Part shown: positions 1 to 58,759 of the stretch, piece after piece
How the letters are laid out: every line of letters starts with the position of its first letter
How positions within the stretch are numbered: the first letter of the stretch is position 1
Origin: Minisyncoccota bacterium
GTDB lineage: Bacteria > Patescibacteriota > Minisyncoccia > Phycocordibacterales > UBA12079
Assembly (NCBI GenBank): GCA_023140255.1
Contig: JAGLLX010000009.1
Span: forward strand, 1 to 58,759
DNA length: 58,759 nucleotides
Direction of reading: 5' to 3'
Translations under genes and position numbers: made by a program
The notes under the pieces: model-generated
The model's database searches: none
The model's input: only the letters and a program-made list of their open reading frames with translations
Told to the model about the DNA's origin: nothing

Positions 1-22
1 TTATAAATCCTCACTCGAAATT

Positions 23-343
23 ATGAAATTTGCAGTAATAGAAACAGGAGCTAAACAATATAAAGTATCAGAGGGTGATATTATTAAAGTTGAAAAGCTT
101 TCTAGAAAAGAAGAATATAAAGAAGGAGATAAAATTACTTTTGATAAAGTGCTTTTGATTGATGATGAAAAGGACACTAAGGTAGGAGAACCTTATTTAG
201 ATAAAGTCAAGGTTGAAGCTAAATTTATAGAGGAAGCTAGAAATCCTAAAATCAGAATAATGCAATTTAAATCAAAATCTAATTATCTAAAACGAAAAGG
301 ACACAAACAAATATTTCATAAAGTTGAAATAACTAAGATATAA
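23..343 (+). CDS. rplU: 50S ribosomal protein L21
   Basis: 106-aa ORF starting MKFAVIETGAKQYKV, with the length and sequence pattern of bL21; hairpin terminator follows. Confidence 0.93.
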   Translation: MKFAVIETGAKQYKVSEGDIIKVEKLSRKEEYKEGDKITFDKVLLIDDEKDTKVGEPYLDKVKVEAKFIEEARNPKIRIMQFKSKSNYLKRKGHKQIFHKVEITKI

Positions 344-370
344 AAACAAAAATAAAAAATCAAATTTTTC

Positions 371-408
371 GAGGTCCGACTACTTGTAGTAGTCGGACCT
401 CTTTTTTT
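371..408 (+). terminator. Intrinsic terminator after rplU
   Basis: gaggtccgactact/agtagtcggacctc 14-bp stem followed by a T7 run. Confidence 0.75.
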
Positions 409-432
409 GAAAAATTTAGACTTTTTCTTTTT

Positions 433-495
433 AGTATTAAGTAGTCGCCTCATCGGCGACCTACCGATGAGGTGGGTAAGTACTAAGTATTTTTT
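433..495. repeat. Hairpin element flanked by AGTAYTAAGTA direct repeats, copy 1
   Basis: agtattaagta..cctcatcgg..ccgatgagg..gtactaagtatttttt; a second similar copy lies at 53811..53877. Confidence 0.6.
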
Positions 496-497
496 AA

Positions 498-631
498 TAT
501 AGTGCAGTTAACTGCACTATATTTAAAATCAAAATTAAATAATTAAAAAACCTAAATCAATTATAGTGCAATCAATTGCATTATCCTAGAGTTATTATTC
601 CAGTTAACCTGCCTTTGCCAGTAGGCAGGTT
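498..631. repeat. Three consecutive palindromic hairpins
   Basis: tatagtgcagttaactgcactata (498..521), tatagtgcaatcaattgcattat (562..585), aacctgcct..aggcaggtt (606..631). Confidence 0.6.
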
Positions 632-671
632 GCACTATATTTTTTACAAAAAACTTGTTATCATTAAATAT

Positions 672-1628
672 ATGAAAATACAAAATCAAAAAGGGTTTAT
701 ACCAACATTAATATTAATAATTGTAGGAGTTTTGGTTGTTGGAAGTGGAGTAGTTTATTTATCAAAACCAAAACCAAAAGCGGTGTTAGGTGATTATTTA
801 TTATCGGCAGATATTGATGAAATTTGTAAAGGTGATGATAACTGTTACTATACGGCTGGAGTAGATCAATTATCAGTTGAATTTTGTGAGAAAATTACTG
901 AAGAAAGTTTACAGCAATATTGCAGTGATGGTGTAAATGAAAAATTAGCTACAAAAAATTTAAATGTTCAGTATTGCTTAAAAATGACTTATCCTGATGA
1001 ATGTATTAATGACCTTGCTTCAGTAACAGGAGATACTTCTATATGTCAATATAGTATATATGAAAAATGGAGGTGTTTAGATTATGCTAATTTAAGAGAT
1101 GAAATAAATCAAGCAATAGAAACAAAAGATCAAAAAATTTGTGAATCTTTAGATTTTTATCAAGATAAAGATCAGTGTTTTAGTGAATTAGGTATTGCAT
1201 TAAATAATCCTTTGTTTTGTAAATTAGCTAAAACACAAGAATACAGTAATTTTGATCAGGCACATTGTTATAAAGAGTTGGCTATATATAATTCTAATTC
1301 AGATTATTGTGGTAAGATAATGGATTTTGGTAATTGGGGAGAAGTGTGTTTAGATAATATAAAAATAATAGAAGGTTATACAAAACGATGCTCAGAAGAT
1401 ATTAAGACAAATAAAGATTTATGTTTACCTATGGCAGTGCAAATTTTTAAAAGTCTGGAAACTCATATGAGCTTTCAGTCTCGAAGGTATGCCCCTATTC
1501 AATTAAAATATAATTTTGATAAATTAAAAGCTGATTGTGATAAATTAGGTGTAGATAATGTTGTAAATGAGTGTAAAAAGATATATGAAGAAATTTATCA
1601 AAAAGAAAAAGATGAACTATCTTTATAA
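672..1628 (+). CDS. Membrane-anchored or secreted cysteine-rich repeat protein (unknown function)
   Basis: ATG at 672 is in frame within ORF 576..1628. N-terminal hydrophobic anchor MKIQNQKGFIPTLILIIVGVLVVGSG, then more than 25 Cys in loosely periodic C-x-C spacing. Confidence 0.65.
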   Translation: MKIQNQKGFIPTLILIIVGVLVVGSGVVYLSKPKPKAVLGDYLLSADIDEICKGDDNCYYTAGVDQLSVEFCEKITEESLQQYCSDGVNEKLATKNLNVQYCLKMTYPDECINDLASVTGDTSICQYSIYEKWRCLDYANLRDEINQAIETKDQKICESLDFYQDKDQCFSELGIALNNPLFCKLAKTQEYSNFDQAHCYKELAIYNSNSDYCGKIMDFGNWGEVCLDNIKIIEGYTKRCSEDIKTNKDLCLPMAVQIFKSLETHMSFQSRRYAPIQLKYNFDKLKADCDKLGVDNVVNECKKIYEEIYQKEKDELSL

Positions 1629-1658
1629 AGTTTTAAATATGATAATATAATTAAATAT

Positions 1659-1892
1659 ATGAAAATACAAAATCAAAAAGGTTTTATACCAACATTAATA
1701 TTAATAATTGTAGGAGTTTTGGTTGTCGGAAGTGGAGTAGTTTATTTATCAAAACCAACATTAGTTGATGATATAGAACACATTGCTTGTACAGAAGAAG
1801 CTAAATTATGTCCTGATGGTTCTGCTGTAGGTAGAATTGCTCCAGATTGTGAATTTGCAGAATGTCCAGAGTTTTCAGAATCTAATCAATAA
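1659..1892 (+). CDS. Small Cys-containing protein with the same N-terminal anchor as 672..1628
   Basis: 77-aa ORF whose first 33 aa are identical to those of the upstream gene; terminator follows. Confidence 0.6.
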   Translation: MKIQNQKGFIPTLILIIVGVLVVGSGVVYLSKPTLVDDIEHIACTEEAKLCPDGSAVGRIAPDCEFAECPEFSESNQ

Positions 1893-1893
1893 T

Positions 1894-1926
1894 AAAAAAA
1901 CGGGTCATATATGACCCGTTTTTTTA
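1894..1926. terminator. Bidirectional hairpin terminator
   Basis: A-run, acgggtcatatatgacccgt palindrome, T-run; sits between convergent genes. Confidence 0.75.
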
Positions 1927-2544
1927 ATTTCTATTTTTAAAAGCACTTTCAAAGGTGTTATCATCTAAATATTCTAACTCTGTGCCTGTGGAAAGCCCAC
2001 GACCTAAAGTAGTAATTTTGATATTTTGATTATCTAAAATAGGTTTTAGCTTTTCAGAAATATAATCAATGGTGTTTTCTCCATCAGGGTTTAAGCTTAA
2101 AGCCAAAATAACTTCTTTTAAATTATCATTTTTAATTTTATCTTGAATTAAAGATAAAAGTTTTGTAATCCTTATTTTTTGCTCAGGATTTTTTTCTAAA
2201 ACAGACACAAAACCACCTAAGACAAAATATGTTCCGTTATAATTTCCAATCCTTTCAATATTCATTAAGTCTGCATCTTTAGCTACAATCATTAAAATGT
2301 CTGTCTCACGGTTTTTATTTAGACAAATATCACACAAGCTTGAATTGTAATTAGATGAAGAATAAAAGCGTGAGCAAGATTGACACATCTTAGAATCAGA
2401 TTTTAAACTTTTAAGAGTATTGGCTAATTCATTTAAAAAAGCACTATCTCTAGTTAATAAAAAATAAACAAATCTTTTTGCCTGCCTCGGTCCAATCCCT
2501 GGAAATTTAATAAAATATTCTGTTAAATTATCTATAGAATTCAT
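1924..2544 (-). CDS. recR: Recombination protein RecR
   Basis: FPGIGPRQAKRF helix-hairpin-helix N-terminus, Cys4 zinc motif, Toprim-like C-terminus, 206 aa. Confidence 0.92.
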   Translation of the reverse strand: MNSIDNLTEYFIKFPGIGPRQAKRFVYFLLTRDSAFLNELANTLKSLKSDSKMCQSCSRFYSSSNYNSSLCDICLNKNRETDILMIVAKDADLMNIERIGNYNGTYFVLGGFVSVLEKNPEQKIRITKLLSLIQDKIKNDNLKEVILALSLNPDGENTIDYISEKLKPILDNQNIKITTLGRGLSTGTELEYLDDNTFESAFKNRN

Positions 2545-2684
2545 TATTTTGTTATTATATCATATTTGAATAATGATTGAAAAAGCTTTACATATATAGT
2601 TAAATATAATATGGTATAAAGTAGAAAGTAAGGAAATCAGTCAGGTTTTCTAAAAAATAAAATAAAAAAGAAAAGGAGGAGGAA

Positions 2685-3179
2685 ATGGAAGAAGAAATAT
2701 CTTCAGTAATAGAATCTCAATCTCAACGAGTTCTTCAGCTTGAAGAATTTAACTTCAAAATTGATTCTACTGGATGGAAAAAGGTTTCTAATCACCAAGG
2801 AATCATTTGTCTTGAGAACCCAGAAGAGGATGTTTGGGAATACATCGGAGGAGTTCCTGAAGAGTTTATTGGACAACAATTGTTCACAAATTCAGCTGGA
2901 ATACGGGAAACAAAGAAAGTTGACAAACGAGTACCAACACATGAAGAATGGACTATTCTTGTAACAAAGAAAGAAGATATTCTAAATCTGGTTTTTGTAG
3001 GTTTTCGTGATATCGATGGTGTCTTCTACAAACTTTCTTTTGGTGCGGGTTTCTGGACGTCTTCTATCTCTAATTTAACTGCTTGGTACCGCTGCGTAGG
3101 CTTTAGTAACTCTATTGTTCATTGTGGCTCATACCACCAGTTGTACGGAATGTCTATTCGTTGCCTAATAAACGGATAA
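2685..3179 (+). CDS. FISUMP (Fibrobacter succinogenes major paralogous) / C-type-lectin-like domain protein, paralog 1
   Basis: Strong SD aaaggaggagg. C-terminal pattern VPTHEEW..GFRD..G.F....GAGFWTSS....AWYR.......YGMSIRCL. Confidence 0.75.
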   Translation: MEEEISSVIESQSQRVLQLEEFNFKIDSTGWKKVSNHQGIICLENPEEDVWEYIGGVPEEFIGQQLFTNSAGIRETKKVDKRVPTHEEWTILVTKKEDILNLVFVGFRDIDGVFYKLSFGAGFWTSSISNLTAWYRCVGFSNSIVHCGSYHQLYGMSIRCLING

Positions 3180-3219
3180 CTTTGTTTATTAGGTCTTTGC
3201 CTTTTCTTTTAATTTTATC

Positions 3220-3255
3220 AAAACCTCGGTTACAATCTGTAACCGAGGTTTTTTT
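3220..3255 (+). terminator. Intrinsic terminator of FISUMP paralog 1
   Basis: aacctcggttac/gtaaccgaggtt 12-bp stem plus T-run; nearly identical to 5641..5676. Confidence 0.8.
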
Positions 3256-3284
3256 AAATAGTAGTAGTCGGACTACTACTATTT
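3256..3284 (-). terminator. AAATAGTAGT..ACTACTATTT hairpin at the dnaB 3-prime end
   Basis: aaatagtagtagtcggactactactattt overlaps the dnaB stop; identical copy at 25828..25856. Confidence 0.6.
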
Positions 3285-4689
3285 AAAAACCATCACTCTC
3301 TTCTCCAGCTTGGTCTAAATCAAAATCATCAAAATCTGCTTTTTCTATACTTTGGAATGTAGCTTTTTTGTCGTTGAAGTTAAGATCAACTTTTCCAGTC
3401 GGTCCATTTCTATGTTTTTCAATCAAAATTTCAGCAAGGTTAGCTTTACCAGAACCGTCTTCTTTTTGTTCACGATGAATAAACATTACCACGTCAGCGT
3501 CTTGCTCAATAGCACCAGAGTCTCGTAGGTCTGATAGGCGAGGGCGACCACCACGACTTTCTACTGCACGAGATAATTGAGAAAGGGCAATAACAGGAAG
3601 ATCTAATTCTCTAGCCAAATGTTTTAGAGAACGAGAAATTTCAGTAATTTGTTGTACCATAGAATCAGATTTTTGAGTTTGGGTAGGAGACATTAATTGT
3701 AAATAATCAACTATAATTAAACTTAAATTGTGCTGCCTTTTTAATTTTCTAGCAACAGAACGAATATTCAAAATATTATTTGAAGCTTGGTCATCTATAA
3801 AAATAGGAGCTTTAGAAAGATTGTCTAAAGATTCTCTAATTAGCTTAAATTCATCATCAGTACTTAATTGCCCAGTTCTTAATTTCCAAGCATCTACTTG
3901 AGAATCAGCAGCTAACATTCTATCCACTAATTGCTGAGAACTCATTTCTAAAGAAAAAATCGCCACAGCTTTATTGTCTTTAACAGCTACTTTTCTAGCA
4001 ATATCCAAAGCCAAGGAAGTTTTTCCCATAGAAGGACGAGCCGCTAAAATAATTAAGTCTGAATTTTGAAAACCAGCTAATTTATTATCTAGTTCTTTAA
4101 AACCTGTTGGAACTCCTCGTAATTCTCCTTTAGTTTCATGTAATTTGTTTAATCTTTCCCAAGCTTCACCTAAAGCATCTTTTATTTTTACATAAGAACT
4201 AGACATTAAAGAGCTAGTAACTTCATAAATACTTTTTTCAGCTTTATCTAAAGCGTTCTCTAAAGATTCTTTTTCAGCATAACCTAATTCAGAAATTTGT
4301 TCAGATACATTGATTAAACGACGCATCATAAATTTTTTATGAACAATTTTTGCATAGTGTTTTGCATTAGCTGAAGAGGGAACTACATTAACTAATTCAT
4401 TTAAAAAATCATTTCCACCTATTTGTTCTAGTTGATTATGTTCTTTTAATTTTGTTGAAAGGGTTAGTAGATCAATTGGTTCTTTTTTAGAGAACAAATC
4501 CATCATTGTTTTATAAATTAAACGATGTTTTTCAGAGTAAAAACAATCTTCAGAAATTAATTCTAAGATATCAAAAATAACTTCAGATCGGAGCATAATA
4601 GAACCCAATAAAGCTTTTTCAGAATCAATATTTTGCGGAGGAACTCTTAGTCCAGACTTAGTCGCATAATCATTCGTAATTGTTTGCAT
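3283..4689 (-). CDS. dnaB: Replicative DNA helicase DnaB
   Basis: 468 aa; GVPTGFKELD, Walker A ARPSMGKT, DnaB C-terminal RecA-like core. Confidence 0.96.
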   Translation of the reverse strand: MQTITNDYATKSGLRVPPQNIDSEKALLGSIMLRSEVIFDILELISEDCFYSEKHRLIYKTMMDLFSKKEPIDLLTLSTKLKEHNQLEQIGGNDFLNELVNVVPSSANAKHYAKIVHKKFMMRRLINVSEQISELGYAEKESLENALDKAEKSIYEVTSSLMSSSYVKIKDALGEAWERLNKLHETKGELRGVPTGFKELDNKLAGFQNSDLIILAARPSMGKTSLALDIARKVAVKDNKAVAIFSLEMSSQQLVDRMLAADSQVDAWKLRTGQLSTDDEFKLIRESLDNLSKAPIFIDDQASNNILNIRSVARKLKRQHNLSLIIVDYLQLMSPTQTQKSDSMVQQITEISRSLKHLARELDLPVIALSQLSRAVESRGGRPRLSDLRDSGAIEQDADVVMFIHREQKEDGSGKANLAEILIEKHRNGPTGKVDLNFNDKKATFQSIEKADFDDFDLDQAGEESDGF

Positions 4690-4766
4690 ACTTGTATTCT
4701 ATCACAAATTAAAAAATGTAAATTTAGTAATTATGGGATAAAAAAGGGGATAGAAAGTGGAAAACT

Positions 4767-4797
4767 AAAATAGTAGACATCGGATGTCTACTATTTT
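4767..4797. repeat. TAGTAG-family hairpin
   Basis: aaaatagtagacatcggatgtctactatttt; same core as 58459..58485. Confidence 0.6.
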
Positions 4798-4856
4798 AGG
4801 GAGGAGGGTGAGGCTTTGTCGTCTCGCCCTTCTAATGTTAGCTATATGATAGCCTT

Positions 4857-4886
4857 AAATTAGTAGTAATTGGATTACTACTATTT
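4857..4886. repeat. TAGTAG-family hairpin
   Basis: aaattagtagtaattggattactactattt. Confidence 0.6.
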
Positions 4887-4894
4887 AAAACTAT

Positions 4895-4924
4895 CAATCC
4901 TCGGCTCTGTTGAGCCGAGAATTG
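4895..4924. repeat. AATCNTCGGCTC-TGTT-GAGCCGANGATT hairpin
   Basis: caatcctcggctctgttgagccgagaattg; related copies at 36351..36382 and 54746..54798. Confidence 0.6.
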
Positions 4925-4941
4925 AGAAGATAGTAAATATA

Positions 4942-4970
4942 TTGACAAATACAATATATTGTGATATTGT
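4942..4970 (+). promoter_or_regulatory. Sigma-70-type promoter for FISUMP paralog 2
   Basis: TTGACA, 17 nt, then TATTGT preceded by TG (extended -10). Confidence 0.5.
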
Positions 4971-5041
4971 TAAAACAGAATGTAAGGAAATCAATTAGGT
5001 TTTCTAAACAATAAAATATAAAAGAAAAAGGAGGAAGGAAG

Positions 5042-5593
5042 ATGGATAACAAAGAAATTTTTCGTTTGATTGAAGAAAATGAGAGTAATCTTCGTAAGAT
5101 TAAATCTTTGATGGAAGCGGAGGAGATTTCACAAAATCTTCAACTTGAAGACCACAACTTCAAAATTGATTCCACAGGGTGGAATCAATTAGTTGGTAAA
5201 GATGGAGAAGGGAACAAAATCATCTATCTTGAAAATCCTGAGAAGGATGTTTGGGAATATGTTAGTGGAGTTCCCAAAGAGCTTATTGGAGAACAGCTTT
5301 TCGCATTTCCTGCAACAATGCGAGAAACAAAGAGATCGGAAAAACAAGTCCCAACTAATCCGGAATGGGATATTCTCGCAAAAACAAAAGGAGATATTCC
5401 AAATCTAGTTTTTGCTGGCTATCGTGATACTAACGGCACCTTCTTCTACCTTTCTTCCGGCGCGTTCTTCTGGTCGTCTTCTATTTCTGGCTCTACTGCT
5501 TGGTACCGTTACCTGTACTCTAGCAACTCTGCTGTCTTCCGTATCGCGTACAATCAGGCGCACGGGGTGTCTATTCGTTGCCTAGAGAACTGA
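5042..5593 (+). CDS. FISUMP / C-type-lectin-like domain protein, paralog 2
   Basis: Strong SD aaaggaggaagg. C-terminus VPTNPEW..GYRD..G.F....GAFFWSSS....AWYR.......HGVSIRCL; paralog of 2685..3179. Confidence 0.75.
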   Translation: MDNKEIFRLIEENESNLRKIKSLMEAEEISQNLQLEDHNFKIDSTGWNQLVGKDGEGNKIIYLENPEKDVWEYVSGVPKELIGEQLFAFPATMRETKRSEKQVPTNPEWDILAKTKGDIPNLVFAGYRDTNGTFFYLSSGAFFWSSSISGSTAWYRYLYSSNSAVFRIAYNQAHGVSIRCLEN

Positions 5594-5640
5594 ACAGTAC
5601 TCGGAGTACTGATAATTTGTTCTTTTCTTTTAATTTTATC

Positions 5641-5676
5641 AAAACCTCGGTTACTATTTGTAACCGAGGTTTTTTA
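5641..5676 (+). terminator. Intrinsic terminator of FISUMP paralog 2
   Basis: aaaacctcggttactatttgtaaccgaggtttttt. Confidence 0.8.
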
Positions 5677-5717
5677 TTTTTAATTATAGTGCTTAGGGTG
5701 CTGTAATCTAAATAAGC

Positions 5718-5745
5718 TTGACAAATTTATTGTATGATGTATATT
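5718..5745 (+). promoter_or_regulatory. Sigma-70-type promoter with no downstream ORF
   Basis: TTGACA, 16 nt, TATATT; resembles the promoter at 4942..4970 (TTGACAAAT...ATTGT). Confidence 0.5.
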
Positions 5746-5751
5746 GTTATT

Positions 5752-5969
5752 TAGATTGAAAAAATGTCTTGTGACGCCGACAAAAGGTTTCTCCTCAAAT
5801 AATTAGGGCGGCTTTTGCAAGAGACAGCTCAGGCGTATGGTCAGCAGAAGAGTTAATTTTGTTGGACCTATCCCCCCCATCTGAAAACAGAGAGATTGAG
5901 GGACAGATAAGCCAGAGAGAGGAAGATTTTTTCATTGCCGCCAAGACCTTAGGGTTTTGGCGGTTTTTT
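5752..5969 (+). ncRNA. Candidate small RNA of unknown class
   Basis: Bounded by the promoter at 5718..5745 and an 11-bp stem terminator (ccgccaagacc ttag ggttttggcgg) plus T6 at 5938..5969. GC-richer than its surroundings, contains a C7 run, and has no SD-preceded ORF. Confidence 0.4.
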
Positions 5970-6029
5970 ATTATCCCTCTTTGGGAGTCAAAACCCTCGC
6001 CTTTAGGTGATAGTAGTTTAGTTCTTAAC

Positions 6030-6073
6030 ATATTATCATTCTAATATTCTTAAGAATGTTAGAATGATAATAT
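6030..6073. repeat. 44-nt near-perfect palindrome
   Basis: atattatcattctaa tattcttaagaatg ttagaatgataatat. Confidence 0.7.
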
Positions 6074-6083
6074 AAAGGGTAAT

Positions 6084-6117
6084 TAAAAAAACTCACACAG
6101 ATTTGTGTGAGTTTTTA
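6084..6117 (-). terminator. Bidirectional hairpin terminator after cysS
   Basis: A-run, actcacaca/tgtgtgagt stem, T-run. Confidence 0.75.
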
Positions 6118-6137
6118 AGTTTTTTAAAAAATAAAAA

Positions 6138-7553
6138 TTATTTTTTAAAAATTTGGGTTTGTGTTTCACTGTCTTTAATTAGATAACCTTCTGCTTCTAT
6201 TTCGTCTCTGATTCTGTCTGATTCTGCCCAGTTTTGATTTTCTCGAGCTAAGTTTCTTTCCAAAAATAAATCTTGAATATCTTGCGGTAAGTTTTTAATA
6301 TCCAATCCGTGATTAGAATCTTTATTTTCTTTTAAATTTAATCCCAAAACTTCATCAAAATCTAAAATAGTAGCTAATTTATCTTCATTAGTTAAATCAG
6401 ATTTTAATACTTCTGATATTAAGGCTAAGGCTTGAGGAATATTAAAATCATCTCCTAATTTTTCAATAAATTGATTTTTAAATTCTTCTGACACAGAACC
6501 AATTATTTCACCTAAATTTGATAGGGAATTGAGCAACCCTTCATAACCATTTTTTGCAGATTCTAAAGCTTCCCAAGTAAAATTTTGTTTTGAACGATAA
6601 TGCGCTTGAGAAAAGAAAAATCTTAAAACTAAAGGATTAAGATTTTTTTCTTTTAAATGATCAACATAAACAACATTTCCAAGAGACTTACTCATTTTTG
6701 TTTCATCAATTCCAAGATGTTCATTATGTATCCAATAATTAGCAAACATAACTCCATTAGCTGATTCGCTTTGAGCTATTTCGTTAGAATGGTGTATAGA
6801 AATATGCTCTACTCCTCCCATATGAATATCAATTGTATCTCCTAAATGTTTTTTTGCCATAGCAGAACATTCTATGTGCCAGCCAGGAAATCCCTCTCCC
6901 CAAGGAGAATCCCAAGTTTGCAAAGCATTTTCATGCACTCCCATTTTAAAAAACCAAATTGCAAAATCCTCAGTGTTTTTTTTCTGAGAGTCTGTAACAT
7001 CTCCAGTTCCAGCTCCTGATTTTAGGTCTTCAAGTTTTTGCCCAGATAATTCAGTGTAATTTTTAGCTTTTGAGATATCAAAATAAATAGCAGAATCTGT
7101 TTGATAAGCAAAATCTTTTTCTATCAAAACCTGAACCATATCAATCATTTCTTGAATATAATCAGTAGCTCTACATCTAGTGGTTGGTTCCAGAATATTT
7201 AATTCTTTCGTGTCGTCTTCATAAAATTTTATATATTTATCTGCAATTTCAGTAGGGGAAAGTCCTTCTGTTTTTACTCCTTTTTCCATTCGGTCTTCGC
7301 CCAAATCAGCATCTCCTTCATTATCTCCAGTTAAATGACCCACATCTGTATAATTGGAAATAAAATTTACATCATAATTTAAGTATTCTAAAGAACGACG
7401 AATAGAATCAGCACAGAAAGCACCTCTTAAATTTCCGATATGTTGTCTAGAATAAACAGTTGGCCCACAATAATAGAAAGAAACCCTTTCATCTTCTAGC
7501 GGTTTAAATTCTTCTTTTTCTCTTCCTAAAGTATTGTAAATTTTTAAAACCAT
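6138..7553 (-). CDS. cysS: Cysteine--tRNA ligase
   Basis: 471 aa; HIGNLRG (HIGH-type) and KMSKSLGN motifs, class I CysRS layout. Confidence 0.95.
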   Translation of the reverse strand: MVLKIYNTLGREKEEFKPLEDERVSFYYCGPTVYSRQHIGNLRGAFCADSIRRSLEYLNYDVNFISNYTDVGHLTGDNEGDADLGEDRMEKGVKTEGLSPTEIADKYIKFYEDDTKELNILEPTTRCRATDYIQEMIDMVQVLIEKDFAYQTDSAIYFDISKAKNYTELSGQKLEDLKSGAGTGDVTDSQKKNTEDFAIWFFKMGVHENALQTWDSPWGEGFPGWHIECSAMAKKHLGDTIDIHMGGVEHISIHHSNEIAQSESANGVMFANYWIHNEHLGIDETKMSKSLGNVVYVDHLKEKNLNPLVLRFFFSQAHYRSKQNFTWEALESAKNGYEGLLNSLSNLGEIIGSVSEEFKNQFIEKLGDDFNIPQALALISEVLKSDLTNEDKLATILDFDEVLGLNLKENKDSNHGLDIKNLPQDIQDLFLERNLARENQNWAESDRIRDEIEAEGYLIKDSETQTQIFKK

Positions 7554-8473
7554 TTTTTATATTTAAAGAAGCTAAACATTATTAAAGTAGTAATAGTCAT
7601 TCCTCCTAAAATCCACCAGAAATCATTTACTATTCCAATAATAGGTGTCTGGACTGTATTCATACCAAAAATAGAAGCAATTAATGAAAGCGGGAAAGTT
7701 ACAAAAGCTAAAATGGTAAATATTTTCATAGATTCATTTTGTTTTGTAGTTAAAAGGGAATCGTTAGTTTCGCGTAATTCTTTTAAGTTATCTTGGGTAG
7801 TATTAATAATATGGTAAATATTATGATACTTATTATTTATACTTCGTAGATAATGCAGAAAATCTCTTCCAAAAAATTGTTCCCCAACTATTTCTAATGA
7901 ATTTAGAACTTCCTTGTGATGAGCAATAGATTGTTTAAAATCTAATAGGTTGTGAGCCATGTAGGAAATTTCTTTTACCATCTTTTTTTCATCTCCATTA
8001 AAAATAGATTGTTTTATTTGTTTTTGTCTATTTTCAATATAATCCAATTCATCTGACAGAGATTTATATAATTTTTGGGTAATATAGAAAAATAAATAAC
8101 CAGCATGTAAAGCCGTTCCTTTTTCTGTATTTAATATAGAATCTACTTCAAAGATTTTAGTGAATTCTTCTAAAGCTCTAATTCCGTCATCATAATGAAC
8201 TGTTATTATAAAATCTTTAGCTATAATAAAATTAACTTCTTTGCTTACAAATTTACTATCACCATTTGGACCTTTTTTAAAAAATGGGAAATGTAAGATT
8301 AAATAAATATAATCACTATGTAAATCTACCTTTGGTTTAAAAGTTGGTAATAACAACTCTTCAGCCACCAATGGGTGTAGCTTATAGTTAAGCATCAAGT
8401 CTTTTATTTCGTCTTGAGTGGGTTTTTTTACATCAACCCAAGTTATATTTTGAGAAGTATATTTTTTTATCAT
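7544..8473 (-). CDS. corA: CorA-family magnesium/cobalt transporter
   Basis: 309 aa; two C-terminal TM helices with the FGMNT (GMN) signature; overlaps the cysS start by 10 nt. Confidence 0.88.
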   Translation of the reverse strand: MIKKYTSQNITWVDVKKPTQDEIKDLMLNYKLHPLVAEELLLPTFKPKVDLHSDYIYLILHFPFFKKGPNGDSKFVSKEVNFIIAKDFIITVHYDDGIRALEEFTKIFEVDSILNTEKGTALHAGYLFFYITQKLYKSLSDELDYIENRQKQIKQSIFNGDEKKMVKEISYMAHNLLDFKQSIAHHKEVLNSLEIVGEQFFGRDFLHYLRSINNKYHNIYHIINTTQDNLKELRETNDSLLTTKQNESMKIFTILAFVTFPLSLIASIFGMNTVQTPIIGIVNDFWWILGGMTITTLIMFSFFKYKKWF

Positions 8474-8724
8474 AGATAAAGTAGTTAAAAGCTTTTAATT
8501 TATTCTTTATTCACTAAATTTTAACACATATATTATATATGTAATAGATAGATTGGGGAGAGTTAAAACAAAATAAAATACCAACAGTAAAAAATTTTTT
8601 CCTACAGAACATAAAGAATTATTTTAATTTTTAGGGAAGGTTGGAAAGAGGATTTTTTAAAGGGGGAGAGTTAAGATATCAAGATTGATATCTTGCTCTT
8701 TTTTTGAGATAATATAATTTAAAT

Positions 8725-9957
8725 ATGCAAATAGAAATTGAAAAACAATTTAAAGTCCTTTTTAAAAAAATACCTTTAATTGTTATTGGTGTTATCTTAA
8801 TAATTTTATCTTTTTATTTAGGAATTAAATATGAAGATAACCAAAATGATTTAAGTAATATTTTAAATAAAGATTTAGGAAAAGAAACAGAAGTAAGTTT
8901 TGAAACTTTTTGGCAATCATGGAATGTTTTAGAAGAAAAATTTGTAAGTAATGGTGAGCACGAAATAGATGATCAAGCGAAAGTTTGGGGAGCTATTCAA
9001 GGCTTAGCTAGTTCTTTTAAAGATCCTTACACAGTATTTATGCCTCCTGCTGATTCAGCTATTTTTGAAGGTGATATTGCTGGGAATTTTGAAGGAGTTG
9101 GTATGGAAATTGGAATTAGAAATAATGTTTTAATGGTAGTGGCTCCGTTAAAGAATACTCCTGCAGAAAGAGCTGGAATTATGCCTCAAGATATAATATT
9201 AGAAATTGATGGAATCTCAGCATTAAATATGAGTACTGATGAAGCGGTAAAAATTATCAGAGGAGAAAAGGGGACTGAAGTTAAATTATTGATTAAAAGA
9301 AAAGAAGTAGAAAAATCTTTAGAAATTTCTATTATACGAGATGTGATTGATATTCCCATTATAGAAACAAAGATAAAGGATAATGTGTTTATTATTAATC
9401 TTTATAGTTTTACAGCTAATTCTCCTGATTTATTTAGGGAAGCTTTAAGAAAATTTATAGAGGCAAATACTGATAAACTAATTATTGATTTAAGAGGGAA
9501 TCCAGGAGGTTACTTAGAAGTAGCCAATGATATTGCTAGTTGGTTTTTACCTATGGGAAAAGTTGTTGTTACTGAAGATTATGGAGAAAATAAAATTAAT
9601 AAAGTTCATTCAAGTAGAGGATATGATATTTTTAATGAATCATTAAAAATGGCAATCTTAATTAACGGGGGGTCAGCGTCTGCTTCTGAGATTTTGGCAG
9701 GAGCCCTAAGTGAACATGGAAAAGCTACATTAATTGGAACTCAATCTTTTGGTAAGGGTTCTGTACAAGAGTTAGTTAAAATTACCCCAGAGACTTCTTT
9801 AAAAGTTACTGTTGCCAGATGGTTAACCCCTTTGGGGAATTCAATTTCTCATAACGGTTTAGAGCCTGATATAGAGGTAGAGATTACGATTGAGGATATT
9901 AAAGAAGATAGAGACCCACAGATAGACAAAGCTGTTGAGTATTTAAACGCTCTTTAA
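8725..9957 (+). CDS. ctpA: S41 carboxy-terminal processing protease
   Basis: N-terminal TM, PDZ region, RGNPGG and SASASE/GKGS motifs. Confidence 0.88.
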   Translation: MQIEIEKQFKVLFKKIPLIVIGVILIILSFYLGIKYEDNQNDLSNILNKDLGKETEVSFETFWQSWNVLEEKFVSNGEHEIDDQAKVWGAIQGLASSFKDPYTVFMPPADSAIFEGDIAGNFEGVGMEIGIRNNVLMVVAPLKNTPAERAGIMPQDIILEIDGISALNMSTDEAVKIIRGEKGTEVKLLIKRKEVEKSLEISIIRDVIDIPIIETKIKDNVFIINLYSFTANSPDLFREALRKFIEANTDKLIIDLRGNPGGYLEVANDIASWFLPMGKVVVTEDYGENKINKVHSSRGYDIFNESLKMAILINGGSASASEILAGALSEHGKATLIGTQSFGKGSVQELVKITPETSLKVTVARWLTPLGNSISHNGLEPDIEVEITIEDIKEDRDPQIDKAVEYLNAL

Positions 9958-10077
9958 TATACTGAACTTGCTTTTTTCTATTGATGATGTTATTATTTTA
10001 AATAAGTGGCTTGATTTAATAAAGACTTCCCCCATTGTCTGTCTTATTTAAAAAAGATTAAGTCACCCACCCTTTTT

Positions 10078-10104
10078 GCCCCTTACTTCGGTAAGGGGCT
10101 TTTT
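10078..10104 (+). terminator. Intrinsic terminator after ctpA
   Basis: gccccttac ttcg gtaaggggc plus T5. Confidence 0.8.
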
Positions 10105-10187
10105 AATGTAATAAGTAATTGCAATTTTCTCTTATTTGTAATAAAATCAAGAAGAAATTAATAAATTAAGAAAGATAAATAATAATC

Positions 10188-10634
10188 ATGAAAGTTATAT
10201 TACTACAAAATGTTCCAAAAATTGGGAAAAAGTTTGATGTTAAAGAAGTAGCTAGTGGTCATGCTCTTAATTTTTTGATTCCTCGTAAACAAGCCAAGAT
10301 AGCAACAGATAAAGCTATTAAAGAAATGGAAGTTCTCAAGGAAAAACATGAAGAATTAACGAAAGTTGAGAATGAAAAAGTTCTTACTGTGATTAATAAA
10401 ATAAAGGATACAAAAATTGAGATGTTGGTTAACGCTAATGAAGAAGGAAAATTATTTGCTGGAATAGGAGCTAAAGAGATTGCAGAAGAAATATCTAAAC
10501 AATTAGGAGAAACAATTAATTCTGAAATTATAGAATTAGCTAATCCTATTAAAGAAGTAGGGGAGCATTCAATAGAAATCAATGTTGAAGCTGAAAAAAT
10601 AAAAATAATTGTAGATATAAAGTCAGACAAGTAG
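10188..10634 (+). CDS. rplI: 50S ribosomal protein L9
   Basis: MKVILLQNVPKIGKKFDVKEVASGHALNFLIP N-terminus, 148 aa. Confidence 0.92.
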   Translation: MKVILLQNVPKIGKKFDVKEVASGHALNFLIPRKQAKIATDKAIKEMEVLKEKHEELTKVENEKVLTVINKIKDTKIEMLVNANEEGKLFAGIGAKEIAEEISKQLGETINSEIIELANPIKEVGEHSIEINVEAEKIKIIVDIKSDK

Positions 10635-10695
10635 ATAACCGAAATTTTCAATAATCAATTTTTATTTTGAGACTAAATAATGGTTTAAACTAATT

Positions 10696-10725
10696 AATAG
10701 TAGTAATCAGATTACTACTATTTTT
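10696..10725 (+). terminator. TAGTAG-family hairpin terminator after rplI
   Basis: aatagtagtaatcagattactactatt plus T-run. Confidence 0.65.
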
Positions 10726-10829
10726 ATTGTCTATCTTTGTTATTTATGGTATTGTGAATTTAGAAAGTTATTTTATAATCTATTAAAATTAAAATTTTAT
10801 AAACAATATAAACAAAAGGGGGTAGAAGA

Positions 10830-11048
10830 ATGTTAGAAATAGCACGCATATCTTTTTTAAGTTCATTTATATTTTTATTTGTATGTTTGTATGGATTTCA
10901 TTTTTGGTTACCTAAATTAGAAAAGATGACCGCTTTCAAGGTATTTTTTGTAATATTGGTAATTTCATTCATAATGGCTTCGTTGGCAATGATTATGAAT
11001 ATAATTGGGTTTTGGGTTGCATCAATGCTTGGTATATTTAATTATTAA
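10830..11048 (+). CDS. Small hypothetical membrane protein
   Basis: 72 aa, two hydrophobic segments, SD aaaggggg 8 nt upstream of the ATG. Confidence 0.5.
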   Translation: MLEIARISFLSSFIFLFVCLYGFHFWLPKLEKMTAFKVFFVILVISFIMASLAMIMNIIGFWVASMLGIFNY

Positions 11049-11069
11049 AACTTTTGAAAGGAGGGAACT

Positions 11070-11261
11070 ATGGAAGGATTAAAGTTAGGAACTTTTATGG
11101 AAGTATCCACTATTTTCTTTTTCGGTTGTTATATAAAAGTTTATCTTTTCCATGATTTGGAAGAAACAAGAAAAAAGCAGAGAGAAAATTTTTGGTGGTT
11201 TTTTTCGCTTTCACTTTGTGTAGGGATAGGATTTACGTTTTTTGAATGGTTTTCTTGTTAA
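11070..11261 (+). CDS. Small hypothetical membrane protein
   Basis: 63 aa, SD gaaaggaggg, hydrophobic segments; terminator follows. Confidence 0.5.
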   Translation: MEGLKLGTFMEVSTIFFFGCYIKVYLFHDLEETRKKQRENFWWFFSLSLCVGIGFTFFEWFSC

Positions 11262-11280
11262 AATCATAAAATCAAAAAAC

Positions 11281-11313
11281 AAAAAACACGGCTCAGTTAA
11301 GCCGTGTTTTTTT
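11281..11313. terminator. Bidirectional hairpin terminator
   Basis: A-run, acacggct..agccgtgt stem, T-run, between convergent genes. Confidence 0.75.
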
Positions 11314-11324
11314 AATTTAGATTT

Positions 11325-11597
11325 TTACAATACATTCGCCATCTTTCGTTTCTTTGTTGATCCGTCAAATTTCATTTTTCTTTTTTCTGTGAATTTAACA
11401 ACACCTTCTTTCATAGCAAATAATGTATGGTCTTTTCCAACCGCTACATTTTTTCCAGCTAAGATTTTAGTTCCTCTTTGGCGTACTATAATAGACCCTA
11501 CTTTAGCAGGTTGTCCGTCATATAGTTTAGTTCCTAGATATTGAGGTCCTGAATCTCTCAGGTTTTTTGCTGATCCTCCAGCTTTTTTATGTGACAT
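11325..11597 (-). CDS. rpmA: 50S ribosomal protein L27
   Basis: [29 protein letters not shown], 90 aa. Confidence 0.95.
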
Positions 11598-11604
11598 AAT
11601 AATT

Positions 11605-11677
11605 TAGTCTGTAAAGTCTATAAAGCCTGCAAAGTCAAAAGTCTTTCAACTTTATGGACTTTATAGACTTTTGACTA
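11605..11677. repeat. Long imperfect palindrome built from AAAGTC-type words
   Basis: tagtctgtaaagtctataaag...ctttatggactttatagacttttgacta; same word set as 13437..13540, 30797..30899 and 26344..26441. Confidence 0.65.
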
Positions 11678-11740
11678 TTTTAAATTTTTAACAAAAATTA
11701 AAAATCAATGATATAATGGTACCAATAATTACTTAACTTG

Positions 11741-12115
11741 ATGCAAAGTATAAAAGAAAAATACAATAAAATCAAGGCGATAGGGGATTCTCTTATAGGG
11801 AATAATCAATTTTTCAGTTTATTTTTAGTTGTTCTAGTTGCTTTTTCTTCTTTTGGGCTAGGAAGATTGTCTATATTAGAAGAAAATCAGAGTTCTGTTA
11901 CATTTGAAAATTTAGCTTTAATAAATACAAATATTGATACTGGAATAGGGGAATCAATAGGTAAGTATGTAGCTTCTAGAAGTAGTAAATTATATCATGC
12001 CCCTTGGTGTTCAGGAGCTCAAAGAATAAAAGAGGAAAATAAAATTTGGTTTCAAACAAAAGAAGAAGCTGAAGCTAGCGGGAGAAGCCCAGCTTCTAAT
12101 TGTAAAGGGATTTAG
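11741..12115 (+). CDS. Membrane-anchored protein with a C-terminal Cys-motif domain
   Basis: ATG at 11741 (the track start at 11738 is TTG). One TM. C-terminal YHAPWCSGAQRI..W..TKEEAEASGRSPASNC resembles the C-terminus of the nuclease at 13700..14443. Confidence 0.55.
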   Translation: MQSIKEKYNKIKAIGDSLIGNNQFFSLFLVVLVAFSSFGLGRLSILEENQSSVTFENLALINTNIDTGIGESIGKYVASRSSKLYHAPWCSGAQRIKEENKIWFQTKEEAEASGRSPASNCKGI

Positions 12116-12185
12116 CAAAAACTTTTTGAATTAGAAATTAGAAATTTTAGATTTTTAATTAATAATATGAATAAGGAAAAAATGA

Positions 12186-12283
12186 ATCCCGTTAGAGATT
12201 TAATAAGAATAAATAAAACGGAAATAAAGAATTATTAGTTAATTTAAGATTATCTGTCAAAAGCAGATTATCTCTAACGGGAT
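12186..12283 (+). promoter_or_regulatory. ATCCCGTTAGAGAT / ATCTCTAACGGGAT inverted repeat ending in the pspC-like start codon
   Basis: 14-nt arms at 12186..12199 and 12270..12283; the 3-prime arm includes the AT of the ATG at 12282; same arms occur at 22951..22990 and 48805..48844. Confidence 0.45.
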
Positions 12284-12473
12284 GAAAAAAATATATTTAT
12301 CAAAAAGAAACAAAAAAATATATGGGGTCTGTGGAGGAATAGGGGAGGCCTTTGATATTGACCCTGTTTTAATAAGAATGGTTTTTATTCTAATAGCTGT
12401 CATGACAGCTATTCTTCCAGCAGTGATAGCTTATCTCATTACTGCTTGGTATATAATTCCTAAAAAATACTAG
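12282..12473 (+). CDS. PspC-domain membrane protein
   Basis: LYLSKRNKKIYGVCGGIGEAFDIDPVLIRMVFIL is the PspC N-terminal pattern, followed by a TM. Confidence 0.78.
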   Translation: MKKIYLSKRNKKIYGVCGGIGEAFDIDPVLIRMVFILIAVMTAILPAVIAYLITAWYIIPKKY

Positions 12474-12635
12474 TAAGACTTATTGAGAAAAAATATTTTT
12501 CTTAAATTTTTGGCGGGGGAGGAATATTAATGTGCTTATATACATAACTTATAGCAGTGTCGCACAATATAGATTTTGCGACATACTTAATTATAAAAGG
12601 ACCTTTAATCATCTTTTACAACTCCCCTAGTTAAT

Positions 12636-12727
12636 AAAAGAAGAACTCCAACCTCTTAACTTAGATATCTATGACCTTTAGTAATCTAGCTTTGTGTAAT
12701 CGTTTCTGAGGTTGGACTTCTTCTTTT
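12636..12727 (+). repeat. Structured element A (long stem enclosing a 52-nt interior), homologous to 14460..14537
   Basis: gaactccaacctc pairs with gaggttggacttc and extends into A/T pairs; T-run follows; the interior aligns without gaps to element B. Confidence 0.5.
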
Positions 12728-12903
12728 TTCTCATTTTAAAAACATAAAAAACCAAAATTTAGCCTTAAATTTTCGAATAATTACGAAAATGGCCTAAATA
12801 AGCTATTTTATATAATGGCCTAGTTAAGCCATATTTTAAGGCTTAAAACTGGATTTTAAGCAATTTTGTATATAAATAGGTATTACTCACCATGTATAAA
12901 AAT

Positions 12904-12929
12904 AAAAAAAATCGCTTAGCGATTTTTTT
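12904..12929. terminator. Bidirectional hairpin terminator
   Basis: aaaaaaaatcgcttagcgattttttt. Confidence 0.65.
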
Positions 12930-12963
12930 CTTAAATCCTAAATCTTAAATCTTCTTTTTTATC

Positions 12964-13086
12964 TTAAAATCTAATATTTGTATTTTCTATGATCAAAGGA
13001 TCTTCAAAAACATCTCGAATATGAACAGTTGTTGCATATAACAATATTGTAAATATTACTAAAATTATTATTAAAATTTTTTCCAT
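12964..13086 (-). CDS. Possible 40-aa hydrophobic peptide
   Basis: My own translation gives MEKILIIILVIFTILLYATTVHIRDVFEDPLIIENTNIRF, 34 nt downstream of 13121..13429; no SD; below the ORF-track size cutoff. Confidence 0.25.
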   Translation of the reverse strand: MEKILIIILVIFTILLYATTVHIRDVFEDPLIIENTNIRF

Positions 13087-13120
13087 TTTTTATATTATAT
13101 TAAAATAATTAAAATATTTC

Positions 13121-13429
13121 TTAATTTTGAGGGACTAATTCAGGAATCGAAACTGAATTCCCTTCTTGTATTCCACTTATGGTATCGGTGAAAGTTGACC
13201 AAATTAAATCAAGAAAAATATTTTGCCAAAAATATAAAACAGGACTAGCTAAATAATTATCCCAAACCATCACTACCCCACCCCAAACGTAACTTAAATT
13301 ATTTTGGGTTCCATCTGCCTCAATAATAGATCTCAAATCAAAACCAAGATAGCTCAAAATAATTATGGCTATAATTATTAAGAAAATCCACTGAACAAGC
13401 CCTTTATTCTTGTTTTTAAAGTTAAACAT
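13121..13429 (-). CDS. Hypothetical membrane protein
   Basis: 102 aa, N-terminal TM WIFLIIIAIIILSYLGF; no recognisable family. Confidence 0.45.
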   Translation of the reverse strand: MFNFKNKNKGLVQWIFLIIIAIIILSYLGFDLRSIIEADGTQNNLSYVWGGVVMVWDNYLASPVLYFWQNIFLDLIWSTFTDTISGIQEGNSVSIPELVPQN

Positions 13430-13436
13430 AATAAAT

Positions 13437-13540
13437 TAGTCAAAAGCCCATAAAGTCTATAAAGTAAAAAGGGAAAAATTTGCTTCGCAAATTTTTAAAA
13501 AAAGACTTTCAACTTTCGACTTTAGAAACTTTAAACTTCT
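13437..13540. repeat. Long palindromic element with an AAAAATTTGCTTCGCAAATTTTT centre
   Basis: Arms built from agtcaaaag/ataaagtc words; centre at 13474..13495. Confidence 0.65.
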
Positions 13541-13699
13541 TTCATTATATAACATATTCAAAAAAATTAAAATAATATTGTGTGCAAAAATCATATATCT
13601 ATATTTCACTAATCAAATTATGATATAATTTAATGAAGTCCGACTTCTAATCACTTCATTAAAAACCAATAAATTTTAATAAATAATCATAAAAATGAA

Positions 13700-14443
13700 A
13701 TGAAAACAAAATTAATTCTTGCCGCCATAACAACATTATTGGCAGGCTCAGGTCTTATTGGCTATAACATCGTAAAAACAAAGGATTTTAGTGGAGAACC
13801 AGAAAATCTTCACAAAGTTTTAAGAGTCATTGATGGTGATACTTTTGAAATAGCTGGGTCCAGTGAAGAAGACCTAATTTCTGTTCGTATTTTAAATATT
13901 TCTGCGCCTGAAAAAGCTGAATGTTATTTTGAAGAAGCTACTAATGCCCTTAAAGAATTAATTCTAGATAAAGAAGTTCGCCTAGAAAGAGATATTTCTG
14001 GCACCGATAGATTTGGAAGACTTTTGAGACACGTCTTTCTTCCTCTTGAAATTGAAAAAGAAGACGATATTATGTTAAGTAAATATATGATAGATAATGG
14101 ATTTGCCGTGGCTATTCCCTCTCCTCCTGATTTTAAATATAAAGAATATTTAAGTGCGGCCGAAGGTAAAGCTAAGCAATATGAAAAAGGAGCTTGGGGA
14201 GATTGTGAAAATCTACCCAACGATTTTAAAGGAACTGCTGATTCTAAACCTGATGATCCCGAATGTATTATCAAAGGAAATATTTCAGTTACTGGAGCAG
14301 GACATATTTATTTTTTACCTCAGTGTCCGTCATATTCACAAGTTAAAATTGATTCCAAAAAAGGAGAAGCTTATTTCTGCACTGAAGAAGAAGCTCAAAA
14401 AGCTGGTTTCAGCAAATCCCCTTCTTGTGCTAATACCTTCTAA
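13700..14443 (+). CDS. Secreted or anchored thermonuclease (SNase) family nuclease with a C-terminal Cys-motif domain
   Basis: N-terminal signal/TM; VIDGDTFE, NISAPE and DRFGRLLRHV SNase motifs; C-terminal YFLPQCPSYSQV...EEEAQKAGFSKSPSC. Confidence 0.82.
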   Translation: MKTKLILAAITTLLAGSGLIGYNIVKTKDFSGEPENLHKVLRVIDGDTFEIAGSSEEDLISVRILNISAPEKAECYFEEATNALKELILDKEVRLERDISGTDRFGRLLRHVFLPLEIEKEDDIMLSKYMIDNGFAVAIPSPPDFKYKEYLSAAEGKAKQYEKGAWGDCENLPNDFKGTADSKPDDPECIIKGNISVTGAGHIYFLPQCPSYSQVKIDSKKGEAYFCTEEEAQKAGFSKSPSCANTF

Positions 14444-14459
14444 TAATTAGCATTAAGAC

Positions 14460-14537
14460 GAAGTCCGACCTCTTGATGTGTATGCCAGTAACCTTTAGCT
14501 ATTAAAAGTTGTTTAATCCTTTCCGAGGTCGTACTTC
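14460..14537 (+). repeat. Structured element B, homologous to 12636..12727
   Basis: gaagtccgacctc pairs with gaggtcgtacttc (one mismatch) around a 52-nt interior; 32 of 52 interior positions are identical to element A by hand alignment. Confidence 0.5.
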
Positions 14538-14606
14538 TTAAAACAATATTAAACAGTATAAAACACCTTGGTTTTTAACACCTTTACCCATAACCACAAA
14601 AATAAA

Positions 14607-15005
14607 ATGAATTTAATTTATATAATAATTGCCGCAATCATTGGCTATATAATCGGAAAAAATAATTCTTCCAAAACTTCTCAATCACAAATAAGTCCTT
14701 TTGAAGAAATGGACGACACTGAATTAGAAAAGATGCAGACTAAGACAAAAGAAACCATCTCACAAAGAACTGAAGAACGAAAAGAAAAAATACTGGAATA
14801 TATAAAAAAAGAAAAAGCTCATCAAGAAGCTCTGGCTAACTGTAGTATAGAAGAAAGAAAAGAAGGAGTTGATCGTAAAGAAATAGAAGACCTACTAGAC
14901 ATATCAAGAAGTACCGCTTTAAAATATCTAAACGAATTAGAAAAGGAGCAAAAAATCACCCAATCCTCCCCCACCGGCCGCACCGTCCATTATACTATTA
15001 ACTAA
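14607..15005 (+). CDS. Hypothetical TM protein with a C-terminal winged-helix-like segment
   Basis: ATG at 14607 (the track start is TTG at 14568); MNLIYIIIAAIIGYIIG TM, charged coiled region, ISRSTALKYLNELEKEQKI HTH-like. Confidence 0.5.
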   Translation: MNLIYIIIAAIIGYIIGKNNSSKTSQSQISPFEEMDDTELEKMQTKTKETISQRTEERKEKILEYIKKEKAHQEALANCSIEERKEGVDRKEIEDLLDISRSTALKYLNELEKEQKITQSSPTGRTVHYTIN

Positions 15006-15015
15006 ATAAGGTAAT

Positions 15016-16098
15016 TTATTTTCCAGATTTTCTTCTATTACATTCTTTGCATAACATCTGACAATTTTCAGAAACAGTCTTTCCTCCTTCATGCCAAGGT
15101 GTTATATGATCTGCTTCCATTTCTTCTATCCCAAAATGATCTTCACATTTCGGACAAATACCTTTTTGTTTTTCGTATGTCTCTCTCTTTTGTTTATCTG
15201 TAAAAGCACGAATATTTAAGTATTTTTCGTTTTTAGTTAAAACATATTCATAAATGCCTGATTTTTTAGATACATCTTCATCTTGCATCAATTTTGTTAT
15301 TTCTTCTTCCAGTTTCTTTGAATTTATTTTTTTATTTTTAAATTCATTGTATAAAATTCCAAAGGGAACACCTTTCATTTCTTTACGATATTCAGGAAAA
15401 ACAGCTTTTATCCAATTTACAACACTTTGAAAATATAACCATAATTCATTTGCATTTGGTTCGTGCTGATGTTTTGACATATAATCTTCAATATTTTCAT
15501 TAGAAATCCACTTGATAGCAGTTTCTAAGTAATCTTGACGAATTGGTGAACCTTTCAAATAATCACTTGCTATAGAATGAGCAGGACAACCTGATTTACT
15601 AAAATGTCTTTTTGCATCAGTTAGCCAAGTTCCTGTATAAATAGCATTTCTTAATTCCTGATCAGTTAGTTTTTCCCCTGCTATATTTATAATTTTAAAC
15701 CAATCCAATTTTTCTTTATCATTCCCTTCACAAAAATATATCATCAATTTATAGTCAAGAATCTGTTCTTTTTCAGTATCTTCAAGATTATGAAAATATT
15801 GAAAATCTATGGAAAAATTACCTTCAATATATTCACATAAACTTATTGTTCGTTGCTGCCCGTCTAATACTTCAAAAGTATCATCTTCGTTTTTTACCCA
15901 ATACATCACATTAAGAGGAAAATCTTTTCTTGTGGTTTCAATTACAGCATCTCTTTGTTTGTCCTTATATATAAATTCTCGTTGGTATTTTGGACGAATA
16001 TTTAATTTTCCATTATATCCAACAACCCCCTCCTCATTATTATTTACATAACCATTCACGACTTCTCTAATTGAAATTTCTTTAAGTTCTATTTTCAT
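15016..16098 (-). CDS. DUF262 (ParB/GmrSD N-terminal-like) plus HNH endonuclease
   Basis: KYQREF and VLDGQQRTISL DUF262 motifs; C-terminal CPKC...DHITPWHEGGKT..NCQMLCKECNRRK HNH/zinc motif. Confidence 0.82.
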   Translation of the reverse strand: MKIELKEISIREVVNGYVNNNEEGVVGYNGKLNIRPKYQREFIYKDKQRDAVIETTRKDFPLNVMYWVKNEDDTFEVLDGQQRTISLCEYIEGNFSIDFQYFHNLEDTEKEQILDYKLMIYFCEGNDKEKLDWFKIINIAGEKLTDQELRNAIYTGTWLTDAKRHFSKSGCPAHSIASDYLKGSPIRQDYLETAIKWISNENIEDYMSKHQHEPNANELWLYFQSVVNWIKAVFPEYRKEMKGVPFGILYNEFKNKKINSKKLEEEITKLMQDEDVSKKSGIYEYVLTKNEKYLNIRAFTDKQKRETYEKQKGICPKCEDHFGIEEMEADHITPWHEGGKTVSENCQMLCKECNRRKSGK

Positions 16099-16102
16099 AA
16101 AT

Positions 16103-17185
16103 TTATATTTTCTTATTTTTAATAATTATACGAGCATAAGGGGCTATAAGATATTTACTATTATCACTTACATAGTGTATCACTCCAACTGGCTTTATTT
16201 TAGTTTCAAATGCTAAAACACAATTTATGGCATTACCGTTTTTTTCTGAACCATCTTTCATAACCTTTTTAGGATTTATATAGTCTTTAGTAGGAGTAAA
16301 ATTATTACGACTATTTCCAAGTGCAACTATTTCAAACTGTTCGGGGTTGTATTTATCCATAAAAGTAATTGGTACACCTATTGCACCTTTGTAGTCCATA
16401 GGAATGTTTTTTGTTATATCAACATTTATCGCATTATAATTATCATATTTAGGATAATCACTTTCATTTCCGTAATATTCTTTATATAGAATTAAATCAT
16501 CATGACGATCTTTATAATCCAAATTAGTAAACCAACGAACTCCTTTAACTCTGATATATTTATTTCCATTTTCATCAATTCTATTTCCAGCAGAATTCAA
16601 TGGATAATATTCTGGAACTCTAAACTCCCTATCCCCACTATGTATACTCTGACCAAACCAAATCTTTTCTTCTTTAACTAGTTTAAAGATTTCTTTATAG
16701 GTTAAGGCGTTTAAGTTTCCTATAATAATAAATTTTTTATTATATTCAAATAATTGAGCTACATATTCTCTAAATAAAGAAAAAGGTGGATTAGTTATCA
16801 CAATATCAGCTTCTTTTAAAATTTTTATACATTCAGGGCTTCTGAAATCCCCATTTTGCTTTAATTTAGTTTTAACAGTGTCCAATTTATTTATTTTCCC
16901 ATCCTTGTTTATATCTTTTACAATTTCTAATTTATATGAAGGTTTTTCTTTTTCAAAATGAGTAGATACTAATTTCTTTAAATCAAGATGTTCAAAATTT
17001 TCAGAAAAATATTTCCAAAAATGACTTTCTTCTGGGTCATCACAATTTAGGAAAATAATTTTACCTTTAAAATATGCTTTGTAATGGACTAATTCTTTCT
17101 CAATATCAGATAATTGAGTGTAAAATTCATCCTTTTTTGCCTTACTCGCTTTTTTTAAATTTTTGTTTGAAGATTTGTTTACCAT
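16103..17185 (-). CDS. N6-adenine DNA methyltransferase (EcoRI-methylase-like family)
   Basis: N-terminal KAKKDEFYTQLSDIEKEL, catalytic IVITNPPFSLF (NPPF); 4-nt gap to the nuclease gene. Confidence 0.8.
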   Translation of the reverse strand: MVNKSSNKNLKKASKAKKDEFYTQLSDIEKELVHYKAYFKGKIIFLNCDDPEESHFWKYFSENFEHLDLKKLVSTHFEKEKPSYKLEIVKDINKDGKINKLDTVKTKLKQNGDFRSPECIKILKEADIVITNPPFSLFREYVAQLFEYNKKFIIIGNLNALTYKEIFKLVKEEKIWFGQSIHSGDREFRVPEYYPLNSAGNRIDENGNKYIRVKGVRWFTNLDYKDRHDDLILYKEYYGNESDYPKYDNYNAINVDITKNIPMDYKGAIGVPITFMDKYNPEQFEIVALGNSRNNFTPTKDYINPKKVMKDGSEKNGNAINCVLAFETKIKPVGVIHYVSDNSKYLIAPYARIIIKNKKI

Positions 17186-17222
17186 AGATTTCTAATTATT
17201 CTCTTATATTTTATCATATACT

Positions 17223-17232
17223 CCCCCCCCCC
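17223..17232. repeat. C10 (G10 on the coding strand) homopolymer upstream of the methyltransferase gene
   Basis: Read directly as ct cccccccccc ataat; lies 38-47 nt upstream of the ATG at 17185. Confidence 0.9.
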
Positions 17233-17269
17233 ATAATATAATTTATCCATATTAATTATTAATTCCTAA

Positions 17270-17983
17270 CTATTTTTCATATCCTACACATTCACTAAGT
17301 CCTTTTGTTTTAATACAATTTTTAAAACTTGTTAGATTTTGTTCAGAAATATCTTTAATATTATCTATATTTAAATCTACCTCTTTTTTATTATAATATT
17401 TTTCATCTAACTGTCTATTTTTTTGATTTAAACTATCATTATACCCAATATAAGTCATAACAAAACCACTAAAAAATAGAATAATTGGAACAACATAAAT
17501 ATACCAACTATGGAATAACCCCTCTTTTTTTATAGTGGCATTTAATATAAAAATAAACAATACTAGAGCCCCTAAAATAAATGAAATTATACCTAAAACA
17601 AAAAAAGGCGACGATTCTGATTTAAAAATCTGAACACTAAAAGAAATAAAAGTAAATAAAGAAACAAAAATCCCTAATGTTTCTATATTTTGATCTTTTG
17701 TTTCTTGTATTTTGTCAATTTGCTCTGCTATTTCCTCTTTTAAATCGTTAACAGAATTATCTATTTTTTCTTTTGTTTCTTCTTTAATTTGACTTAACTT
17801 AGTATCTGTTTCTTTTTTGTATAATTTTAAAGTATTATTAAGCCCTTTCTGTGAATAAATACTATCCAGTAGAGTCTTCTTATATATTTCAACAACTTTT
17901 TCTGCTTCAGTATCATTTTCACTTCTTGGCTGCCCTCCTGTATCGTCAGTTAGTTTTTCAGCTTCAATTTTATCTTCATTCAT
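17270..17983 (-). CDS. Hypothetical coiled-coil protein with three C-terminal TM helices
   Basis: 237 aa; charged heptad-like N-terminal half, then GIFVSLFTFISFSVQIF, FFVLGIISFILGALVLFIFIL, WYIYVVPIILFFSGFVMTYIGY. Confidence 0.6.
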   Translation of the reverse strand: MNEDKIEAEKLTDDTGGQPRSENDTEAEKVVEIYKKTLLDSIYSQKGLNNTLKLYKKETDTKLSQIKEETKEKIDNSVNDLKEEIAEQIDKIQETKDQNIETLGIFVSLFTFISFSVQIFKSESSPFFVLGIISFILGALVLFIFILNATIKKEGLFHSWYIYVVPIILFFSGFVMTYIGYNDSLNQKNRQLDEKYYNKKEVDLNIDNIKDISEQNLTSFKNCIKTKGLSECVGYEK

Positions 17984-17994
17984 AATCGATATAG

Positions 17995-18648
17995 TTATTT
18001 ACCAAAAATCAAAAAGTTATTAGTCTCTTTGTCAAACTCGACTAGAAAACTTAAAATATCTTCTGAATTAAATTCATTTATATTTTTAGTTTCAAGCAAA
18101 GTATTGATATCTCTAGTCAAAACAATGCCATCTTTTTTACCAGTCACTCCTTTTCCAGTAAAAAATCCATTTGAAAAATGTTCAATATTATTACACTCAT
18201 AACTATAAATGCTTTTTTGTTTACTGATTCTTATGTTTATTTCTTTAAAATCTTCTTCTTTAAATTTAGTATTTAAATTATTCTTTAAATCATCAAAACC
18301 ACCTTCAATAAAAAAGGTTTTAACAAAACCCACCCTATTTATTTGAATACTTGAACTCCCGATCAAAAAATTAGAAATAGCTTCTATATATGTTGATGTT
18401 TTTTCTATATTACTTTCAAAAAATAAATCTAAACGATTTTTTGCAACACTAATATTAAAGCCTTCTAAATTCATATTAAGTCGAGGTATTTCACTAGGAG
18501 CATTACTTGGAAGTGGTATTGATTGAGTTTCTTTATAATCATCTTCATCTATTAAATCTTTCAACCCTTTTGTAAAATCTACGAAATCACCGTTGAAATC
18601 ATTCTTAAAAAATAAAGCAAATTGTATTTTTGTAATTCTTTTATCCAT
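17995..18648 (-). CDS. Hypothetical protein (no family recognised)
   Basis: 217-aa ORF, 9-11 nt gaps to both neighbours, which suggests an operon. Confidence 0.6.
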   Translation of the reverse strand: MDKRITKIQFALFFKNDFNGDFVDFTKGLKDLIDEDDYKETQSIPLPSNAPSEIPRLNMNLEGFNISVAKNRLDLFFESNIEKTSTYIEAISNFLIGSSSIQINRVGFVKTFFIEGGFDDLKNNLNTKFKEEDFKEINIRISKQKSIYSYECNNIEHFSNGFFTGKGVTGKKDGIVLTRDINTLLETKNINEFNSEDILSFLVEFDKETNNFLIFGK

Positions 18649-18657
18649 AATTTTATT

Positions 18658-19041
18658 TTAATTTTTATTTTCTCTAAATTCTTTTATATATACGTGATAA
18701 CCAAATGAGTGTAAGGAATCAGCCAAAAAAGAAGCTACTTCACTGCTATTTGTAAATCTTTTTGAAGAATTAATCCTATATTCTCCTGATGGTAATCTAT
18801 TTATTACACCTGTTTTACACAACTGATCTTCAACTTCACTAAAACAAGGTTCATCATAGCCTTCGCCGCTACTATTAGATTCATACGATTGAGCTTTTAT
18901 AATATAATCACCTTGTTCCCCAGTAGTTTTACTACCTGAAGAAGAATTTGAATTTGTTTCCACTGATAATAATAAACCCCCTGGTTGATTAATCCAAGTA
19001 GTTGAGTCGTTTTCATTTATTGAGATTGTTATATTTGGCAT
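18658..19041 (-). CDS. Hypothetical protein with a Ser/Asn-rich N-terminal half
   Basis: 127-aa ORF, first gene of the tight three-gene unit. Confidence 0.5.
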   Translation of the reverse strand: MPNITISINENDSTTWINQPGGLLLSVETNSNSSSGSKTTGEQGDYIIKAQSYESNSSGEGYDEPCFSEVEDQLCKTGVINRLPSGEYRINSSKRFTNSSEVASFLADSLHSFGYHVYIKEFRENKN

Positions 19042-19061
19042 AATTTTTATTTTATTAATTT

Positions 19062-19119
19062 ATAATAGAGAGTATTTTTAATAGAAACATTAAAAAATAA
19101 TTTCATTACTCTCTATTAT
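19062..19119. other. 13-bp perfect inverted repeat with a 32-nt loop between the protease gene and the orphan operon
   Basis: ataatagagagta ... tactctctattat. Confidence 0.6.
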
Positions 19120-19163
19120 ACCATAAAAACTGTTAAATTGCAAGCTTTTTGTATTAAATAATT

Positions 19164-20189
19164 TTATTCCCACCCTTGATTACTAACTTTCCACATAGTT
19201 TGTTCCTGTGGAACTTGAATTGGTCCGGCAGGTGTTTGTTGAGTTACGTTAACTGAACCTTTTTTAAAGCCAATAGTTAATCCAAAATAATTTGAAATAT
19301 CTGCATTTTCTATATAAGCTAACTTATAATCTTTATTAACTTCATGGTGTCCCTCAATTTCTACATCTGGATTCCAAGCTTTTCCTAATCCCATATCTTT
19401 AGAATACTCTTCATATAACTCTGTCATTGTATCAGCTAATTCTTTTTCAGCATTTACCACTGTTTTTAACCCTAAATCTTCTTTAGCTTCTTTCCTTCCA
19501 ATAAAATATTGATGTGAATATAATTTCTCTGTAAAATATTCAACTACCTTGTTAACTTCTTCTTCTTTCATTGGTGTATTATGACTTTTTAAAAGCCTTT
19601 CTGCTAATCGTCTAATTAAATTATGAGTTCTGTTTACATTACCCAAAGCCAAAGGATGAATTTGTGGTTCTGATTCTATGAATTTATTAAATATTTTTGT
19701 TAAATCTTCATCATTTTTAATTCCAAATTTTGATTTTGCTAAATCAAAATATGCCAAAACATCTTCCACTGAAATTGGGATCTTACCTTGTGGGTTTTTA
19801 GGATCTTGTGGGTTAAAAGCGTTAGCAGTTGATGGATCTATTGGAGAAATTTCTGATAAATCAGACATAACAATTTCATCAGCTCCTAGAGAAATCATGG
19901 TTGCTGCACTATGAGCTTTATAAGGGACAACTACTGAAAACTTATCACAATATTCTCTTATCATTGAAACTAATCTCCAAGGAACCATGGTATCTCCCCC
20001 AGTACTATAAAGCACTAAATCAATATTTTCTACTTTTCCTATTTCTCTTAATTGTTTAGAAATTATAGGAATAATATCCATAGCTACACGAGCGTTAAGG
20101 GGTCCTTGTCTGTCACTGGTTACATAAGTAATAACTTTTGAATTTCTTAATTGCTCTATTTTTTTTATTAAAGTTTTTCTTTCAGACAT
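19164..20189 (-). CDS. ClpP/crotonase-fold serine protease of the SDH (serine dehydrogenase proteinase) / SppA-like type
   Basis: VITYVTSDRQG..., LVLYSTGGDTMVPWRL, and KAHSAATMISLGADEIVM (candidate nucleophile Ser) match the S49/SDH pattern; ~150-aa C-terminal extension. Confidence 0.75.
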   Translation of the reverse strand: MSERKTLIKKIEQLRNSKVITYVTSDRQGPLNARVAMDIIPIISKQLREIGKVENIDLVLYSTGGDTMVPWRLVSMIREYCDKFSVVVPYKAHSAATMISLGADEIVMSDLSEISPIDPSTANAFNPQDPKNPQGKIPISVEDVLAYFDLAKSKFGIKNDEDLTKIFNKFIESEPQIHPLALGNVNRTHNLIRRLAERLLKSHNTPMKEEEVNKVVEYFTEKLYSHQYFIGRKEAKEDLGLKTVVNAEKELADTMTELYEEYSKDMGLGKAWNPDVEIEGHHEVNKDYKLAYIENADISNYFGLTIGFKKGSVNVTQQTPAGPIQVPQEQTMWKVSNQGWE

Positions 20190-20264
20190 ATTTTTGATAA
20201 ATTTAATTATTAAAACCTATGTATTATATTCTACCACACCCCACTAATTTATATAAACCCCACA

Positions 20265-21599
20265 TCAACGCTTAGCAAAATAATCCATAGGATTTAGATA
20301 AGCGTCTAAGGGAGCATAGGCAACAGTTACCTTTTTACAGCCTCTACTCCAAGTGTATAAGTCAATTTTTACCGCACTTTTATCAAAAACAGAGAAATGT
20401 AAATGAGGTCCTGTTGAGTAGCCTGTATTTCCACTATAACCAATAACATCTCCAGCTTTTACTGTTTGTCCAGGGATTGCTTTAATTAAAGATAAGTGGG
20501 CATAAAAGCTTGATAAACCGTTATTATGGTCTATAAGAACCCATTTTCCGTAAGAAACACAACCAGGATAAGCATCCATATTTTCAGAATATCTTACAAC
20601 ACCATCTGCTGTAGCTAACAGTGGAGTTCCTATTGATACACCGAAGTCTACCCCTCTATGAGGATTGGGATTTCCATTTTTGTCATAACCATAAGCCCCA
20701 CTTAGAGCAAAAGGAGTTAATCCAAAATATTGGGTAATTCTAGGATTATCAACAGGATAAGTAAGAGCTCCACTTCCTTTTTTAGGAAGTCTCCCTTTAT
20801 CTAATGTATATTCAAGTTGGGCTTCAAATTCTCTTAATTCTGTTTGAAGTTTTTGTTGTAAGGCTAGTTTTTCATCTAAAATATCTTGAAAATTAGATTC
20901 TTTATTTTTTGTAGTTGTAAGTAGTACGTTCTTAGTTTCTTTTGTGTTTTCTATAATTTCTTTTTGATCAGCTAGCTCAACTTTATATTCAATTAAATTA
21001 TCTTTTTGAACTTCGGAATCTTCTTTGTCTGTTTCTAGTTCAATTTTTAATTTTTTAAGAGTATTAGTTTTTAATTGAAGTTCACTCTGAATTTTTTGTA
21101 ATCCTTCTAAATCATTCCAGAAATTGGACATAGATTCATTTTTTAAGACATTCTCTAATATTGTATAAGATTCTTGTTCATGAATAGACCTGATAGATTC
21201 AGCTAAAGCTAAAGATGTCAGCTCTATATCTGATTTTTTGGTTTCTATATCAAGTCCTAATTTTTCAATTTTTAAACCGGAACTATAAATTTGATTAGTA
21301 GTTAAGTTTATATTTGTTTTTAATTTTTTTTCAGTTGTATTTAAGTAATGTATTTCATTACTTAAACTTTTCTTTTCTTTTCCAACTATTTCTAATTCTT
21401 CTTCCCATAACTGAATTTCTCCTTCTAGTTTTAGCATTTCAGATCCTTTTTCAGCGATTTGAGTTGTAAGCCTTTCTATATCAGAAGCATTCCCAAAATC
21501 AACAGGAAGAATTAATCCCAAGAAAAGTATTATACAAATTACTTGAGGATAATACCCCAGAGCATTATTTTTTAGTTGAATTAATTTTTTCAATAACAT
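20265..21599 (-). CDS. Coiled-coil M23 family metallopeptidase (EnvC-like murein hydrolase)
   Basis: N-terminal TM, long coiled coil, C-terminal HRGVDF ... GPHLHF LytM motifs. Confidence 0.85.
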   Translation of the reverse strand: MLLKKLIQLKNNALGYYPQVICIILFLGLILPVDFGNASDIERLTTQIAEKGSEMLKLEGEIQLWEEELEIVGKEKKSLSNEIHYLNTTEKKLKTNINLTTNQIYSSGLKIEKLGLDIETKKSDIELTSLALAESIRSIHEQESYTILENVLKNESMSNFWNDLEGLQKIQSELQLKTNTLKKLKIELETDKEDSEVQKDNLIEYKVELADQKEIIENTKETKNVLLTTTKNKESNFQDILDEKLALQQKLQTELREFEAQLEYTLDKGRLPKKGSGALTYPVDNPRITQYFGLTPFALSGAYGYDKNGNPNPHRGVDFGVSIGTPLLATADGVVRYSENMDAYPGCVSYGKWVLIDHNNGLSSFYAHLSLIKAIPGQTVKAGDVIGYSGNTGYSTGPHLHFSVFDKSAVKIDLYTWSRGCKKVTVAYAPLDAYLNPMDYFAKR

Positions 21600-22920
21600 A
21601 GGTTAATCTTTTAATTGTTTCTTCTTGTCCTAGAACTTCTGAAAGAAGAAACGGGTCAGGAGATTTATCTTTTCCTGATAAGGCATAACGAATGGGCCAA
21701 AGTATAGAGCCTCTGCCCTTTTCTGAAGCATAATCCCATATACTTTCTTTAATTTTTTCAGCCGAAAATTCTTTAACTGATTCTATTAACTGAATACTTT
21801 TTTCTATTCTAGTTTTTAATAAATTTAAATCATTTTCGTCTTTCCAAAATATTTTTTCTAATTCATATTCTGGTTGTTCAAAATAATAATCCAAGTCTCC
21901 CTCTTCAAGCATTATTATAACATCTTCAAATTTTTCAATCCGTTCTTTGATTATAGGTAAGATTTTATTAAATAATTTATCATTTTCTTTAATTTTATTT
22001 CCAAACTCTTTCGGCAAAAATTCCAAAACTTTGATTTTAAAATCTGCTTCAGTCATTAATTTTATATATTCTTTATTTATCCAATTTAATTTTTCTATAT
22101 TAAAGACAGCTCCACTTTTATGAACTTTTTTTATATCAAATTTTTCAATTAATTCTTCCAAGCTAAAAATTTCTTGTTCATCTTCTGGGCTCCATCCTAA
22201 TAAAGCTAAGTAATTTATAATAGCTTCTTGTAAATAACCCTTTTCCTTGTATTCATCAATAGAAATAGCTCCAAATCTTTTAGACATTTTTGACTTATCA
22301 GGAGCCAAAATTAAAGGTAAATGAGCATAAATAGGTCGTTTAGCTCCAATTGCTTCTTGAATTAAAATTTGTCTAGGAGTATTTGATATTCCGTCTTCTC
22401 CTCTAATTACATGACTCACTTCACTTTCAAAATCATCAACTACTACTGCTAAGTGATAAAGAGGATCACTTAAACTTTTAGCAATTACGAAATCACCTAA
22501 TTCTGTTGTGTCAAATTTTATTTCTCCACGAACTAAATCTTGAAAAATAATTTCTTTATTTGGGTTCTTGAAACGAATTACTTTTTTATCTCCATCTTTA
22601 TTTTCCTCTGCTTCGTATGCAAAACCATCCTTAATCATTTTTTCTAGATATTTTTCATAAAGCTCTGTTTTTTCTGACTGACGAGAAATTTCTCCATCAT
22701 AATCTAACCCTAGCCACTTTAATCCTTCTATGATATTTTTTTCAAATTCTTCTTTTGACCGTTCTCTATCAGTATCTTCAAGACGAAATAACATTTTTCC
22801 ATTATTTTGTTTTGTAAAAAGATAATTAAATAAAGCTGTTCTGGTTGTTCCAATATGAAGTAACCCAGTTGGAGACGGCGGTAATCTAGTTATTACATTA
22901 TTAATTATTTCTTTGTTCAT
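21565..22920 (-). CDS. gltX: Glutamate--tRNA ligase
   Basis: PSPTGLLHIGTTRTALFNY (HIGH) and KMSKRFG motifs; ATG at 22920 preferred over the TTG at 22929. Confidence 0.93.
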   Translation of the reverse strand: MNKEIINNVITRLPPSPTGLLHIGTTRTALFNYLFTKQNNGKMLFRLEDTDRERSKEEFEKNIIEGLKWLGLDYDGEISRQSEKTELYEKYLEKMIKDGFAYEAEENKDGDKKVIRFKNPNKEIIFQDLVRGEIKFDTTELGDFVIAKSLSDPLYHLAVVVDDFESEVSHVIRGEDGISNTPRQILIQEAIGAKRPIYAHLPLILAPDKSKMSKRFGAISIDEYKEKGYLQEAIINYLALLGWSPEDEQEIFSLEELIEKFDIKKVHKSGAVFNIEKLNWINKEYIKLMTEADFKIKVLEFLPKEFGNKIKENDKLFNKILPIIKERIEKFEDVIIMLEEGDLDYYFEQPEYELEKIFWKDENDLNLLKTRIEKSIQLIESVKEFSAEKIKESIWDYASEKGRGSILWPIRYALSGKDKSPDPFLLSEVLGQEETIKRLTYVIEKINSTKK

Positions 22921-22950
22921 TTTATTCAAGTTTTTAATTAAACAGATTTA

Positions 22951-22990
22951 TCCCGTTAGAGATACTTTTAATAAAGTGTCTCTAATGGGA
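22951..22990. repeat. TCCCGTTAGAGAT-family inverted repeat
   Basis: tcccgttagagatac ttttaataaa gtgtctctaatggga, between the murG stop and the gltX start. Confidence 0.6.
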
Positions 22991-24121
22991 TTCGTGTTCA
23001 ATAATTATATTTAATAATTCAGTTGCGATTTTATGGGCAGAATTTTCAATTGAAAATTCTTTAGCCTTTTCACTTAAATCTTTCATTTTTACTGAGTCAT
23101 CCATTAAACGATTGATTTCTGTCAAAAATAATTCAGGACTTAAATTTTCTTGTTCTATTACAACACAAGCACCTGCACGAGCATAAGAAAAAGCATTTTT
23201 TCTTTGGTCTCCGCTAACAGCTTCTGGTATAGGAATTATTATACTGGGCTTACCCCATATTGCAATTTCTGATATTGATCCTGCTCCTGCACGAGAAATT
23301 ATCAAGTTAGTAATTCCAGCTGACATTCGCATAGCTAATGTTTTTAAATAAGGAAAGGCTTTATATCTTTCTTCAAATTCATTGTTATATAAAACAACAC
23401 TGGCTCGTTTTTGTGTATCTTTGAATAATTTTTTTCCAGTTTGATGTATAATTTGATACTTTTTTACTAATTCAGGTAGAATATCAATTAAATTTTCATT
23501 AATACTTTTTGCTCCACTTGAACCTCCTAAAACTAAAATAGTAGGTATATCAGCTTTTAATTTTAGAAATGTTTCAGCCCCTTCTTTTAAAGGGATGGTT
23601 ATCTCTTTTTGAACCGGGTTTCCTAAAAAAGCTACTTTATCTTTTTCTGATTCTAAATACTGAATAGCATCAGGAAATCCTAAAGAAATTCTTTGTGCAA
23701 ATTTTGAAGCCCAACGATTAGTCCTTCCTGGAACTGAATCAGAAATATGGATAAATACAGGAATTCTTAATATTCTAGCACTTAATAGTACGGGGAAAGC
23801 TACATTTCCTCCGTTGCTAAAAATAACATCAGGGAAAATATTAAAAACTATAAAGATTGATTTTAGAAATCCCCATGCTGTTTTAAATAACCCAAAGAAA
23901 TTTAAAATTGAAAAATGTCTTCTTAATTTTCCTGCTGAAATCTTTTTAAATTCTATATTATTCTCAAATAATTTTTTCTTATCATAAGGGCTATTTGATA
24001 AAAAATACATTTTTGGTTTAAGTAATTTTTTTTCTATTACTAAATTATTTATTTCTTGAGCAACGGCAATAATAGGATAAAAATGTCCTCCACTTCCCCC
24101 GCCTGTAAAAATTATTTTCAT
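22982..24121 (-). CDS. murG: UDP-N-acetylglucosamine--lipid I transferase MurG
   Basis: MKIIFTGGGSGGHFYPIIAV G-loop, GT28 two-domain length. Confidence 0.9.
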   Translation of the reverse strand: MKIIFTGGGSGGHFYPIIAVAQEINNLVIEKKLLKPKMYFLSNSPYDKKKLFENNIEFKKISAGKLRRHFSILNFFGLFKTAWGFLKSIFIVFNIFPDVIFSNGGNVAFPVLLSARILRIPVFIHISDSVPGRTNRWASKFAQRISLGFPDAIQYLESEKDKVAFLGNPVQKEITIPLKEGAETFLKLKADIPTILVLGGSSGAKSINENLIDILPELVKKYQIIHQTGKKLFKDTQKRASVVLYNNEFEERYKAFPYLKTLAMRMSAGITNLIISRAGAGSISEIAIWGKPSIIIPIPEAVSGDQRKNAFSYARAGACVVIEQENLSPELFLTEINRLMDDSVKMKDLSEKAKEFSIENSAHKIATELLNIIIEHESH

Positions 24122-24153
24122 AATATCTTTATAAATTAAATTTTAATAAGTTT

Positions 24154-25260
24154 TTAAACAAGTCTTTTTTTATAAGTAGATATATTTAATAAAATACCTA
24201 CTTCGGCTAATGCAAATAACAATGCGGTTCCTCCTTGGCTAACAAAAATTAAAGGCATACCTGTTAAAGGAAAAATTCCTAACATTGAAGCTACATTAAT
24301 AAATGATTGAGATACTATAAGTATAACAATACCAACAGCTAATAATCTACCAAAAACATCAGTTGAACGAGATGCAATTTTTAAACCTCTAAAAGCAAAC
24401 ATTAAAAATAATGTTAGTAAGAGAACACAGCCGATAAAACCCCATTCTTCTGCAGTAACAGCAAAAATAGAATCACCTGTTGGCTCAGGTAAATATCCAA
24501 ATTTCTGAATACTTTTCCCAAAACCCTTCCCCCAAAAACCACCTGACCCAATTGATATTAATGCGTGATTTATTTGATAACCTGCTCCTGCTAAATCTGC
24601 TGAGGGATTTAAAAATGTTAAGAGTCTTTGCCAGATATAAGGTTTATATAAAGCCAAGGGAATAATGGCTAAAAAAGTTGAGCCCACAATAATAAAAAGA
24701 TGTTTGAAATTTATTTCAGCCACTAAGAGCATTCCTAAAGCAGTAAGTACTATAATTATTAAAGTTCCATAATCAGGTTGAAAGAAAGAAATTCCAGCAA
24801 TAATTCCTAATAGAATAAAACTGGGAATTACACTATAACGCCAATTATTTAATTTATTTCTAAATACAGATAAAAATGTGGCAAAATAAAGAACGAAAGA
24901 AATTTTTAATAATTCTGCTGGTTGGAAAGAAAATCCAAATATATTCAACCATCTACTAGCACCTCCATGTTTGAGTCCAATTCCGGGTACGAAAACTAAA
25001 CACGAAATAAATATAGATATTAAGAAAATATAAAAAGCATATTTTTTATAATTTCTATAATTTATTTTAGATAAAATAAACATAGCAGTAAGTCCACCAA
25101 TTAGACCTAAACCAATTTGTTTTATAAAGATATTTAAAAAATCAGATTTTCCTTTAGCTAACAATCCCATAGATGCAGACATAAACAAAAAGAAGCCTAA
25201 TGAAATCAGCAAGAACACAATGAATGCGAAAATTTTATCTACTTTTCTTTTTTGAGACAT
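24154..25260 (-). CDS. ftsW: SEDS family protein FtsW/RodA
   Basis: 368 aa, ~10 TM, conserved GYLPEPTGDSIF-like segment; adjacent to murG. Confidence 0.88.
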   Translation of the reverse strand: MSQKRKVDKIFAFIVFLLISLGFFLFMSASMGLLAKGKSDFLNIFIKQIGLGLIGGLTAMFILSKINYRNYKKYAFYIFLISIFISCLVFVPGIGLKHGGASRWLNIFGFSFQPAELLKISFVLYFATFLSVFRNKLNNWRYSVIPSFILLGIIAGISFFQPDYGTLIIIVLTALGMLLVAEINFKHLFIIVGSTFLAIIPLALYKPYIWQRLLTFLNPSADLAGAGYQINHALISIGSGGFWGKGFGKSIQKFGYLPEPTGDSIFAVTAEEWGFIGCVLLLTLFLMFAFRGLKIASRSTDVFGRLLAVGIVILIVSQSFINVASMLGIFPLTGMPLIFVSQGGTALLFALAEVGILLNISTYKKRLV

Positions 25261-25347
25261 GTACCAGTAATTATACTATATATTTTCTGAAATAGCTGAA
25301 ATAAAAAATAGGCGGAATTGTTTTCACAATTCCGCCTTAAATCTGCT

Positions 25348-25722
25348 TTAGTCTAGTACAGGGTGAATCATCCAAACATTCCTTTCTGAACTTTTTTCAT
25401 TTTGAAGAAATGTTGGTAAAGGAACTTTTGCTGTTTTAACTGTAAATTTCTCTGGTATTTGTTGAGGTTTTATCCTTTTTAGAGATGGGTCTACCAAGTT
25501 AATTACACTTGGTTCGTAATAACGAGGTTTCTTATTCCCCACCTTCATTTTTAGAAGTAAATTATAATCTCCATTAGTATAGACATCAATTACTGTATAA
25601 ACAGTATTTTCTTCTAAATATTTTTGGGGAATTCCTCGTCCTTTCCAGAATCCAAAAAGAGTTCCTATGAGAAAAAAGTTAACTAGCATCAAAAGCCAAC
25701 CAAAAATAGTATTTACAAACAT
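25348..25722 (-). CDS. Hypothetical membrane-anchored protein
   Basis: 124 aa, N-terminal TM, strong SD (aaaggaggaggtt). Confidence 0.55.
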   Translation of the reverse strand: MFVNTIFGWLLMLVNFFLIGTLFGFWKGRGIPQKYLEENTVYTVIDVYTNGDYNLLLKMKVGNKKPRYYEPSVINLVDPSLKRIKPQQIPEKFTVKTAKVPLPTFLQNEKSSERNVWMIHPVLD

Positions 25723-25827
25723 AACCTCCTCCTTTTTGTATGAAATTATTTATTAAACAATCTAGTTTATTTATATAGTATTTTGTGAATATTGTCCAGT
25801 TTTTGGCTAAAAAAAGTTCGACTTTTT

Positions 25828-25856
25828 AAATAGTAGTAGTCGGACTACTACTATTT
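25828..25856. repeat. TAGTAG-family hairpin, identical to 3256..3284
   Basis: aaatagtagtagtcggactactactattt. Confidence 0.65.
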
Positions 25857-25861
25857 TTATT

Positions 25862-25890
25862 TTGCTAAAAATAGGAATTTAATGTATAAT
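25862..25890 (+). promoter_or_regulatory. Promoter of RNase P RNA
   Basis: TTGCTA, 17 nt, TG-T-TATAAT extended -10, 7 nt before the predicted P1 5-prime end. Confidence 0.55.
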
Positions 25891-25896
25891 ATACGA

Positions 25897-26555
25897 ATGT
25901 TCTTTGATATCGGATAGTTGCTGAATTTTTCTTTCAGAAAAATTTGGAGGAAAGTCCGGACACTTACCGAGCATCTCACTATCGTGAGATACAGATTTAT
26001 GATTTAAGATTTAGGAATTAAGAACAAAAAATTTGCTTTGCAAATTTTATCTTAAATCTTAAATCCATATTCTTAAATCTGCAACGAGCGATAGCGAGGT
26101 GTTTGGTTAAAATGGTAGCAGGTAATACCTGTCGTTAGCTTTATGGCTATAGAGGTGCGAGCAGAGACGCTGAAATCCGAAAGGAAATCAGGCGCTTTAG
26201 AGCGTAGTCCCTCACTCAGATTGACATTTTTGTTTACAAATTTTTTGAATTTGTGATGTCAATCTGGGTGAGGGGGTGAAACGGCTAAATCCTTACTTAA
26301 GTGCAAGGTCGTACCCGACACTTTGAGCATAAGCTCAAAGTGCCTAGTCGAAAGTCAAAAGTCGAAAGTTTATAAAGTTAAAAAATTTGCTTCGCAAATT
26401 TTTCACTTTTGACTTTAAGAACTTTACAGACTTTAAACTAGACACTTTGTTTGTGAACAAAGTGTCGGGAGTGCCGCTTGAGATATATTGGTAACAATAT
26501 ATCCAGATAAATAACTATCTATTACAGAATCCGGCTTATAGATATTAGAGAACAT
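25897..26555 (+). ncRNA. rnpB: RNase P RNA (bacterial type A-like), unusually long
   Basis: P4 strands GGAGGAAAGTCCGGAC (25946..) and ACAGAATCCGGCTTATA (26524..). P1 pairing of 25897..25911 with 26541..26555. GGGTGAAACGG, AGTGCAAG and GCCGCTTGAG motifs. Confidence 0.85.
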
Positions 26556-26565
26556 ACTAAAAAAT

Positions 26566-26595
26566 ACCAGCATTCATTTGCTGGTGTTTTTTATT
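26566..26595 (+). terminator. Terminator after rnpB
   Basis: ccagca ttcatt tgctgg plus T-run. Confidence 0.65.
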
Positions 26596-26748
26596 TTTAA
26601 AGTTACTAGTAAAACAAATCTAAATTTAGAATATAAAATATAAAAGTTATTATGATATTATCAATAATATCATAATAACTTTTAACTTGTGATTAAAACC
26701 CTCCCTTTACTATTCCATTTAAATGGAATAGTAAAGGGAGCTAAGTTT

Positions 26749-27720
26749 TTAATTTAAATATTTTTTAAGTATTTCAGTAGTTTCTTTCTCATTCTCTGTT
26801 TTCATTAATTCTATCCTTAATTCTTTTGCTCCTTTAAACCCTCGCACATAAGCTCCAATATGTTTTTTCATTAAATTAAAAGGTTTGATTCTTTCTTCCC
26901 CACCATAAAATTTTTCATATAACTCAATATGTTCAATCAAAACCCCTAACTTTTCTTTAATACTTAGCACTCCGACTGCTAAGTCGTTATTAAAAAGCCA
27001 CGGATTGCCGAAAATTGCACGACCAATCATAACTCCATCTACTCCAGATTCTTCAGCTCTTTTAATTCCCTCTTCTATATTTTTAATATCTCCATTTCCT
27101 AAAATTAGAACTCCTGAACCCTTGGCTATTTCAACTCCCTTTTTTATAATATCCCAATTAGCAGGAACCTTAGACATTTCTTTTTGAGTTCTTCCATGTA
27201 ATGTAATTGCAGCAGGCTTTTCTTCTAATAAAATTGGTAACCATTTCTCAATTTCATTTTTCTTATATCCAATTCTAGTTTTTATAGATACAAGTAAATC
27301 CCCAGCTCCTCGCTTTGTTGCTCTAATTATTTCTTTAGCTAATTCAGGATTATCAATTAATTTTGCTCCTGCTCCTTGTTTAATAATATTTTTCTGAGGA
27401 CATCCCATATTAATATCAATTCCATCAAAACCTAGCTCAGCCATTAATTTAGCTGACTCTTCAAAATTTTCAGGCTTTGATCCAAATAATTGAGCTACAA
27501 TAGGTCTTTCATTTTCACTAAATTGTAATAATGGCATTAATTTTTCTTTTCCGATTGAGCATAAACCATCACAAGCCACAAATTCTGTAAACAATATATC
27601 AGGTTTTCCATATTTGGTAACTATTTGTCTTAAAGCAGCATCACTAACATCAACCATCGGAGCTAAAGCAAAAAATGGTTTTTTATTTTTTTGTAACTTT
27701 TTCCAAAAATTATTTGACAT
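26749..27720 (-). CDS. dus: tRNA-dihydrouridine synthase
   Basis: FALAPMVDVSD, INMGCPQKN and TIM-barrel Dus pattern, 323 aa. Confidence 0.9.
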   Translation of the reverse strand: MSNNFWKKLQKNKKPFFALAPMVDVSDAALRQIVTKYGKPDILFTEFVACDGLCSIGKEKLMPLLQFSENERPIVAQLFGSKPENFEESAKLMAELGFDGIDINMGCPQKNIIKQGAGAKLIDNPELAKEIIRATKRGAGDLLVSIKTRIGYKKNEIEKWLPILLEEKPAAITLHGRTQKEMSKVPANWDIIKKGVEIAKGSGVLILGNGDIKNIEEGIKRAEESGVDGVMIGRAIFGNPWLFNNDLAVGVLSIKEKLGVLIEHIELYEKFYGGEERIKPFNLMKKHIGAYVRGFKGAKELRIELMKTENEKETTEILKKYLN

Positions 27721-27810
27721 CTTGTTTTATTTATTACGGTATGATAATATCATTTTTAGATAGTGATATCAATAAGTAATTGATTATTTGATAATAAAAG
27801 GGGGTACATC

Positions 27811-28056
27811 ATGGAAATAATAGATAGAACAGATTTTGTTATGGAGGTGGATACTTCAGAAGAGGCTTTTGAGTCCCTTCCTCAAACATTTTTGCAAAAA
27901 TATCGAAGTGGAGACGAAGTTTTTGTCGGTATTGGAATGTTTCGGATAGCTGGTGTAGGTCCTTCTAGAGGAAGACCTGCTATTAAAGTTATTTATGGAT
28001 ATTTCGGAGATGAAAAGAAAGCTTCGTATTTTTACCTTCCTTCAGGAAGAATTTAA
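27811..28056 (+). CDS. Small hypothetical protein, paralog of 28076..28357
   Basis: 81 aa, SD aaaggggg; shared motif VxEVDTSxxAFxxLPQxFLQxYRxGDxV. Confidence 0.6.
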   Translation: MEIIDRTDFVMEVDTSEEAFESLPQTFLQKYRSGDEVFVGIGMFRIAGVGPSRGRPAIKVIYGYFGDEKKASYFYLPSGRI

Positions 28057-28075
28057 TCTTAAAAAAGGGGTTATT

Positions 28076-28357
28076 ATGATAAAGAAATTAAAATCTCGCA
28101 CAGGTAATGTTATAGAGGTGGATACTTCATCAAAAGCCTTTCAAACTTTACCACAAGAATTTTTACAACATTATCGACATGGAGATAGAGTAATTCTTCG
28201 TAAAATGGTATTTGTGATGGTAGGGGTTGGTAATTTTGAATTTACTGGCTGTAATTTTTCTATAAAAGTTATATGGGGGTTTTTACACGGAGAAGAAAGA
28301 ATTTCTTGCCGTTACCCTATCCGAAAAGGTGATTTTCAACCATTTATTGAAACTTAA
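28076..28357 (+). CDS. Small hypothetical protein, paralog of 27811..28056
   Basis: In-frame ATG at 28076 with SD aaaaggggtt (track ORF starts at 27995, overlapping the previous gene). Confidence 0.6.
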   Translation: MIKKLKSRTGNVIEVDTSSKAFQTLPQEFLQHYRHGDRVILRKMVFVMVGVGNFEFTGCNFSIKVIWGFLHGEERISCRYPIRKGDFQPFIET

Positions 28358-28368
28358 AGGAGGAGAAA

Positions 28369-28578
28369 ATGACTAGAGATGAGAGGTTAAGAAAAAGTTG
28401 GTGGTGGAGGAGTATATTCTTTTTAACAATAGCTATTGTTCTTTTGATAGGAAGTTTCTTCATTCCTACAGAAACTCTCAAGGGCACCATTTTTTTATGT
28501 TCTCTAACTAACATTGAAATATTATTGTTTTTAGCAGCAGGTTTTTGTTTTACTATATACGAGGTATATAGTGACTAA
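28369..28578 (+). CDS. Small hypothetical two-TM protein
   Basis: 69 aa, SD aaaggaggag, two hydrophobic helices. Confidence 0.55.
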   Translation: MTRDERLRKSWWWRSIFFLTIAIVLLIGSFFIPTETLKGTIFLCSLTNIEILLFLAAGFCFTIYEVYSD

Positions 28579-28589
28579 ATTTAAGTATG

Positions 28590-28623
28590 GGGGGGATTCG
28601 CAAAGCGAATCTCCCCTATTTTT
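28590..28623. terminator. Bidirectional GC-rich hairpin terminator
   Basis: gggggattcgc aaa gcgaatctcccc, 12-bp stem plus T-run. Confidence 0.75.
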
Positions 28624-29500
28624 AATCTTTAAATTTATGAAATACTTTATTATTGAATCTTAAGTCTATATATTCAAATTCTTTTTCTTCAATATCACCA
28701 AGATCAATTAAAATTGCTTGTAAATTTTCTAATAAAATATCAAAATCTTGTTTCCCCTCAAAAAGTAACTTAGAATTATTTCCAAAAAGTAATTCATAAT
28801 CATCATTTTCCTTTATTGTTAAGCGGTAAACATTCAAGTTTATATCTTTAAGAAAACGAATAAATAAATTAACTTTTTCAAATTGTTTTCCACTAGCTCC
28901 TGTTAAATAAGTACTTCCTAATATTTCTTGTATAGAATTAGCATTATTTTTTTCTTGATAATATTTAAAATAAACATTATTAGAAAAACTCATTGCTTTG
29001 GCATAAATATAAGCTTGATCATCCATAAAGTAACAAGATTCACTTTTTCCTACAATGTCTTTTAAATCAGAAGGTTCTACCACTTTATATAAGGTTTGAA
29101 TTTCCTGATCTTCACAATATAGAGCAAAAGGTTTCCTTTCTGTAATATTTACATTAATTGTATGAAGATCGCTAAATGAAATAACAATTTTGTTAATTAT
29201 TAGAAATGAACTAAAAAGTTCCCTTTTAATTTTAAATTTTGGATAGAGGAATATATTTGACCTAGAAAATAATTTAAGATAATCCCCTTCTAAATTTTTA
29301 TTTACTATTTCTAAAATATCTTTATCTTGAACCACTTCATTCCCAACTATATTAATATTTAAAATAGTCGTTTCTTTTCTCTTTGATGAATAAGAAATCA
29401 AGAAAGTTAAAATAAATAAAAATATCAAAAAAAACACAAATTTTGCTCGAAAAATTCGTTTATGTTTTTCTACTACTTGTTGCGATCTAAATTTTCGCAT
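28622..29500 (-). CDS. ftsQ: Cell division protein FtsQ/DivIB-like
   Basis: 292 aa, basic N-terminus, single TM, POTRA-like segment ILNINIVGNEVV. Confidence 0.65.
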   Translation of the reverse strand: MRKFRSQQVVEKHKRIFRAKFVFFLIFLFILTFLISYSSKRKETTILNINIVGNEVVQDKDILEIVNKNLEGDYLKLFSRSNIFLYPKFKIKRELFSSFLIINKIVISFSDLHTINVNITERKPFALYCEDQEIQTLYKVVEPSDLKDIVGKSESCYFMDDQAYIYAKAMSFSNNVYFKYYQEKNNANSIQEILGSTYLTGASGKQFEKVNLFIRFLKDINLNVYRLTIKENDDYELLFGNNSKLLFEGKQDFDILLENLQAILIDLGDIEEKEFEYIDLRFNNKVFHKFKD

Positions 29501-29517
29501 ATTTTTACTTAGCTTAA

Positions 29518-30792
29518 TTATTTATTAGCTTGAATAGTTTCTTTTCCTCCCATGTATTTTTGAAGTACTTCAGGGATTTTTATAGAACCGTCTGCTTGTT
29601 GAAAGTTTTCTACCAAAGAAACTAAAATTCTTGGTGTTGGAATAGCTGTACAATTTAAAGTATGTACATATTTAGCTTTATCCTCTCCTTCTTTGTAACG
29701 AATATTAAATCTTCTTGCTTGAAAATCGTGGAAATATGAAGCTGAAGAAATTTCTCTATATTTATTTTCTCCCGGAACCCATAATTCAACATCATATTTT
29801 TTAACTTGTCCTTGTCCTAGATCTCCTCCACAATTTATTACAGTATGATAAGGGATTTCCAAAGATTCAATAAATTCTTCAGTATTTCTATTTATCCATT
29901 CATGCTGTTTAACTGATTCCTCATGGCTAGCTTCACATAAAATTACTTGTTCCATTTTGAAAAATTCATTTACTCTGATAAGTCCTTTGGTATCTTTTCC
30001 ATGACTGCCAGCTTCTCTTCTGTAACAAGGAGAAAAACCTAAATATTTTTTAGGAAGATCTTCTTTTTTTAGAATTTCACCTGAATGGTAACCTGTCACA
30101 GGGATTTCAGCAGTTCCGATTAAATAATCACCATCTTGCGTACAATAAACATCATCAACATCATTTGGTAAGTGACCTGTTCCATAAAGATTTTCTTTTT
30201 TAACAATAGCTGGAGGAAGCATCGGAATAAAGCCCTTTTTATCAAAAAAATCATTAGCATAATTCCAAATAGCCCAAGAAAGTCTAGCACCATCTCCTAT
30301 TAAATAATAACCTCTAAATCCATGAATTTTAGTTCCTCTCTCAAAATCTACCATTTCTAAATTATTCATAATTTCAACATGGTCTTTTGCTTCAAAATCA
30401 AAAACAGTTTTTTCTCCCCATGTTTTAATTTCTTGATTATCTTCGTCTGATTCTCCGTCAGGAACAGACATATCAGGAATATTAGGAACTTGTAACATTA
30501 ATAATTTCCATCTTTGCATTATTTCTCGTAATTCTTCTTCTCCTTTTTGAAGTTCTTTTTTCAATCCTTGTGATTCTGCTATCAATAATTCTTTTTCAGC
30601 TAGGTCTTGGCTTTTAGCAACTCTATCTGAAATAGAATTTTGTTCAGTCCTTAATCTTTCTACTGTGGCTAAGACTCCCCTTCTTTCATCATCTACTTTG
30701 AATAATCTTTCAATATCAAAATCTATGTGCTTTTTTACAGCCCCTGCTTTTATCATCTCTTTATTTTCTCTTATGAATTTTATATCTAACAT
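29518..30792 (-). CDS. serS: Serine--tRNA ligase
   Basis: MLDIKFIRENKE, coiled-coil arm, class II motifs (FRREAGS-type CYRREAGSHG). Confidence 0.95.
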   Translation of the reverse strand: MLDIKFIRENKEMIKAGAVKKHIDFDIERLFKVDDERRGVLATVERLRTEQNSISDRVAKSQDLAEKELLIAESQGLKKELQKGEEELREIMQRWKLLMLQVPNIPDMSVPDGESDEDNQEIKTWGEKTVFDFEAKDHVEIMNNLEMVDFERGTKIHGFRGYYLIGDGARLSWAIWNYANDFFDKKGFIPMLPPAIVKKENLYGTGHLPNDVDDVYCTQDGDYLIGTAEIPVTGYHSGEILKKEDLPKKYLGFSPCYRREAGSHGKDTKGLIRVNEFFKMEQVILCEASHEESVKQHEWINRNTEEFIESLEIPYHTVINCGGDLGQGQVKKYDVELWVPGENKYREISSASYFHDFQARRFNIRYKEGEDKAKYVHTLNCTAIPTPRILVSLVENFQQADGSIKIPEVLQKYMGGKETIQANK

Positions 30793-30796
30793 ATAT

Positions 30797-30899
30797 TAGT
30801 CTAAAGTCTATAAAGTCAAAAGTTAAAAGTCTTTTTTTAAAAATTTGCTTTGTAAATTTTTTACTCTCGACTTTATGGACTTTATAGACTTTTGACTTA
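30797..30899. repeat. Long palindromic element with an AAATTTGCTTTGTAAATTT centre
   Basis: tagtctaaagtctataaagtcaaaag ... gactttatggactttatagacttttgactta. Confidence 0.65.
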
Positions 30900-30942
30900 A
30901 TTATTATTTTTTAATAATTCTGTTGTTCTTATAATAACAAAA

Positions 30943-31836
30943 ATGTTAAAATTAAAAAAGCATATAAATATGGAAGAAATTAAAAAACTTCAAAAAGAAG
31001 ATTGGCCAGAAAATATTTTAGAAATGGCTGATCTACCTAAACAATTACATTATCGTGGACAAAAACCTGATTGGGGCTCTATTTTTCTAACAGTGGTTGG
31101 TTCAAGGAAATATTCTCAATATGGAAAAGAAGTTTGTCAAAAATTAATTGAAGGATTAAAAGGTTATGATATTACTATTGTATCTGGTTTAGCTCTAGGA
31201 ATAGATGCTATTGCTCATAAAACCGCTTTGGAAAATAATTTAAAAACAATTGCTTTTCCTGGTTCAGGATTAGATGAAAATTTTATATACCCTAAGTCAA
31301 ATTTTGCTTTAGCTAAGGGAATATTAAAGGCTGGTGGAACTTTGTTGTCTGAATATGAACATAAACAAGAAGCTACACCTTGGACTTTTCCGCAAAGAAA
31401 TAGGATTATGGCGGGGTTAAGTAGGGCTACTTTGGTTATAGAAGCGACTGAAAAATCTGGAACTTTGATTACTGCTAGACTAGCTTTAGAGTATAATCGT
31501 GAGGTTTGTGCTGTCCCCACTTCAATTTTTTCATTCTATGGGAAAGGTTCAAATAAATTATTACATCAAGGAGCTACACCGATAACTTCTAGCCAAGATT
31601 TATTACAAGTTTTAGGTTTTGATTTAGAAAATCAAGAAGCTCAACTCAAAATAAAATTTGACGATTGCTCTAAAGAAGAGAAATTGATTTTAGAAAACTT
31701 AAAAGAACCAAAATCTAGAGATGAATTAATTCAAAATTTAAAGATGCCAGTAAATCAAGTAAATATTTTGTTATCGTCAATGGAAATTAAAGGATTGATA
31801 TTAGAATCTTTAGGCAAAATTCAAATAAAAGATTAA
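30943..31836 (+). CDS. dprA: DNA processing protein DprA
   Basis: SGLALGIDAIAHK, Rossmann-like DprA core, C-terminal winged helix. Confidence 0.9.
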   Translation: MLKLKKHINMEEIKKLQKEDWPENILEMADLPKQLHYRGQKPDWGSIFLTVVGSRKYSQYGKEVCQKLIEGLKGYDITIVSGLALGIDAIAHKTALENNLKTIAFPGSGLDENFIYPKSNFALAKGILKAGGTLLSEYEHKQEATPWTFPQRNRIMAGLSRATLVIEATEKSGTLITARLALEYNREVCAVPTSIFSFYGKGSNKLLHQGATPITSSQDLLQVLGFDLENQEAQLKIKFDDCSKEEKLILENLKEPKSRDELIQNLKMPVNQVNILLSSMEIKGLILESLGKIQIKD

Positions 31837-31884
31837 ATATATTAATATAGAATAATCCTTAGTATTAAGTTATAATTATTTATT

Positions 31885-32817
31885 ATGTTAAATAAAATAA
31901 AAACTTTTTTTATAAATGTTCAATTTGTTTATTGGGTAATTTTAGTTCTTTTTGCAATTTTTGTTTCTTTAACTTGGGTAGGAAATAGTCGTTTAGGTTT
32001 ATTAAATGAAAAAATTGATTTAATTACTTCAGACTTAACATATTTAGAGGAGAATACTGCTGCATCTACTACTGAATTAAGAAAATCAATTACTCAAACT
32101 CATTCAGATCTATCTTTAGCAATAAATGATGAAAAAAAGAATGTAGGAGAAATTGAAGAATTATTAGGAGTGTATAAAGAAGAAAATGAAAAAATTTCAG
32201 GCACAGTAACTACTCTTGAAAAATTAAGTAAAATTGATCCAGAAATATTACAAAAATATTCTAAGGTTTTTTTCTTAAGCGAACATTATGCTCCTGCTCG
32301 TTTAGCTGAAATTCCAGATACTTATGAATATCACGAAGATAAATTTTCTAAATTAGACTCACAAGTTTATCCTTATTTAGAAAATATGTTGAAATCTGCC
32401 TTAGCTGATAATTTAGGAATTTATGTTTACTCTGCTTATCGTTCTTATGAAGAGCAAAATGCTCTTAAGAGTTTATATACAGTAATTTATGGAGCAGGAA
32501 CGGCTAATCAATTTTCAGCTGATCAAGGTTATTCTGAGCACCAATTAGGAACAGCTGTGGATTTAATTACAACCGGAATTGGTGGAACTTTGGAAGGTTT
32601 TGAAAATACTGAAGCTTATCTTTGGTTATTAAATAATGCTTACAAATTTGGTTTTACTCTTTCTTATCCAAAATATAATGATTTTTATGTTTATGAGCCA
32701 TGGCATTGGCGTTTTGTAGGTGTAAAATTAGCTACTCACTTACATGATACTCAACAAAATTTTTATGATTTAGATCAACGAGAAATAGATGAGTATTTGA
32801 TTAACCTGTTTGAATAA
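31885..32817 (+). CDS. M15B (VanY-type) D-alanyl-D-alanine carboxypeptidase
   Basis: N-terminal TM; SEHQLGTAVDL and EPWHWRFVG zinc-site motifs. Confidence 0.85.
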   Translation: MLNKIKTFFINVQFVYWVILVLFAIFVSLTWVGNSRLGLLNEKIDLITSDLTYLEENTAASTTELRKSITQTHSDLSLAINDEKKNVGEIEELLGVYKEENEKISGTVTTLEKLSKIDPEILQKYSKVFFLSEHYAPARLAEIPDTYEYHEDKFSKLDSQVYPYLENMLKSALADNLGIYVYSAYRSYEEQNALKSLYTVIYGAGTANQFSADQGYSEHQLGTAVDLITTGIGGTLEGFENTEAYLWLLNNAYKFGFTLSYPKYNDFYVYEPWHWRFVGVKLATHLHDTQQNFYDLDQREIDEYLINLFE

Positions 32818-32840
32818 AAGATAAAGCAAAAAAACAAAAT

Positions 32841-32877
32841 AAAAAAGAGGTCGGTTTGGATTAAACCGACCTCTTTG
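32841..32877. terminator. Bidirectional hairpin terminator
   Basis: agaggtcggttt ggatt aaaccgacctct with a flanking A-run. Confidence 0.7.
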
Positions 32878-32895
32878 ATCTTTAGTCCAGAAAGG

Positions 32896-33435
32896 TTAAG
32901 CTGTTGCTGTCCTTTCTTTTTTGATCGGAAGGTTACAGTCTTCATAACTGTCACATTCGTCACAATTATGGAAGCAACGTATTACAGAAATTCCCAATAC
33001 CTCTTCAAGGAACATACCAAAGGGATCCTTTTCTTGTTTTTGCAGAATCTGAACGACTTGATACTCTTCACGAATTCCAATGCTCTGAATATCGTGCCCG
33101 TCTTTTTCAAGACGACCTCGGACAGTTTTCCACAAAAAGTCTTGCATGGATTTGCAGTCTGCTCGCAGTGTTTCAGCCTTTTCCTTTTGGCTTTGTGAAA
33201 GTGAATTTGAAGCCGTGGGAAGGCTTTTAATACATGCGTTAAACTCATCAACCAAAGAGTTTCCCGTTGAAAACAAGGCTTTCTCAAAAAGGTTTAACTC
33301 ATGAATGATTTTTTCATTCTCCGCGATTTGCTCATCAGGAGCCGGCAAGAAATCTTCGCTAATCATGAACCCAATGACCCTTTCCATCCAAGTCCCTTCA
33401 AATTTTTTCTGAAAATCAACCAGGTCTTTTAACAT
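32896..33435 (-). CDS. Hypothetical protein with a C-terminal Cys cluster
   Basis: ATG at 33435 with SD aagggag (the track extends to 33528). Ends CFHNCDECDSYEDCNLP. Visibly GC-richer than its neighbours. Confidence 0.55.
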   Translation of the reverse strand: MLKDLVDFQKKFEGTWMERVIGFMISEDFLPAPDEQIAENEKIIHELNLFEKALFSTGNSLVDEFNACIKSLPTASNSLSQSQKEKAETLRADCKSMQDFLWKTVRGRLEKDGHDIQSIGIREEYQVVQILQKQEKDPFGMFLEEVLGISVIRCFHNCDECDSYEDCNLPIKKERTATA

Positions 33436-33543
33436 TGTATTTCTCCCTTTTTTTCTGATTGTTGTCTTCCGATATTGGAAATTATAAGAACTACTTAAAC
33501 TTCCTGTATTTAACCAAATATTAGTCAATATGTCAATGGTTTT

Positions 33544-33574
33544 AAAATAGTAGTACTCCGAGCACTACTATTTT
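33544..33574. repeat. TAGTAG-family hairpin
   Basis: aaaatagtagtactccgagcactactatttt, overlapping the stop of 33573..34559. Confidence 0.6.
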
Positions 33575-34559
33575 ATTTATTTTTTGCAAATTCTCTCAGG
33601 TCTTCATGTTTATCATTTTCATCTACAATTTCTGATTTAATAATTTCTTCCAAAATGTCTTCTAGGCTTATTACTCCAACTATTCCATTAAATTCACCTT
33701 TAACTAAAAACAGATGTTGTCGAGTTTTTAAAAACTCGTTAAAAATAGTATCTAAGTTTTCATTTTCATCAATGAAAATTACTTTTTCATTAGCAATCTC
33801 ACCTACAGTTTTCCCCATATTCTTTTTACCTAATAATTGGGATAAATATAATATACCTACTACATTATCCGGGCTATTTTTATAGACAGGAACTCTAGAA
33901 AAACGGGTTTCTCTAAATATTTCCAAAAAATCTTCATCAATTATTTGTGAAAATTCAAATGCTGTTATTACTGTTCTAGGGGTCATTACGTCTCTTACTA
34001 TCGTATCAGAAAAAGTTAAAGCTCCCTTTATTATTCGTTCTTCATCTAAATCAATAGATGATTCTTGAGTGTCTTCATGCTCTTCAACAATTTTTATTAA
34101 TTCTTTTTTTGAATAAATAGTAGCTAATTCCTTTCCTAAAGATTTATCAAGCATCCATGCGATTGGCCAAGAAATAGGATAAAAAATAAAGATAAAAATT
34201 TTAACAATCCAAATTACTTTTGCTCCTAATTGAAGAGCAAAACGAGAAAAAATTGCTTGAGGTATAATTTCTCCAAAAACAACAATAAGTCCAGTAGCGA
34301 TTAACCCAGCAACAAGGCCAGAAGCTATTGACCCTAAGAAAATAGCTAAAGCAGAGTTTATAGCAACATTTCCTAACAATAATGTAGTTAATAACAAGTT
34401 CCCTTCTTTTCTGATTGGATAAATCTTTTTAGCGTTTTTGTCTCCCAAAGACATTTTTCTTTTAAGTTCTGGGGTATTTAGACTCATTAAACCCAAAGTT
34501 AGCCCTGAAAATAAAGCTGAGAACAAAAGAAGTATTATAATAATGAAGTAATTGAGCAT
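33573..34559 (-). CDS. CNNM/TlyC-family protein (DUF21 TM domain plus CBS pair)
   Basis: 328 aa; four N-terminal TM helices, then a CBS-pair region (VRDVMTPR...). Confidence 0.85.
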   Translation of the reverse strand: MLNYFIIIILLLFSALFSGLTLGLMSLNTPELKRKMSLGDKNAKKIYPIRKEGNLLLTTLLLGNVAINSALAIFLGSIASGLVAGLIATGLIVVFGEIIPQAIFSRFALQLGAKVIWIVKIFIFIFYPISWPIAWMLDKSLGKELATIYSKKELIKIVEEHEDTQESSIDLDEERIIKGALTFSDTIVRDVMTPRTVITAFEFSQIIDEDFLEIFRETRFSRVPVYKNSPDNVVGILYLSQLLGKKNMGKTVGEIANEKVIFIDENENLDTIFNEFLKTRQHLFLVKGEFNGIVGVISLEDILEEIIKSEIVDENDKHEDLREFAKNK

Positions 34560-34600
34560 ATATTTATATAAATATTAATTTTTAATTTATTAAACAAAAT

Positions 34601-35011
34601 TTAAATTAAACCAGATAAATCAGCTTCCTTATAATTTGGACCTTTTAAAATTTTACCATCTTCTCTAAGAATCGGCTTACCGTCTTCTCCTAATTTACTC
34701 ATATTTGATTTATGTTTTCGTAAAAAGGCTTCTCTAAAATTTTCAAATTGTTTTATTGCTACAGCTGTTCCAGAAAGGACAACCTGTATATCAGCCATTT
34801 CCGCTAAAGCTTTTTCAAAATCTCCCTTAGGAATTTCTTCTCCTTTTTCTAGTTTTTTAATCATAGAATCTAATTCTATAAAAAATTCTTTAACTTCTTC
34901 ATCAATTAGTGTTTTTCTTAGTTTAAGAATTTTAATACTAGGATTTTCTTTAATAGATACTCCAAAAGCTTTGTGAAATTCTTCTATATAGTCTTCGTTT
35001 GTTTTATTCAT
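34601..35011 (-). CDS. MazG-like all-alpha nucleotide pyrophosphohydrolase
   Basis: 136 aa; EExKEF and EMADIQVVL acidic helix motifs typical of small MazG-type NTP-PPases. Confidence 0.65.
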   Translation of the reverse strand: MNKTNEDYIEEFHKAFGVSIKENPSIKILKLRKTLIDEEVKEFFIELDSMIKKLEKGEEIPKGDFEKALAEMADIQVVLSGTAVAIKQFENFREAFLRKHKSNMSKLGEDGKPILREDGKILKGPNYKEADLSGLI

Positions 35012-35191
35012 TAGATTTTATTATAGCATGAATTTTGAAAGCTCATAAAATATCTCATTCCCTTGACCTCCGCTCGCTCAAATTTTTCTCCCTGAAAAAT
35101 TTAGCTTCGCAGCCTCCGTCTTTAGAATCCTATCTAACAACTAAAATAGTAAAACCCCAATGCTGTCGCATTAGGGCTTAACTATTTTATG

Positions 35192-35262
35192 TTGCCGGAC
35201 TAGGATTCGAACCCAGATTGGCGGAACCAAAATCCGCAGTCCTACCATTAGACGATCCGGCA
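35192..35262 (-). tRNA. tRNA-Gln (anticodon UUG)
   Basis: Hand-folded cloverleaf: acceptor TGCCGGA/TCCGGCA, anticodon arm GCGGA-TTTTGGT-TCCGC, T-arm CTGGG-TTCGAAT-CCTAG. Confidence 0.9.
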
Positions 35263-35273
35263 ATATTACTTCC

Positions 35274-36311
35274 CTATTTTACATCTTTTATTAATTTTAT
35301 CAACAGTAATTCTAGAGGTAATTGTGGAATATAAGAAAGTTTAATCTGAGAAGAACTTTCTATTAATTCTATTAATGTCTGAGAATTTAAATTTGAATCT
35401 TTATCTTCAGCTAATTTTTTAATAAATTCAAAATCTTTTTCTGAAAAATCATTTTGAATATCCTTAATCATATCTTTAGCAAAACGAGTTAATAAAATAG
35501 CTCTAATTTTATGCATTATTAATTTTAGAAACATTTGAGTGTCAGTACTATTTTCCAAGGCTTCTTGAATCGCACTTAATCCCCTTTCTAAATCTTTTTC
35601 TGCAATAGCCAAAATAAAGTTATTTACCAAATCTCCTTTAGGAGCTCCTGTAATTTTTTCTACTTCTTGAAGGCTTATTTTTGAGTCACTAGAAGTTGAA
35701 ATAACTTTTTGTAGTATTCCTAATGTATCTCGAAATGAACCTTCTCCTAACAAAGCAATTAAATCTTCTGCCCCGTCTTCTAATTTCAATTTTTCTTTTT
35801 TACAAACATCTAAAATAGCCTTTTTTAGAATTTCTAAAGAAGGTTTTTTAAAGGTAAAAGTCTGACATCTTGATAAGATAGTATCTGGTATTTTTTCAAT
35901 TTCAGTTGTAGCTAGAATAAAAACAACATGCTTAGGAGGTTCTTCTAATGTCTTTAAGAGTGCGTTAAAAGCTTCTTTGGTAAGCATATGAACCTCATCT
36001 ATAATATATACTTTGTACGGGGATTCAAAAGGTAAAACCTTAACTGCTTCACGAAGCTCTCTGATGTCATCAATTCCTCGATTAGAAGCAGCGTCAATTT
36101 CGTTTAAATCATTAACTGAACATTTTATTTCTTGAGCTAAAAGTCTGGCTACAGAAGTTTTTCCTGTTCCTCTAGTGCCTGAGAATAAATAAGCATGAGC
36201 TATATTCTCTAAAGAAATAGCTTTTTGGATAGTATCTGTGATATGTTCTTGTCCTAAAACTTCTGAAAATTTTTGCGGACGATATTTCCTGTATAGTACG
36301 AGATTAGTCAT
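35274..36311 (-). CDS. dnaX: DNA polymerase III subunit gamma/tau (short form)
   Basis: LYRKYRPQKF, Walker A GTRGTGKTS, DEVHML; ATG at 36311 preferred over the TTG at 36317. Confidence 0.9.
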   Translation of the reverse strand: MTNLVLYRKYRPQKFSEVLGQEHITDTIQKAISLENIAHAYLFSGTRGTGKTSVARLLAQEIKCSVNDLNEIDAASNRGIDDIRELREAVKVLPFESPYKVYIIDEVHMLTKEAFNALLKTLEEPPKHVVFILATTEIEKIPDTILSRCQTFTFKKPSLEILKKAILDVCKKEKLKLEDGAEDLIALLGEGSFRDTLGILQKVISTSSDSKISLQEVEKITGAPKGDLVNNFILAIAEKDLERGLSAIQEALENSTDTQMFLKLIMHKIRAILLTRFAKDMIKDIQNDFSEKDFEFIKKLAEDKDSNLNSQTLIELIESSSQIKLSYIPQLPLELLLIKLIKDVK

Positions 36312-36350
36312 AAACAATATTATAACATAGATAAAATTTATATAAAAAAG

Positions 36351-36382
36351 CCAATCGTCGGCTCTGTTGAGCCGACGATTGG
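36351..36382 (-). terminator. Hairpin terminator after rnc
   Basis: ccaatcgtcggctc tgtt gagccgacgattgg; T-run on the minus strand. Confidence 0.7.
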
Positions 36383-36398
36383 GATTTTAATTTTTTAT

Positions 36399-37091
36399 TT
36401 ATGCCCACTGTTTAGCTTTTAAAGCTTCTTTTGCAGCTTCTTGCTCGGCCTCTTGTTTTGAGATGCCTTCCCCCGTTGAGATAGTCTTTCCTTTTAGAGT
36501 AACTTCTACTTTAAATTTTTTAGCATGATCAGGTCCAGTTTCACTGACTGTTTTGTAAATAGGGGTTGTTCTTTCAAATTCCTGAGCTTTCTCTTGAAAA
36601 TGACTTTTAGCATCTTGCCATAATGAATTTTCAACTACGGCATCTGTTATTGAAAGAAAATAAGTTTCAATAAATTTAGCTGAGGAATCATATCCTTGAT
36701 CTAAATAAATTGCTCCTATGATTGCTTCTACCACATTTGCAATAATATAAGTTCTAGCTCTACCCACATCTTTTGCTTCTCCTTTTGATAGTAATAAGTA
36801 ATCATTTACTTTTAATTCCTCAGCTACTCTTAATAAAGAAGTTGTATTTACGATTGCTGATCTATAAGCAGTTAAAACACCCTCTTTTTCTTCAGGAAAT
36901 TTATTAAATAAATAATGAGTAGTTACTAATTCTAAAACAGCATCTCCTAAGAATTCTAATCTTTCATTATGCTTTAAATCTGGTCCTTTGTTTTCATTTA
37001 GATAAGAGCGATGAGTAAAAGCTCTTTGCAAAAGATCAAGATTATTAAATTTTATATTTATTTTTTCCGAAAATCTTTCAAAATCAGTCAT
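36399..37091 (-). CDS. rnc: Ribonuclease III
   Basis: ERLEFLGDAVL signature, C-terminal dsRBD. Confidence 0.95.
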   Translation of the reverse strand: MTDFERFSEKINIKFNNLDLLQRAFTHRSYLNENKGPDLKHNERLEFLGDAVLELVTTHYLFNKFPEEKEGVLTAYRSAIVNTTSLLRVAEELKVNDYLLLSKGEAKDVGRARTYIIANVVEAIIGAIYLDQGYDSSAKFIETYFLSITDAVVENSLWQDAKSHFQEKAQEFERTTPIYKTVSETGPDHAKKFKVEVTLKGKTISTGEGISKQEAEQEAAKEALKAKQWA

Positions 37092-37100
37092 AGTCTTTTT

Positions 37101-38012
37101 TTATAAGTCTTTAGTTTTTAATATTTCTTTCCCCTTTTCAATTATAGGAACTATATCATTATATAGATTTAACTCTGATAGATCATTTAGTTTAAACCAT
37201 TTTACGTTATCTAACCCTCCAGATTCATCTCCTTTTTGTAAACTAAGAGAATCATGCTCTGCTTTAGCTAAATAATAAATTACTTGTCTCCTTACTTTAC
37301 CTCTCTTAGGGCTATTAGCAATATATTCATTTTCTCCAATCTTATCTATAATTTCAATATCCAAACCCATTTTTTCTTTAGCTTCTCTTACAGCACATTC
37401 TTTTTCACTTTCTCCTTCTTCTAAACCTCCTTTTGAAAGAGTCCAGTGTCCGAAAATATCGTGAACTAAAGCTGTGCAAAGATTATTATCATGTATAGAA
37501 TAAACCATGGCACCACATTTTTTTTCAATGGGCATTTTTTCATAAGGAGTATCATCTTTTTTATTCTTACTTGTTTCGTGTTTTTGAGGTTCTCCTAATT
37601 CTTTGTAAATAGTTCCTAGTACTCCACTTATAAATTTACTACTATTTTCTCCACCAAAAGCTTTTGACAATTCAATTGCTTCATTAATAGCTACTTTGGG
37701 AGGGACTTCTTTTCTATCTGAAAATAACAATTCACAAATTCCTATTCTTAAAATATTCCTATCTATTACAGGAATTTTATCTATCGGCCACTGAGGAGCA
37801 GCTTGTTTGATAATATTGTCTAATTCTTTTTGTTTTTCAAGAATGCAGTTTATTATTTTTTCTGCAAAAGGAGGAACTTCAGATGTCTGAGCAAAATCTT
37901 CTATATTTTTCGCTAATATCTCATGAATATCTGTTTTATTGATATCATCTCTTGCATCCCACTCAAAAAGAGATTGAAGGGCTATTGATCTTAATAAATG
38001 TCTATCTAACAT
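37101..38012 (-). CDS. nusB: NusB antitermination factor fused to a Nudix hydrolase domain
   Basis: N-terminal ~140 aa NusB-like (LRSIALQSLFEWD ... AINEAIELSKAFG). C-terminal Nudix box GGLEEGESEKECAVREAKEKMGL. Confidence 0.82.
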   Translation of the reverse strand: MLDRHLLRSIALQSLFEWDARDDINKTDIHEILAKNIEDFAQTSEVPPFAEKIINCILEKQKELDNIIKQAAPQWPIDKIPVIDRNILRIGICELLFSDRKEVPPKVAINEAIELSKAFGGENSSKFISGVLGTIYKELGEPQKHETSKNKKDDTPYEKMPIEKKCGAMVYSIHDNNLCTALVHDIFGHWTLSKGGLEEGESEKECAVREAKEKMGLDIEIIDKIGENEYIANSPKRGKVRRQVIYYLAKAEHDSLSLQKGDESGGLDNVKWFKLNDLSELNLYNDIVPIIEKGKEILKTKDL

Positions 38013-38080
38013 ATTTTAAACTAAAAATTTAATTCGTCAGCTGACGAAGAAAAAGTAAAAAAGACATTTTTACTTTTTAT

Positions 38081-38386
38081 TTATTTACTTTTTTTAGATA
38101 ACTTTTTCAAATCCAGATTTTTTTCTTCTTCCTTATCTGTTTCTTTAGCATTAGGGTCAATTCCTAGTGATTTCATTTTAGCAATTTGTCTTTCGTTTTT
38201 CTTTGCTATTTTAGCATTTATATCTATAACTTCTTTATCTTTGTAGTAACCACAATTATCGCACATTCTATGACGTAAATGAAGAGAGCCACATTTTGGA
38301 CATGTGGATAATCTAGGTTCTTTTATTCCATGGTGTGAGCGACGACTTCCTGTCTTACCACTTGTTATTCTCATTCTTGATGACAT
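38081..38386 (-). CDS. rpmF: 50S ribosomal protein L32 with a Lys/Glu-rich C-terminal extension
   Basis: TSGKTGSRRSHHG ... CPKCGSLHLRHRMCDNCGYY core; 101 aa total. Confidence 0.88.
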   Translation of the reverse strand: MSSRMRITSGKTGSRRSHHGIKEPRLSTCPKCGSLHLRHRMCDNCGYYKDKEVIDINAKIAKKNERQIAKMKSLGIDPNAKETDKEEEKNLDLKKLSKKSK

Positions 38387-38496
38387 ATAACCTTGAATTA
38401 TAGACTATTTCCCCAAAAAAGCAACCTATTTATTACTAAAAAGGACCGCTTTTATATACCTTTTATCTTTTGGCTTTTTATTTTATACTATCTAAT

Positions 38497-41400
38497 ATGT
38501 TTAAATTCTCACACCTACATACTCACAGCCATTATAGTCTTTTAACAGCTCTTCCTAAAATAAAAGATCTAGTTTCTAAGGCAAAAGAATATGATATGCC
38601 TGCGCTTGCTCTGACTGATAACGGAAATATGTATGGAACGATTGAATTTTATCAAGAGTGTTTAAAACAAAAAATTAAACCTATTATAGGAGTTGATTTT
38701 TATGTGGCTCTAAAAACTAAAGAAGATAAAAGATCAGGGATTGATAATAGAAATCATCGTTTAATTTTGTTAGCTAAAAATGAAACAGGTTATAAAAACT
38801 TAATTCACTTAGTCAGCCAAGCCTATTTAAAAGGATTCTATTATAGACCAAGAATTGATCGAGAACTGCTTAAGGAATTTAAAGAAGGTTTAATTTGTAT
38901 TATGCCTCAATTTAGTGGTGAAGCTCCGAAAGCTTTGGAATATAACGATATTGAAAAAGCGACAGATATAATAAATTGGTATCAAAAAACTTTTTCTGAT
39001 TTTTATTTAGAAATAGTTCACCATCCAGAAATAGAAGGTCAAACTGAATTAAAAAAGAAAGTTATAGATTTTGCTAAAAATAAAAAAGTTCCTTTAGTTG
39101 CTTGTCAGGATGTTTATTATATAAATTCTGATGATAAAAAAGCTAGGGATATTTTAATGTCTATTCAAAGTTCTGGTTCTAGACATAGAAATGAAAATGA
39201 AGATTTTTCTTTTATTAACCAAGAAACTGCAAATAAATATTTTGAAGATACACCTGAAGCTTTAGAAAATATTCAGAAAATTGCGGACAAGTGCAATCTT
39301 GAAATAGATATTGATTCTTGGATATTCCCTGACATTGATATTCCTGAAGGAGAAACTTACGATTCTCAATTAAGAAAAACTACATATGCTGGATTTGAAA
39401 AAAGAGGAATTACAAAAACTCCAGAATTAGAAAAACGGGTTGAATATGAACTAGAAATTATTAAAAACAAAGGTTACTCTTCATATTTCTTAATTATCGC
39501 TGACTTAATTAATTATGCTAGAAGCGTTCACATCTTAACTAATACCAGAGGTTCTGCTGCTGGTTCATTAGTTTCTTATTTAAATTTTATTACAAAGGTA
39601 AACCCCATAGAATTAAAAATTCCTTTTGAAAGATTTATGAACCCTGGACGTCCAGGAATTCCTGATATTGATGTAGATATTGCCGATATCCGTAGAGATG
39701 ATGTTATTGATTATTTAAGAGAAAAATATGGAAAAAAAGCAGTAGCTCAAATTGGAACTTTCGGAACAATGGCTGCTCGTGGTTCTGTGCGTGATGTAAC
39801 AAGAGCTTTAGGACTTCCTTACGAACTAGGAGATAAGATTGCTAAATTAATCCCAATGGGTTCACAAGGTTTTCCTATGACAATAGACAGAGCTTTAGAA
39901 ATGGAAAAAGATTTGCAAGAATTAGAAAAAAAAGATAAAGATGTTCAGGAAATTATAAAATACGCTAAGAAAATTGAAGGCTGTGCTAGACATATTTCTA
40001 CACATGCTGCTGGTGTTTTAATCTCTCCTACCAGAGTAGATGATTACACACCTGTGCAATTAGATAAGGAAGGAAAAATTATTACTCAATATGATATGTA
40101 TACAGGAAATCGTGACGGAGTAGTAAACTTACCTAAATTTGATATTTTGGGAATTAAAAACTTATCTATTTTGGCTAACGCTATTTATTTAGTGAAAAAA
40201 CTGAGAGGAGTAGAAGTTGATTTAGATAATATTGATTTAGAAGACAAGAAAACATACGAGATGTTGGCTCGAGGAGAAACTCTAGGAACTTTCCAATTAA
40301 ACGGGCAAGGAATGACTCAATATTTAAAAGAATTAAAACCTAAAACTATCTGGGATATTATGGCGATGGTAGCTCTTTATCGTCCAGGACCAATGGCTTT
40401 TATCCATGATTATATTGAAAGAAAGAAAAATCCAGGATTAGTTACTTATCTCCATCCAGAATTAAAGAATATTTTAGAGCCAACTTATGGGATTATCATT
40501 TATCAAGATGATGTCATGCTTATCGCTGTAAATTTAGCTGGTTATACTTGGGCTGAAGCTGATAAATTTAGAAAAGCAATGGGAAAGAAAATTCCTGAAA
40601 TGATGCAAGAACAAAAAGAAAAATTCTTTAAAGGCTGTCTTGATCATGGGTTAGAAAAAAAAGTTATTGAAAGATTATGGTCAACGATTGAAACATTTGC
40701 AGCTTATGGTTTCAACAAAGCCCATTCAGCTTCTTATGGACGAGTAGCTTACGAAACTTCATATATGAAGGCTAACTTCCCTATTGAATATATGACAGCG
40801 TTATTAATGGCTGATTCAGGAGACACAGATAAAGTTTCTGAAATAATTTCCGAGTGTAAAAGATTAAAAATTGATGTACTTCCTCCAGACATTAATGAAT
40901 CCTTTACAAACTTTACTATTGTTAAAAATGAAAATGGAGATGATGCTATTCGTTTTGGGTTAGAAACTATTAAAAACTTTGGAGAAGGAATTGCTAATGA
41001 AATAATTTCTGAAAGAAAGAAAAATGGAAAATTTGAATCGTTAACTAATTTCTTAGAAAAAGTCCAAGGAAGAAATTTAAATAAAAAATCTTTAGAAGCT
41101 TTAACTATGTGTGGAGCAATGGATAAATTAGGAGAAAGAAATCAAATAATTCAAAATATGCCCGAGTTATTAAAATATAATAAAGAATTTGCTCTAAAAC
41201 CCAAAGAACAGGATTCATTATTTGGAGAAGATATTAGCGTCTCACAAATTACTCTTGAGAAAACAGAACCAGCTACTATAGAGGAAAAACTAGTTTGGGA
41301 GAAAGAATTATTAGGCTTATATATCTCAGGTCATCCTTTAGATAAATTTACTAAACAGCTCTCTAAAAGTAGAACTAGTTTAGGAAAAGTTAAAAAAGAA

Positions 41401-41658
41401 GCGATTGAAGGAATGGAAACTGTAGTTGCAGGGATAATAGAAGAATTTAAGATGGTTTTGACAAAAAAAGGAACCAAAATGGCTTTTGTTAGGCTAGCTG
41501 ATTTTAGTGGGTCAATAGAAGTAGTTGTTTTCCCTAAGATATATGAGGAATTTGTGGAACTATTAGAAGAAGAAAAATGTGTAATGATTAAGGGAAAAAT
41601 CTCCAAGAGAAATGACGAAACTTCATTAATAGCAGATAAGATTAAAGAACTTAAATAA
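38497..41658 (+). CDS. dnaE: DNA polymerase III alpha subunit
   Basis: PHP domain FSHLHTHSHYSLL, polymerase core, OB fold; ATG at 38497 (the track start is TTG at 38470). Confidence 0.96.
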   Translation: MFKFSHLHTHSHYSLLTALPKIKDLVSKAKEYDMPALALTDNGNMYGTIEFYQECLKQKIKPIIGVDFYVALKTKEDKRSGIDNRNHRLILLAKNETGYKNLIHLVSQAYLKGFYYRPRIDRELLKEFKEGLICIMPQFSGEAPKALEYNDIEKATDIINWYQKTFSDFYLEIVHHPEIEGQTELKKKVIDFAKNKKVPLVACQDVYYINSDDKKARDILMSIQSSGSRHRNENEDFSFINQETANKYFEDTPEALENIQKIADKCNLEIDIDSWIFPDIDIPEGETYDSQLRKTTYAGFEKRGITKTPELEKRVEYELEIIKNKGYSSYFLIIADLINYARSVHILTNTRGSAAGSLVSYLNFITKVNPIELKIPFERFMNPGRPGIPDIDVDIADIRRDDVIDYLREKYGKKAVAQIGTFGTMAARGSVRDVTRALGLPYELGDKIAKLIPMGSQGFPMTIDRALEMEKDLQELEKKDKDVQEIIKYAKKIEGCARHISTHAAGVLISPTRVDDYTPVQLDKEGKIITQYDMYTGNRDGVVNLPKFDILGIKNLSILANAIYLVKKLRGVEVDLDNIDLEDKKTYEMLARGETLGTFQLNGQGMTQYLKELKPKTIWDIMAMVALYRPGPMAFIHDYIERKKNPGLVTYLHPELKNILEPTYGIIIYQDDVMLIAVNLAGYTWAEADKFRKAMGKKIPEMMQEQKEKFFKGCLDHGLEKKVIERLWSTIETFAAYGFNKAHSASYGRVAYETSYMKANFPIEYMTALLMADSGDTDKVSEIISECKRLKIDVLPPDINESFTNFTIVKNENGDDAIRFGLETIKNFGEGIANEIISERKKNGKFESLTNFLEKVQGRNLNKKSLEALTMCGAMDKLGERNQIIQNMPELLKYNKEFALKPKEQDSLFGEDISVSQITLEKTEPATIEEKLVWEKELLGLYISGHPLDKFTKQLSKSRTSLGKVKKEAIEGMETVVAGIIEEFKMVLTKKGTKMAFVRLADFSGSIEVVVFPKIYEEFVELLEEEKCVMIKGKISKRNDETSLIADKIKELK

Positions 41659-41722
41659 CTTCAAAATTAGATAAAATTCGAGGAAGTGAAAAAAGATTTT
41701 GGAGTTATTAAGTTTTTAAAGG

Positions 41723-42280
41723 TTATTTTTTTCTTGCCATAATACTTGCTCGGTGTTCTTCTTCGTATTGGATTATTTCCCATTCAGGAACTGTATAAAA
41801 AGACTCTAAAACACCTGCTTCAAAGATATAAGGAAGATTATTTCTCATATTTTGCATCATTTTTGCAACAAATATGTTAATTCCCCCACTTTCTGTGTGA
41901 TTTTGCACCCAATCCATCAATTTTTGGATATCTGAATATTCTAAAAAGTGTAACAAGCCAATTCCGATAATCATATCAAATTTATCTGTAAGTTCTAAAT
42001 CAAGTACATTAGAGTTAATTAGGGTTAACTTATCTTGGTAATTCCCTGCTTTTTCTTTTAAATTTTCTAATCCCTCCTTAGACATATCTACCCCTGTTAC
42101 GTTAAAACCGTTTTTTAGAAGATAGATTGCATTTCTTCCATCTCCAACTCCAAGGTCTAAAACCTTTCCGTCTTTTTTTAGTGTTTTTATCGCTTCAACA
42201 ACTAATGGCATAGGTTCATTACCAAATAATGCTTTGCCTTGTTTATACCTTGAATCAAATATATCGTTAAATTTATTCAT
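41723..42280 (-). CDS. Class I SAM-dependent methyltransferase (TehB-like)
   Basis: VLDLGVGDGRNAIYL motif I, 185 aa. Confidence 0.78.
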   Translation of the reverse strand: MNKFNDIFDSRYKQGKALFGNEPMPLVVEAIKTLKKDGKVLDLGVGDGRNAIYLLKNGFNVTGVDMSKEGLENLKEKAGNYQDKLTLINSNVLDLELTDKFDMIIGIGLLHFLEYSDIQKLMDWVQNHTESGGINIFVAKMMQNMRNNLPYIFEAGVLESFYTVPEWEIIQYEEEHRASIMARKK

Positions 42281-42364
42281 ACATTTATTATATCACAAGT
42301 AAAAACTCTCCTATAATATATCTTTTGATTTTAAATTTTAAACTGATATAATCATTCTAAATTT

Positions 42365-42436
42365 GGCTCTATCGTCTAACGGTTAGGACGTCGCCTTCTC
42401 AAGGCGGAAATTTGGGTTCGATTCCCAGTAGAGTCA
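42365..42436 (+). tRNA. tRNA-Glu (anticodon CUC)
   Basis: Acceptor GGCTCTA/TAGAGTC, anticodon arm TCGCC-TTCTCAA-GGCGG, T-loop GGGTTCGATTCCC. Confidence 0.9.
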
Positions 42437-42443
42437 CACTTTT

Positions 42444-42503
42444 AAAACTCCTACTATTCCAGCCTGCCGGCAAAGGCAGGTTAACTGGAATAGTAGGAGT
42501 TTT
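42444..42503. terminator. Composite long hairpin between tRNA-Glu and murJ
   Basis: aaaactcctactattccag ... ctggaatagtaggagtttt enclosing cctgcc ggcaaa ggcagg. Confidence 0.65.
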
Positions 42504-42530
42504 AAATTATTATATTTAAAGATTTTAAAC

Positions 42531-44165
42531 TTATTTCCTAAACCTCTCCTTTATTGAACAAGTTATTGTATTCATTTCATTATTATCTAATATTTTTAAA
42601 CTGATTATCCAAACAACTATACCTGTTAGCCCAGACAATAAACCTTGTAAGAAAATTCCAAATAAAGTATTAAGGTCAAAAACATTATCCCAAACCTTTA
42701 ATGAAAAATAAGCTACAATTCCCATAGCTAAAGAAGCTATACAAATTTGGAAAAAACCTCTTGATAAATCTTTTGATAAATACTGAAAGTCTTTCTGAAT
42801 AAAAAAGTATAATAAGAAAATATTTATTATTGTGGCGATAGCAAAACTAAGAGGTAAAATAATTACCTGAATATTTGAAATATCTTCTATCTTTAACATA
42901 GTGCCTAATCCTGAAAGTAAAAACGGAAATATAGTAAAAAACCACTTAAAGAAGAAAGCTAAAGTTATAATGAAAATAGAAGAAAACATATTAATTAAAA
43001 CAGGTCTTTTTGTTATTCCTGCAGCGTAGTAACCTCTTACAAAAAATAAAATTAAAGATTGTGCTGGAATAGAAATAGCAAAAAGAGCTAGACAAGCTGC
43101 TGTTAAACGAGTGTCTACCCAAGAAAATTCTCCTGACCCCAAAACAGTTCTTACTATCTGAGCTCTTAAAACAAAAAATAGAACCATCGCAGGAATAGTC
43201 CAAAATAAAATATGTTTAGCTGTTATCCCTACCTGTCTCATAAACTCTCCTTTTTTCTCTATAGATATTTTAGACAACATCGGAAAAGCTGCTGTGGTAT
43301 AAGAAATACCAACAATACTTAAAGGAACAGCCTGAAGTGCATAAGAAAAACTAAAGATAGCCACGGAACCTTCTCGCATATAAGTAGCTATTGATATTAA
43401 AACTAATACAGCGATACTGCTAGACGAAACAGCTAAAGTACGGGGGAAAGATAATCTTATTATGTCTTTTATCCTCTCAAAATTTATTTTTAAAGTAAAT
43501 TTAGGAATAAATTTTAATTTATAGATAGACGGTAATTGGATAATTAAATGGAGGAAAGCTCCTGTTATAACACCTAAAGCCAACCCAGAAATCCCCCATA
43601 TAGGATAGTATAGAAGAATACCTAGAATTATACCTATATTATAAAGCAAAGGGCTTAGAGCATAAATAAAGAACTTATTTTTAGTTTGAATAATACTTGT
43701 AAAGAAATTAGATAACCCTAATAGAATTGGAGACAAAAGCATTATTCTAGAAAGCAGAACTACCTGATCTAACATATCAGTAGAAAAACCTCCAAAAACA
43801 AAAGAAGTAATTTTAGGCATAAGGAAAAAAGCTATAACTGAAACAAATAAAATCAAAACTAAGAAAACCGAAAAAACTTCACTCATAAAATTTCGAGCCT
43901 TATCCATATCTTTTTCTTGAGATAAGAAAGGAATCAATACTGAGATTGAAACAACAGAGGCAGTTGTAATGAAAATAAAATCAGGGATTCTAAAAGCAGA
44001 ATAGTAAATATCTAGAATTTCTCCTGCTCCAAATGTATGAGCTAAAATCCTATCTCGTAAAAGAGCTAGAAGTTGAGTTAAAAAAGCAGAAAAACTCAAA
44101 ATATAAGCGGCTTTATGAAGCCCACTTATATCTTTATCTAAAAAATTGAAAACTCTCTTTATCAC
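42531..44165 (-). CDS. murJ: Lipid II flippase MurJ (MviN)
   Basis: 544 aa, ~14 TM, N-terminal LLALLRDRILAHTFGAG pattern; GTG start as called. Confidence 0.88.
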   Translation of the reverse strand: MIKRVFNFLDKDISGLHKAAYILSFSAFLTQLLALLRDRILAHTFGAGEILDIYYSAFRIPDFIFITTASVVSISVLIPFLSQEKDMDKARNFMSEVFSVFLVLILFVSVIAFFLMPKITSFVFGGFSTDMLDQVVLLSRIMLLSPILLGLSNFFTSIIQTKNKFFIYALSPLLYNIGIILGILLYYPIWGISGLALGVITGAFLHLIIQLPSIYKLKFIPKFTLKINFERIKDIIRLSFPRTLAVSSSSIAVLVLISIATYMREGSVAIFSFSYALQAVPLSIVGISYTTAAFPMLSKISIEKKGEFMRQVGITAKHILFWTIPAMVLFFVLRAQIVRTVLGSGEFSWVDTRLTAACLALFAISIPAQSLILFFVRGYYAAGITKRPVLINMFSSIFIITLAFFFKWFFTIFPFLLSGLGTMLKIEDISNIQVIILPLSFAIATIINIFLLYFFIQKDFQYLSKDLSRGFFQICIASLAMGIVAYFSLKVWDNVFDLNTLFGIFLQGLLSGLTGIVVWIISLKILDNNEMNTITCSIKERFRK

Positions 44166-44171
44166 GATATT

Positions 44172-46529
44172 TTAAATTTCCTCATTAAGAATTAAATCTT
44201 CCTCCATCTCTTCATCATTTATCTCTTCTATTTGAATTGATTCAGGTTCTTGTTCAAATCCATAAAACGGAGAGCTTCCTGCTTCTATATTAGCTAAAAT
44301 AATTTTAATAGTTTCATTATCAGGAATTAAATATTCTAAATCTTTAAATTGAGCCACAGCATTATCTCTTTCTCCTATCGCATTATAAGTTAATCCTAAT
44401 AAATATTTAGCATCAATACTATAAGGACTTAAAATTACAGATCTTTCAAGAGAAGCTTTGGCTTTTTCAAAATCATTTTTATCATAATTTAAAATTCCCA
44501 ATTGTAAAAATACTTGTGAATCATTTGGAGTAACCGAAGCTAATATTTCTATTACTTGTGTTCCTACTTCAGTATTCCCTTCTGCAAATTCTAATTGAGA
44601 TAATAAATAATAAGCTTCTGAGTAATTATTTTTCATTTGAATAGCCATTCCAATATATTCTCTAGCTTTTTCAGTATCTCCATGAGTAATTTCTAAATTA
44701 GCTAAATCTAAAATTAATAATGGATTTGTAGGATTTAATTTTATAGCTTCTATATAAGTTTCCAAAGCTTTTTCATAAGCTCCTTCTAATTGCAAAGGAA
44801 TTACTGCTGAATAAAGTTTAGCTAAATTGACCCAATTTAAGTAATTATCAACATCTAAATAAACAGCCTTTTCTGCAGCCGCTAAAGTAGAGCTGAAAGT
44901 AGTTTGAAATTGTTCTCGTAAAACTTCATCATCAATATCCTCTTGATTTAAGATGTTTTGCAATTGCACTAAATTCAAATCTGTAAGATTCCTAAAATAA
45001 AAATCATTAGAGTCAGTTATTATCGCGTTAATTATTAATTGATAAGCCTTACCAAAGTCTTGTTCTATATTGATTGCAACCAAAGCTCTATTAAACTGTG
45101 TTGAAGCTATCACTCTTTTAGTAAACAAAAAGCCCCAGAAAAGAGAAGCTCCTAATATAGCGATTGTTGTCACAATTAATATAGCACTTTTTATTTTTGA
45201 AGACTTCACAGGAACTTCAATTATTTTTACAAGTTTATTTTGATTTAAGAAGGATAACAAAACACCTAAAATCAAAAATGTTAATCCTAAAATAGTTATT
45301 CCAGGAATATAAAAAATCAGAAATAGAATTAAATATACCGATAACAGGAATAGAGACAATGCTACAAAATGGTTAATCTCGTCTTTCCTTGAAATCATTA
45401 TTAACCTAAACCCTAAATACATAAATACTATTATAAATAAAACCCATGATACAAAACCCAGCAGTCCAACAGTAACTAATGAAGAAATTATAAAGGAATT
45501 TCCTGTATTAAAATCTATATTCCAAAACTCACTTGTGTTAACTCCTTGAGGTTTATAAGCCACCCATTGATTTACAAATTTACTTGGACCTGCTCCTAAT
45601 ATAGGGTTTTCTTTTAATGTAGGTTTAGCAATATCTAATGTACTAGCAATAGTTGGTTGTACTTCTAGATTAGAAGTATTAAGTAATGAAGGTAATATTC
45701 CTCCTATTTTTCCTTGGAATAAAATAAAAATCAAAGTTATAAGAAAAACATAAATTGACGGTTTTTTATATAATTCTTTCAAATTAAATTTACTTAAAAT
45801 TAAATTATAAATAATCAAGAACAAAGAAATTATTCCTAAAAATATCCAAATTAAATTAAAATTAACTAGCCAAATAAATAATAACGAAATAACCATTAAA
45901 ACGATACTAGAAATTTTTATTATTTTATTTTTCCCTAAATACTCATTTGCAATTAAGTTAATAATTACGATTAATCCAAAAAAGATACCTAATTCATTCC
46001 AATTTCCTACTAAATTAGATACAGATGAATTAAGAATATTAAAAGATAAAAATTCTGGCCCTAAGATAAACCTTAAGCTATGGAAAATTATTGTTATTAC
46101 TGCAGATATCATCAATCCTGTATATAAGTAAAGAACTTGTTTTTCAGTCTGAAAAGCTTTCGCGGAGAGAAACATCAATATAAATAAAGTGGCTATAGTC
46201 ACAAAAGAGCTGACCTCAAAAGCAACTCCTAACAACCCAAAAAGAATTGATCCTGAGAAAAGAGCTGACAATAAATAAACAACAGGTACTAAAACTGCCA
46301 AAATCACTAAAATATTTTTAGAAAGAAAGAAGTTTCTATTTTTTATTCGATCAAAAGACCAAAAAATAAATAACAAAATAACGGCCAATGACAGAATAAT
46401 ATTTTTAGATGCCCAAAAAGAAATTGTTTCTACCGGAATAATAAAAATTGGTAATAAAACTGCCAAAATCAATCCAATTACAAAAGGTATTCCTTGCAAA
46501 AAAGATTTTAATTTATTTAAATTTGTCAT
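44172..46529 (-). CDS. Large polytopic membrane protein with C-terminal TPR repeats (O-antigen ligase-like?)
   Basis: 785 aa; more than 10 TM helices in the first ~470 aa, then TPR-like repeats (AYEKALETYIEAIKLNP..., AREYIGMAIQM...). Confidence 0.65.
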   Translation of the reverse strand: MTNLNKLKSFLQGIPFVIGLILAVLLPIFIIPVETISFWASKNIILSLAVILLFIFWSFDRIKNRNFFLSKNILVILAVLVPVVYLLSALFSGSILFGLLGVAFEVSSFVTIATLFILMFLSAKAFQTEKQVLYLYTGLMISAVITIIFHSLRFILGPEFLSFNILNSSVSNLVGNWNELGIFFGLIVIINLIANEYLGKNKIIKISSIVLMVISLLFIWLVNFNLIWIFLGIISLFLIIYNLILSKFNLKELYKKPSIYVFLITLIFILFQGKIGGILPSLLNTSNLEVQPTIASTLDIAKPTLKENPILGAGPSKFVNQWVAYKPQGVNTSEFWNIDFNTGNSFIISSLVTVGLLGFVSWVLFIIVFMYLGFRLIMISRKDEINHFVALSLFLLSVYLILFLIFYIPGITILGLTFLILGVLLSFLNQNKLVKIIEVPVKSSKIKSAILIVTTIAILGASLFWGFLFTKRVIASTQFNRALVAINIEQDFGKAYQLIINAIITDSNDFYFRNLTDLNLVQLQNILNQEDIDDEVLREQFQTTFSSTLAAAEKAVYLDVDNYLNWVNLAKLYSAVIPLQLEGAYEKALETYIEAIKLNPTNPLLILDLANLEITHGDTEKAREYIGMAIQMKNNYSEAYYLLSQLEFAEGNTEVGTQVIEILASVTPNDSQVFLQLGILNYDKNDFEKAKASLERSVILSPYSIDAKYLLGLTYNAIGERDNAVAQFKDLEYLIPDNETIKIILANIEAGSSPFYGFEQEPESIQIEEINDEEMEEDLILNEEI

Positions 46530-46679
46530 TGTTTTTGTTACTTATTAATAAATAATAATATTTTATATATTATAAGCTTTCTATCCAGTTTTTACTAATA
46601 GATTAATTGTTTATAACTAAAATCACTTTAGAGTTACTTATGAGTTAAATCCTCAAATAAAAAATTGTTAATTAAAAAT

Positions 46680-46710
46680 CCCCCTATATAATTGTATATT
46701 ATATAGGGGG
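46680..46710 (-). terminator. Hairpin terminator after mraY
   Basis: ccccctatata attgtatat tatataggggg. Confidence 0.65.
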
Positions 46711-46777
46711 ATGTTTTTAATTTATTTCTCAATATACGTTTGTTTTAATGTTCTCGTGCTCTAGTGTTTTAATGCTC

Positions 46778-47833
46778 TTAGCCAATAAGAGCTATTACCA
46801 TACCTATAATAGCAAAAATAATACTAATTACCCAATAACGCATAACTACTTTGTAACTAGGCCACCCAAGTGCTTCAAAATGATGATGTATAGGTGCAAC
46901 CAAAAAAACCTTTTTCCCTCTTATTTTTTTTGAACTAACTTGAATTATATTAGAAAAAACTGTTATAAGAAGCGGAAAAGCAATAATAGGTAAAACTAAA
47001 ACTTGCCCGGTCAAGAAAGCTACTACAGTTAAAGTCACTGTTAGCCCTAAAATTCCTGTTTCTGACATGTAAAAACGAGCAGGAGGAATATTAAACCAAA
47101 GAAAAGCCAATATCCCCCCAACAATAACTGCACAAAAAGCAGCTAAGTCTATTTGATTTTGAAAAAATGCAATTCCAGCATAAGCTGAAAAAATAGATGC
47201 CATCACTCCTCCTGATAAACCATCTATTCCATCAATAACCCCACTAGCAAAAAGAGAAAGCATTACCAGCATAAAGAAAGGGATAAAAAACAATCCTAAT
47301 GTCCACACTCCTATAAAAGGAACTGAAACCGAAGAAACACCTAATTTAAAATAAAACCAAATTGCTCCAATAAAAGCTATCCATAAAACAATTAGAATTC
47401 GTGTTCTCAAAGGTAAACCCCCCGCCACATACTTACCTTTTCCAGATATAACTAAAATATCATCAAATAAACCAACCAATGAACCCGCAATTAAAGTAAA
47501 TAACGGCAACCATGTCTGCCCTCTACTCATAAAATCCATTTTTTGTGTGAATTCAGAAGGAAACATCCATGACAAAAACCAAAAAATAAAAATGGTAATT
47601 AAAACACTCGCCCAAATAACAATTCCTCCCATTCTAGGAGTTCCTGTATCTTTTTCTTTATGCAATTTATTAAAAATAGGAGTTCCTCCTCCACCTAAAC
47701 CTTTCTGTTTTCCAGAAACCTTTTTCCACATTTTATGTTTATATAAATAATGAGTTAACAAAGGAGTGATGGCTAAACCAACAAAAAAAGAAATTATCCA
47801 CGGCGCAAATATTTTTACTACATCTAATGTCAT
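46778..47833 (-). CDS. mraY: Phospho-N-acetylmuramoyl-pentapeptide transferase
   Basis: 351 aa, 10 TM, DGIDGL and APIHHHFE motifs. Confidence 0.95.
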   Translation of the reverse strand: MTLDVVKIFAPWIISFFVGLAITPLLTHYLYKHKMWKKVSGKQKGLGGGGTPIFNKLHKEKDTGTPRMGGIVIWASVLITIFIFWFLSWMFPSEFTQKMDFMSRGQTWLPLFTLIAGSLVGLFDDILVISGKGKYVAGGLPLRTRILIVLWIAFIGAIWFYFKLGVSSVSVPFIGVWTLGLFFIPFFMLVMLSLFASGVIDGIDGLSGGVMASIFSAYAGIAFFQNQIDLAAFCAVIVGGILAFLWFNIPPARFYMSETGILGLTVTLTVVAFLTGQVLVLPIIAFPLLITVFSNIIQVSSKKIRGKKVFLVAPIHHHFEALGWPSYKVVMRYWVISIIFAIIGMVIALIG

Positions 47834-47845
47834 GATTTTAGTTAA

Positions 47846-48805
47846 TTAAGAGTTATCATTGGAAAAATTTTCTACACTTGTCCAAAACAATTTTTCCATA
47901 TCATTAAAACGATCTTCTTTTGTAGACCCTAATATAGAAATAATTATATTATGCCCAATACCAATATCAAAAGCCATAATTAAATTTCCTCCTGCTAAAT
48001 CAGTAAAGCCTGTTTTTGATGCTAAAACTCCCGGTAATTTATCTATGATTAAATTTGTATTTTGTATTTGATGAGTCGAAAAATTAGAATATAGTAATTG
48101 TTCTTTTTGAGTACTAGCTTCCAACAAATTAGAATTTTCTTTCAATATATTTTCTAAAAGAATAACAACGTCTTTAGCTGATCCGTATGCTCCACTAACA
48201 CCTTCGTTAACATCTAGCCCTGATTCATTAAGGAAAAAAGATTGAACCATCCCTAATTCTTTAGCCTTATTATTCATCTCGTCTATAAAATTTTCTTGAG
48301 GTAGTTTTTGGTTTAAAGGGTTTACTATGGAAGCTAAAGCATTTGCTCCATCATTTGATGAAGACATCAAAACAAAATCAATCATATCAACCAAAGTCCA
48401 TATTTCGCCTGAAATTAGACCAGCATCTCCATCTTTTATTAAATTTTCGTCTTTTATAGTTAAGGAAAGATTATCCTTTAAATTATTTGAAGCAATATAA
48501 ACTGTCATTAATTTAGTTAAAGAAGCTAACGGTAATTGCATTTCTCTATTTAATGAAGCAATAATTTCTTGCTCTTTTACATCCCAAACCAAATAAGCTT
48601 TGGCTGACAAAGCTAGTTTTTCAAAATTATCAGACTGTTTTACACCAAGAACTTGAGTTAAATCTGCTTTTTGGAGAAGAGATTTTTCATACTGAAGATT
48701 AAAGTATAAAACAGCTTGAACTCCCATATAAAAACCAAAAGATACTAAAATTAATCCTAATATTCCCAATACCTGTTTTTTTGTTAAATTAATGGCTATA
48801 TTCAT
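47846..48805 (-). CDS. S11 D-alanyl-D-alanine carboxypeptidase (PBP5-like)
   Basis: SLTK (SxxK), SSN (SxN) and KTGFT (KTG) motifs; N-terminal TM. Confidence 0.85.
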   Translation of the reverse strand: MNIAINLTKKQVLGILGLILVSFGFYMGVQAVLYFNLQYEKSLLQKADLTQVLGVKQSDNFEKLALSAKAYLVWDVKEQEIIASLNREMQLPLASLTKLMTVYIASNNLKDNLSLTIKDENLIKDGDAGLISGEIWTLVDMIDFVLMSSSNDGANALASIVNPLNQKLPQENFIDEMNNKAKELGMVQSFFLNESGLDVNEGVSGAYGSAKDVVILLENILKENSNLLEASTQKEQLLYSNFSTHQIQNTNLIIDKLPGVLASKTGFTDLAGGNLIMAFDIGIGHNIIISILGSTKEDRFNDMEKLFWTSVENFSNDNS

Positions 48806-48844
48806 CCCGTTAGAGATAATTTATTAAAAGTATCTCTAACGGGA
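48805..48844. repeat. TCCCGTTAGAGAT-family inverted repeat abutting the start codon of 47846..48805
   Basis: tcccgttagagata atttattaaaag tatctctaacggga; position 48805 is also the first base of the ATG on the minus strand. Confidence 0.65.
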
Positions 48845-48893
48845 CAAGTCCCTTACTTTTAATAAATAATCTTAAGTTTAATTGGTAATCTTT

Positions 48894-49430
48894 TTAATTT
48901 TCTATTTTTTCTTCGTTAATATTTATTTCTTTATTTACTTCATCAAACTCAGGCATATCTTCAATTTTTGAGATACCCAAAAATGATAATAATTTTATAG
49001 AAGTTTTGTACAAATAACTTCTTGAATCATCAGAATTTTCAACCTTTTCTATTAAACCTCTAATATGTAAATTTCTTAAAATAAAGGTGGAACTGACTCC
49101 TCTAATATAATCTATCTGAGCTCTTGTAATAGGTCCTTTATACAACACTATCGCTAAAGTTTCAAGAGAGGCCTTAGTTAAATCTTTATCTATTTCATCT
49201 TTTTTTAATACTCCTATTATACCAGAAATATCAGGAGAAGTTCCTAAAGATACTGTGTCGTCACTAATTATTAAAATTAATCCTCTTTTTTCTAAATGTG
49301 TACCCAATATCAATAAAGCTTCTTCAATTTCATTTGAATTTTTATTTAAAATTTTACTTAATTTAATTTTTGAAACAGGTTCCCCACTAAAAAATAGAAC
49401 TGCTTCAATTTGTGCGTCTAATGTTAACAT
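48894..49430 (-). CDS. scpB: Segregation and condensation protein B
   Basis: IEAVLFFSGEPVS N-terminus, two winged-helix halves, 178 aa. Confidence 0.9.
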   Translation of the reverse strand: MLTLDAQIEAVLFFSGEPVSKIKLSKILNKNSNEIEEALLILGTHLEKRGLILIISDDTVSLGTSPDISGIIGVLKKDEIDKDLTKASLETLAIVLYKGPITRAQIDYIRGVSSTFILRNLHIRGLIEKVENSDDSRSYLYKTSIKLLSFLGISKIEDMPEFDEVNKEININEEKIEN

Positions 49431-49492
49431 AATATATTAGTTAAAAGTCCATAAAGTGAAAAATTTGCTCTGCAAATTTTTCTTGTTCATTT

Positions 49493-50254
49493 TTAATTTT
49501 GGTTGTAATTTGGTGTATCTAATTTTTGAGTATTCATATTAATATCTCCAAATTGGTTATCTTGATTTACATTTATTGCCCCTTGTTTTACTAATTCTAA
49601 CATGGCTAGAAAACTAAGAACAATATTTACTTTTTTTTCTTTTGAAAAATTATCTACAGAGTTTAACCCTGAAAATTCTTTAAATCCCATTTTTAAAGAA
49701 GATTTTATTCTCTCACTCAAATTATCAATTATTTCTTCAAGAGAGATTGCCTTATCTACAACAGTTTTAGGTATATTTATTTTTTTTGGAATTTGTTTAA
49801 CTACATTCTTAATTAAAAATAATAAATTTTCTTTTTGTATTTTCACATCAGGAGAAAAAATAATTTCTCTTTTTCTTTTTAATTGACGAGAAAAAATAAT
49901 CTTTTTACCAAAAGCTTCACTTATATTGATACTTAATCGTTTTATCTTTTTATATTCTTTTAGACGATCTTCTAAATCTTCAATTCCCTGTTCCTCTTCT
50001 TTTGTTAAGTCTAAATCAGGAAGTAAAGACTTAGATTTTATTAACATCAAAATAGAAGCTACTAGAATAAAGTCAGCAGAAGATTTTATTGAAACTTTTT
50101 CAGCACTTTCCAGATAATTTATATAATCATCTGCTATTTGTGACAAAGATACATCACTTATGTGCATTTTTTTACTTTCAATCAAATTTAGAAGTAAATC
50201 TAATGGTCCTTGAAAAATTTCTGTTTCTATCTTATATCCTTCTTTTCTTAACAT
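49493..50254 (-). CDS. scpA: Segregation and condensation protein A
   Basis: FQGPLDLLLNLIESKKMHISDVSLSQI kleisin N-terminus. Confidence 0.9.
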   Translation of the reverse strand: MLRKEGYKIETEIFQGPLDLLLNLIESKKMHISDVSLSQIADDYINYLESAEKVSIKSSADFILVASILMLIKSKSLLPDLDLTKEEEQGIEDLEDRLKEYKKIKRLSINISEAFGKKIIFSRQLKRKREIIFSPDVKIQKENLLFLIKNVVKQIPKKINIPKTVVDKAISLEEIIDNLSERIKSSLKMGFKEFSGLNSVDNFSKEKKVNIVLSFLAMLELVKQGAINVNQDNQFGDINMNTQKLDTPNYNQN

Positions 50255-50360
50255 TTTTTAATTATACAATATAAGTTCATTTTATATAACTAAAAATGTG
50301 TAAAACAAAAAACTAACATCGTATTGATGTTAGTTTTTCTTTAAAATAAAAACTTTTATT

Positions 50361-50795
50361 TTATTGATTTTGGGAAAGTCTTTGTCCTTGTCCTCTCACA
50401 CCTCTTTGAGAACCATCTTTAAGACCATTTCCTTTTGATCCAAAACCTCTTTCTATACCTAAGTCTTCCATGATAGCTTGAGCTCCTTCAAAATCTCCAG
50501 CTTGTCTTAACTCATGAGCTTCGGCAAATTGAGCAAAGTTTTCTTCAGTCATTTGAGCCATTCTCTCTGTATATCTCTCTTCACCTAAACCTGTTCGTTC
50601 TTCAAATCTTTGATCCGCAAAAGCAATCCAATCTCCATAATTTCCGTTTTCAAAAACTTCAGTCATTTGAGCTTGGTGTTCTTCTGAAAAACCTTTTCTT
50701 GCTCCCCAATCTTCTGAGTCAGCAAAAGCAGTACTAATTCCAGCTGTTAATATTAATGTGAGAACAGCTAACCCAACAATTTTTTCTTTATTCAT
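50361..50795 (-). CDS. Secreted hypothetical protein (Glu/Gln/Gly-rich)
   Basis: ATG at 50795 gives the signal peptide MNKEKIVGLAVLTLILTAGISTAFA; the track start at 50873 is TTG. Confidence 0.55.
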   Translation of the reverse strand: MNKEKIVGLAVLTLILTAGISTAFADSEDWGARKGFSEEHQAQMTEVFENGNYGDWIAFADQRFEERTGLGEERYTERMAQMTEENFAQFAEAHELRQAGDFEGAQAIMEDLGIERGFGSKGNGLKDGSQRGVRGQGQRLSQNQ

Positions 50796-50876
50796 AATAA
50801 TAATTTTGTGTTTAATGATTAATAATGGATATCCTGTATCTATTATTACGACAAAATTAATTTTTTCTTTCAATTA

Positions 50877-51704
50877 TTATAAAACTAAATCTCTTAAAAT
50901 TCTTCCTTGCATCATTGGTCTAGCTTTTTGCATATGCAAATTCATTTTTTCTAAGATATCCTTTTCAATTACTCCTTTTTTTAGCATATCTCTAGGGTTA
51001 TCAAAAGGTCTAACCATATCAGCATAAAAACATTTATCTAAACAATTATCATCTATAATTTTTCCTCTTATTTTTATTTTAGAAGAATCTTCAAGAATAA
51101 AATCTGGAACAATTTCTAAAATATCTTCTGACAAAATAATTTCCCAAATATCTCCGTTCTGATCTTTTAATTTTAAAACATATTCATCTAAGGATTCTAC
51201 TGACCCTGATAAAAATCCTTCTTCTGGCCTTTGCCATAAATTAATATTAGCATCTACCATAGAATGATAACGAGGAGGTAATTTTTGTATCAAATTTCTA
51301 TCAAGAGATGCAGCTACCCCGAGATTGTAAAAAGTAATCCCTAACAAAAAACTAATCAAAATTACTCCTCCGATAATCATTTGTAGATTATACTTATAAG
51401 CTTTTTTTGTATTTTTTACATTGATATAAGCAATTATGGTAAATAACCCCAAGAAAACTAACCAAAAATAAGGTAGCGTAACTATAATAAATTTTGTTAA
51501 ACCACCACTTAATTGCATATACAAATCCCAATCATTATTTAAAAGCGTGTGAAGTATTATAGAAAAAGTTAGTCCACCAATAATAACTGCTAATACAAAA
51601 GCCCCCCAGAAAAAACTATTTTTTAACACAAATTCCCATTTAGGTGTTGGTTCAACCCCCTCCTGTTTTATTTTTTCTATTATTTTTTGACTTAAATTTT
51701 TCAT
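50877..51704 (-). CDS. Membrane protein, possible anti-sigma factor
   Basis: 275 aa, four TM helices, immediately downstream of the ECF sigma gene (12-nt gap). Confidence 0.45.
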   Translation of the reverse strand: MKNLSQKIIEKIKQEGVEPTPKWEFVLKNSFFWGAFVLAVIIGGLTFSIILHTLLNNDWDLYMQLSGGLTKFIIVTLPYFWLVFLGLFTIIAYINVKNTKKAYKYNLQMIIGGVILISFLLGITFYNLGVAASLDRNLIQKLPPRYHSMVDANINLWQRPEEGFLSGSVESLDEYVLKLKDQNGDIWEIILSEDILEIVPDFILEDSSKIKIRGKIIDDNCLDKCFYADMVRPFDNPRDMLKKGVIEKDILEKMNLHMQKARPMMQGRILRDLVL

Positions 51705-51716
51705 ATTATATAATAA

Positions 51717-52304
51717 TTAAATTTTTATATTTTGATCTTCTATTATTTGAGAAAATTGTTTCTTGGCTCTATTTAATAAAGTCGCAACTGTTCCTTCAGG
51801 CTTCTTTAGAATATCAGAAATTTCATTATAATTATTCCCCTCCATAAATCTTAAAATCAAAACTTCTCTATACCTTAAATCCATTTTATTCAAAATTAAA
51901 GAAATGTTTTTTTTCAAATCCTCTAAATTAAACTCTTTTTCTATATCTAACTCATCTGCAATATTTTTAATAAACTCTCCATCAGTATCAAAAGAAATAA
52001 CTTTTGCTTTGTTTTTAAATTTTCGGTAATTTGAAATTACCTCATTATGACTAATTCTATAAATCCAAGATGAAAATTTTAAAGATGTATCAAAAGCATT
52101 CAGATTTTTATAAACCTTTATAAAAATATCCTGCAATACATCTTCAATTTCATCTTTATCTAAATTGGAAATTCGTGAAATATATCTAGTTAATTTTTCT
52201 TCGTATCTTCGTACTAAAAGTAAAAAATAATCTTGATCTTTCAGGGCTAATAGCACCAATTCCTCATCTGTTTTTTCATTAACAGCTTTAAACATATTTA
52301 TCAT
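51717..52304 (-). CDS. ECF-type RNA polymerase sigma-70 factor
   Basis: Region 2 DVLQDIFIKVYKNL..FSSWIYRISHN and region 4 REVLILRFMEGNNYNEISDILKKPEGTVATLLNRAK. Confidence 0.85.
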   Translation of the reverse strand: MINMFKAVNEKTDEELVLLALKDQDYFLLLVRRYEEKLTRYISRISNLDKDEIEDVLQDIFIKVYKNLNAFDTSLKFSSWIYRISHNEVISNYRKFKNKAKVISFDTDGEFIKNIADELDIEKEFNLEDLKKNISLILNKMDLRYREVLILRFMEGNNYNEISDILKKPEGTVATLLNRAKKQFSQIIEDQNIKI

Positions 52305-52434
52305 TATACTATATTACGAAAAAATTAATTTTTTCTTTCAATTGACAACGTAATCTCATTCAGGCATCATATTGGTAGTTGTTATATAAAAATAGATTTA
52401 ATATAAATTTTAAATTTACCCAAAGGAGGAAAAA

Positions 52435-52653
52435 ATGATTACATTAGGAATAGTTCCAGATTATCAGACCCTACAAAAATTAGCCGTAGAAAATAATTGT
52501 TGCGAAAAATGTTTTTCTGAACTAGTAAATGGAATATGTCCTTTTAATTGTCAACACAGACCTCTAAGACTCCTGAAAAAACCTTCAATTTTACGAAAAA
52601 ACCGAAGAAGGAGATGCCTCGCAAAACCAAAAATTGTAAAAAAATCTGTTTAA
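52435..52653 (+). CDS. Small Cys-rich protein with a basic tail
   Basis: 72 aa, SD aaaggagg, CCEKC...CPFNC then KKNRRRRCLAKPKIVKK; own terminator. Confidence 0.55.
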   Translation: MITLGIVPDYQTLQKLAVENNCCEKCFSELVNGICPFNCQHRPLRLLKKPSILRKNRRRRCLAKPKIVKKSV

Positions 52654-52660
52654 CCCAAAT

Positions 52661-52697
52661 AAAAAGCCGTCTCTTTTGAGATGGCTTTCTTTTTTTA
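52661..52697 (+). terminator. Intrinsic terminator
   Basis: agccgtctc tttt gagatggct plus a long T-run. Confidence 0.8.
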
Positions 52698-52718
52698 ATA
52701 ACAACACTCCAAGCACTG

Positions 52719-53789
52719 TTATTCTTTTTCAGGTTTTTCTATTAGAAGAGGATCTATTTCAGTTGAACCCCCAGTAATTCTATAAATATCTTTATCAATT
52801 TTTCCTAATTCTTTACGAGAAGTATTAAAATGGTTAACTGTAGTAGAAAGAGAAGCTCCTAATTTTGTGTGGTAATTATCATAAGCTTTTATATGTCCTT
52901 GTAATTTTTCTACATTCTTGATTATCTCTTTTGCAGACTCTTCTACTTTAAATGCCTTAAATCCTTGCAAAATTGTGCTTAAATAAGCCACAAAGGTTGT
53001 AGGCGAAACAATGATTACCTTTCTATCCCTGTAAGCGTATTCAATCAATGATTTTGTGTTTACTTTGATTGAACCTACTTCATTGACTAGTAAATCATAA
53101 TAAATGGCCTCTGCTGGAATATACATAATTGCAAACGGCAAAGTTCCCTCTTTAATTTTTATATATTTTGCAGTCTCATCAATTCTCTTTTTTAAGTCAT
53201 TTGTAAATTCTTTTTCTAAAATAAGTTTTTTATCTTCATCATCTTCATTTACAATTCTATTATAATTATCTAGTGAAAATTTAGCGTCCACAGGAATAAT
53301 TCCGTCTTTGGTGTATATAACGGCATCAACAATATCCCCATCTTCAAATGAATACTGCATTTTATATTCTGTAGGTGGAAGTATATTGCTCAAGATTAAA
53401 TCTAAACCAGCTTCTCCTAAATTCCCTCTTTGTTTCTGATTTTTTAAAACTTTTTCCAAATTCTGTAATTGTTCAGTCATTCCAAAAACCTGTTTATTCG
53501 TTTCTTTAATTTCTGTCATTTTTTCTGTAATATCTTTTATCAATTTTTGAGATTCTCCAAATTGAGTTTTAACTGAATCAGCCATTAATTTTGAAGACTC
53601 CCCTATTTTAGAATCAAGAGTTTTATTTAACTCATTCATTTGATTTTGCAAAAGCAAGAAAGATTTATCATCTTCTTTATCTTCTGGCTTCTCTAAACCC
53701 TTTTTAATCAAACTATAAATAAACCACAAAAAAGCCCCGTTTAAAACAACAAATAAAGCTATAATTAAATAAATAGTAGTTGAACTCAT
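52719..53789 (-). CDS. rmuC: DNA recombination protein RmuC
   Basis: N-terminal TM, coiled coil, RmuC nuclease-like C-terminus (MYIPAEAIYYDLL); ATG at 53789 preferred over the TTG at 53825. Confidence 0.9.
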   Translation of the reverse strand: MSSTTIYLIIALFVVLNGAFLWFIYSLIKKGLEKPEDKEDDKSFLLLQNQMNELNKTLDSKIGESSKLMADSVKTQFGESQKLIKDITEKMTEIKETNKQVFGMTEQLQNLEKVLKNQKQRGNLGEAGLDLILSNILPPTEYKMQYSFEDGDIVDAVIYTKDGIIPVDAKFSLDNYNRIVNEDDEDKKLILEKEFTNDLKKRIDETAKYIKIKEGTLPFAIMYIPAEAIYYDLLVNEVGSIKVNTKSLIEYAYRDRKVIIVSPTTFVAYLSTILQGFKAFKVEESAKEIIKNVEKLQGHIKAYDNYHTKLGASLSTTVNHFNTSRKELGKIDKDIYRITGGSTEIDPLLIEKPEKE

Positions 53790-53810
53790 TAATATAAGTA
53801 TAGAGTAGTA

Positions 53811-53877
53811 AGTATTAAGTATCAAGTCACCTCATGGGCAACCCACTAATGAGACAGGTAGGTACTAAGTATTTTTT
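53811..53877. repeat. Hairpin element flanked by AGTAYTAAGTA direct repeats, copy 2
   Basis: agtattaagtatcaagtcacctcat...atgagacaggtaggtactaagtatttttt; compare 433..495. Confidence 0.6.
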
Positions 53878-54087
53878 ATAACTATTACTACTCCATTTAA
53901 ATGGAGTAGTAATAGTTATAATTATAGTGCTTAGAGTATTGTAATTACATACTTAAATAAAATAGTGTAATCAACCTGCCTTTGCTAGCAGGTAGACTAA
54001 ATTATTGTTATGTAGGTTACTGCAGTAATTGATAGAAAAAATAATTACAGCGCTCCAAGCACTATAAACAATTAAAGATAAAAAAAC

Positions 54088-54122
54088 AGGCGCTTAAGGT
54101 TTTAACAAAACCTTAAGCGCCT
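54088..54122 (-). terminator. Long hairpin terminator
   Basis: aggcgcttaaggtttt aac aaaaccttaagcgcct. Confidence 0.75.
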
Positions 54123-54128
54123 TTCTTG

Positions 54129-54565
54129 TTACCCAAAATCAATTCCATCTTCAATTGCTCTTTCTTTATTAGGACAGTCTTCAAGAATAGCATCCAATAT
54201 TAAATTACAATAATACTCAGTTTCTTGAAAATTAACACTCTTTTTTCCCATAGCATAGAGGAAACAAGCAAGAATTGAGTTAGTAGGAGCTAAATGGGAA
54301 GAATTTTTTTTACAAACAGAGACCTTAAATCTGAAAGCTCCTAGAAAAAACAAAGGTTTCTTTTTTTTAAAAGAGGACATCGCCAGCAAAAGATTTCCCA
54401 AAAAGTATCACAATAACCGCACCAAGAAACAACACTCAAATCATCAAAACCAGAACTGCCAGAAAAATGTTCTTCTTTTTTAACCTTTTCAAGTATTGAT
54501 ACCCATTTTTGAGCAGAGAACAACCAATTTGCATAAGAAATATTATGAACTTCTGTAGTCCCCAT
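54129..54565 (-). pseudogene. Cys-rich hypothetical gene interrupted by a frameshift in an A8 run
   Basis: ORFs 54341..54565 and 54129..54401 overlap in frames 0 and -1 across 54361..54368 (T8 on the plus strand); strong SD aaggaggag before the ATG at 54565. Confidence 0.6.
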
Positions 54566-54745
54566 TTTCTCCTCCTTTTTTATTTAAACCTATTTGTTAA
54601 AAGACAAGTTAAATTTAAAAACAAATCTATCAACAAACATACCACAATTATTAAATTATGTAAATAAATACTCAACATTTCTTATTATGGTTTTATTGAT
54701 AATACCATAATAAGAATAAACTCTTACTTTTAAAGCTTAACATAA

Positions 54746-54798
54746 CTAATCCTCGGCTCTGCTTGTCCGCCGATGAGGAGGATTGAGCCGAGGATTAG
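54746..54798. repeat. AATCCTCGGCTC hairpin with a 25-nt insertion in the loop
   Basis: ctaatcctcggctc [tgcttgtccgccgatgaggaggatt] gagccgaggattag. Confidence 0.6.
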
Positions 54799-54828
54799 TG
54801 AATTGTCTTTCATCTAAATTATAAATAA

Positions 54829-55215
54829 TTAGCTAAACAAAAGTTTTTTTAAGCTTAAACTTTTAGACGGAATATCCCCGTATATATTTATTTTTTTCTG
54901 TCCGGGATAAAGTATTAAAATAAATTTTACAATTATATTTACAGGAGGGACAAAGATTAATAAAGCTATTATTCCTGGATAACCCATATCGTGAAATCGT
55001 TTAACAACTAAAGAGAATAAAATAAATAAAAATATAGGGATACTTAATACCCCTATAAAATAGGCTAAACTAAAATTACCACCAATATCACTTACTACGA
55101 AACGTATTATAAAAATAAATACAACAAAACTTATAAACACTCCTATAGACCTAAATAAATATTGCATTCTATTTATCCTACCTTTAAACAAATTACTAAT
55201 TTTTTCTTTTATCAT
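54829..55215 (-). CDS. DUF805 family inner membrane protein
   Basis: GRINRMQYLF ... VKRFHDMG motifs, three TM helices. Confidence 0.8.
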   Translation of the reverse strand: MIKEKISNLFKGRINRMQYLFRSIGVFISFVVFIFIIRFVVSDIGGNFSLAYFIGVLSIPIFLFILFSLVVKRFHDMGYPGIIALLIFVPPVNIIVKFILILYPGQKKINIYGDIPSKSLSLKKLLFS

Positions 55216-55269
55216 AACGTTTTTATTAATTTTTTAATAATATTTTTAATTTAATTTATAAAAATTGCA

Positions 55270-57885
55270 CTAAGCTTTCTTTAAGAAGAAAAAATATTTA
55301 GCACCTTCAATTAAAAGTAAGTTAAAGATTCCTAACAGAAGAATAATTCCAAAATCAAAAGAATTTAACGAAACAGTCTGTAAAATAAGTTGCAAAAAAG
55401 GAGCATATATACCAGCCAAAATCATTAGGAAACTTAAAGTCCAAGCAAGAATTAAGAATTTATTAGATAAAATATCTATTTTCCAAATGGGCTTGTGCAA
55501 AGATTTAAGAGAAATCGCAAACAACAAAGAATCAATAGAAAGAGCTACAAACATAATAGTACGAACTTCTGCTAACGGTAGATCTAATTTGCTTAAAAAG
55601 TAATAAAAAGCAATCAAGAAAGTCCCCGTAATAACAGCAATCATTATTACCATATTTTTTAACCGAGGAGTTAAAATTTCAGAATTATAAAGCTTATCCT
55701 TTACTGTCTTTTTATAGTGTTCTTTTGGTTCAAATACAAAAGCGAAATTCATAAAACCTTCCTCAACAATATTTATCCATAAAATTTGAGACGCTAAAAC
55801 AGGCAAAGGTAACCCTAATATCAAAGATCCACCAATGATAAAAACTTCTGAAAAAGATGTTGATAAGAGATAAGCTACAATCTTTTTTAAATTATCAATA
55901 ATTCTACGACCTTCTTCAACAGCAAAAACAATTACTGAAAATGAATTGTCTAACAAAATTAAATCTGCTGATTCTTTAGCAACTTCAGTTCCACTTTCCA
56001 CAGCAATTCCAACATTAGCATTTCTTAGAGCTGGGGCATCATTTATTCCATCTCCAGTCATTGCAATAATCTCTCCATTTTCTTTTAGTATTTTTGAAAT
56101 CCTTAGTTTTTGATTGGGGCTCATTCTAGCAAAAACACTTACTCCCTCTAAAACTTTCTCTAATTCTAAATCATTTAATTCTTCAATATCTTCTCCTCTT
56201 AAAACCTTTCCTCCAACTTTTATAATACCAACTTCTTCAGCAATTTTCCGAGCTGTTCCTTCATTATCTCCGGTTAACATTATAGTTCTCACCCCTAATT
56301 CTTTTGTTGTTTTCAAAGACTCCTTTACCCCCACTCTAACAGGGTCATTAAAAGCAAGAAGGGCTGTAAAGACTAACCCTTCTAAATCTTCATTAGAAAT
56401 TTTTTCTAAATTAACCTCTTTATAAGCCTGAGCTGTTACTCTCATTCCTGAGTTAGTTTTTTCTTCTAAAATTTCAGAAAAATACTGTCTATCTTTTTTT
56501 GTTATTTTTCTTTTCTCTCCATTTTCAAAAATATATTGAGATTTTTCTAAAATGATTTCAGGGCGACCATTTATATAAATTCTATTTTTTGAAGTATTAC
56601 TTTCATTTAGAGAAGCGGCATATCCATTTTTTGAAGAAAATAATAACAAATCAATTCTTTTATTTTCAGATTTTAATTCTTTTTGCGAAATACCTACTTC
56701 TAATCCTGCTGATACTATAGCTTTCTCTAGAGGACGCCCTTGAACAATAACCTCCCCTTCTTCTCCTAACTCTACGAACGCATCTGAACCTAAAACAGCC
56801 ATTCTTAAAGCTTCTAAATTATCATCTTTTTTCTTTGTTAAGGTAATAACATCAACTAATTTCATCTTTGCTTCTGTAATTGTTCCTGTTTTATCAGTCA
56901 AAATTACTGAAACATTCCCTAAAGTTTCTGAAGCTAATAGATTTTTTACTAAACCACCCTTTTTTAATATCTCCTTCATTCCGACAGCCAAAACAGCAGT
57001 AGTAGCCACAGGCAAACCCTCAGGAATAACAGCAATAGCTATAGCAATAGACATTAAAAACATTTCAACATAAGGTTCTCCTTTAGATATTCCTAAAATA
57101 AATATTAAAACGATTGCTACTAAAACTAAAATTGCTAAAGAGCGAACCAATTTATCCATCTTCTTTTTCATTGGAGTTATTTTTTCATAATCAGCTAAAG
57201 ATTTTGAAATTTCTCCTAATTCAGTTTCCTTTCCTGTACTTACAACAATTCCTTTTCCATATCCAGCAGAAATAGAAGTTCCCATCCATAACATATTAAT
57301 TTGACTAGTTAAGGGCAAATCTTTGTCTTCTAAGGCTTTTGATTTTTTGATAACTCCTATCCATTCCCCTGTTAAAACCGCTTCGTTAACCAATAAATTC
57401 TTAGATTTTACCAAACGAATGTCAGCAGGAACATAAGCTCCAGCACTTAAGACAACTAAATCCCCAACAACTAAATCCTCTACAGGAATAATTCTTTGTT
57501 TACTTCCTCTTATAACTGTTGCTTTTTTATGTTGAGCTGTGTTCAATTTTTCAAAAGCTTTATCAGCTTTTTCTTCTTGTATGATTCCAACAATTAAATT
57601 TATTATTACAGCTAAAAAAACTACAGTTGCGTCTAAAACTAAACCTAAACCTAAAGCTGTGGCTCCAGCAAGTAACAGAATAAAATTAAAAGGATTTTTT
57701 ATATGAATAATAATTTTTTTAATAAAAGAGGTTTCAATTTCTTTTACTAAAATATTCTCTCCATATATTTTTCGGTTTTCTACAACTTGCCGAGAATTTA
57801 AACCCTCTTTTAAATTAGTTTCTAATTTTAATTCTAATTCTTTGGGTTTAAGGTTATAACAAGCACTTTTTAAATTTAATAACAT
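55270..57885 (-). CDS. Cation-transporting P-type ATPase (type II, Ca2+/Mg2+-like)
   Basis: DKTGTIT phosphorylation site, TGDN, GDGINDAPAL, 10-TM layout, 871 aa. Confidence 0.94.
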   Translation of the reverse strand: MLLNLKSACYNLKPKELELKLETNLKEGLNSRQVVENRKIYGENILVKEIETSFIKKIIIHIKNPFNFILLLAGATALGLGLVLDATVVFLAVIINLIVGIIQEEKADKAFEKLNTAQHKKATVIRGSKQRIIPVEDLVVGDLVVLSAGAYVPADIRLVKSKNLLVNEAVLTGEWIGVIKKSKALEDKDLPLTSQINMLWMGTSISAGYGKGIVVSTGKETELGEISKSLADYEKITPMKKKMDKLVRSLAILVLVAIVLIFILGISKGEPYVEMFLMSIAIAIAVIPEGLPVATTAVLAVGMKEILKKGGLVKNLLASETLGNVSVILTDKTGTITEAKMKLVDVITLTKKKDDNLEALRMAVLGSDAFVELGEEGEVIVQGRPLEKAIVSAGLEVGISQKELKSENKRIDLLLFSSKNGYAASLNESNTSKNRIYINGRPEIILEKSQYIFENGEKRKITKKDRQYFSEILEEKTNSGMRVTAQAYKEVNLEKISNEDLEGLVFTALLAFNDPVRVGVKESLKTTKELGVRTIMLTGDNEGTARKIAEEVGIIKVGGKVLRGEDIEELNDLELEKVLEGVSVFARMSPNQKLRISKILKENGEIIAMTGDGINDAPALRNANVGIAVESGTEVAKESADLILLDNSFSVIVFAVEEGRRIIDNLKKIVAYLLSTSFSEVFIIGGSLILGLPLPVLASQILWINIVEEGFMNFAFVFEPKEHYKKTVKDKLYNSEILTPRLKNMVIMIAVITGTFLIAFYYFLSKLDLPLAEVRTIMFVALSIDSLLFAISLKSLHKPIWKIDILSNKFLILAWTLSFLMILAGIYAPFLQLILQTVSLNSFDFGIILLLGIFNLLLIEGAKYFFFLKKA

Positions 57886-57959
57886 AACTATAATTTTAAC
57901 ATAAATTAATTTAAAGTTATGCTATACTTTTATTATATAAATCTAAATTAAATAAATTT

Positions 57960-58445
57960 ATGAATATAGAACAACAAATAAGAGAAGAATTAAAAGAATC
58001 AATGAGAAACCATGAAGAAACTCGTTTATTAGTATTAAAAAGTCTTTTATCAGGCTTTACTAATGAATTAGTAGCTTCTGGAAAAACTCCACAGGATGAA
58101 ATTACTGATGAATTGGCCTTAACTGTAATTAAAAGAGCGGTTAAACAAAGAAAAGACTCTATTGAGCAATTTAAAAAAGGTGGAAGAGAAGATTTAGTTG
58201 TAATAGAAGAAGCTGAATTAGAGATTCTAGGAAAATATTTGCCTGAAATGATGAGTGAGGAAAAAATTAAAGAAATAGCTGAAGCAAAAAAATCGGAAAT
58301 GGGAGTAGATGATGTTTCTAACCTGCCTGCCGGCAAGGCAGGAATGGGAATTTTAATCGGTGCAATAATGGGAGAAATTAAAAAAACTGGCGAAGATGCT
58401 GATGGCGCTTTAGTCAAAAAAACCGTAGAAGAACTTTTTAAATAA
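57960..58445 (+). CDS. GatB/YqeY domain protein
   Basis: 161 aa; KESMRNHEETRLLVLKSLLS and C-terminal GxxMGxIMGEIK pattern. Confidence 0.85.
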   Translation: MNIEQQIREELKESMRNHEETRLLVLKSLLSGFTNELVASGKTPQDEITDELALTVIKRAVKQRKDSIEQFKKGGREDLVVIEEAELEILGKYLPEMMSEEKIKEIAEAKKSEMGVDDVSNLPAGKAGMGILIGAIMGEIKKTGEDADGALVKKTVEELFK

Positions 58446-58486
58446 TAGTAGACATCGTAATAGTAGACATCGGATGTCTACTATTT
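58444..58486. repeat. TAGTAG-family hairpin with a duplicated 5-prime arm
   Basis: aatagtagacatcg taatagtagacatcggatgtctactatt; core identical to 4767..4797. Confidence 0.65.
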
Positions 58487-58539
58487 AAATAAAAAGAAAA
58501 CCACTCAGCAAAAGTGGTTTTCTGTTGAGCGGTAGATAT

Positions 58540-58759
58540 TTAAGGCCACTTTTTCTTTGTTTCTTCAAAAAGTGCAACGAGACGATTTACGTTATCTTCA
58601 GTAAGAGTCCAGAAAACGTCATTCATGAAATAAAACCAAACATCTGTGTCGTTATAACACTCAAATAATTCTTGAAGATGAGCCACCTCTTCAATAACAT
58701 CATAAAAACCTATAATTTGTCTTAGAAATAATTTCCCCTCAGCACAATTTAAAAAACCC
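58540..58759 (-). CDS. 3-prime part of a hypothetical gene running off the window
   Basis: My own translation of the open frame to the window edge gives ...CAEGKLFLRQIIGFYDVIEEVAHLQELFECYNDTDVWFYFMNDVFWTLTEDNVNRLVALFEETKKKWP*; GC-richer than the neighbours. Confidence 0.4.
   Translation of the reverse strand, partial: GFLNCAEGKLFLRQIIGFYDVIEEVAHLQELFECYNDTDVWFYFMNDVFWTLTEDNVNRLVALFEETKKKWP

Follow-up and report, generated by a model that had tools for sequence, protein, structure and literature searches.

Diversity-generating retroelements (DGRs) rewrite part of a target gene by way of a cDNA copy of template-repeat (TR) RNA, which is made by a reverse transcriptase (RT) together with an Avd-type accessory protein. 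The RT misincorporates only opposite template adenines, and the cDNA then replaces the variable region (VR) of the target, the end of which sets the 3' boundary, with the assistance of a hairpin located just downstream. In Bordetella phage BPP-1, the stem of this hairpin is GC-rich, and its 4-nt loop has a sequence-dependent role. DGRs are common in CPR bacteria, remote targets are known, and VRs of the FISUMP/DUF1566 type account for about 14% of the catalogued DGRs.

The closest described targets are those of category 'd' (CLec2), in which the VR overlaps DUF1566, DUF823 or Fib_succ_major, as in LdtA of Legionella (Wu et al. 2018, PMC5758913); about half of this category are short, domain-only proteins (PMC5758913). 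The DGR of Treponema denticola has seven extra, remote targets (Wu et al. 2018, PMC5758913; PMC4891356), and RT-anchored surveys explicitly miss remote targets (Roux et al. 2021, PMC8144416). The cellular DGRs of Patescibacteria/CPR correspond to clade 2 of that survey. In BPP-1, the inverted repeat 3' of the VR raises homing efficiency, the structure of the stem outweighing its sequence (PMC3240598).

Here we analyze a gene, denoted paralog 2, that is located between dnaB and cysS in a 58,759-nt stretch of a Minisyncoccota genome (hereafter, the window). Its likeness to category 'd' (PMC5758913) consists of weak, mixed matches, over the VR, to PF09603 and also to PF07603 (Lcl_C, formerly DUF1566), and its likeness to mtd of BPP-1 (Guo et al. 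2011, PMC3240598) consists of an inverted repeat immediately 3' of the VR. LdtA, however, is a surface lipoprotein, whereas the family of paralog 2 starts with a 30-residue helix and has no signal or lipobox visible on inspection. In the remote targets of Treponema denticola, a distant RT acts in trans on the VR gene, and we infer that paralog 2 is likewise remote. Overall, we put the probability at roughly 0.6 that paralog 2 carries the VR of a DGR, is a remote target of that DGR, and has been subject to ongoing or recent homing. In the C-terminal half of the small FISUMP/Lcl_C-type binding domain, such a DGR would rewrite about 16-20 codons, for most of which the template reads AAC/AAT; the non-variable positions of the VR would have to be A-free, so that the segment would be A-poor and rich in NNC/NNT codons.

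The paralog 2 gene and its adenine-poor tail

The protein encoded by paralog 2 (Table 1) consists of an N-terminal, non-hydrophobic region with a helix (residues 3-31), followed by a FISUMP/Lcl_C-type domain, and the VR is at the 3' end of the ORF, within this domain. The sequence-only reading had assigned the protein to the FISUMP domain; the relatedness is borne out by profile matches, but the curated cut-offs are not reached, PF09603 scoring 21.6 bits at residues 120-181 (cut-off 33.9) and TIGR02145 scoring 26.1 bits (cut-off 41.65), in both cases with a match limited to the C-terminal half of the model. Thus, paralog 2 is a relative of the FISUMP family below the curated threshold for membership. 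In the family alignment, PF09603 matches 106 of the 106 members (E<=0.01), and PF07603 matches 49. The label of a C-type-lectin fold, the fold of the DGR variable proteins Mtd, TvpA and TaqVP, comes from the grouping in Pfam and in the literature (PMC5758913) and was not recovered in a structure search of the PDB: for the AF2 model (pLDDT 93), the best Foldseek match had an E value of 0.5, with TM <0.2, and there was no CLec protein among the 50 matches listed. A profile search of PDB sequences yielded no match below E 0.6. In BFVD, the search retrieved FISUMP proteins from two phages, at E 2e-4 and 5e-3, whereas a C-type lectin of a poxvirus was matched only weakly (E 0.13).

Table 1. Features of the paralog 1 and paralog 2 loci (positions in the window)
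Feature	Position	Strand	Basis or remark
Paralog 1 CDS	2685..3179	+	164 aa; 56% protein identity to paralog 2
Decayed VR of paralog 1	2993..3175	+	scaffold adenines, scaffold matches, four-fold sites
AT-rich inverted repeat across paralog 1 stop codon (CCTAATAAAC...GTTTATTAGG)	3163..3194	+	
Promoter-like site TTGACA-17-TG-TATTGT	4942-4970	+	upstream of paralog 2
Promoter-like site and 5' leader of paralog 2	4942..5028	+	leader duplicated with paralog 1
Paralog 2 CDS	5042..5593	+	183 aa; ORF list
Inferred VR of paralog 2	5410..5592	+	limits from TR/VR homology ends in verified CPR cassettes, gap-free alignment
Invariant 3' end of VR (CGGGGTGTCTATTCGTTGCCTAGAGAACTG), place of IMH in DGR targets	5563..5592	+	
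Inverted repeat/hairpin, CAGTACTC-G-GAGTACTG	5595..5611	+	one base past TGA (5591-5593)
Intrinsic-terminator-like hairpin and T-run, putative end of paralog 2 transcription unit	5641..5681	+	

The composition of the gene changes sharply toward its 3' end, and the counts in the sequence-only reading were reproduced: 17 of the 148 nt at 5435..5582 are A (11.5%), whereas the initial 149 nt contain 57 (38%), and a recount of the 49 codons in 5435..5581 gives none ending in A and 21 ending in C. CTA (5582-5584) is the sole A-ending codon among the last 50, and there are 43 among the first 131. Across the + strand of the window, the number of A per 148 nt is lowest in this segment (minimum of 17 at 5434-5436) and averages 51.3 (sd 9.5), and only two other places on this strand, the tail of paralog 1 among them, have 25 or fewer. 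Further A- or T-poor stretches occur in the window at 36,300, 43,700, 46,100 and 47,200.

Even without a retroelement, a tail of this kind might be due to the amino acids of the FISUMP C-terminal half, to codon preferences in this region, or to the arrival of a more GC-rich 3' segment by horizontal transfer or recombination. Indeed, the residues abundant in the encoded sequence (S, F, Y, G, W and C) have codons that are A-poor at positions 1 and 2, and the GC fraction reaches 0.5 in the tail, in a genome of 29% GC. Nevertheless, we consider this origin highly improbable. Among four-fold degenerate sites of paralog 2, A is present at 16 of 49 in the head but only at 1 of 27 in the tail (Fisher p 0.0035), and therefore, the depletion is not an amino-acid effect. 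When four-fold sites are pooled across 41 distinct family genes, the fraction of A drops from 0.33 to 0.06 from head to tail, and that of T is unchanged (0.41 vs 0.39), with C and G absorbing the loss; such an A-specific effect is explained neither by a GC shift nor by the amino acids. Homologues have an A-poor tail, too, in genomes whose GC content spans 29-43%. The same composition in orthologues from DGR-free genomes had been named beforehand as a sign of mere amino-acid or codon bias; the composition is there, but it does not have this meaning because these orthologues show hypervariability of the DGR type as well, and in one contig the TR itself is present. The pattern of variation among close relatives and the placement of the remaining adenines, both described below, argue against this explanation, too.

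The probable variable region and verified CPR cassettes

Using a scaffold pattern derived from the paralog 2 tail, we searched GTDB and found 11 matching loci, six of which, from Patescibacteria, Paceibacterota, Saccharibacteria and unclassified bacterial MAGs, contain two copies 0.8-2 kb apart. In three of the six pairs, TR/VR mismatches over the scored span fall at adenines of one copy in 24 of 25, 25 of 27 and 14 of 15 cases, and in the other three, for which the span was limited to the repeat, in 16 of 16, 21 of 21 and 19 of 19. An RT ORF with the YxDD and LPIGNxTxQ motifs adjoins five of these six TRs, and an Avd-like ORF adjoins three; the RT of one locus (L083) has PF00078 on record. 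Two further loci show the gene order Fib_succ_major target, bAvd, RT. Judging from taxonomy, the RTs of the CPR cassettes probably belong to DGR clade 2 of Roux et al. 2021 (PMC8144416).

The CPR cassettes with Fib_succ_major targets (L082-L087, L088-L090) have the same nucleotide VR scaffold and AAC/AAT columns as paralog 2 and share the C-terminal motif ...FWSSS.SG..AW.R.L.S..S.V.R....A.G.S.RCL.., and their VRs end at the stop codon, as in paralog 2, several with a hairpin just downstream. The differences are in the setting and in the size of the target. In the cassettes, the target is 0.8-2 kb from the TR, next to which the RT is found in 5 of 6, whereas neither was found around paralog 2, over at least 15 kb on its upstream side and 62 kb on its downstream side. 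The cassette targets consist of 267-508 aa and have a hydrophobic N-terminus where readable, in contrast to the 183 aa and the non-hydrophobic N-terminus of paralog 2.

The tail of paralog 2 aligns, gap-free, to all six verified TR/VR pairs from CPR genomes. If a TR-adenine column is defined as one with A in at least 2 of the 6 verified TRs, 21 of the 22 adenines in 5418..5583 belong to such columns (hypergeometric p 3e-12). The tail matches 66 of the 78 conserved scaffold bases and contains a single scaffold adenine. The codons predicted to be diversified are Y127, D129, T130, N131, F135, Y136, S139, G140, F142, T152, Y155, Y157, Y159, N162, A164, F166, I168, Y170, N171 and H174. At the nucleotide level, variation is predicted at roughly 35 positions (5420-5562), namely bases 1 and 2 of the codons that begin at 5420, 5426, 5444, 5447, 5459, 5465, 5495, 5504, 5510, 5516, 5525, 5537, 5543, 5549 and 5561, together with 5429, 5433, 5456 and 5531. 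At the 3' end of the VR, which is almost invariant across the family up to the Cys codon (5581), only one column, 5586 (the middle base of GAG), carries A in most of the verified TRs; the IMH of DGR targets is located at this place, and its definition, like its distinction from IMH*, requires the TR. In one assembly, the sequence is broken within the VR (at 5494), where a long scaffold block has its edge; a VR/TR branch or heterogeneity of the VR would produce such a break.

Variation among relatives of paralog 2 follows the same columns. Two pairs of close relatives differ at 5 positions in the head and 20 in the tail (L012 vs L015) and at 7 and 32 positions, respectively (L017 vs L022), the tail differences being mostly at codon positions 1 and 2 of NNC/NNT codons; outside the variable positions, the scaffold of close relatives is identical at the nucleotide level. 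In a group of six genes, TR-adenine columns comprise 31 of the 45 variable positions and 4 of the 121 invariant ones (odds ratio 65, p 1e-18).

Conservation of the scaffold codons at the nucleotide level extends to distant relatives, for which nucleotide identity is greater in the tail (0.64-0.72) than in the core of the head (0.54-0.65), despite the hypervariable sites. Conceivably, the composition of the tail reflects the constraints of a structured RNA or of a regulatory element within the 3' coding region, and not templated mutagenesis. We give this explanation hardly any credence, given that the Rfam search of the window and of 5600..6140 found no relevant family, that positions occupied by all four bases interrupt the scaffold every few codons, which is incompatible with a base-paired structure, and that the same scaffold serves as TR beside RT genes.

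The inverted repeat 1 nt beyond the stop codon, pointed out in the sequence-only reading, is indeed present. Its DNA fold, with a stem of 7 bp and a loop of 3 nt, has an energy of -5.1 kcal/mol (z -4.5) and was equalled by none of 200 shuffles. A hairpin is found at the equivalent place in the verified VRs of L082 and L084 and in the paralog-2-type gene of L077, and is missing from many family members. The paralog 2 hairpin is a candidate cruciform element that might assist retrohoming, with a stem of mixed composition and a shorter loop compared to the GC-rich stem and 4-nt loop of BPP-1. The TTCGAC...TTTGAC motif, conserved after many VRs of this lineage, is absent from the flank of paralog 2.

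Taken together, four independent lines of evidence (composition, variation, TR/VR alignment and hairpin) support the original proposal of a DGR variable region: A is avoided at synonymous sites across the family, with T unchanged; relatives vary at codon positions 1 and 2 on a nucleotide-identical scaffold; no gaps are needed to align the tail with six TR/VR pairs, and nearly all of its adenines are in TR-adenine columns; and a hairpin follows the stop codon, as it does at several verified VRs of the lineage. On these sequence comparisons, the 5410..5592 segment is very probably a VR made by a DGR.

The duplicated cassette and the search for a template

Paralog 1, in the same window, results from duplication of the whole cassette, including the leader (4971-5028 matches 2617-2674 at 88%) and the terminator (96% identical after the two genes). 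The paralogs are old duplicates, with about 70-80% nucleotide identity throughout; 5566..5584 is identical in paralog 1. TR-adenine columns show no excess of differences between the two (p 0.2), and therefore, these are not recent outputs of one TR. In addition, 6 of the 7 synonymous third-position differences are C/T transitions; on both grounds, paralog 1 was rejected as the TR and as a sister VR of one TR. The VR of paralog 1 contains 9 adenines in scaffold columns (3032, 3057, 3072, 3073, 3077, 3098, 3149, 3150, 3156), retains 48 of the 78 conserved scaffold bases and has A at 5 of 23 four-fold sites. Because paralog 1 has decayed and paralog 2 has not, paralog 2 was refreshed after the duplication, and paralog 1 would be an older copy for which refreshing has ceased.

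A-specific repeat scans and RT motif scans confirmed that the window contains no visible TR or RT, as originally noted. On both strands of the window, the only repeat of 5420..5600 with adenine mismatches was paralog 1, in which the mismatches are not A-specific. The A- or T-poor stretch 14,560-15,010 encodes a Lys/Glu-rich protein and is not a TR. Extending the search to 10 kb on each side of the window (78 kb in total, contig positions 100,994-178,856 of 189,560 bp) revealed neither a TR nor an RT motif, nor any gene with PF00078; the motif scan recovered the RTs in control loci. An IUPAC pattern modeled on the TR, in which each base is allowed to be itself or A, had no match among GTDB representatives or in IMG/VR and misses there even the VR of paralog 2, indicating that this genome is absent from both collections. 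A profile built from 5 RTs detected at least 7,939 relatives, and among the best 120, which were examined, none was on the 189,560-bp contig and none was accompanied by an in-frame TR peptide matching the scaffold; two that were traced (P0094 and P0081) come from other samples.

Between samples, paralog 2 shows no consensus-level variation: all 6 contigs on which the gene occurs encode an identical protein, and the 90% cluster of this protein has paralog 2 as the single member. Five of these contigs are the same long contigs that bear the neighbouring dnaB and cysS genes. A variant VR beyond the contig break in SAMN18200494, sought via cysS, is not on record.

These results could mean that paralog 2 is an orphan or fossil VR, written by a DGR fairly recently, with the TR and RT since lost from the genome or, in a variant of this scenario, never resident there, homing having relied on a retroelement borne by a mobile element, such as a phage, that has since disappeared. 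The gene would now be subject to ordinary mutation, and paralog 1 would display its later state. Apart from the null result in 78 kb and the identity of paralog 2 in all 6 assemblies, this scenario is favored by the clear decay of paralog 1 in the same genome and by two observations on other members of the lineage. In one verified cassette (L085), the TR is present and the reading frame of the RT looks disrupted, indicating that DGR decay occurs in the lineage. Against the only TR found in Patescibacteria MAG137, the homologous small gene of that MAG shows 23 non-adenine mismatches; thus, such genes can reside in a genome that lacks a matching TR. Nonetheless, we view the loss or departure of the retroelement as possible but rather unlikely. 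In a genome of 29% GC, A at 1 of 27 four-fold sites and a single scaffold adenine leave little time since homing; the duplicates are old and only paralog 1 has decayed, so that the DGR long outlived the duplication; and the null result covers 78 kb of the 189,560-bp contig. On balance, we lean toward a working TR and RT that still serve the VR of paralog 2.

Small FISUMP proteins of CPR chromosomes and phage-like contigs

Paralog 2 has at least 425 relatives, proteins of 160-200 aa that are encoded in CPR chromosomes and in phage-like contigs, where replication and recombination genes adjoin them. The family is apparently undescribed and likely cytoplasmic. No RT was found at any of the 26 family loci of 7 kb or more. 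Because the family is always away from an RT, the cognate TR and RT of paralog 2 would be located elsewhere in the genome, with paralog 2 as a remote target. A verified parallel within the same lineage to the remote targets of Treponema denticola is found in Paceibacterota STF1_252, where the TR in L086 serves the VR in L081, a true remote target.

A within-locus TR search in 23 family loci of at least 3 kb yielded no TR and only one second copy, in L042/L043, which was rejected as a TR because it is a tandem paralogous gene. The exact TR predicted for a phage group had no match in IMG/VR, and the scaffold pattern retrieved only VRs there. MAG137 encodes, on separate contigs, a full-length homologue (52% identity) and a DGR, and the 23 nt around the stop codon of the homologue are identical to those of the DGR VR of that MAG. 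In the ENA contig L093, a family VR runs into a TR bearing the characteristic 3' flank of that TR.

Speculatively, the small, signal-less FISUMP proteins might represent a separate class of DGR targets that lack a retroelement of their own and are diversified in trans, possibly, across replicons. In this scheme, which we consider doubtful at present, the VR scaffold and 3' flank would mimic those of a resident CPR DGR and thereby allow diversification in trans, such that a phage gene would be rewritten by a host DGR, or a host gene by a phage DGR.

For the window itself, the analysis is largely confirmatory because DGRs, FISUMP-type VRs and remote targets are already known. It shows, however, that a VR can be recognized with high confidence from its sequence, without the TR, by combining A-specific depletion at synonymous sites with gap-free comparison to related TRs, which opens a route to remote and orphan targets. 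The family brought to light in this way is heavily diversified and never adjacent to an RT, in chromosomes of CPR as well as in phage-like contigs. If it forms a class of its own, RT-anchored surveys would miss that class by design, and its members could be hypervariable intracellular binders involved in phage-host conflict. If the family is served in trans, DGRs would have a wider reach in these organisms with tiny genomes, and the ligands of the diversified proteins would be intracellular rather than located at the surface.

The adenine-poor tail of paralog 2

Paralog 2, one of two small FISUMP-type genes in the window, consists of an upstream part (the head) and an adenine-poor 3′ part (the tail). 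The sequence-only reading had pointed to this switch, and all its figures were reproduced by recounting: 17 A in the 148 nt at 5435..5582, compared to 57 A in the 149 nt at the start of the gene, with none of the 49 codons of the segment ending in A and 21 ending in C. Upstream in the same gene, 43 of 131 codons end in A. Nowhere else on the + strand of the 58.7-kb window do 148 nt contain so few A (mean 51.3, sd 9.5), and just two other + strand places contain 25 or fewer A per 148 nt, one of them the equivalent part of paralog 1. Among four-fold degenerate sites of paralog 2, 16/49 end in A in the head and 1/27 in the tail. The same trend is apparent among the relatives of this gene: across 45 family genes, A-ending codons make up a fraction of 0.42 of the head but only 0.07 of the final 50 codons, and in 41 distinct family genes, A at four-fold degenerate codons declines from 0.33 to 0.06, with T steady (0.41 against 0.39) and the difference going to C and G. 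The tail composition is adenine-specific avoidance common to the family. A change in A that leaves T untouched is explained neither by amino-acid content nor by a simple shift in GC. What does account for it is a template whose adenines are all subject to mutagenesis.

Paralog 1 and paralog 2 flank dnaB, each as a complete duplicated cassette, with 5′ leaders 88% identical, terminators 96% identical, and coding regions merely ~70-80% identical. Below-threshold matches to PF09603 (Fib_succ_major) and TIGR02145 cover the C-terminal halves of both products, and the N-terminus of both, judged from sequence and model, appears to be a hydrophilic helix rather than a signal peptide. The AlphaFold2 model of paralog 2 (pLDDT 93, from a 106-sequence alignment) comprises a helix at residues 3-31, followed by a mixed alpha/beta domain. 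Foldseek matched the model to two phage FISUMP proteins in BFVD (E 2e-4 and 5e-3); a poxvirus C-type lectin was a weak match there (E 0.13), and the PDB gave nothing meaningful (best E 0.5). The C-type-lectin label assigned earlier is thus not confirmed by structure and stands on the literature grouping; judging from the predicted fold, no solved structure seems to represent the FISUMP-type variable domain well.

Several other elements surround these genes. A 36-nt palindromic element in three copies flanking dnaB, one directly after the paralog 1 terminator, could be a bidirectional terminator or a REP-like element. A 113-nt direct repeat supplies two adjacent ORFs with the same N-terminal signal or transmembrane segment. 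Just downstream of paralog 2, a stretch with a GC content well above the 29% of the window lies between a promoter-like site and a terminator-like hairpin; its RNA fold has a z of -2.9, Rfam yielded no match, and it may be an undescribed small RNA. ENA annotates an ORF on the opposite strand.

Coordinates of the features discussed, as window positions unless a fetched locus is named
Feature	Position	Strand	Remarks
Paralog 2 ORF	5042..5593	+	183 aa
Paralog 1 ORF	2685..3179	+	164 aa
5′ leaders	2617-2674 (paralog 1); 4971-5028 (paralog 2)		
Terminators	3201-3254 (paralog 1); 5622-5675 (paralog 2)		
36-nt palindromes	3253..3288; 4765..4800; 4855..4890		perfect arms 17-19 bp (AAATAGTAG...CTACTATTT)
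113-nt direct repeat	659..771; 1646..1758		97% identical
ORFs sharing the repeat	576..1628; 1659..1892		common segment MKIQNQKGFIPTLILIIVGVLVVGSGVVYLSKP
Putative small RNA region with its flanking signals	5718..5972	+	~215 nt at 43-47% GC
Strong promoter-like site	within 5718..5972	+	TTGACA-16-TATATT, 11/12
Terminator-like hairpin	5937-5964	+	with a T-run; within 5718..5972
ENA-annotated ORF	5795-6031	-	78 aa
TTCGAC..TTTGAC..TTTGAC motif	L083 from ~4553; L085, L087, L082, L077, L003, L036/L041/L042/L050, L038, L067		

Related templates and the origin of the tail

A pattern derived from the scaffold, that is, the invariant codons between variable ones (GCTTGG NNN CGN NNC YTG ... NCT GTC NNC CG), matched 11 loci in GTDB genomes, 6 of which contain two copies 0.8-2 kb apart. 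These six come from metagenome-assembled genomes labelled Patescibacteria, Paceibacterota or Saccharibacteria, plus two labelled only ‘bacterium’. Within every pair, the variable codons of one copy are matched by AAC or AAT in the other, as expected of the variable region (VR) and the template repeat (TR), respectively, of a diversity-generating retroelement (DGR). Mismatches fall at adenines of the AAC/AAT copy in 24/25, 25/27 and 14/15 cases over the scored span of three pairs; for the remaining three pairs, scored inside the repeat, every mismatch (16, 21 and 19) is at such an adenine. ORFs with the YxDD and LPIGNxTxQ motifs of reverse transcriptases (RTs) adjoin 5 of the 6 TRs; the RT of one cassette, L083, has PF00078 on record and the source name ‘RNA-directed DNA polymerase [Patescibacteria group bacterium]’. 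Avd-like ORFs are present at three of the two-copy loci, and at two additional loci, the Fib_succ_major target, bAvd and RT follow one another in canonical order. The class matching these cassettes is category ‘d’ (CLec2) of Wu et al. 2018 (PMC5758913); presumably, they also belong to clade 2 of Roux et al. 2021 (PMC8144416), a clade restricted to CPR. The DGR lineage, together with the closest homologues, points to CPR for the window as well. In cassette L085 (GTDB ‘Bacterium isolate M50B90’), the TR/VR pair is otherwise intact, but the RT frame at ~5200..5700 seems disrupted, with no ORF of at least 120 aa, possibly a sign of DGR decay.

No gaps are needed to align the tail of paralog 2 with the six TRs. 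When TR-adenine columns are defined by A in at least 2 of the 6 TRs (49 of 166 columns), 21 of the 22 adenines of paralog 2 within 5418..5583 fall in such columns (hypergeometric p 3e-12), the sole exception being 5573, and 66 of the 78 strictly conserved scaffold bases are matched. Hypervariable sites notwithstanding, nucleotide identity to distant relatives is greater in the tail (0.64-0.72) than in the head core (0.54-0.65). The proposed DGR variable region is strongly supported, and we put the probability that the tail was written by a DGR at about 0.9. By homology to the related TRs, the VR would extend from ~5410 to 5592, and its predicted variable codons are likewise drawn from these TRs rather than from a cognate one.

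Paralog 1 has 9 adenines at scaffold columns, matches only 48 of the 78 scaffold bases and has A at 5/23 four-fold sites; it resembles a VR that homing has stopped renewing. Differences between the two genes show no enrichment at TR-adenine columns (p 0.2), and therefore, these are old duplicates rather than a pair of recent products of a single TR.

JGI, ENA and IMG/VR supplied homologues of paralog 2, all of them small (160-200 aa). The family numbers at least 425 matches at E<=1e-5, most on 0.6-2 kb contigs, and the contigs long enough to judge look phage-like, encoding terminase, RecA, SNF2 helicase and a DnaB-like helicase. In gene pairs with near-identical heads, the tails differ several-fold more (5 head and 20 tail sites between loci L012 and L015; 7 and 32 between L017 and L022), most tail changes being at codon positions 1-2. 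Family alignments show NNC/NNT codons with many values (AAC, TAC, GAC, CTC, AGC, GGC) among nucleotide-identical codons, and it is at TR-adenine columns that close relatives vary (odds ratio 65, p 1e-18). Close family relatives vary in the manner of DGR targets. Some phage-like contigs carry tandem paralogous genes, a layout resembling the two-copy arrangement of the window: L042 (5919..6440 and 7023..7544; 15 differences between the nearly identical heads, 27 differing sites in the tails) and L045 (two copies in 1,350 nt).

The 3′ flank of the proposed variable region

The inverted repeat noted earlier at 5595..5611 is real (DNA fold -5.1 kcal/mol, z -4.5). Hairpins also lie 3′ of the stop codon at the verified VRs of cassettes L082 (-15.4 kcal/mol) and L084 (-27.7), and at L077, a paralog-2-type gene (-20.1). 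In phage BPP-1, efficient homing needs such a structure together with the IMH, an element at the 3′ VR end (PMC3240598), and by analogy, a similar role would suit the 5595..5611 element. Many VRs of the lineage have, 3′ of the stop codon, a conserved (A/T)TTCGAC-N3-4-TTTGAC-N3-TTTGAC, found in cellular cassettes and phage-like small-protein genes alike, not after TRs, and absent 3′ of paralogs 1 and 2; this motif could be a lineage-specific target-recognition element. Given that many family members have no hairpin and that the motif is missing here, the hairpin of paralog 2 supports the DGR reading but does not decide it.

Remote templates and possible continuing supply

In line with the sequence-only reading, which saw neither an RT nor a TR in the window, searches there gave no RT motif and no repeat of the tail with mismatches confined to adenines, and the 10 kb beyond each window end hold housekeeping genes only, with no RT and no TR (78 kb in all, positions 100,994-178,856 of the source contig, ENA ZHAN22-2_SAMN18200496 scaffold_9, 189,560 bp). 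GTDB representatives, JGI and IMG/VR do not include this genome. No RT-like ORF was detected in 26 family loci of at least 7 kb (307 kb, some redundant), by a scan that misses just one RT among the DGR loci with an intact one.

A template for the family is recorded. L093 (ENA ERZ27315977 k141_174770, 705 nt), a member of one 90%-identity family cluster, tracks a family target gene to GCTTGG and then becomes TR sequence (positions ~596-705), reading AAA CGC AAC CTG AAC ... AAC GGT TTC TCG GTT CGC TGT TTT TAG GACTGGTGAATTATT, with a 3′ flank of the type found at the L083 and L085 TRs. Either the assembly joined VR and TR into a chimera, or this contig is a homing product that was left unmutated; in both cases, a TR matching the family exists in that community. 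In Paceibacterota STF1_252, the VR at L081 and the TR at L086, on another contig, differ only at TR adenines, a verified remote target in the same lineage. Patescibacteria MAG137 carries a full-length paralog 2 homologue (52% identity) and a DGR on separate contigs. The homologue has 23 nt around the stop codon in common with the VR of this DGR, and its own VR shows 23 non-adenine mismatches to the TR, so that it is not currently served by that TR.

We consider it reasonably probable that a remote TR and RT continue to serve the paralog 2 VR. That it was written by a DGR and recently orphaned is possible but rather unlikely: such a history would fit the lack of a TR and RT in the surrounding 78 kb, the identity of the protein on all six contigs carrying it (five being the same long contigs with dnaB and cysS) and its single-member 90% cluster, but the scaffold is nearly A-free despite the 29% GC genome, and the old paralog 1 has decayed whereas paralog 2 has not, both pointing to recent or ongoing homing. 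Also in favour of recent or ongoing homing, the SAMN18200494 assembly breaks at 5494, exactly where a long scaffold block gives way to a variable codon, the same place as the VR-to-TR switch of L093. Loci L009/L073 of SAMN18200494 differ from the window at six sites (2055, 2075, 2076, 2078, 2821, 2869), with A in L009/L073 at all of them; four cluster in recR, truncating the ORF, and two are in the paralog 1 head. These may be ambiguity codes stored as A, an artefact and not real variation.

As a DGR VR, that of paralog 2 is of a documented type: DGRs in CPR, FISUMP/DUF1566-type VRs and remote targets have all been described (PMC5758913, PMC8144416), and RT-anchored surveys declare themselves blind to targets distant from the RT (PMC8144416). 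Less familiar are a DGR target that is a small, apparently cytoplasmic protein, and a large diversified family consistently located away from the RT, in CPR chromosomes and phage-like contigs.

Follow-up and report, generated by a model that had tools for sequence, protein, structure and literature searches.

A protease gene, a gene for a soluble protein of 217 aa (working name FAM217) and a gene for a coiled-coil/TM membrane protein form a conserved three-gene unit in Patescibacteria (CPR), and one copy of it lies in the window analyzed here, a 58,759-nt stretch of contig JAGLLX010000009.1 from a Minisyncoccota bacterium. Judged from its sequence, this cassette makes a good candidate for a new module of phage defense or addiction. 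The reading we favor, with a probability of about 0.5, is that the locus is a mobile conflict module of a defense island, most likely abortive-infection or toxin-antitoxin-like, in which a soluble sensor/regulator would act together with a membrane effector and would be gated by the protease in CPR.

Gene content of the locus

The ORF listing contains four genes on the minus strand at positions 19164-20189, 18658-19041, 17995-18648 and 17270-17983, which encode proteins of 341, 127, 217 and 237 aa, respectively; this is the layout reported in the first-pass annotation. The ORFs are more than chance occurrences, since they are long and have homologs. Spacers of 9-11 nt had been assigned to all genes following the protease; they are indeed found between the last three genes (9 and 11 nt), whereas the protease gene is separated from the 127-aa gene by 122 nt (19042..19163). 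This gap contains a promoter-like sequence on the minus strand (TTGCAA-17-TATAAT with an upstream TG, positions 19143-19115). The promoter/terminator scan found 38 promoter-like sites in the AT-rich region vs. 33 +/- 6 expected by chance, and because such sites are not above chance overall, a separate transcription start in the gap is at best tentatively indicated.

The 341-aa protein (19164..20189, minus strand) is an SDH-type ClpP-like serine protease. It matches the Pfam family SDH_protease (PF01972) with 57.1 bits (E-value 1.9e-15), above the gathering threshold of 31.3, and both strings quoted for it earlier, LYSTGGDTMVPW and KAHSAATMISLGADEIVM, are present in its translation. Residues S94, D118 and H226 are invariant across 11 aligned sequences including gp31 of Gordonia phage BeeGee, the alignment taking in a phage homolog only 27% identical; judging by position, these residues are the predicted catalytic triad. 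A C-terminal extension of ~150 aa had been ascribed to the protease, and most of it proved to be catalytic domain, because His226 of the triad falls inside it and phrog_11747 (PHROGs) aligns with residues 3-265 (1e-40); the actual subfamily-specific tail comprises about residues 266-341 (~75 aa). The score against the NCBIfam equivalog NF047768 (70.3 bits, under the cut-off of 250 bits) indicates a divergent SDH subfamily rather than the equivalog itself. A single-sequence AF2 model of the protease had a pLDDT of 37, its profile found no relative among PDB sequences, and a literature search yielded nothing relevant on PF01972/SDH proteases in defense.

None of the three proteins encoded downstream of the protease gene belongs to a Pfam, NCBIfam or PADLOC family, in agreement with the first-pass annotation. 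It had also called them orphans, a description that did not hold, as homologs exist. The 127-aa accessory protein (18658..19041, minus strand), which has no family match in PHROGs either, consists of a Ser/Asn/Thr-rich N-terminal half, noted before as Ser/Asn-rich, and a C-terminal domain of ~60 aa. Its sole syntenic homolog found is encoded by a 123-aa gene in one other lineage (loci L027/L028; 27% identity over 113 aa, pairwise E-value 6e-6).

FAM217 (17995..18648, minus strand) is the conserved core component. It was described as soluble, and the Kyte-Doolittle scan found no hydrophobic segment in it. Only 18 close homologs were present among 5.8 billion clusters, and a profile search retrieved 656 clusters at 50% identity (E-value <=1e-3). 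Diverse members (57 and 28) had no family in Pfam, NCBIfam or PADLOC and matched only PHROGs of unknown function. Ten residues are near-invariant: Q9, F13, P55, R72, D74, R105, G107, N153, D180 and N182. The AF2 model is of good quality (pLDDT 85.6, pTM 0.83), and the predicted order of secondary structure elements is compatible with a TBP/AdoMetDC-type sheet, the fold matches being loose: taking TM > about 0.5 on the pseudo-duplicated beta-alpha-beta(n)-alpha sheet as the criterion for a TBP-like/AdoMetDC-like fold, Foldseek gave AdoMetDC structures in the PDB at TM 0.30-0.40 (probability 1.0) and viral TBP at TM 0.35. The best match was an unnamed viral protein (TM 0.55), and an RCR Rep was also among the matches. 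The FAM217 profile found nothing usable among PDB sequences.

A scan of the viral_contigs collection with alignment A3 found no relative, neither P0213 nor the protein from the E. coli plasmid had a tblastn match in the phage collection, and a literature search for WP_023233475 or 'FFLEELY' produced nothing relevant. Two proteins considered as distant FAM217 members, BeeGee gp32 (212 aa) and a 218-aa protein encoded upstream of a membrane-protein homolog in L010, were rejected, as neither matched the FAM217 profile in hhalign.

The 237-aa membrane protein (17270..17983, minus strand) combines a DDTGG N-terminal motif and a charged coiled coil with three TM segments. The Kyte-Doolittle scan placed the hydrophobic segments after the charged N-terminal region, as had been proposed, at about residues 102-120, 129-147 and 159-177, with an IETLGIF motif at their start. 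Beyond the third segment the protein continues into a ~60-aa tail with a conserved Cys-x9-Cys, a feature absent from the first-pass annotation. The predicted topology is self-consistent, with the N-terminus inside, an odd number of TM segments and the Cys pair outside. Sequence searches found only two distant homologs, and the only PADLOC match was to LeoBC (1.4e-5), a weak, composition-type match over the coiled-coil/TM stretch. Conservation within the membrane protein is highest in its N-terminal peptide, [ILV]2-3-x-P-K/N...S/D/E-T-G-G.

A three-gene cassette in CPR and a two-gene core elsewhere

The genes were originally taken for a four-gene system. Three of them are conserved together: the protease, FAM217 and coiled-coil/TM protein genes occur in this order on one strand in ten distinct CPR loci, with gaps of at most 27 nt, overlaps or an inserted small gene between them. 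A lack of co-occurrence in other genomes, named in the first-pass annotation as a refuting outcome, was therefore not observed. The 127-aa gene, in contrast, is confined to the window and L027/L028, being missing from all other protease-containing loci, and is inserted only occasionally between the protease and FAM217 genes. Median identities between loci decrease from the protease (74% among nine loci) to FAM217 (47%) and the membrane protein (27%), the latter being the fastest-evolving component.

The protease slot itself is variable. In L001 it is occupied by a 308-aa proteasome-beta-like protein, an assignment that covers about 47 residues with marginal scores (PF00227 22.9 bits vs. a gathering threshold of 22.4; TIGR03634 E-value 1.6e-3), and the search of PDB sequences with this protein gave only noise. 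At two loci the slot is filled by a small DUF3467-like protein.

Outside CPR, FAM217 is accompanied by a small membrane partner and no protease in Pelobacter (L017), Nitrosomonas (L035) and an Acidaminococcaceae genome (L037); the pair is also protease-free in L038. The same pair was found in two different prophages between the tail fiber and holin genes (L039-L041), in moron slots of streptococcal-type prophages. On 3-kb mobilizable ColE1-type plasmids of E. coli, Salmonella and Klebsiella it is the only evident cargo, FAM217 being assigned there with an hhalign probability of 99.9% (E-value 1e-31). The evolutionary core is the pair of FAM217 and a membrane protein. The partners differ in architecture (1-TM, 2-TM, 3-TM, TM-then-coiled-coil or, in L018 and L032, soluble proteins), and this variability next to a constant FAM217 is what one expects of a conserved sensor combined with exchangeable effectors.

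The restriction-modification (R-M) pair noted near the locus was confirmed by Pfam and PADLOC. Both genes lie on the minus strand outside the module and encode an EcoRI-like N6-adenine DNA methyltransferase (16103..17185; PF13651, 8.6e-128; PADLOC MTase_II, 5.5e-115) and a restriction endonuclease with GmrSD_N (DUF262) and HNH domains (15016..16098; PF03235 and PF01844; PADLOC REase_II, 3.8e-146). R-M genes of this type are likewise found beside the module in L001 and L028. By raw count, at least 11 of 17 distinct loci directly adjoin R-M genes (10 loci) or AbiEi/AbiEii genes (one locus), and HEPN and TIR genes are located near other loci. Transposase/recombinase genes or a low-GC island flank L007, L017 and L018. 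These neighborhoods are consistent with a mobile defense-island module; against this, in genomes as small as those of CPR, R-M genes might simply tag the only regions that vary.

Proposed mechanism and alternative explanations

Under the favored reading, the ancient core would be a translationally coupled pair, FAM217 (~215 aa) followed by a small membrane protein, bitopic or polytopic, whose coiled coil is cytoplasmic. FAM217 would be the conserved sensor/regulator, with its invariant polar residues forming a pocket or surface on consecutive beta strands, and may hold or control the membrane protein via the conserved N-terminal peptide of the latter. The fast-evolving, swappable membrane protein would be the effector, whose coiled-coil oligomerization could lead to membrane damage or depolarization. 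In Patescibacteria, a dedicated cytoplasmic protease would have been added upstream in the operon, SDH-type ClpP-like or, in one locus, proteasome-beta-like, and would probably gate the switch by cutting FAM217, the membrane protein in its cytoplasmic part or, in loci that have it, the 127-aa protein. Activation of a membrane effector by proteolysis is purely conjectural. A role of the N-terminal motif as a mere cleavage site was downgraded, being mildly disfavored because a protease-less module, that of the E. coli plasmid, has a similar N-terminus (MKFFKPKTD), at best a loose counterpart and the one case among such modules. None of the cassette proteins showed homology to a validated defense or toxin protein in PADLOC, where the protease, the 127-aa protein and FAM217 had no meaningful match.

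A broader reading, to which we would give somewhat less than an even chance, is that FAM217 and the coiled-coil membrane protein constitute a widespread unnamed two-gene conflict/immunity module with about 650 clusters in Patescibacteria, Proteobacteria, Firmicutes prophages and enterobacterial mini-plasmids. FAM217 would then represent a new sensor/enzyme fold absent from Pfam, NCBIfam and PADLOC, the CPR protease gate would have undergone non-homologous displacement of the ClpP-like by the proteasome-like enzyme, and the module would be unrelated to gasdermins.

The presence of the pair as sole evident cargo of 3-kb plasmids could also be explained by addiction (post-segregational killing), with the membrane protein as toxin, FAM217 as antidote and the protease degrading the antidote, which would stabilize mobile DNA. 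In the pair, the presumed antidote gene precedes the presumed toxin gene and their stop and start codons overlap, a layout characteristic of toxin-antitoxin (TA) pairs, and the operon protease could stand in for Lon or ClpP as the antitoxin protease. However, FAM217 is far more conserved than typical antitoxins, and its invariant polar residues suggest ligand binding or catalysis; prophage moron positions and R-M adjacency suit defense equally. We regard addiction as unlikely, noting that TA and abortive infection are not mutually exclusive.

About equally improbable is that two independent units lie side by side, a solitary SDH protease acting as a defense or moron gene and the FAM217-membrane protein pair, with no proteolytic link between them. 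SDH relatives do stand alone in accessory (moron) slots of phages, such as gp31 of BeeGee and a gene between Q and the holin gene of an E. coli lambdoid phage-plasmid; the FAM217 pairs of other phyla and plasmids are protease-free; and in the window the 122-nt gap with its promoter-like site splits the protease gene from the rest, so that the protease could be an independent neighbor. Yet ten distinct loci retain the protease gene directly upstream on the same strand with gaps of 4-27 nt, in L028 the small gene is tightly packed in (gaps of 4 and 3 nt), and another protease class sits in the same slot of L001. Random neighbors in defense islands shuffle, whereas the genes of this cassette do not.

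The direction of signaling could be the reverse of that in the favored reading and resemble Kiwa, although we consider this quite improbable. Here the exposed Cys-pair tail of the membrane protein would sense phage attachment or envelope stress, and FAM217 would be the cytoplasmic effector, an enzyme or a nucleic-acid binder on a TBP-like sheet. Fast evolution is expected of the part that contacts the phage, and the membrane protein is the most divergent component. The invariant Arg, Asp, Asn and Gln residues of FAM217 on beta strands could likewise mark an enzyme or effector, with the membrane protein then serving for sensing or anchoring, and the fold matches include TBP, RCR Rep and AdoMetDC. 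On the other hand, the similarity of these folds is weak, soluble proteins replace the membrane partner in L018 and L032, and many partners (L009-type, L039, L035) have no extracytoplasmic domain.

Housekeeping quality control of membrane proteins, by scaffold processing as in NfeD-stomatin operons with their S49-type protease and membrane-anchored coiled-coil protein, or a prophage head-maturation protease remnant, suggested by weak matches (NF045542, 34.7 bits vs. a cut-off of 120; phrog_1684), is very improbable and was rejected, because Pfam found no capsid, portal, terminase or other phage structural genes among the genes flanking the locus and no SPFH/Band-7 or NfeD domain in the window proteins, and because the distribution of FAM217 is patchy and island-like, with few close homologs at variable genomic sites.

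Comparison with known systems

Bacterial gasdermin-protease operons resemble the cassette in that an operon protease is encoded beside proteins whose action ends in membrane damage (presumed here), in their location in defense islands and in the interchangeability of the protease type between loci. They differ in several respects: FAM217 gave no gasdermin among the top 50 Foldseek matches in the PDB and no gasdermin match in Pfam, the membrane protein is made as an integral TM protein and not as a soluble pro-form, and the protease is ClpP-like SDH instead of caspase, trypsin or subtilisin-like.

Lambda RexA/RexB and Kiwa KwaA/KwaB likewise combine a cytoplasmic protein with a small membrane protein on prophages, plasmids and in defense islands, and the FAM217 pair, being a complete unit on a 3-kb plasmid, is similar in this respect. 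In contrast, the cassette proteins had no Kiwa match in PADLOC (PADLOC-DB v2.0.0 was used for comparison with defense systems) and no RexA-like match when PDB sequences and folds were searched. The order of the genes and the arrangement of the TM segments are different, and the CPR cassette also has a protease.

NfeD/stomatin operons encode a ClpP-like S49-type protease and a membrane-anchored coiled-coil protein, its presumed cleavage target. The cassette shares this combination, but the window protease has neither the NfeD OB domain nor a TM segment, an SPFH domain was not found by Pfam, and FAM217 has no counterpart there; a sub-threshold match to NfeD1b_N was obtained only for gp31 of phage BeeGee. 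Among SDH-type proteases (PF01972, NF047768, MEROPS S49-related), the window protease scores above the PF01972 threshold and has the Ser-Asp-His triad, while differing by its divergence and the ~75-aa extra tail. FS_HP_SDH_sah of DefenseFinder is an anti-phage system borne by a PICI. If 'SDH' in its name denotes this protease family, a lead given by the name alone, the system would set a precedent for defense by an SDH protease, and its partner 'HP' could be like FAM217 or quite different.

From the same phylum as the cassette come the defenses 'Dallas' and ldgA, which were obtained by functional metagenomics (Cell Host Microbe 2025, PMC12366544). Dallas comprises several genes, and its phenotype in E. 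coli resembles abortive infection; the comparison is one of descriptions.

Implications

Even a negative outcome would give a first biological context to about 650 unannotated FAM217 clusters. The enterobacterial 3-kb plasmids, which carry only the two-gene core, offer an immediately tractable model in E. coli, and the swap of ClpP-like for proteasome-like enzymes at one operon position is a natural experiment on the role of the protease. If the cassette acts in defense or addiction, the known bacterial conflict systems would gain both a new protein family, FAM217, and a new type of protease-gated architecture, and the cassette would be among very few such systems native to Patescibacteria, where phage biology is almost unknown.

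Structure of the window cassette and its protease

All four minus-strand ORFs of the first-pass annotation are present at the coordinates it gave: a 341-aa protease (19164-20189), a 127-aa protein (18658-19041), a 217-aa soluble protein whose family we call FAM217 (17995-18648) and a 237-aa membrane protein (17270-17983). The reported spacers of 9-11 nt separate the last three genes (9 and 11 nt), but the gap between the protease gene and the 127-aa gene is 122 nt. The window is AT-rich (G+C about 29%), and the region is surrounded by cell-envelope and translation genes (FtsW, MurG, GltX and an M23 peptidase). The lowest G+C content of the window (24.7%) is found at 17001-18000, spanning the membrane-protein gene, which fits a foreign or fast-evolving segment. 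Public metagenome assemblies contain the same genome on a 189,560-bp scaffold.

The initial assignment of the first gene to the SDH-type (Ser-Asp-His) proteases is borne out by its match to the ClpP-like family PF01972, at 57.1 bits against a Pfam threshold of 31.3. Ser94, Asp118 and His226 are invariant in an alignment of the window protease, nine syntenic homologues and gp31 of Gordonia phage BeeGee, and their order agrees with the one behind the family name. A C-terminal extension of about 150 aa had also been described; since His226 lies within it and the match to phrog_11747 spans residues 3-265, the subfamily-specific tail is limited to residues ~266-341. The NCBIfam equivalog score is 70 bits with a cut-off of 250, and the protease therefore belongs to a divergent subfamily. 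Its single-sequence AlphaFold model has a pLDDT of 37, and a PDB sequence search yielded no solved structure for any relative. Residues 189-257, around the catalytic His (…VEYFTEKLYSHQYFIGRKEA…), weakly match NCBIfam NF047641, "FFLEELY motif protein" (E 6e-4), a family on which a literature search found nothing and which may represent this His-region of the protease, split off or standing alone.

Relatives of the protease occur solitary in phage accessory positions, Porphyromonas phages among them. BeeGee gp31 (L016:4920-5882) is located between lysis/tail genes and the integrase, and a relative with 37.6% identity from the E. coli lambdoid phage-plasmid NZ_CP081704.1 (L042:2229-3224) is located between antiterminator Q and the holin. 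These classic moron slots suggest that the protease family has its own phage-related accessory role.

Conservation of the cassette

A profile search with FAM217 against 1.84 billion representatives identified 656 clusters with E<=1e-3, of which 222 reach E<=1e-10. The members are throughout single-domain proteins of ~200-240 aa, and FAM217 is not the orphan that had been supposed. The accompanying statement that it belongs to no recognised family holds: 57 diverse members compared with Pfam and NCBIfam, and 28 compared with PADLOC, matched no curated family, and only PHROGs of unknown function match members of FAM217. Close homologues are rare (18 among 5.8 billion clusters). Their genomic contexts, and additional loci obtained by scanning metagenomes and genomes, were mapped with our own ORF and HMM script.

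The order SDH protease, FAM217, coiled-coil/TM protein was found in ten distinct loci of Patescibacteria-type bacteria (CPR): the window and the homologous loci L003, L005, L008/L022, L009, L019, L021, L023, L024/L025 and L027/L028, where paired handles denote one locus. Apart from the 122-nt gap in the window, the genes are separated by 4-27 nt or overlap. Three of the four genes, the protease, FAM217 and the membrane protein, thus co-occur, whereas the 127-aa gene is not conserved; the sole homologue found for it, encoding 123 aa, takes the corresponding position in L027/L028 (27% identity, pairwise E 6e-6), tightly packed there with gaps of 4 and 3 nt. The 127-aa gene is outside the conserved set. 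The absence of co-occurrence in other genomes, which had been named as an argument against a common system, is therefore not what is seen in these ten loci. Across nine loci the protease has the highest median pairwise identity (74%), followed by FAM217 (47%) and the membrane protein (27%). One further locus, L007, appears degraded, with a truncated third gene and, upstream, a fragment that by its sequence seems transposase-like.

The protease slot can be occupied by other proteins. In Candidatus Moranbacteria (L001, GCA_030648835.1; 6663-9133) it holds a 308-aa protein whose N-terminal 50 residues (MSLAINTTTPEGIVLAADSRQ...) match proteasome beta subunits with marginal scores (PF00227, 22.9 bits vs GA 22.4; TIGR03634, E 1.6e-3), and the gene upstream encodes a 124-aa LexA-type protein consisting of the DNA-binding domain only. 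Judged by sequence, this looks like displacement by a non-homologous protease, accompanied by a possible repressor. That a proteasome-like protein stands where other loci have a ClpP-like protease points to proteolysis itself as what counts. In two other loci, DUF3467-like proteins of 93 aa, 84% identical to each other, are encoded in this slot directly 5' of FAM217 (L029:5715-5996 and L030:1730-2008).

FAM217 fold and the membrane protein

Residues Q9, F13, P55, R72, D74, R105, G107, N153, D180 and N182 of FAM217 are near-invariant and sit on consecutive beta strands in a high-confidence model (pLDDT 85.6, pTM 0.83). Foldseek matches to this model have high probability and low TM-scores: AdoMetDC (0.3-0.4), RCR Rep, ACT domains and, among viral proteins, TBP and VETF-type proteins, the best TM-score (0.55) being that of an unnamed viral protein. 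We tentatively take the modelled fold to be TBP- or AdoMetDC-like, in which a pseudo-duplicated beta-alpha-beta(n)-alpha sheet bears a conserved polar site; this reading assigns no function.

The third gene evolves fast, and the alignment of syntenic partners revealed two forms of its product, one with a coiled coil, one transmembrane segment (TM) and an external tail bearing a Cys-x8-10-Cys pair, the other with a coiled coil and three TM that open with an IE[TI][LI]GIF motif. The proteins of the window and L029 combine three TM with the Cys tail. Hydropathy and a KK in loop 2 are consistent with a topology in which the N-terminus is inside, the number of TM is odd and the Cys pair is outside. 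Conservation is highest over the first ~25 residues, e.g. MSLLIPNNSDTGG...W/YE, a stretch of which the window protein has a weaker form (…LTDDTGG).

A two-gene core outside CPR

Distant FAM217 genes are each followed by a small membrane-protein gene, usually with overlapping stop and start codons, and have no accompanying protease. Such pairs were found in Nitrosomonas (L035, with an adjoining TIR protein), in an Acidaminococcaceae genome (L037, whose membrane protein resembles that of the window in having a coiled coil and three TM), in locus L038 and in Pelobacter sp. UBA6093 (L017:5977-7375, with a 3-TM partner). This last pair lies in a low-GC patch of a high-GC genome, and a transposase-like ORF adjoins it on the other strand. 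Such a setting would fit recent horizontal acquisition from a donor of low G+C. Two different streptococcal-type prophages carry the pair between tail-fibre genes and the holin/CHAP lysin, a classic moron slot. In the very distant members L018 and L032 the partners are soluble and weakly similar to one another.

Mobilizable plasmids of ColE1 type, 3 kb in size, also carry the pair in E. coli, Salmonella and Klebsiella; their protein WP_023233475.1 (225 aa) is a clear FAM217 member (hhalign probability 99.9%, E 1e-31). On the E. coli plasmid NZ_CP041118.1 (3005 bp) the FAM217 gene occupies L033:41-718 on the minus strand, and its partner, a 127-aa ORF with two hydrophobic segments, overlaps the FAM217 stop codon and crosses the record origin. 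Leaving aside the replication and mobilisation genes and a 77-aa ORF (1284-1517), no cargo other than the pair is evident. Six of 5,426 complete E. coli genomes have the pair, in every case on a plasmid. These plasmids offer a ready experimental model.

Genomic neighbourhoods

The neighbouring restriction-modification (R-M) pair is present as noted, and R-M or Abi genes directly adjoin the module in at least 11 of 17 distinct loci (raw count). In the window the cluster is followed by two genes, an EcoRI-like methyltransferase (MTase) and a GmrSD_N+HNH restriction enzyme, and such genes also neighbour the module in L001 and L028. The other adjoining types are MjaI, MvaI/BcnI, two type III Mod/Res pairs, a lone N6_N4 MTase, an MTase with a NucS-like nuclease, and AbiEi/AbiEii; DpnI is two genes downstream in L003, and HEPN, Fic/RhuM and TIR genes are near the module in other loci. 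As the R-M types vary between loci, the adjacency probably reflects a shared island location and no specific R-M partner.

The EcoRI-like MTase and the GmrSD_N/DUF262+HNH nuclease flank the cassette on different sides (window 15016-17185; L001:2976-6554; L028:1-726, where only a nuclease fragment is visible), and this unusual pairing and the cassette may travel together. Convergent with the restriction enzyme gene, and ending beside its 3' end, is a plus-strand gene (14568-15005) whose 145-aa product has a hydrophobic segment at the N-terminus and, at the C-terminus, a winged-helix domain with weak matches to FaeA, Csa3 and CARF-associated HTH models. This product may regulate the island while tethered to the membrane. 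Two other plus-strand products, a 125-aa protein (11738-12115) and a secreted SNase-like nuclease (13700-14443), resemble each other at the C-terminus, where both have a motif containing Cys, …YH/YF.P.C…F.t.EEA…G…S.…C….

Possible mechanism and relation to known systems

FAM217 is retained throughout, while its partner, in most cases a membrane protein, varies and can be exchanged. Immune modules with a conserved sensor and a variable effector look similar, and this pattern favours a sensor-effector model. By this model, inferred in all its functional steps, FAM217 would be a cytoplasmic sensor or regulator acting on a membrane-damaging effector via the N-terminal peptide of the latter, and in CPR the operon-encoded protease would gate the switch. 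In the two lineages with the 127-aa gene, its half-disordered product is a candidate for a further substrate or an adaptor. Less likely rivals to the sensor-effector model are independent units that happen to be neighbours, a plasmid-addiction module, signalling in the reverse, Kiwa-like direction, and a housekeeping function or prophage remnant.

The logic of the cassette is like that of gasdermin-protease operons, RexAB and Kiwa-type pairs, TA pairs with protease-labile antitoxins and NfeD-stomatin operons. Among the known families and systems tested for membership, only PF01972 clearly accommodated a component, the protease. Two leads are FS_HP_SDH_sah, a DefenseFinder entry whose name is mentioned in PMC13532340, and "Dallas" and ldgA, Patescibacteria defences obtained through functional metagenomics (PMC12366544). 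If FS_HP_SDH_sah or Dallas/ldgA matches the cassette, the latter is less novel.

In summary, the first-pass observation stands with corrections and its interpretation in part: a conserved cassette of protease, FAM217 and membrane protein, built on a widespread unannotated two-gene core, is a better description than a four-gene orphan system. Its kind is known, a defence-island cassette that combines a protease and a putative membrane effector; the families it is built from are described by no curated library. The cassette is a credible candidate for a new, experimentally accessible conflict module.
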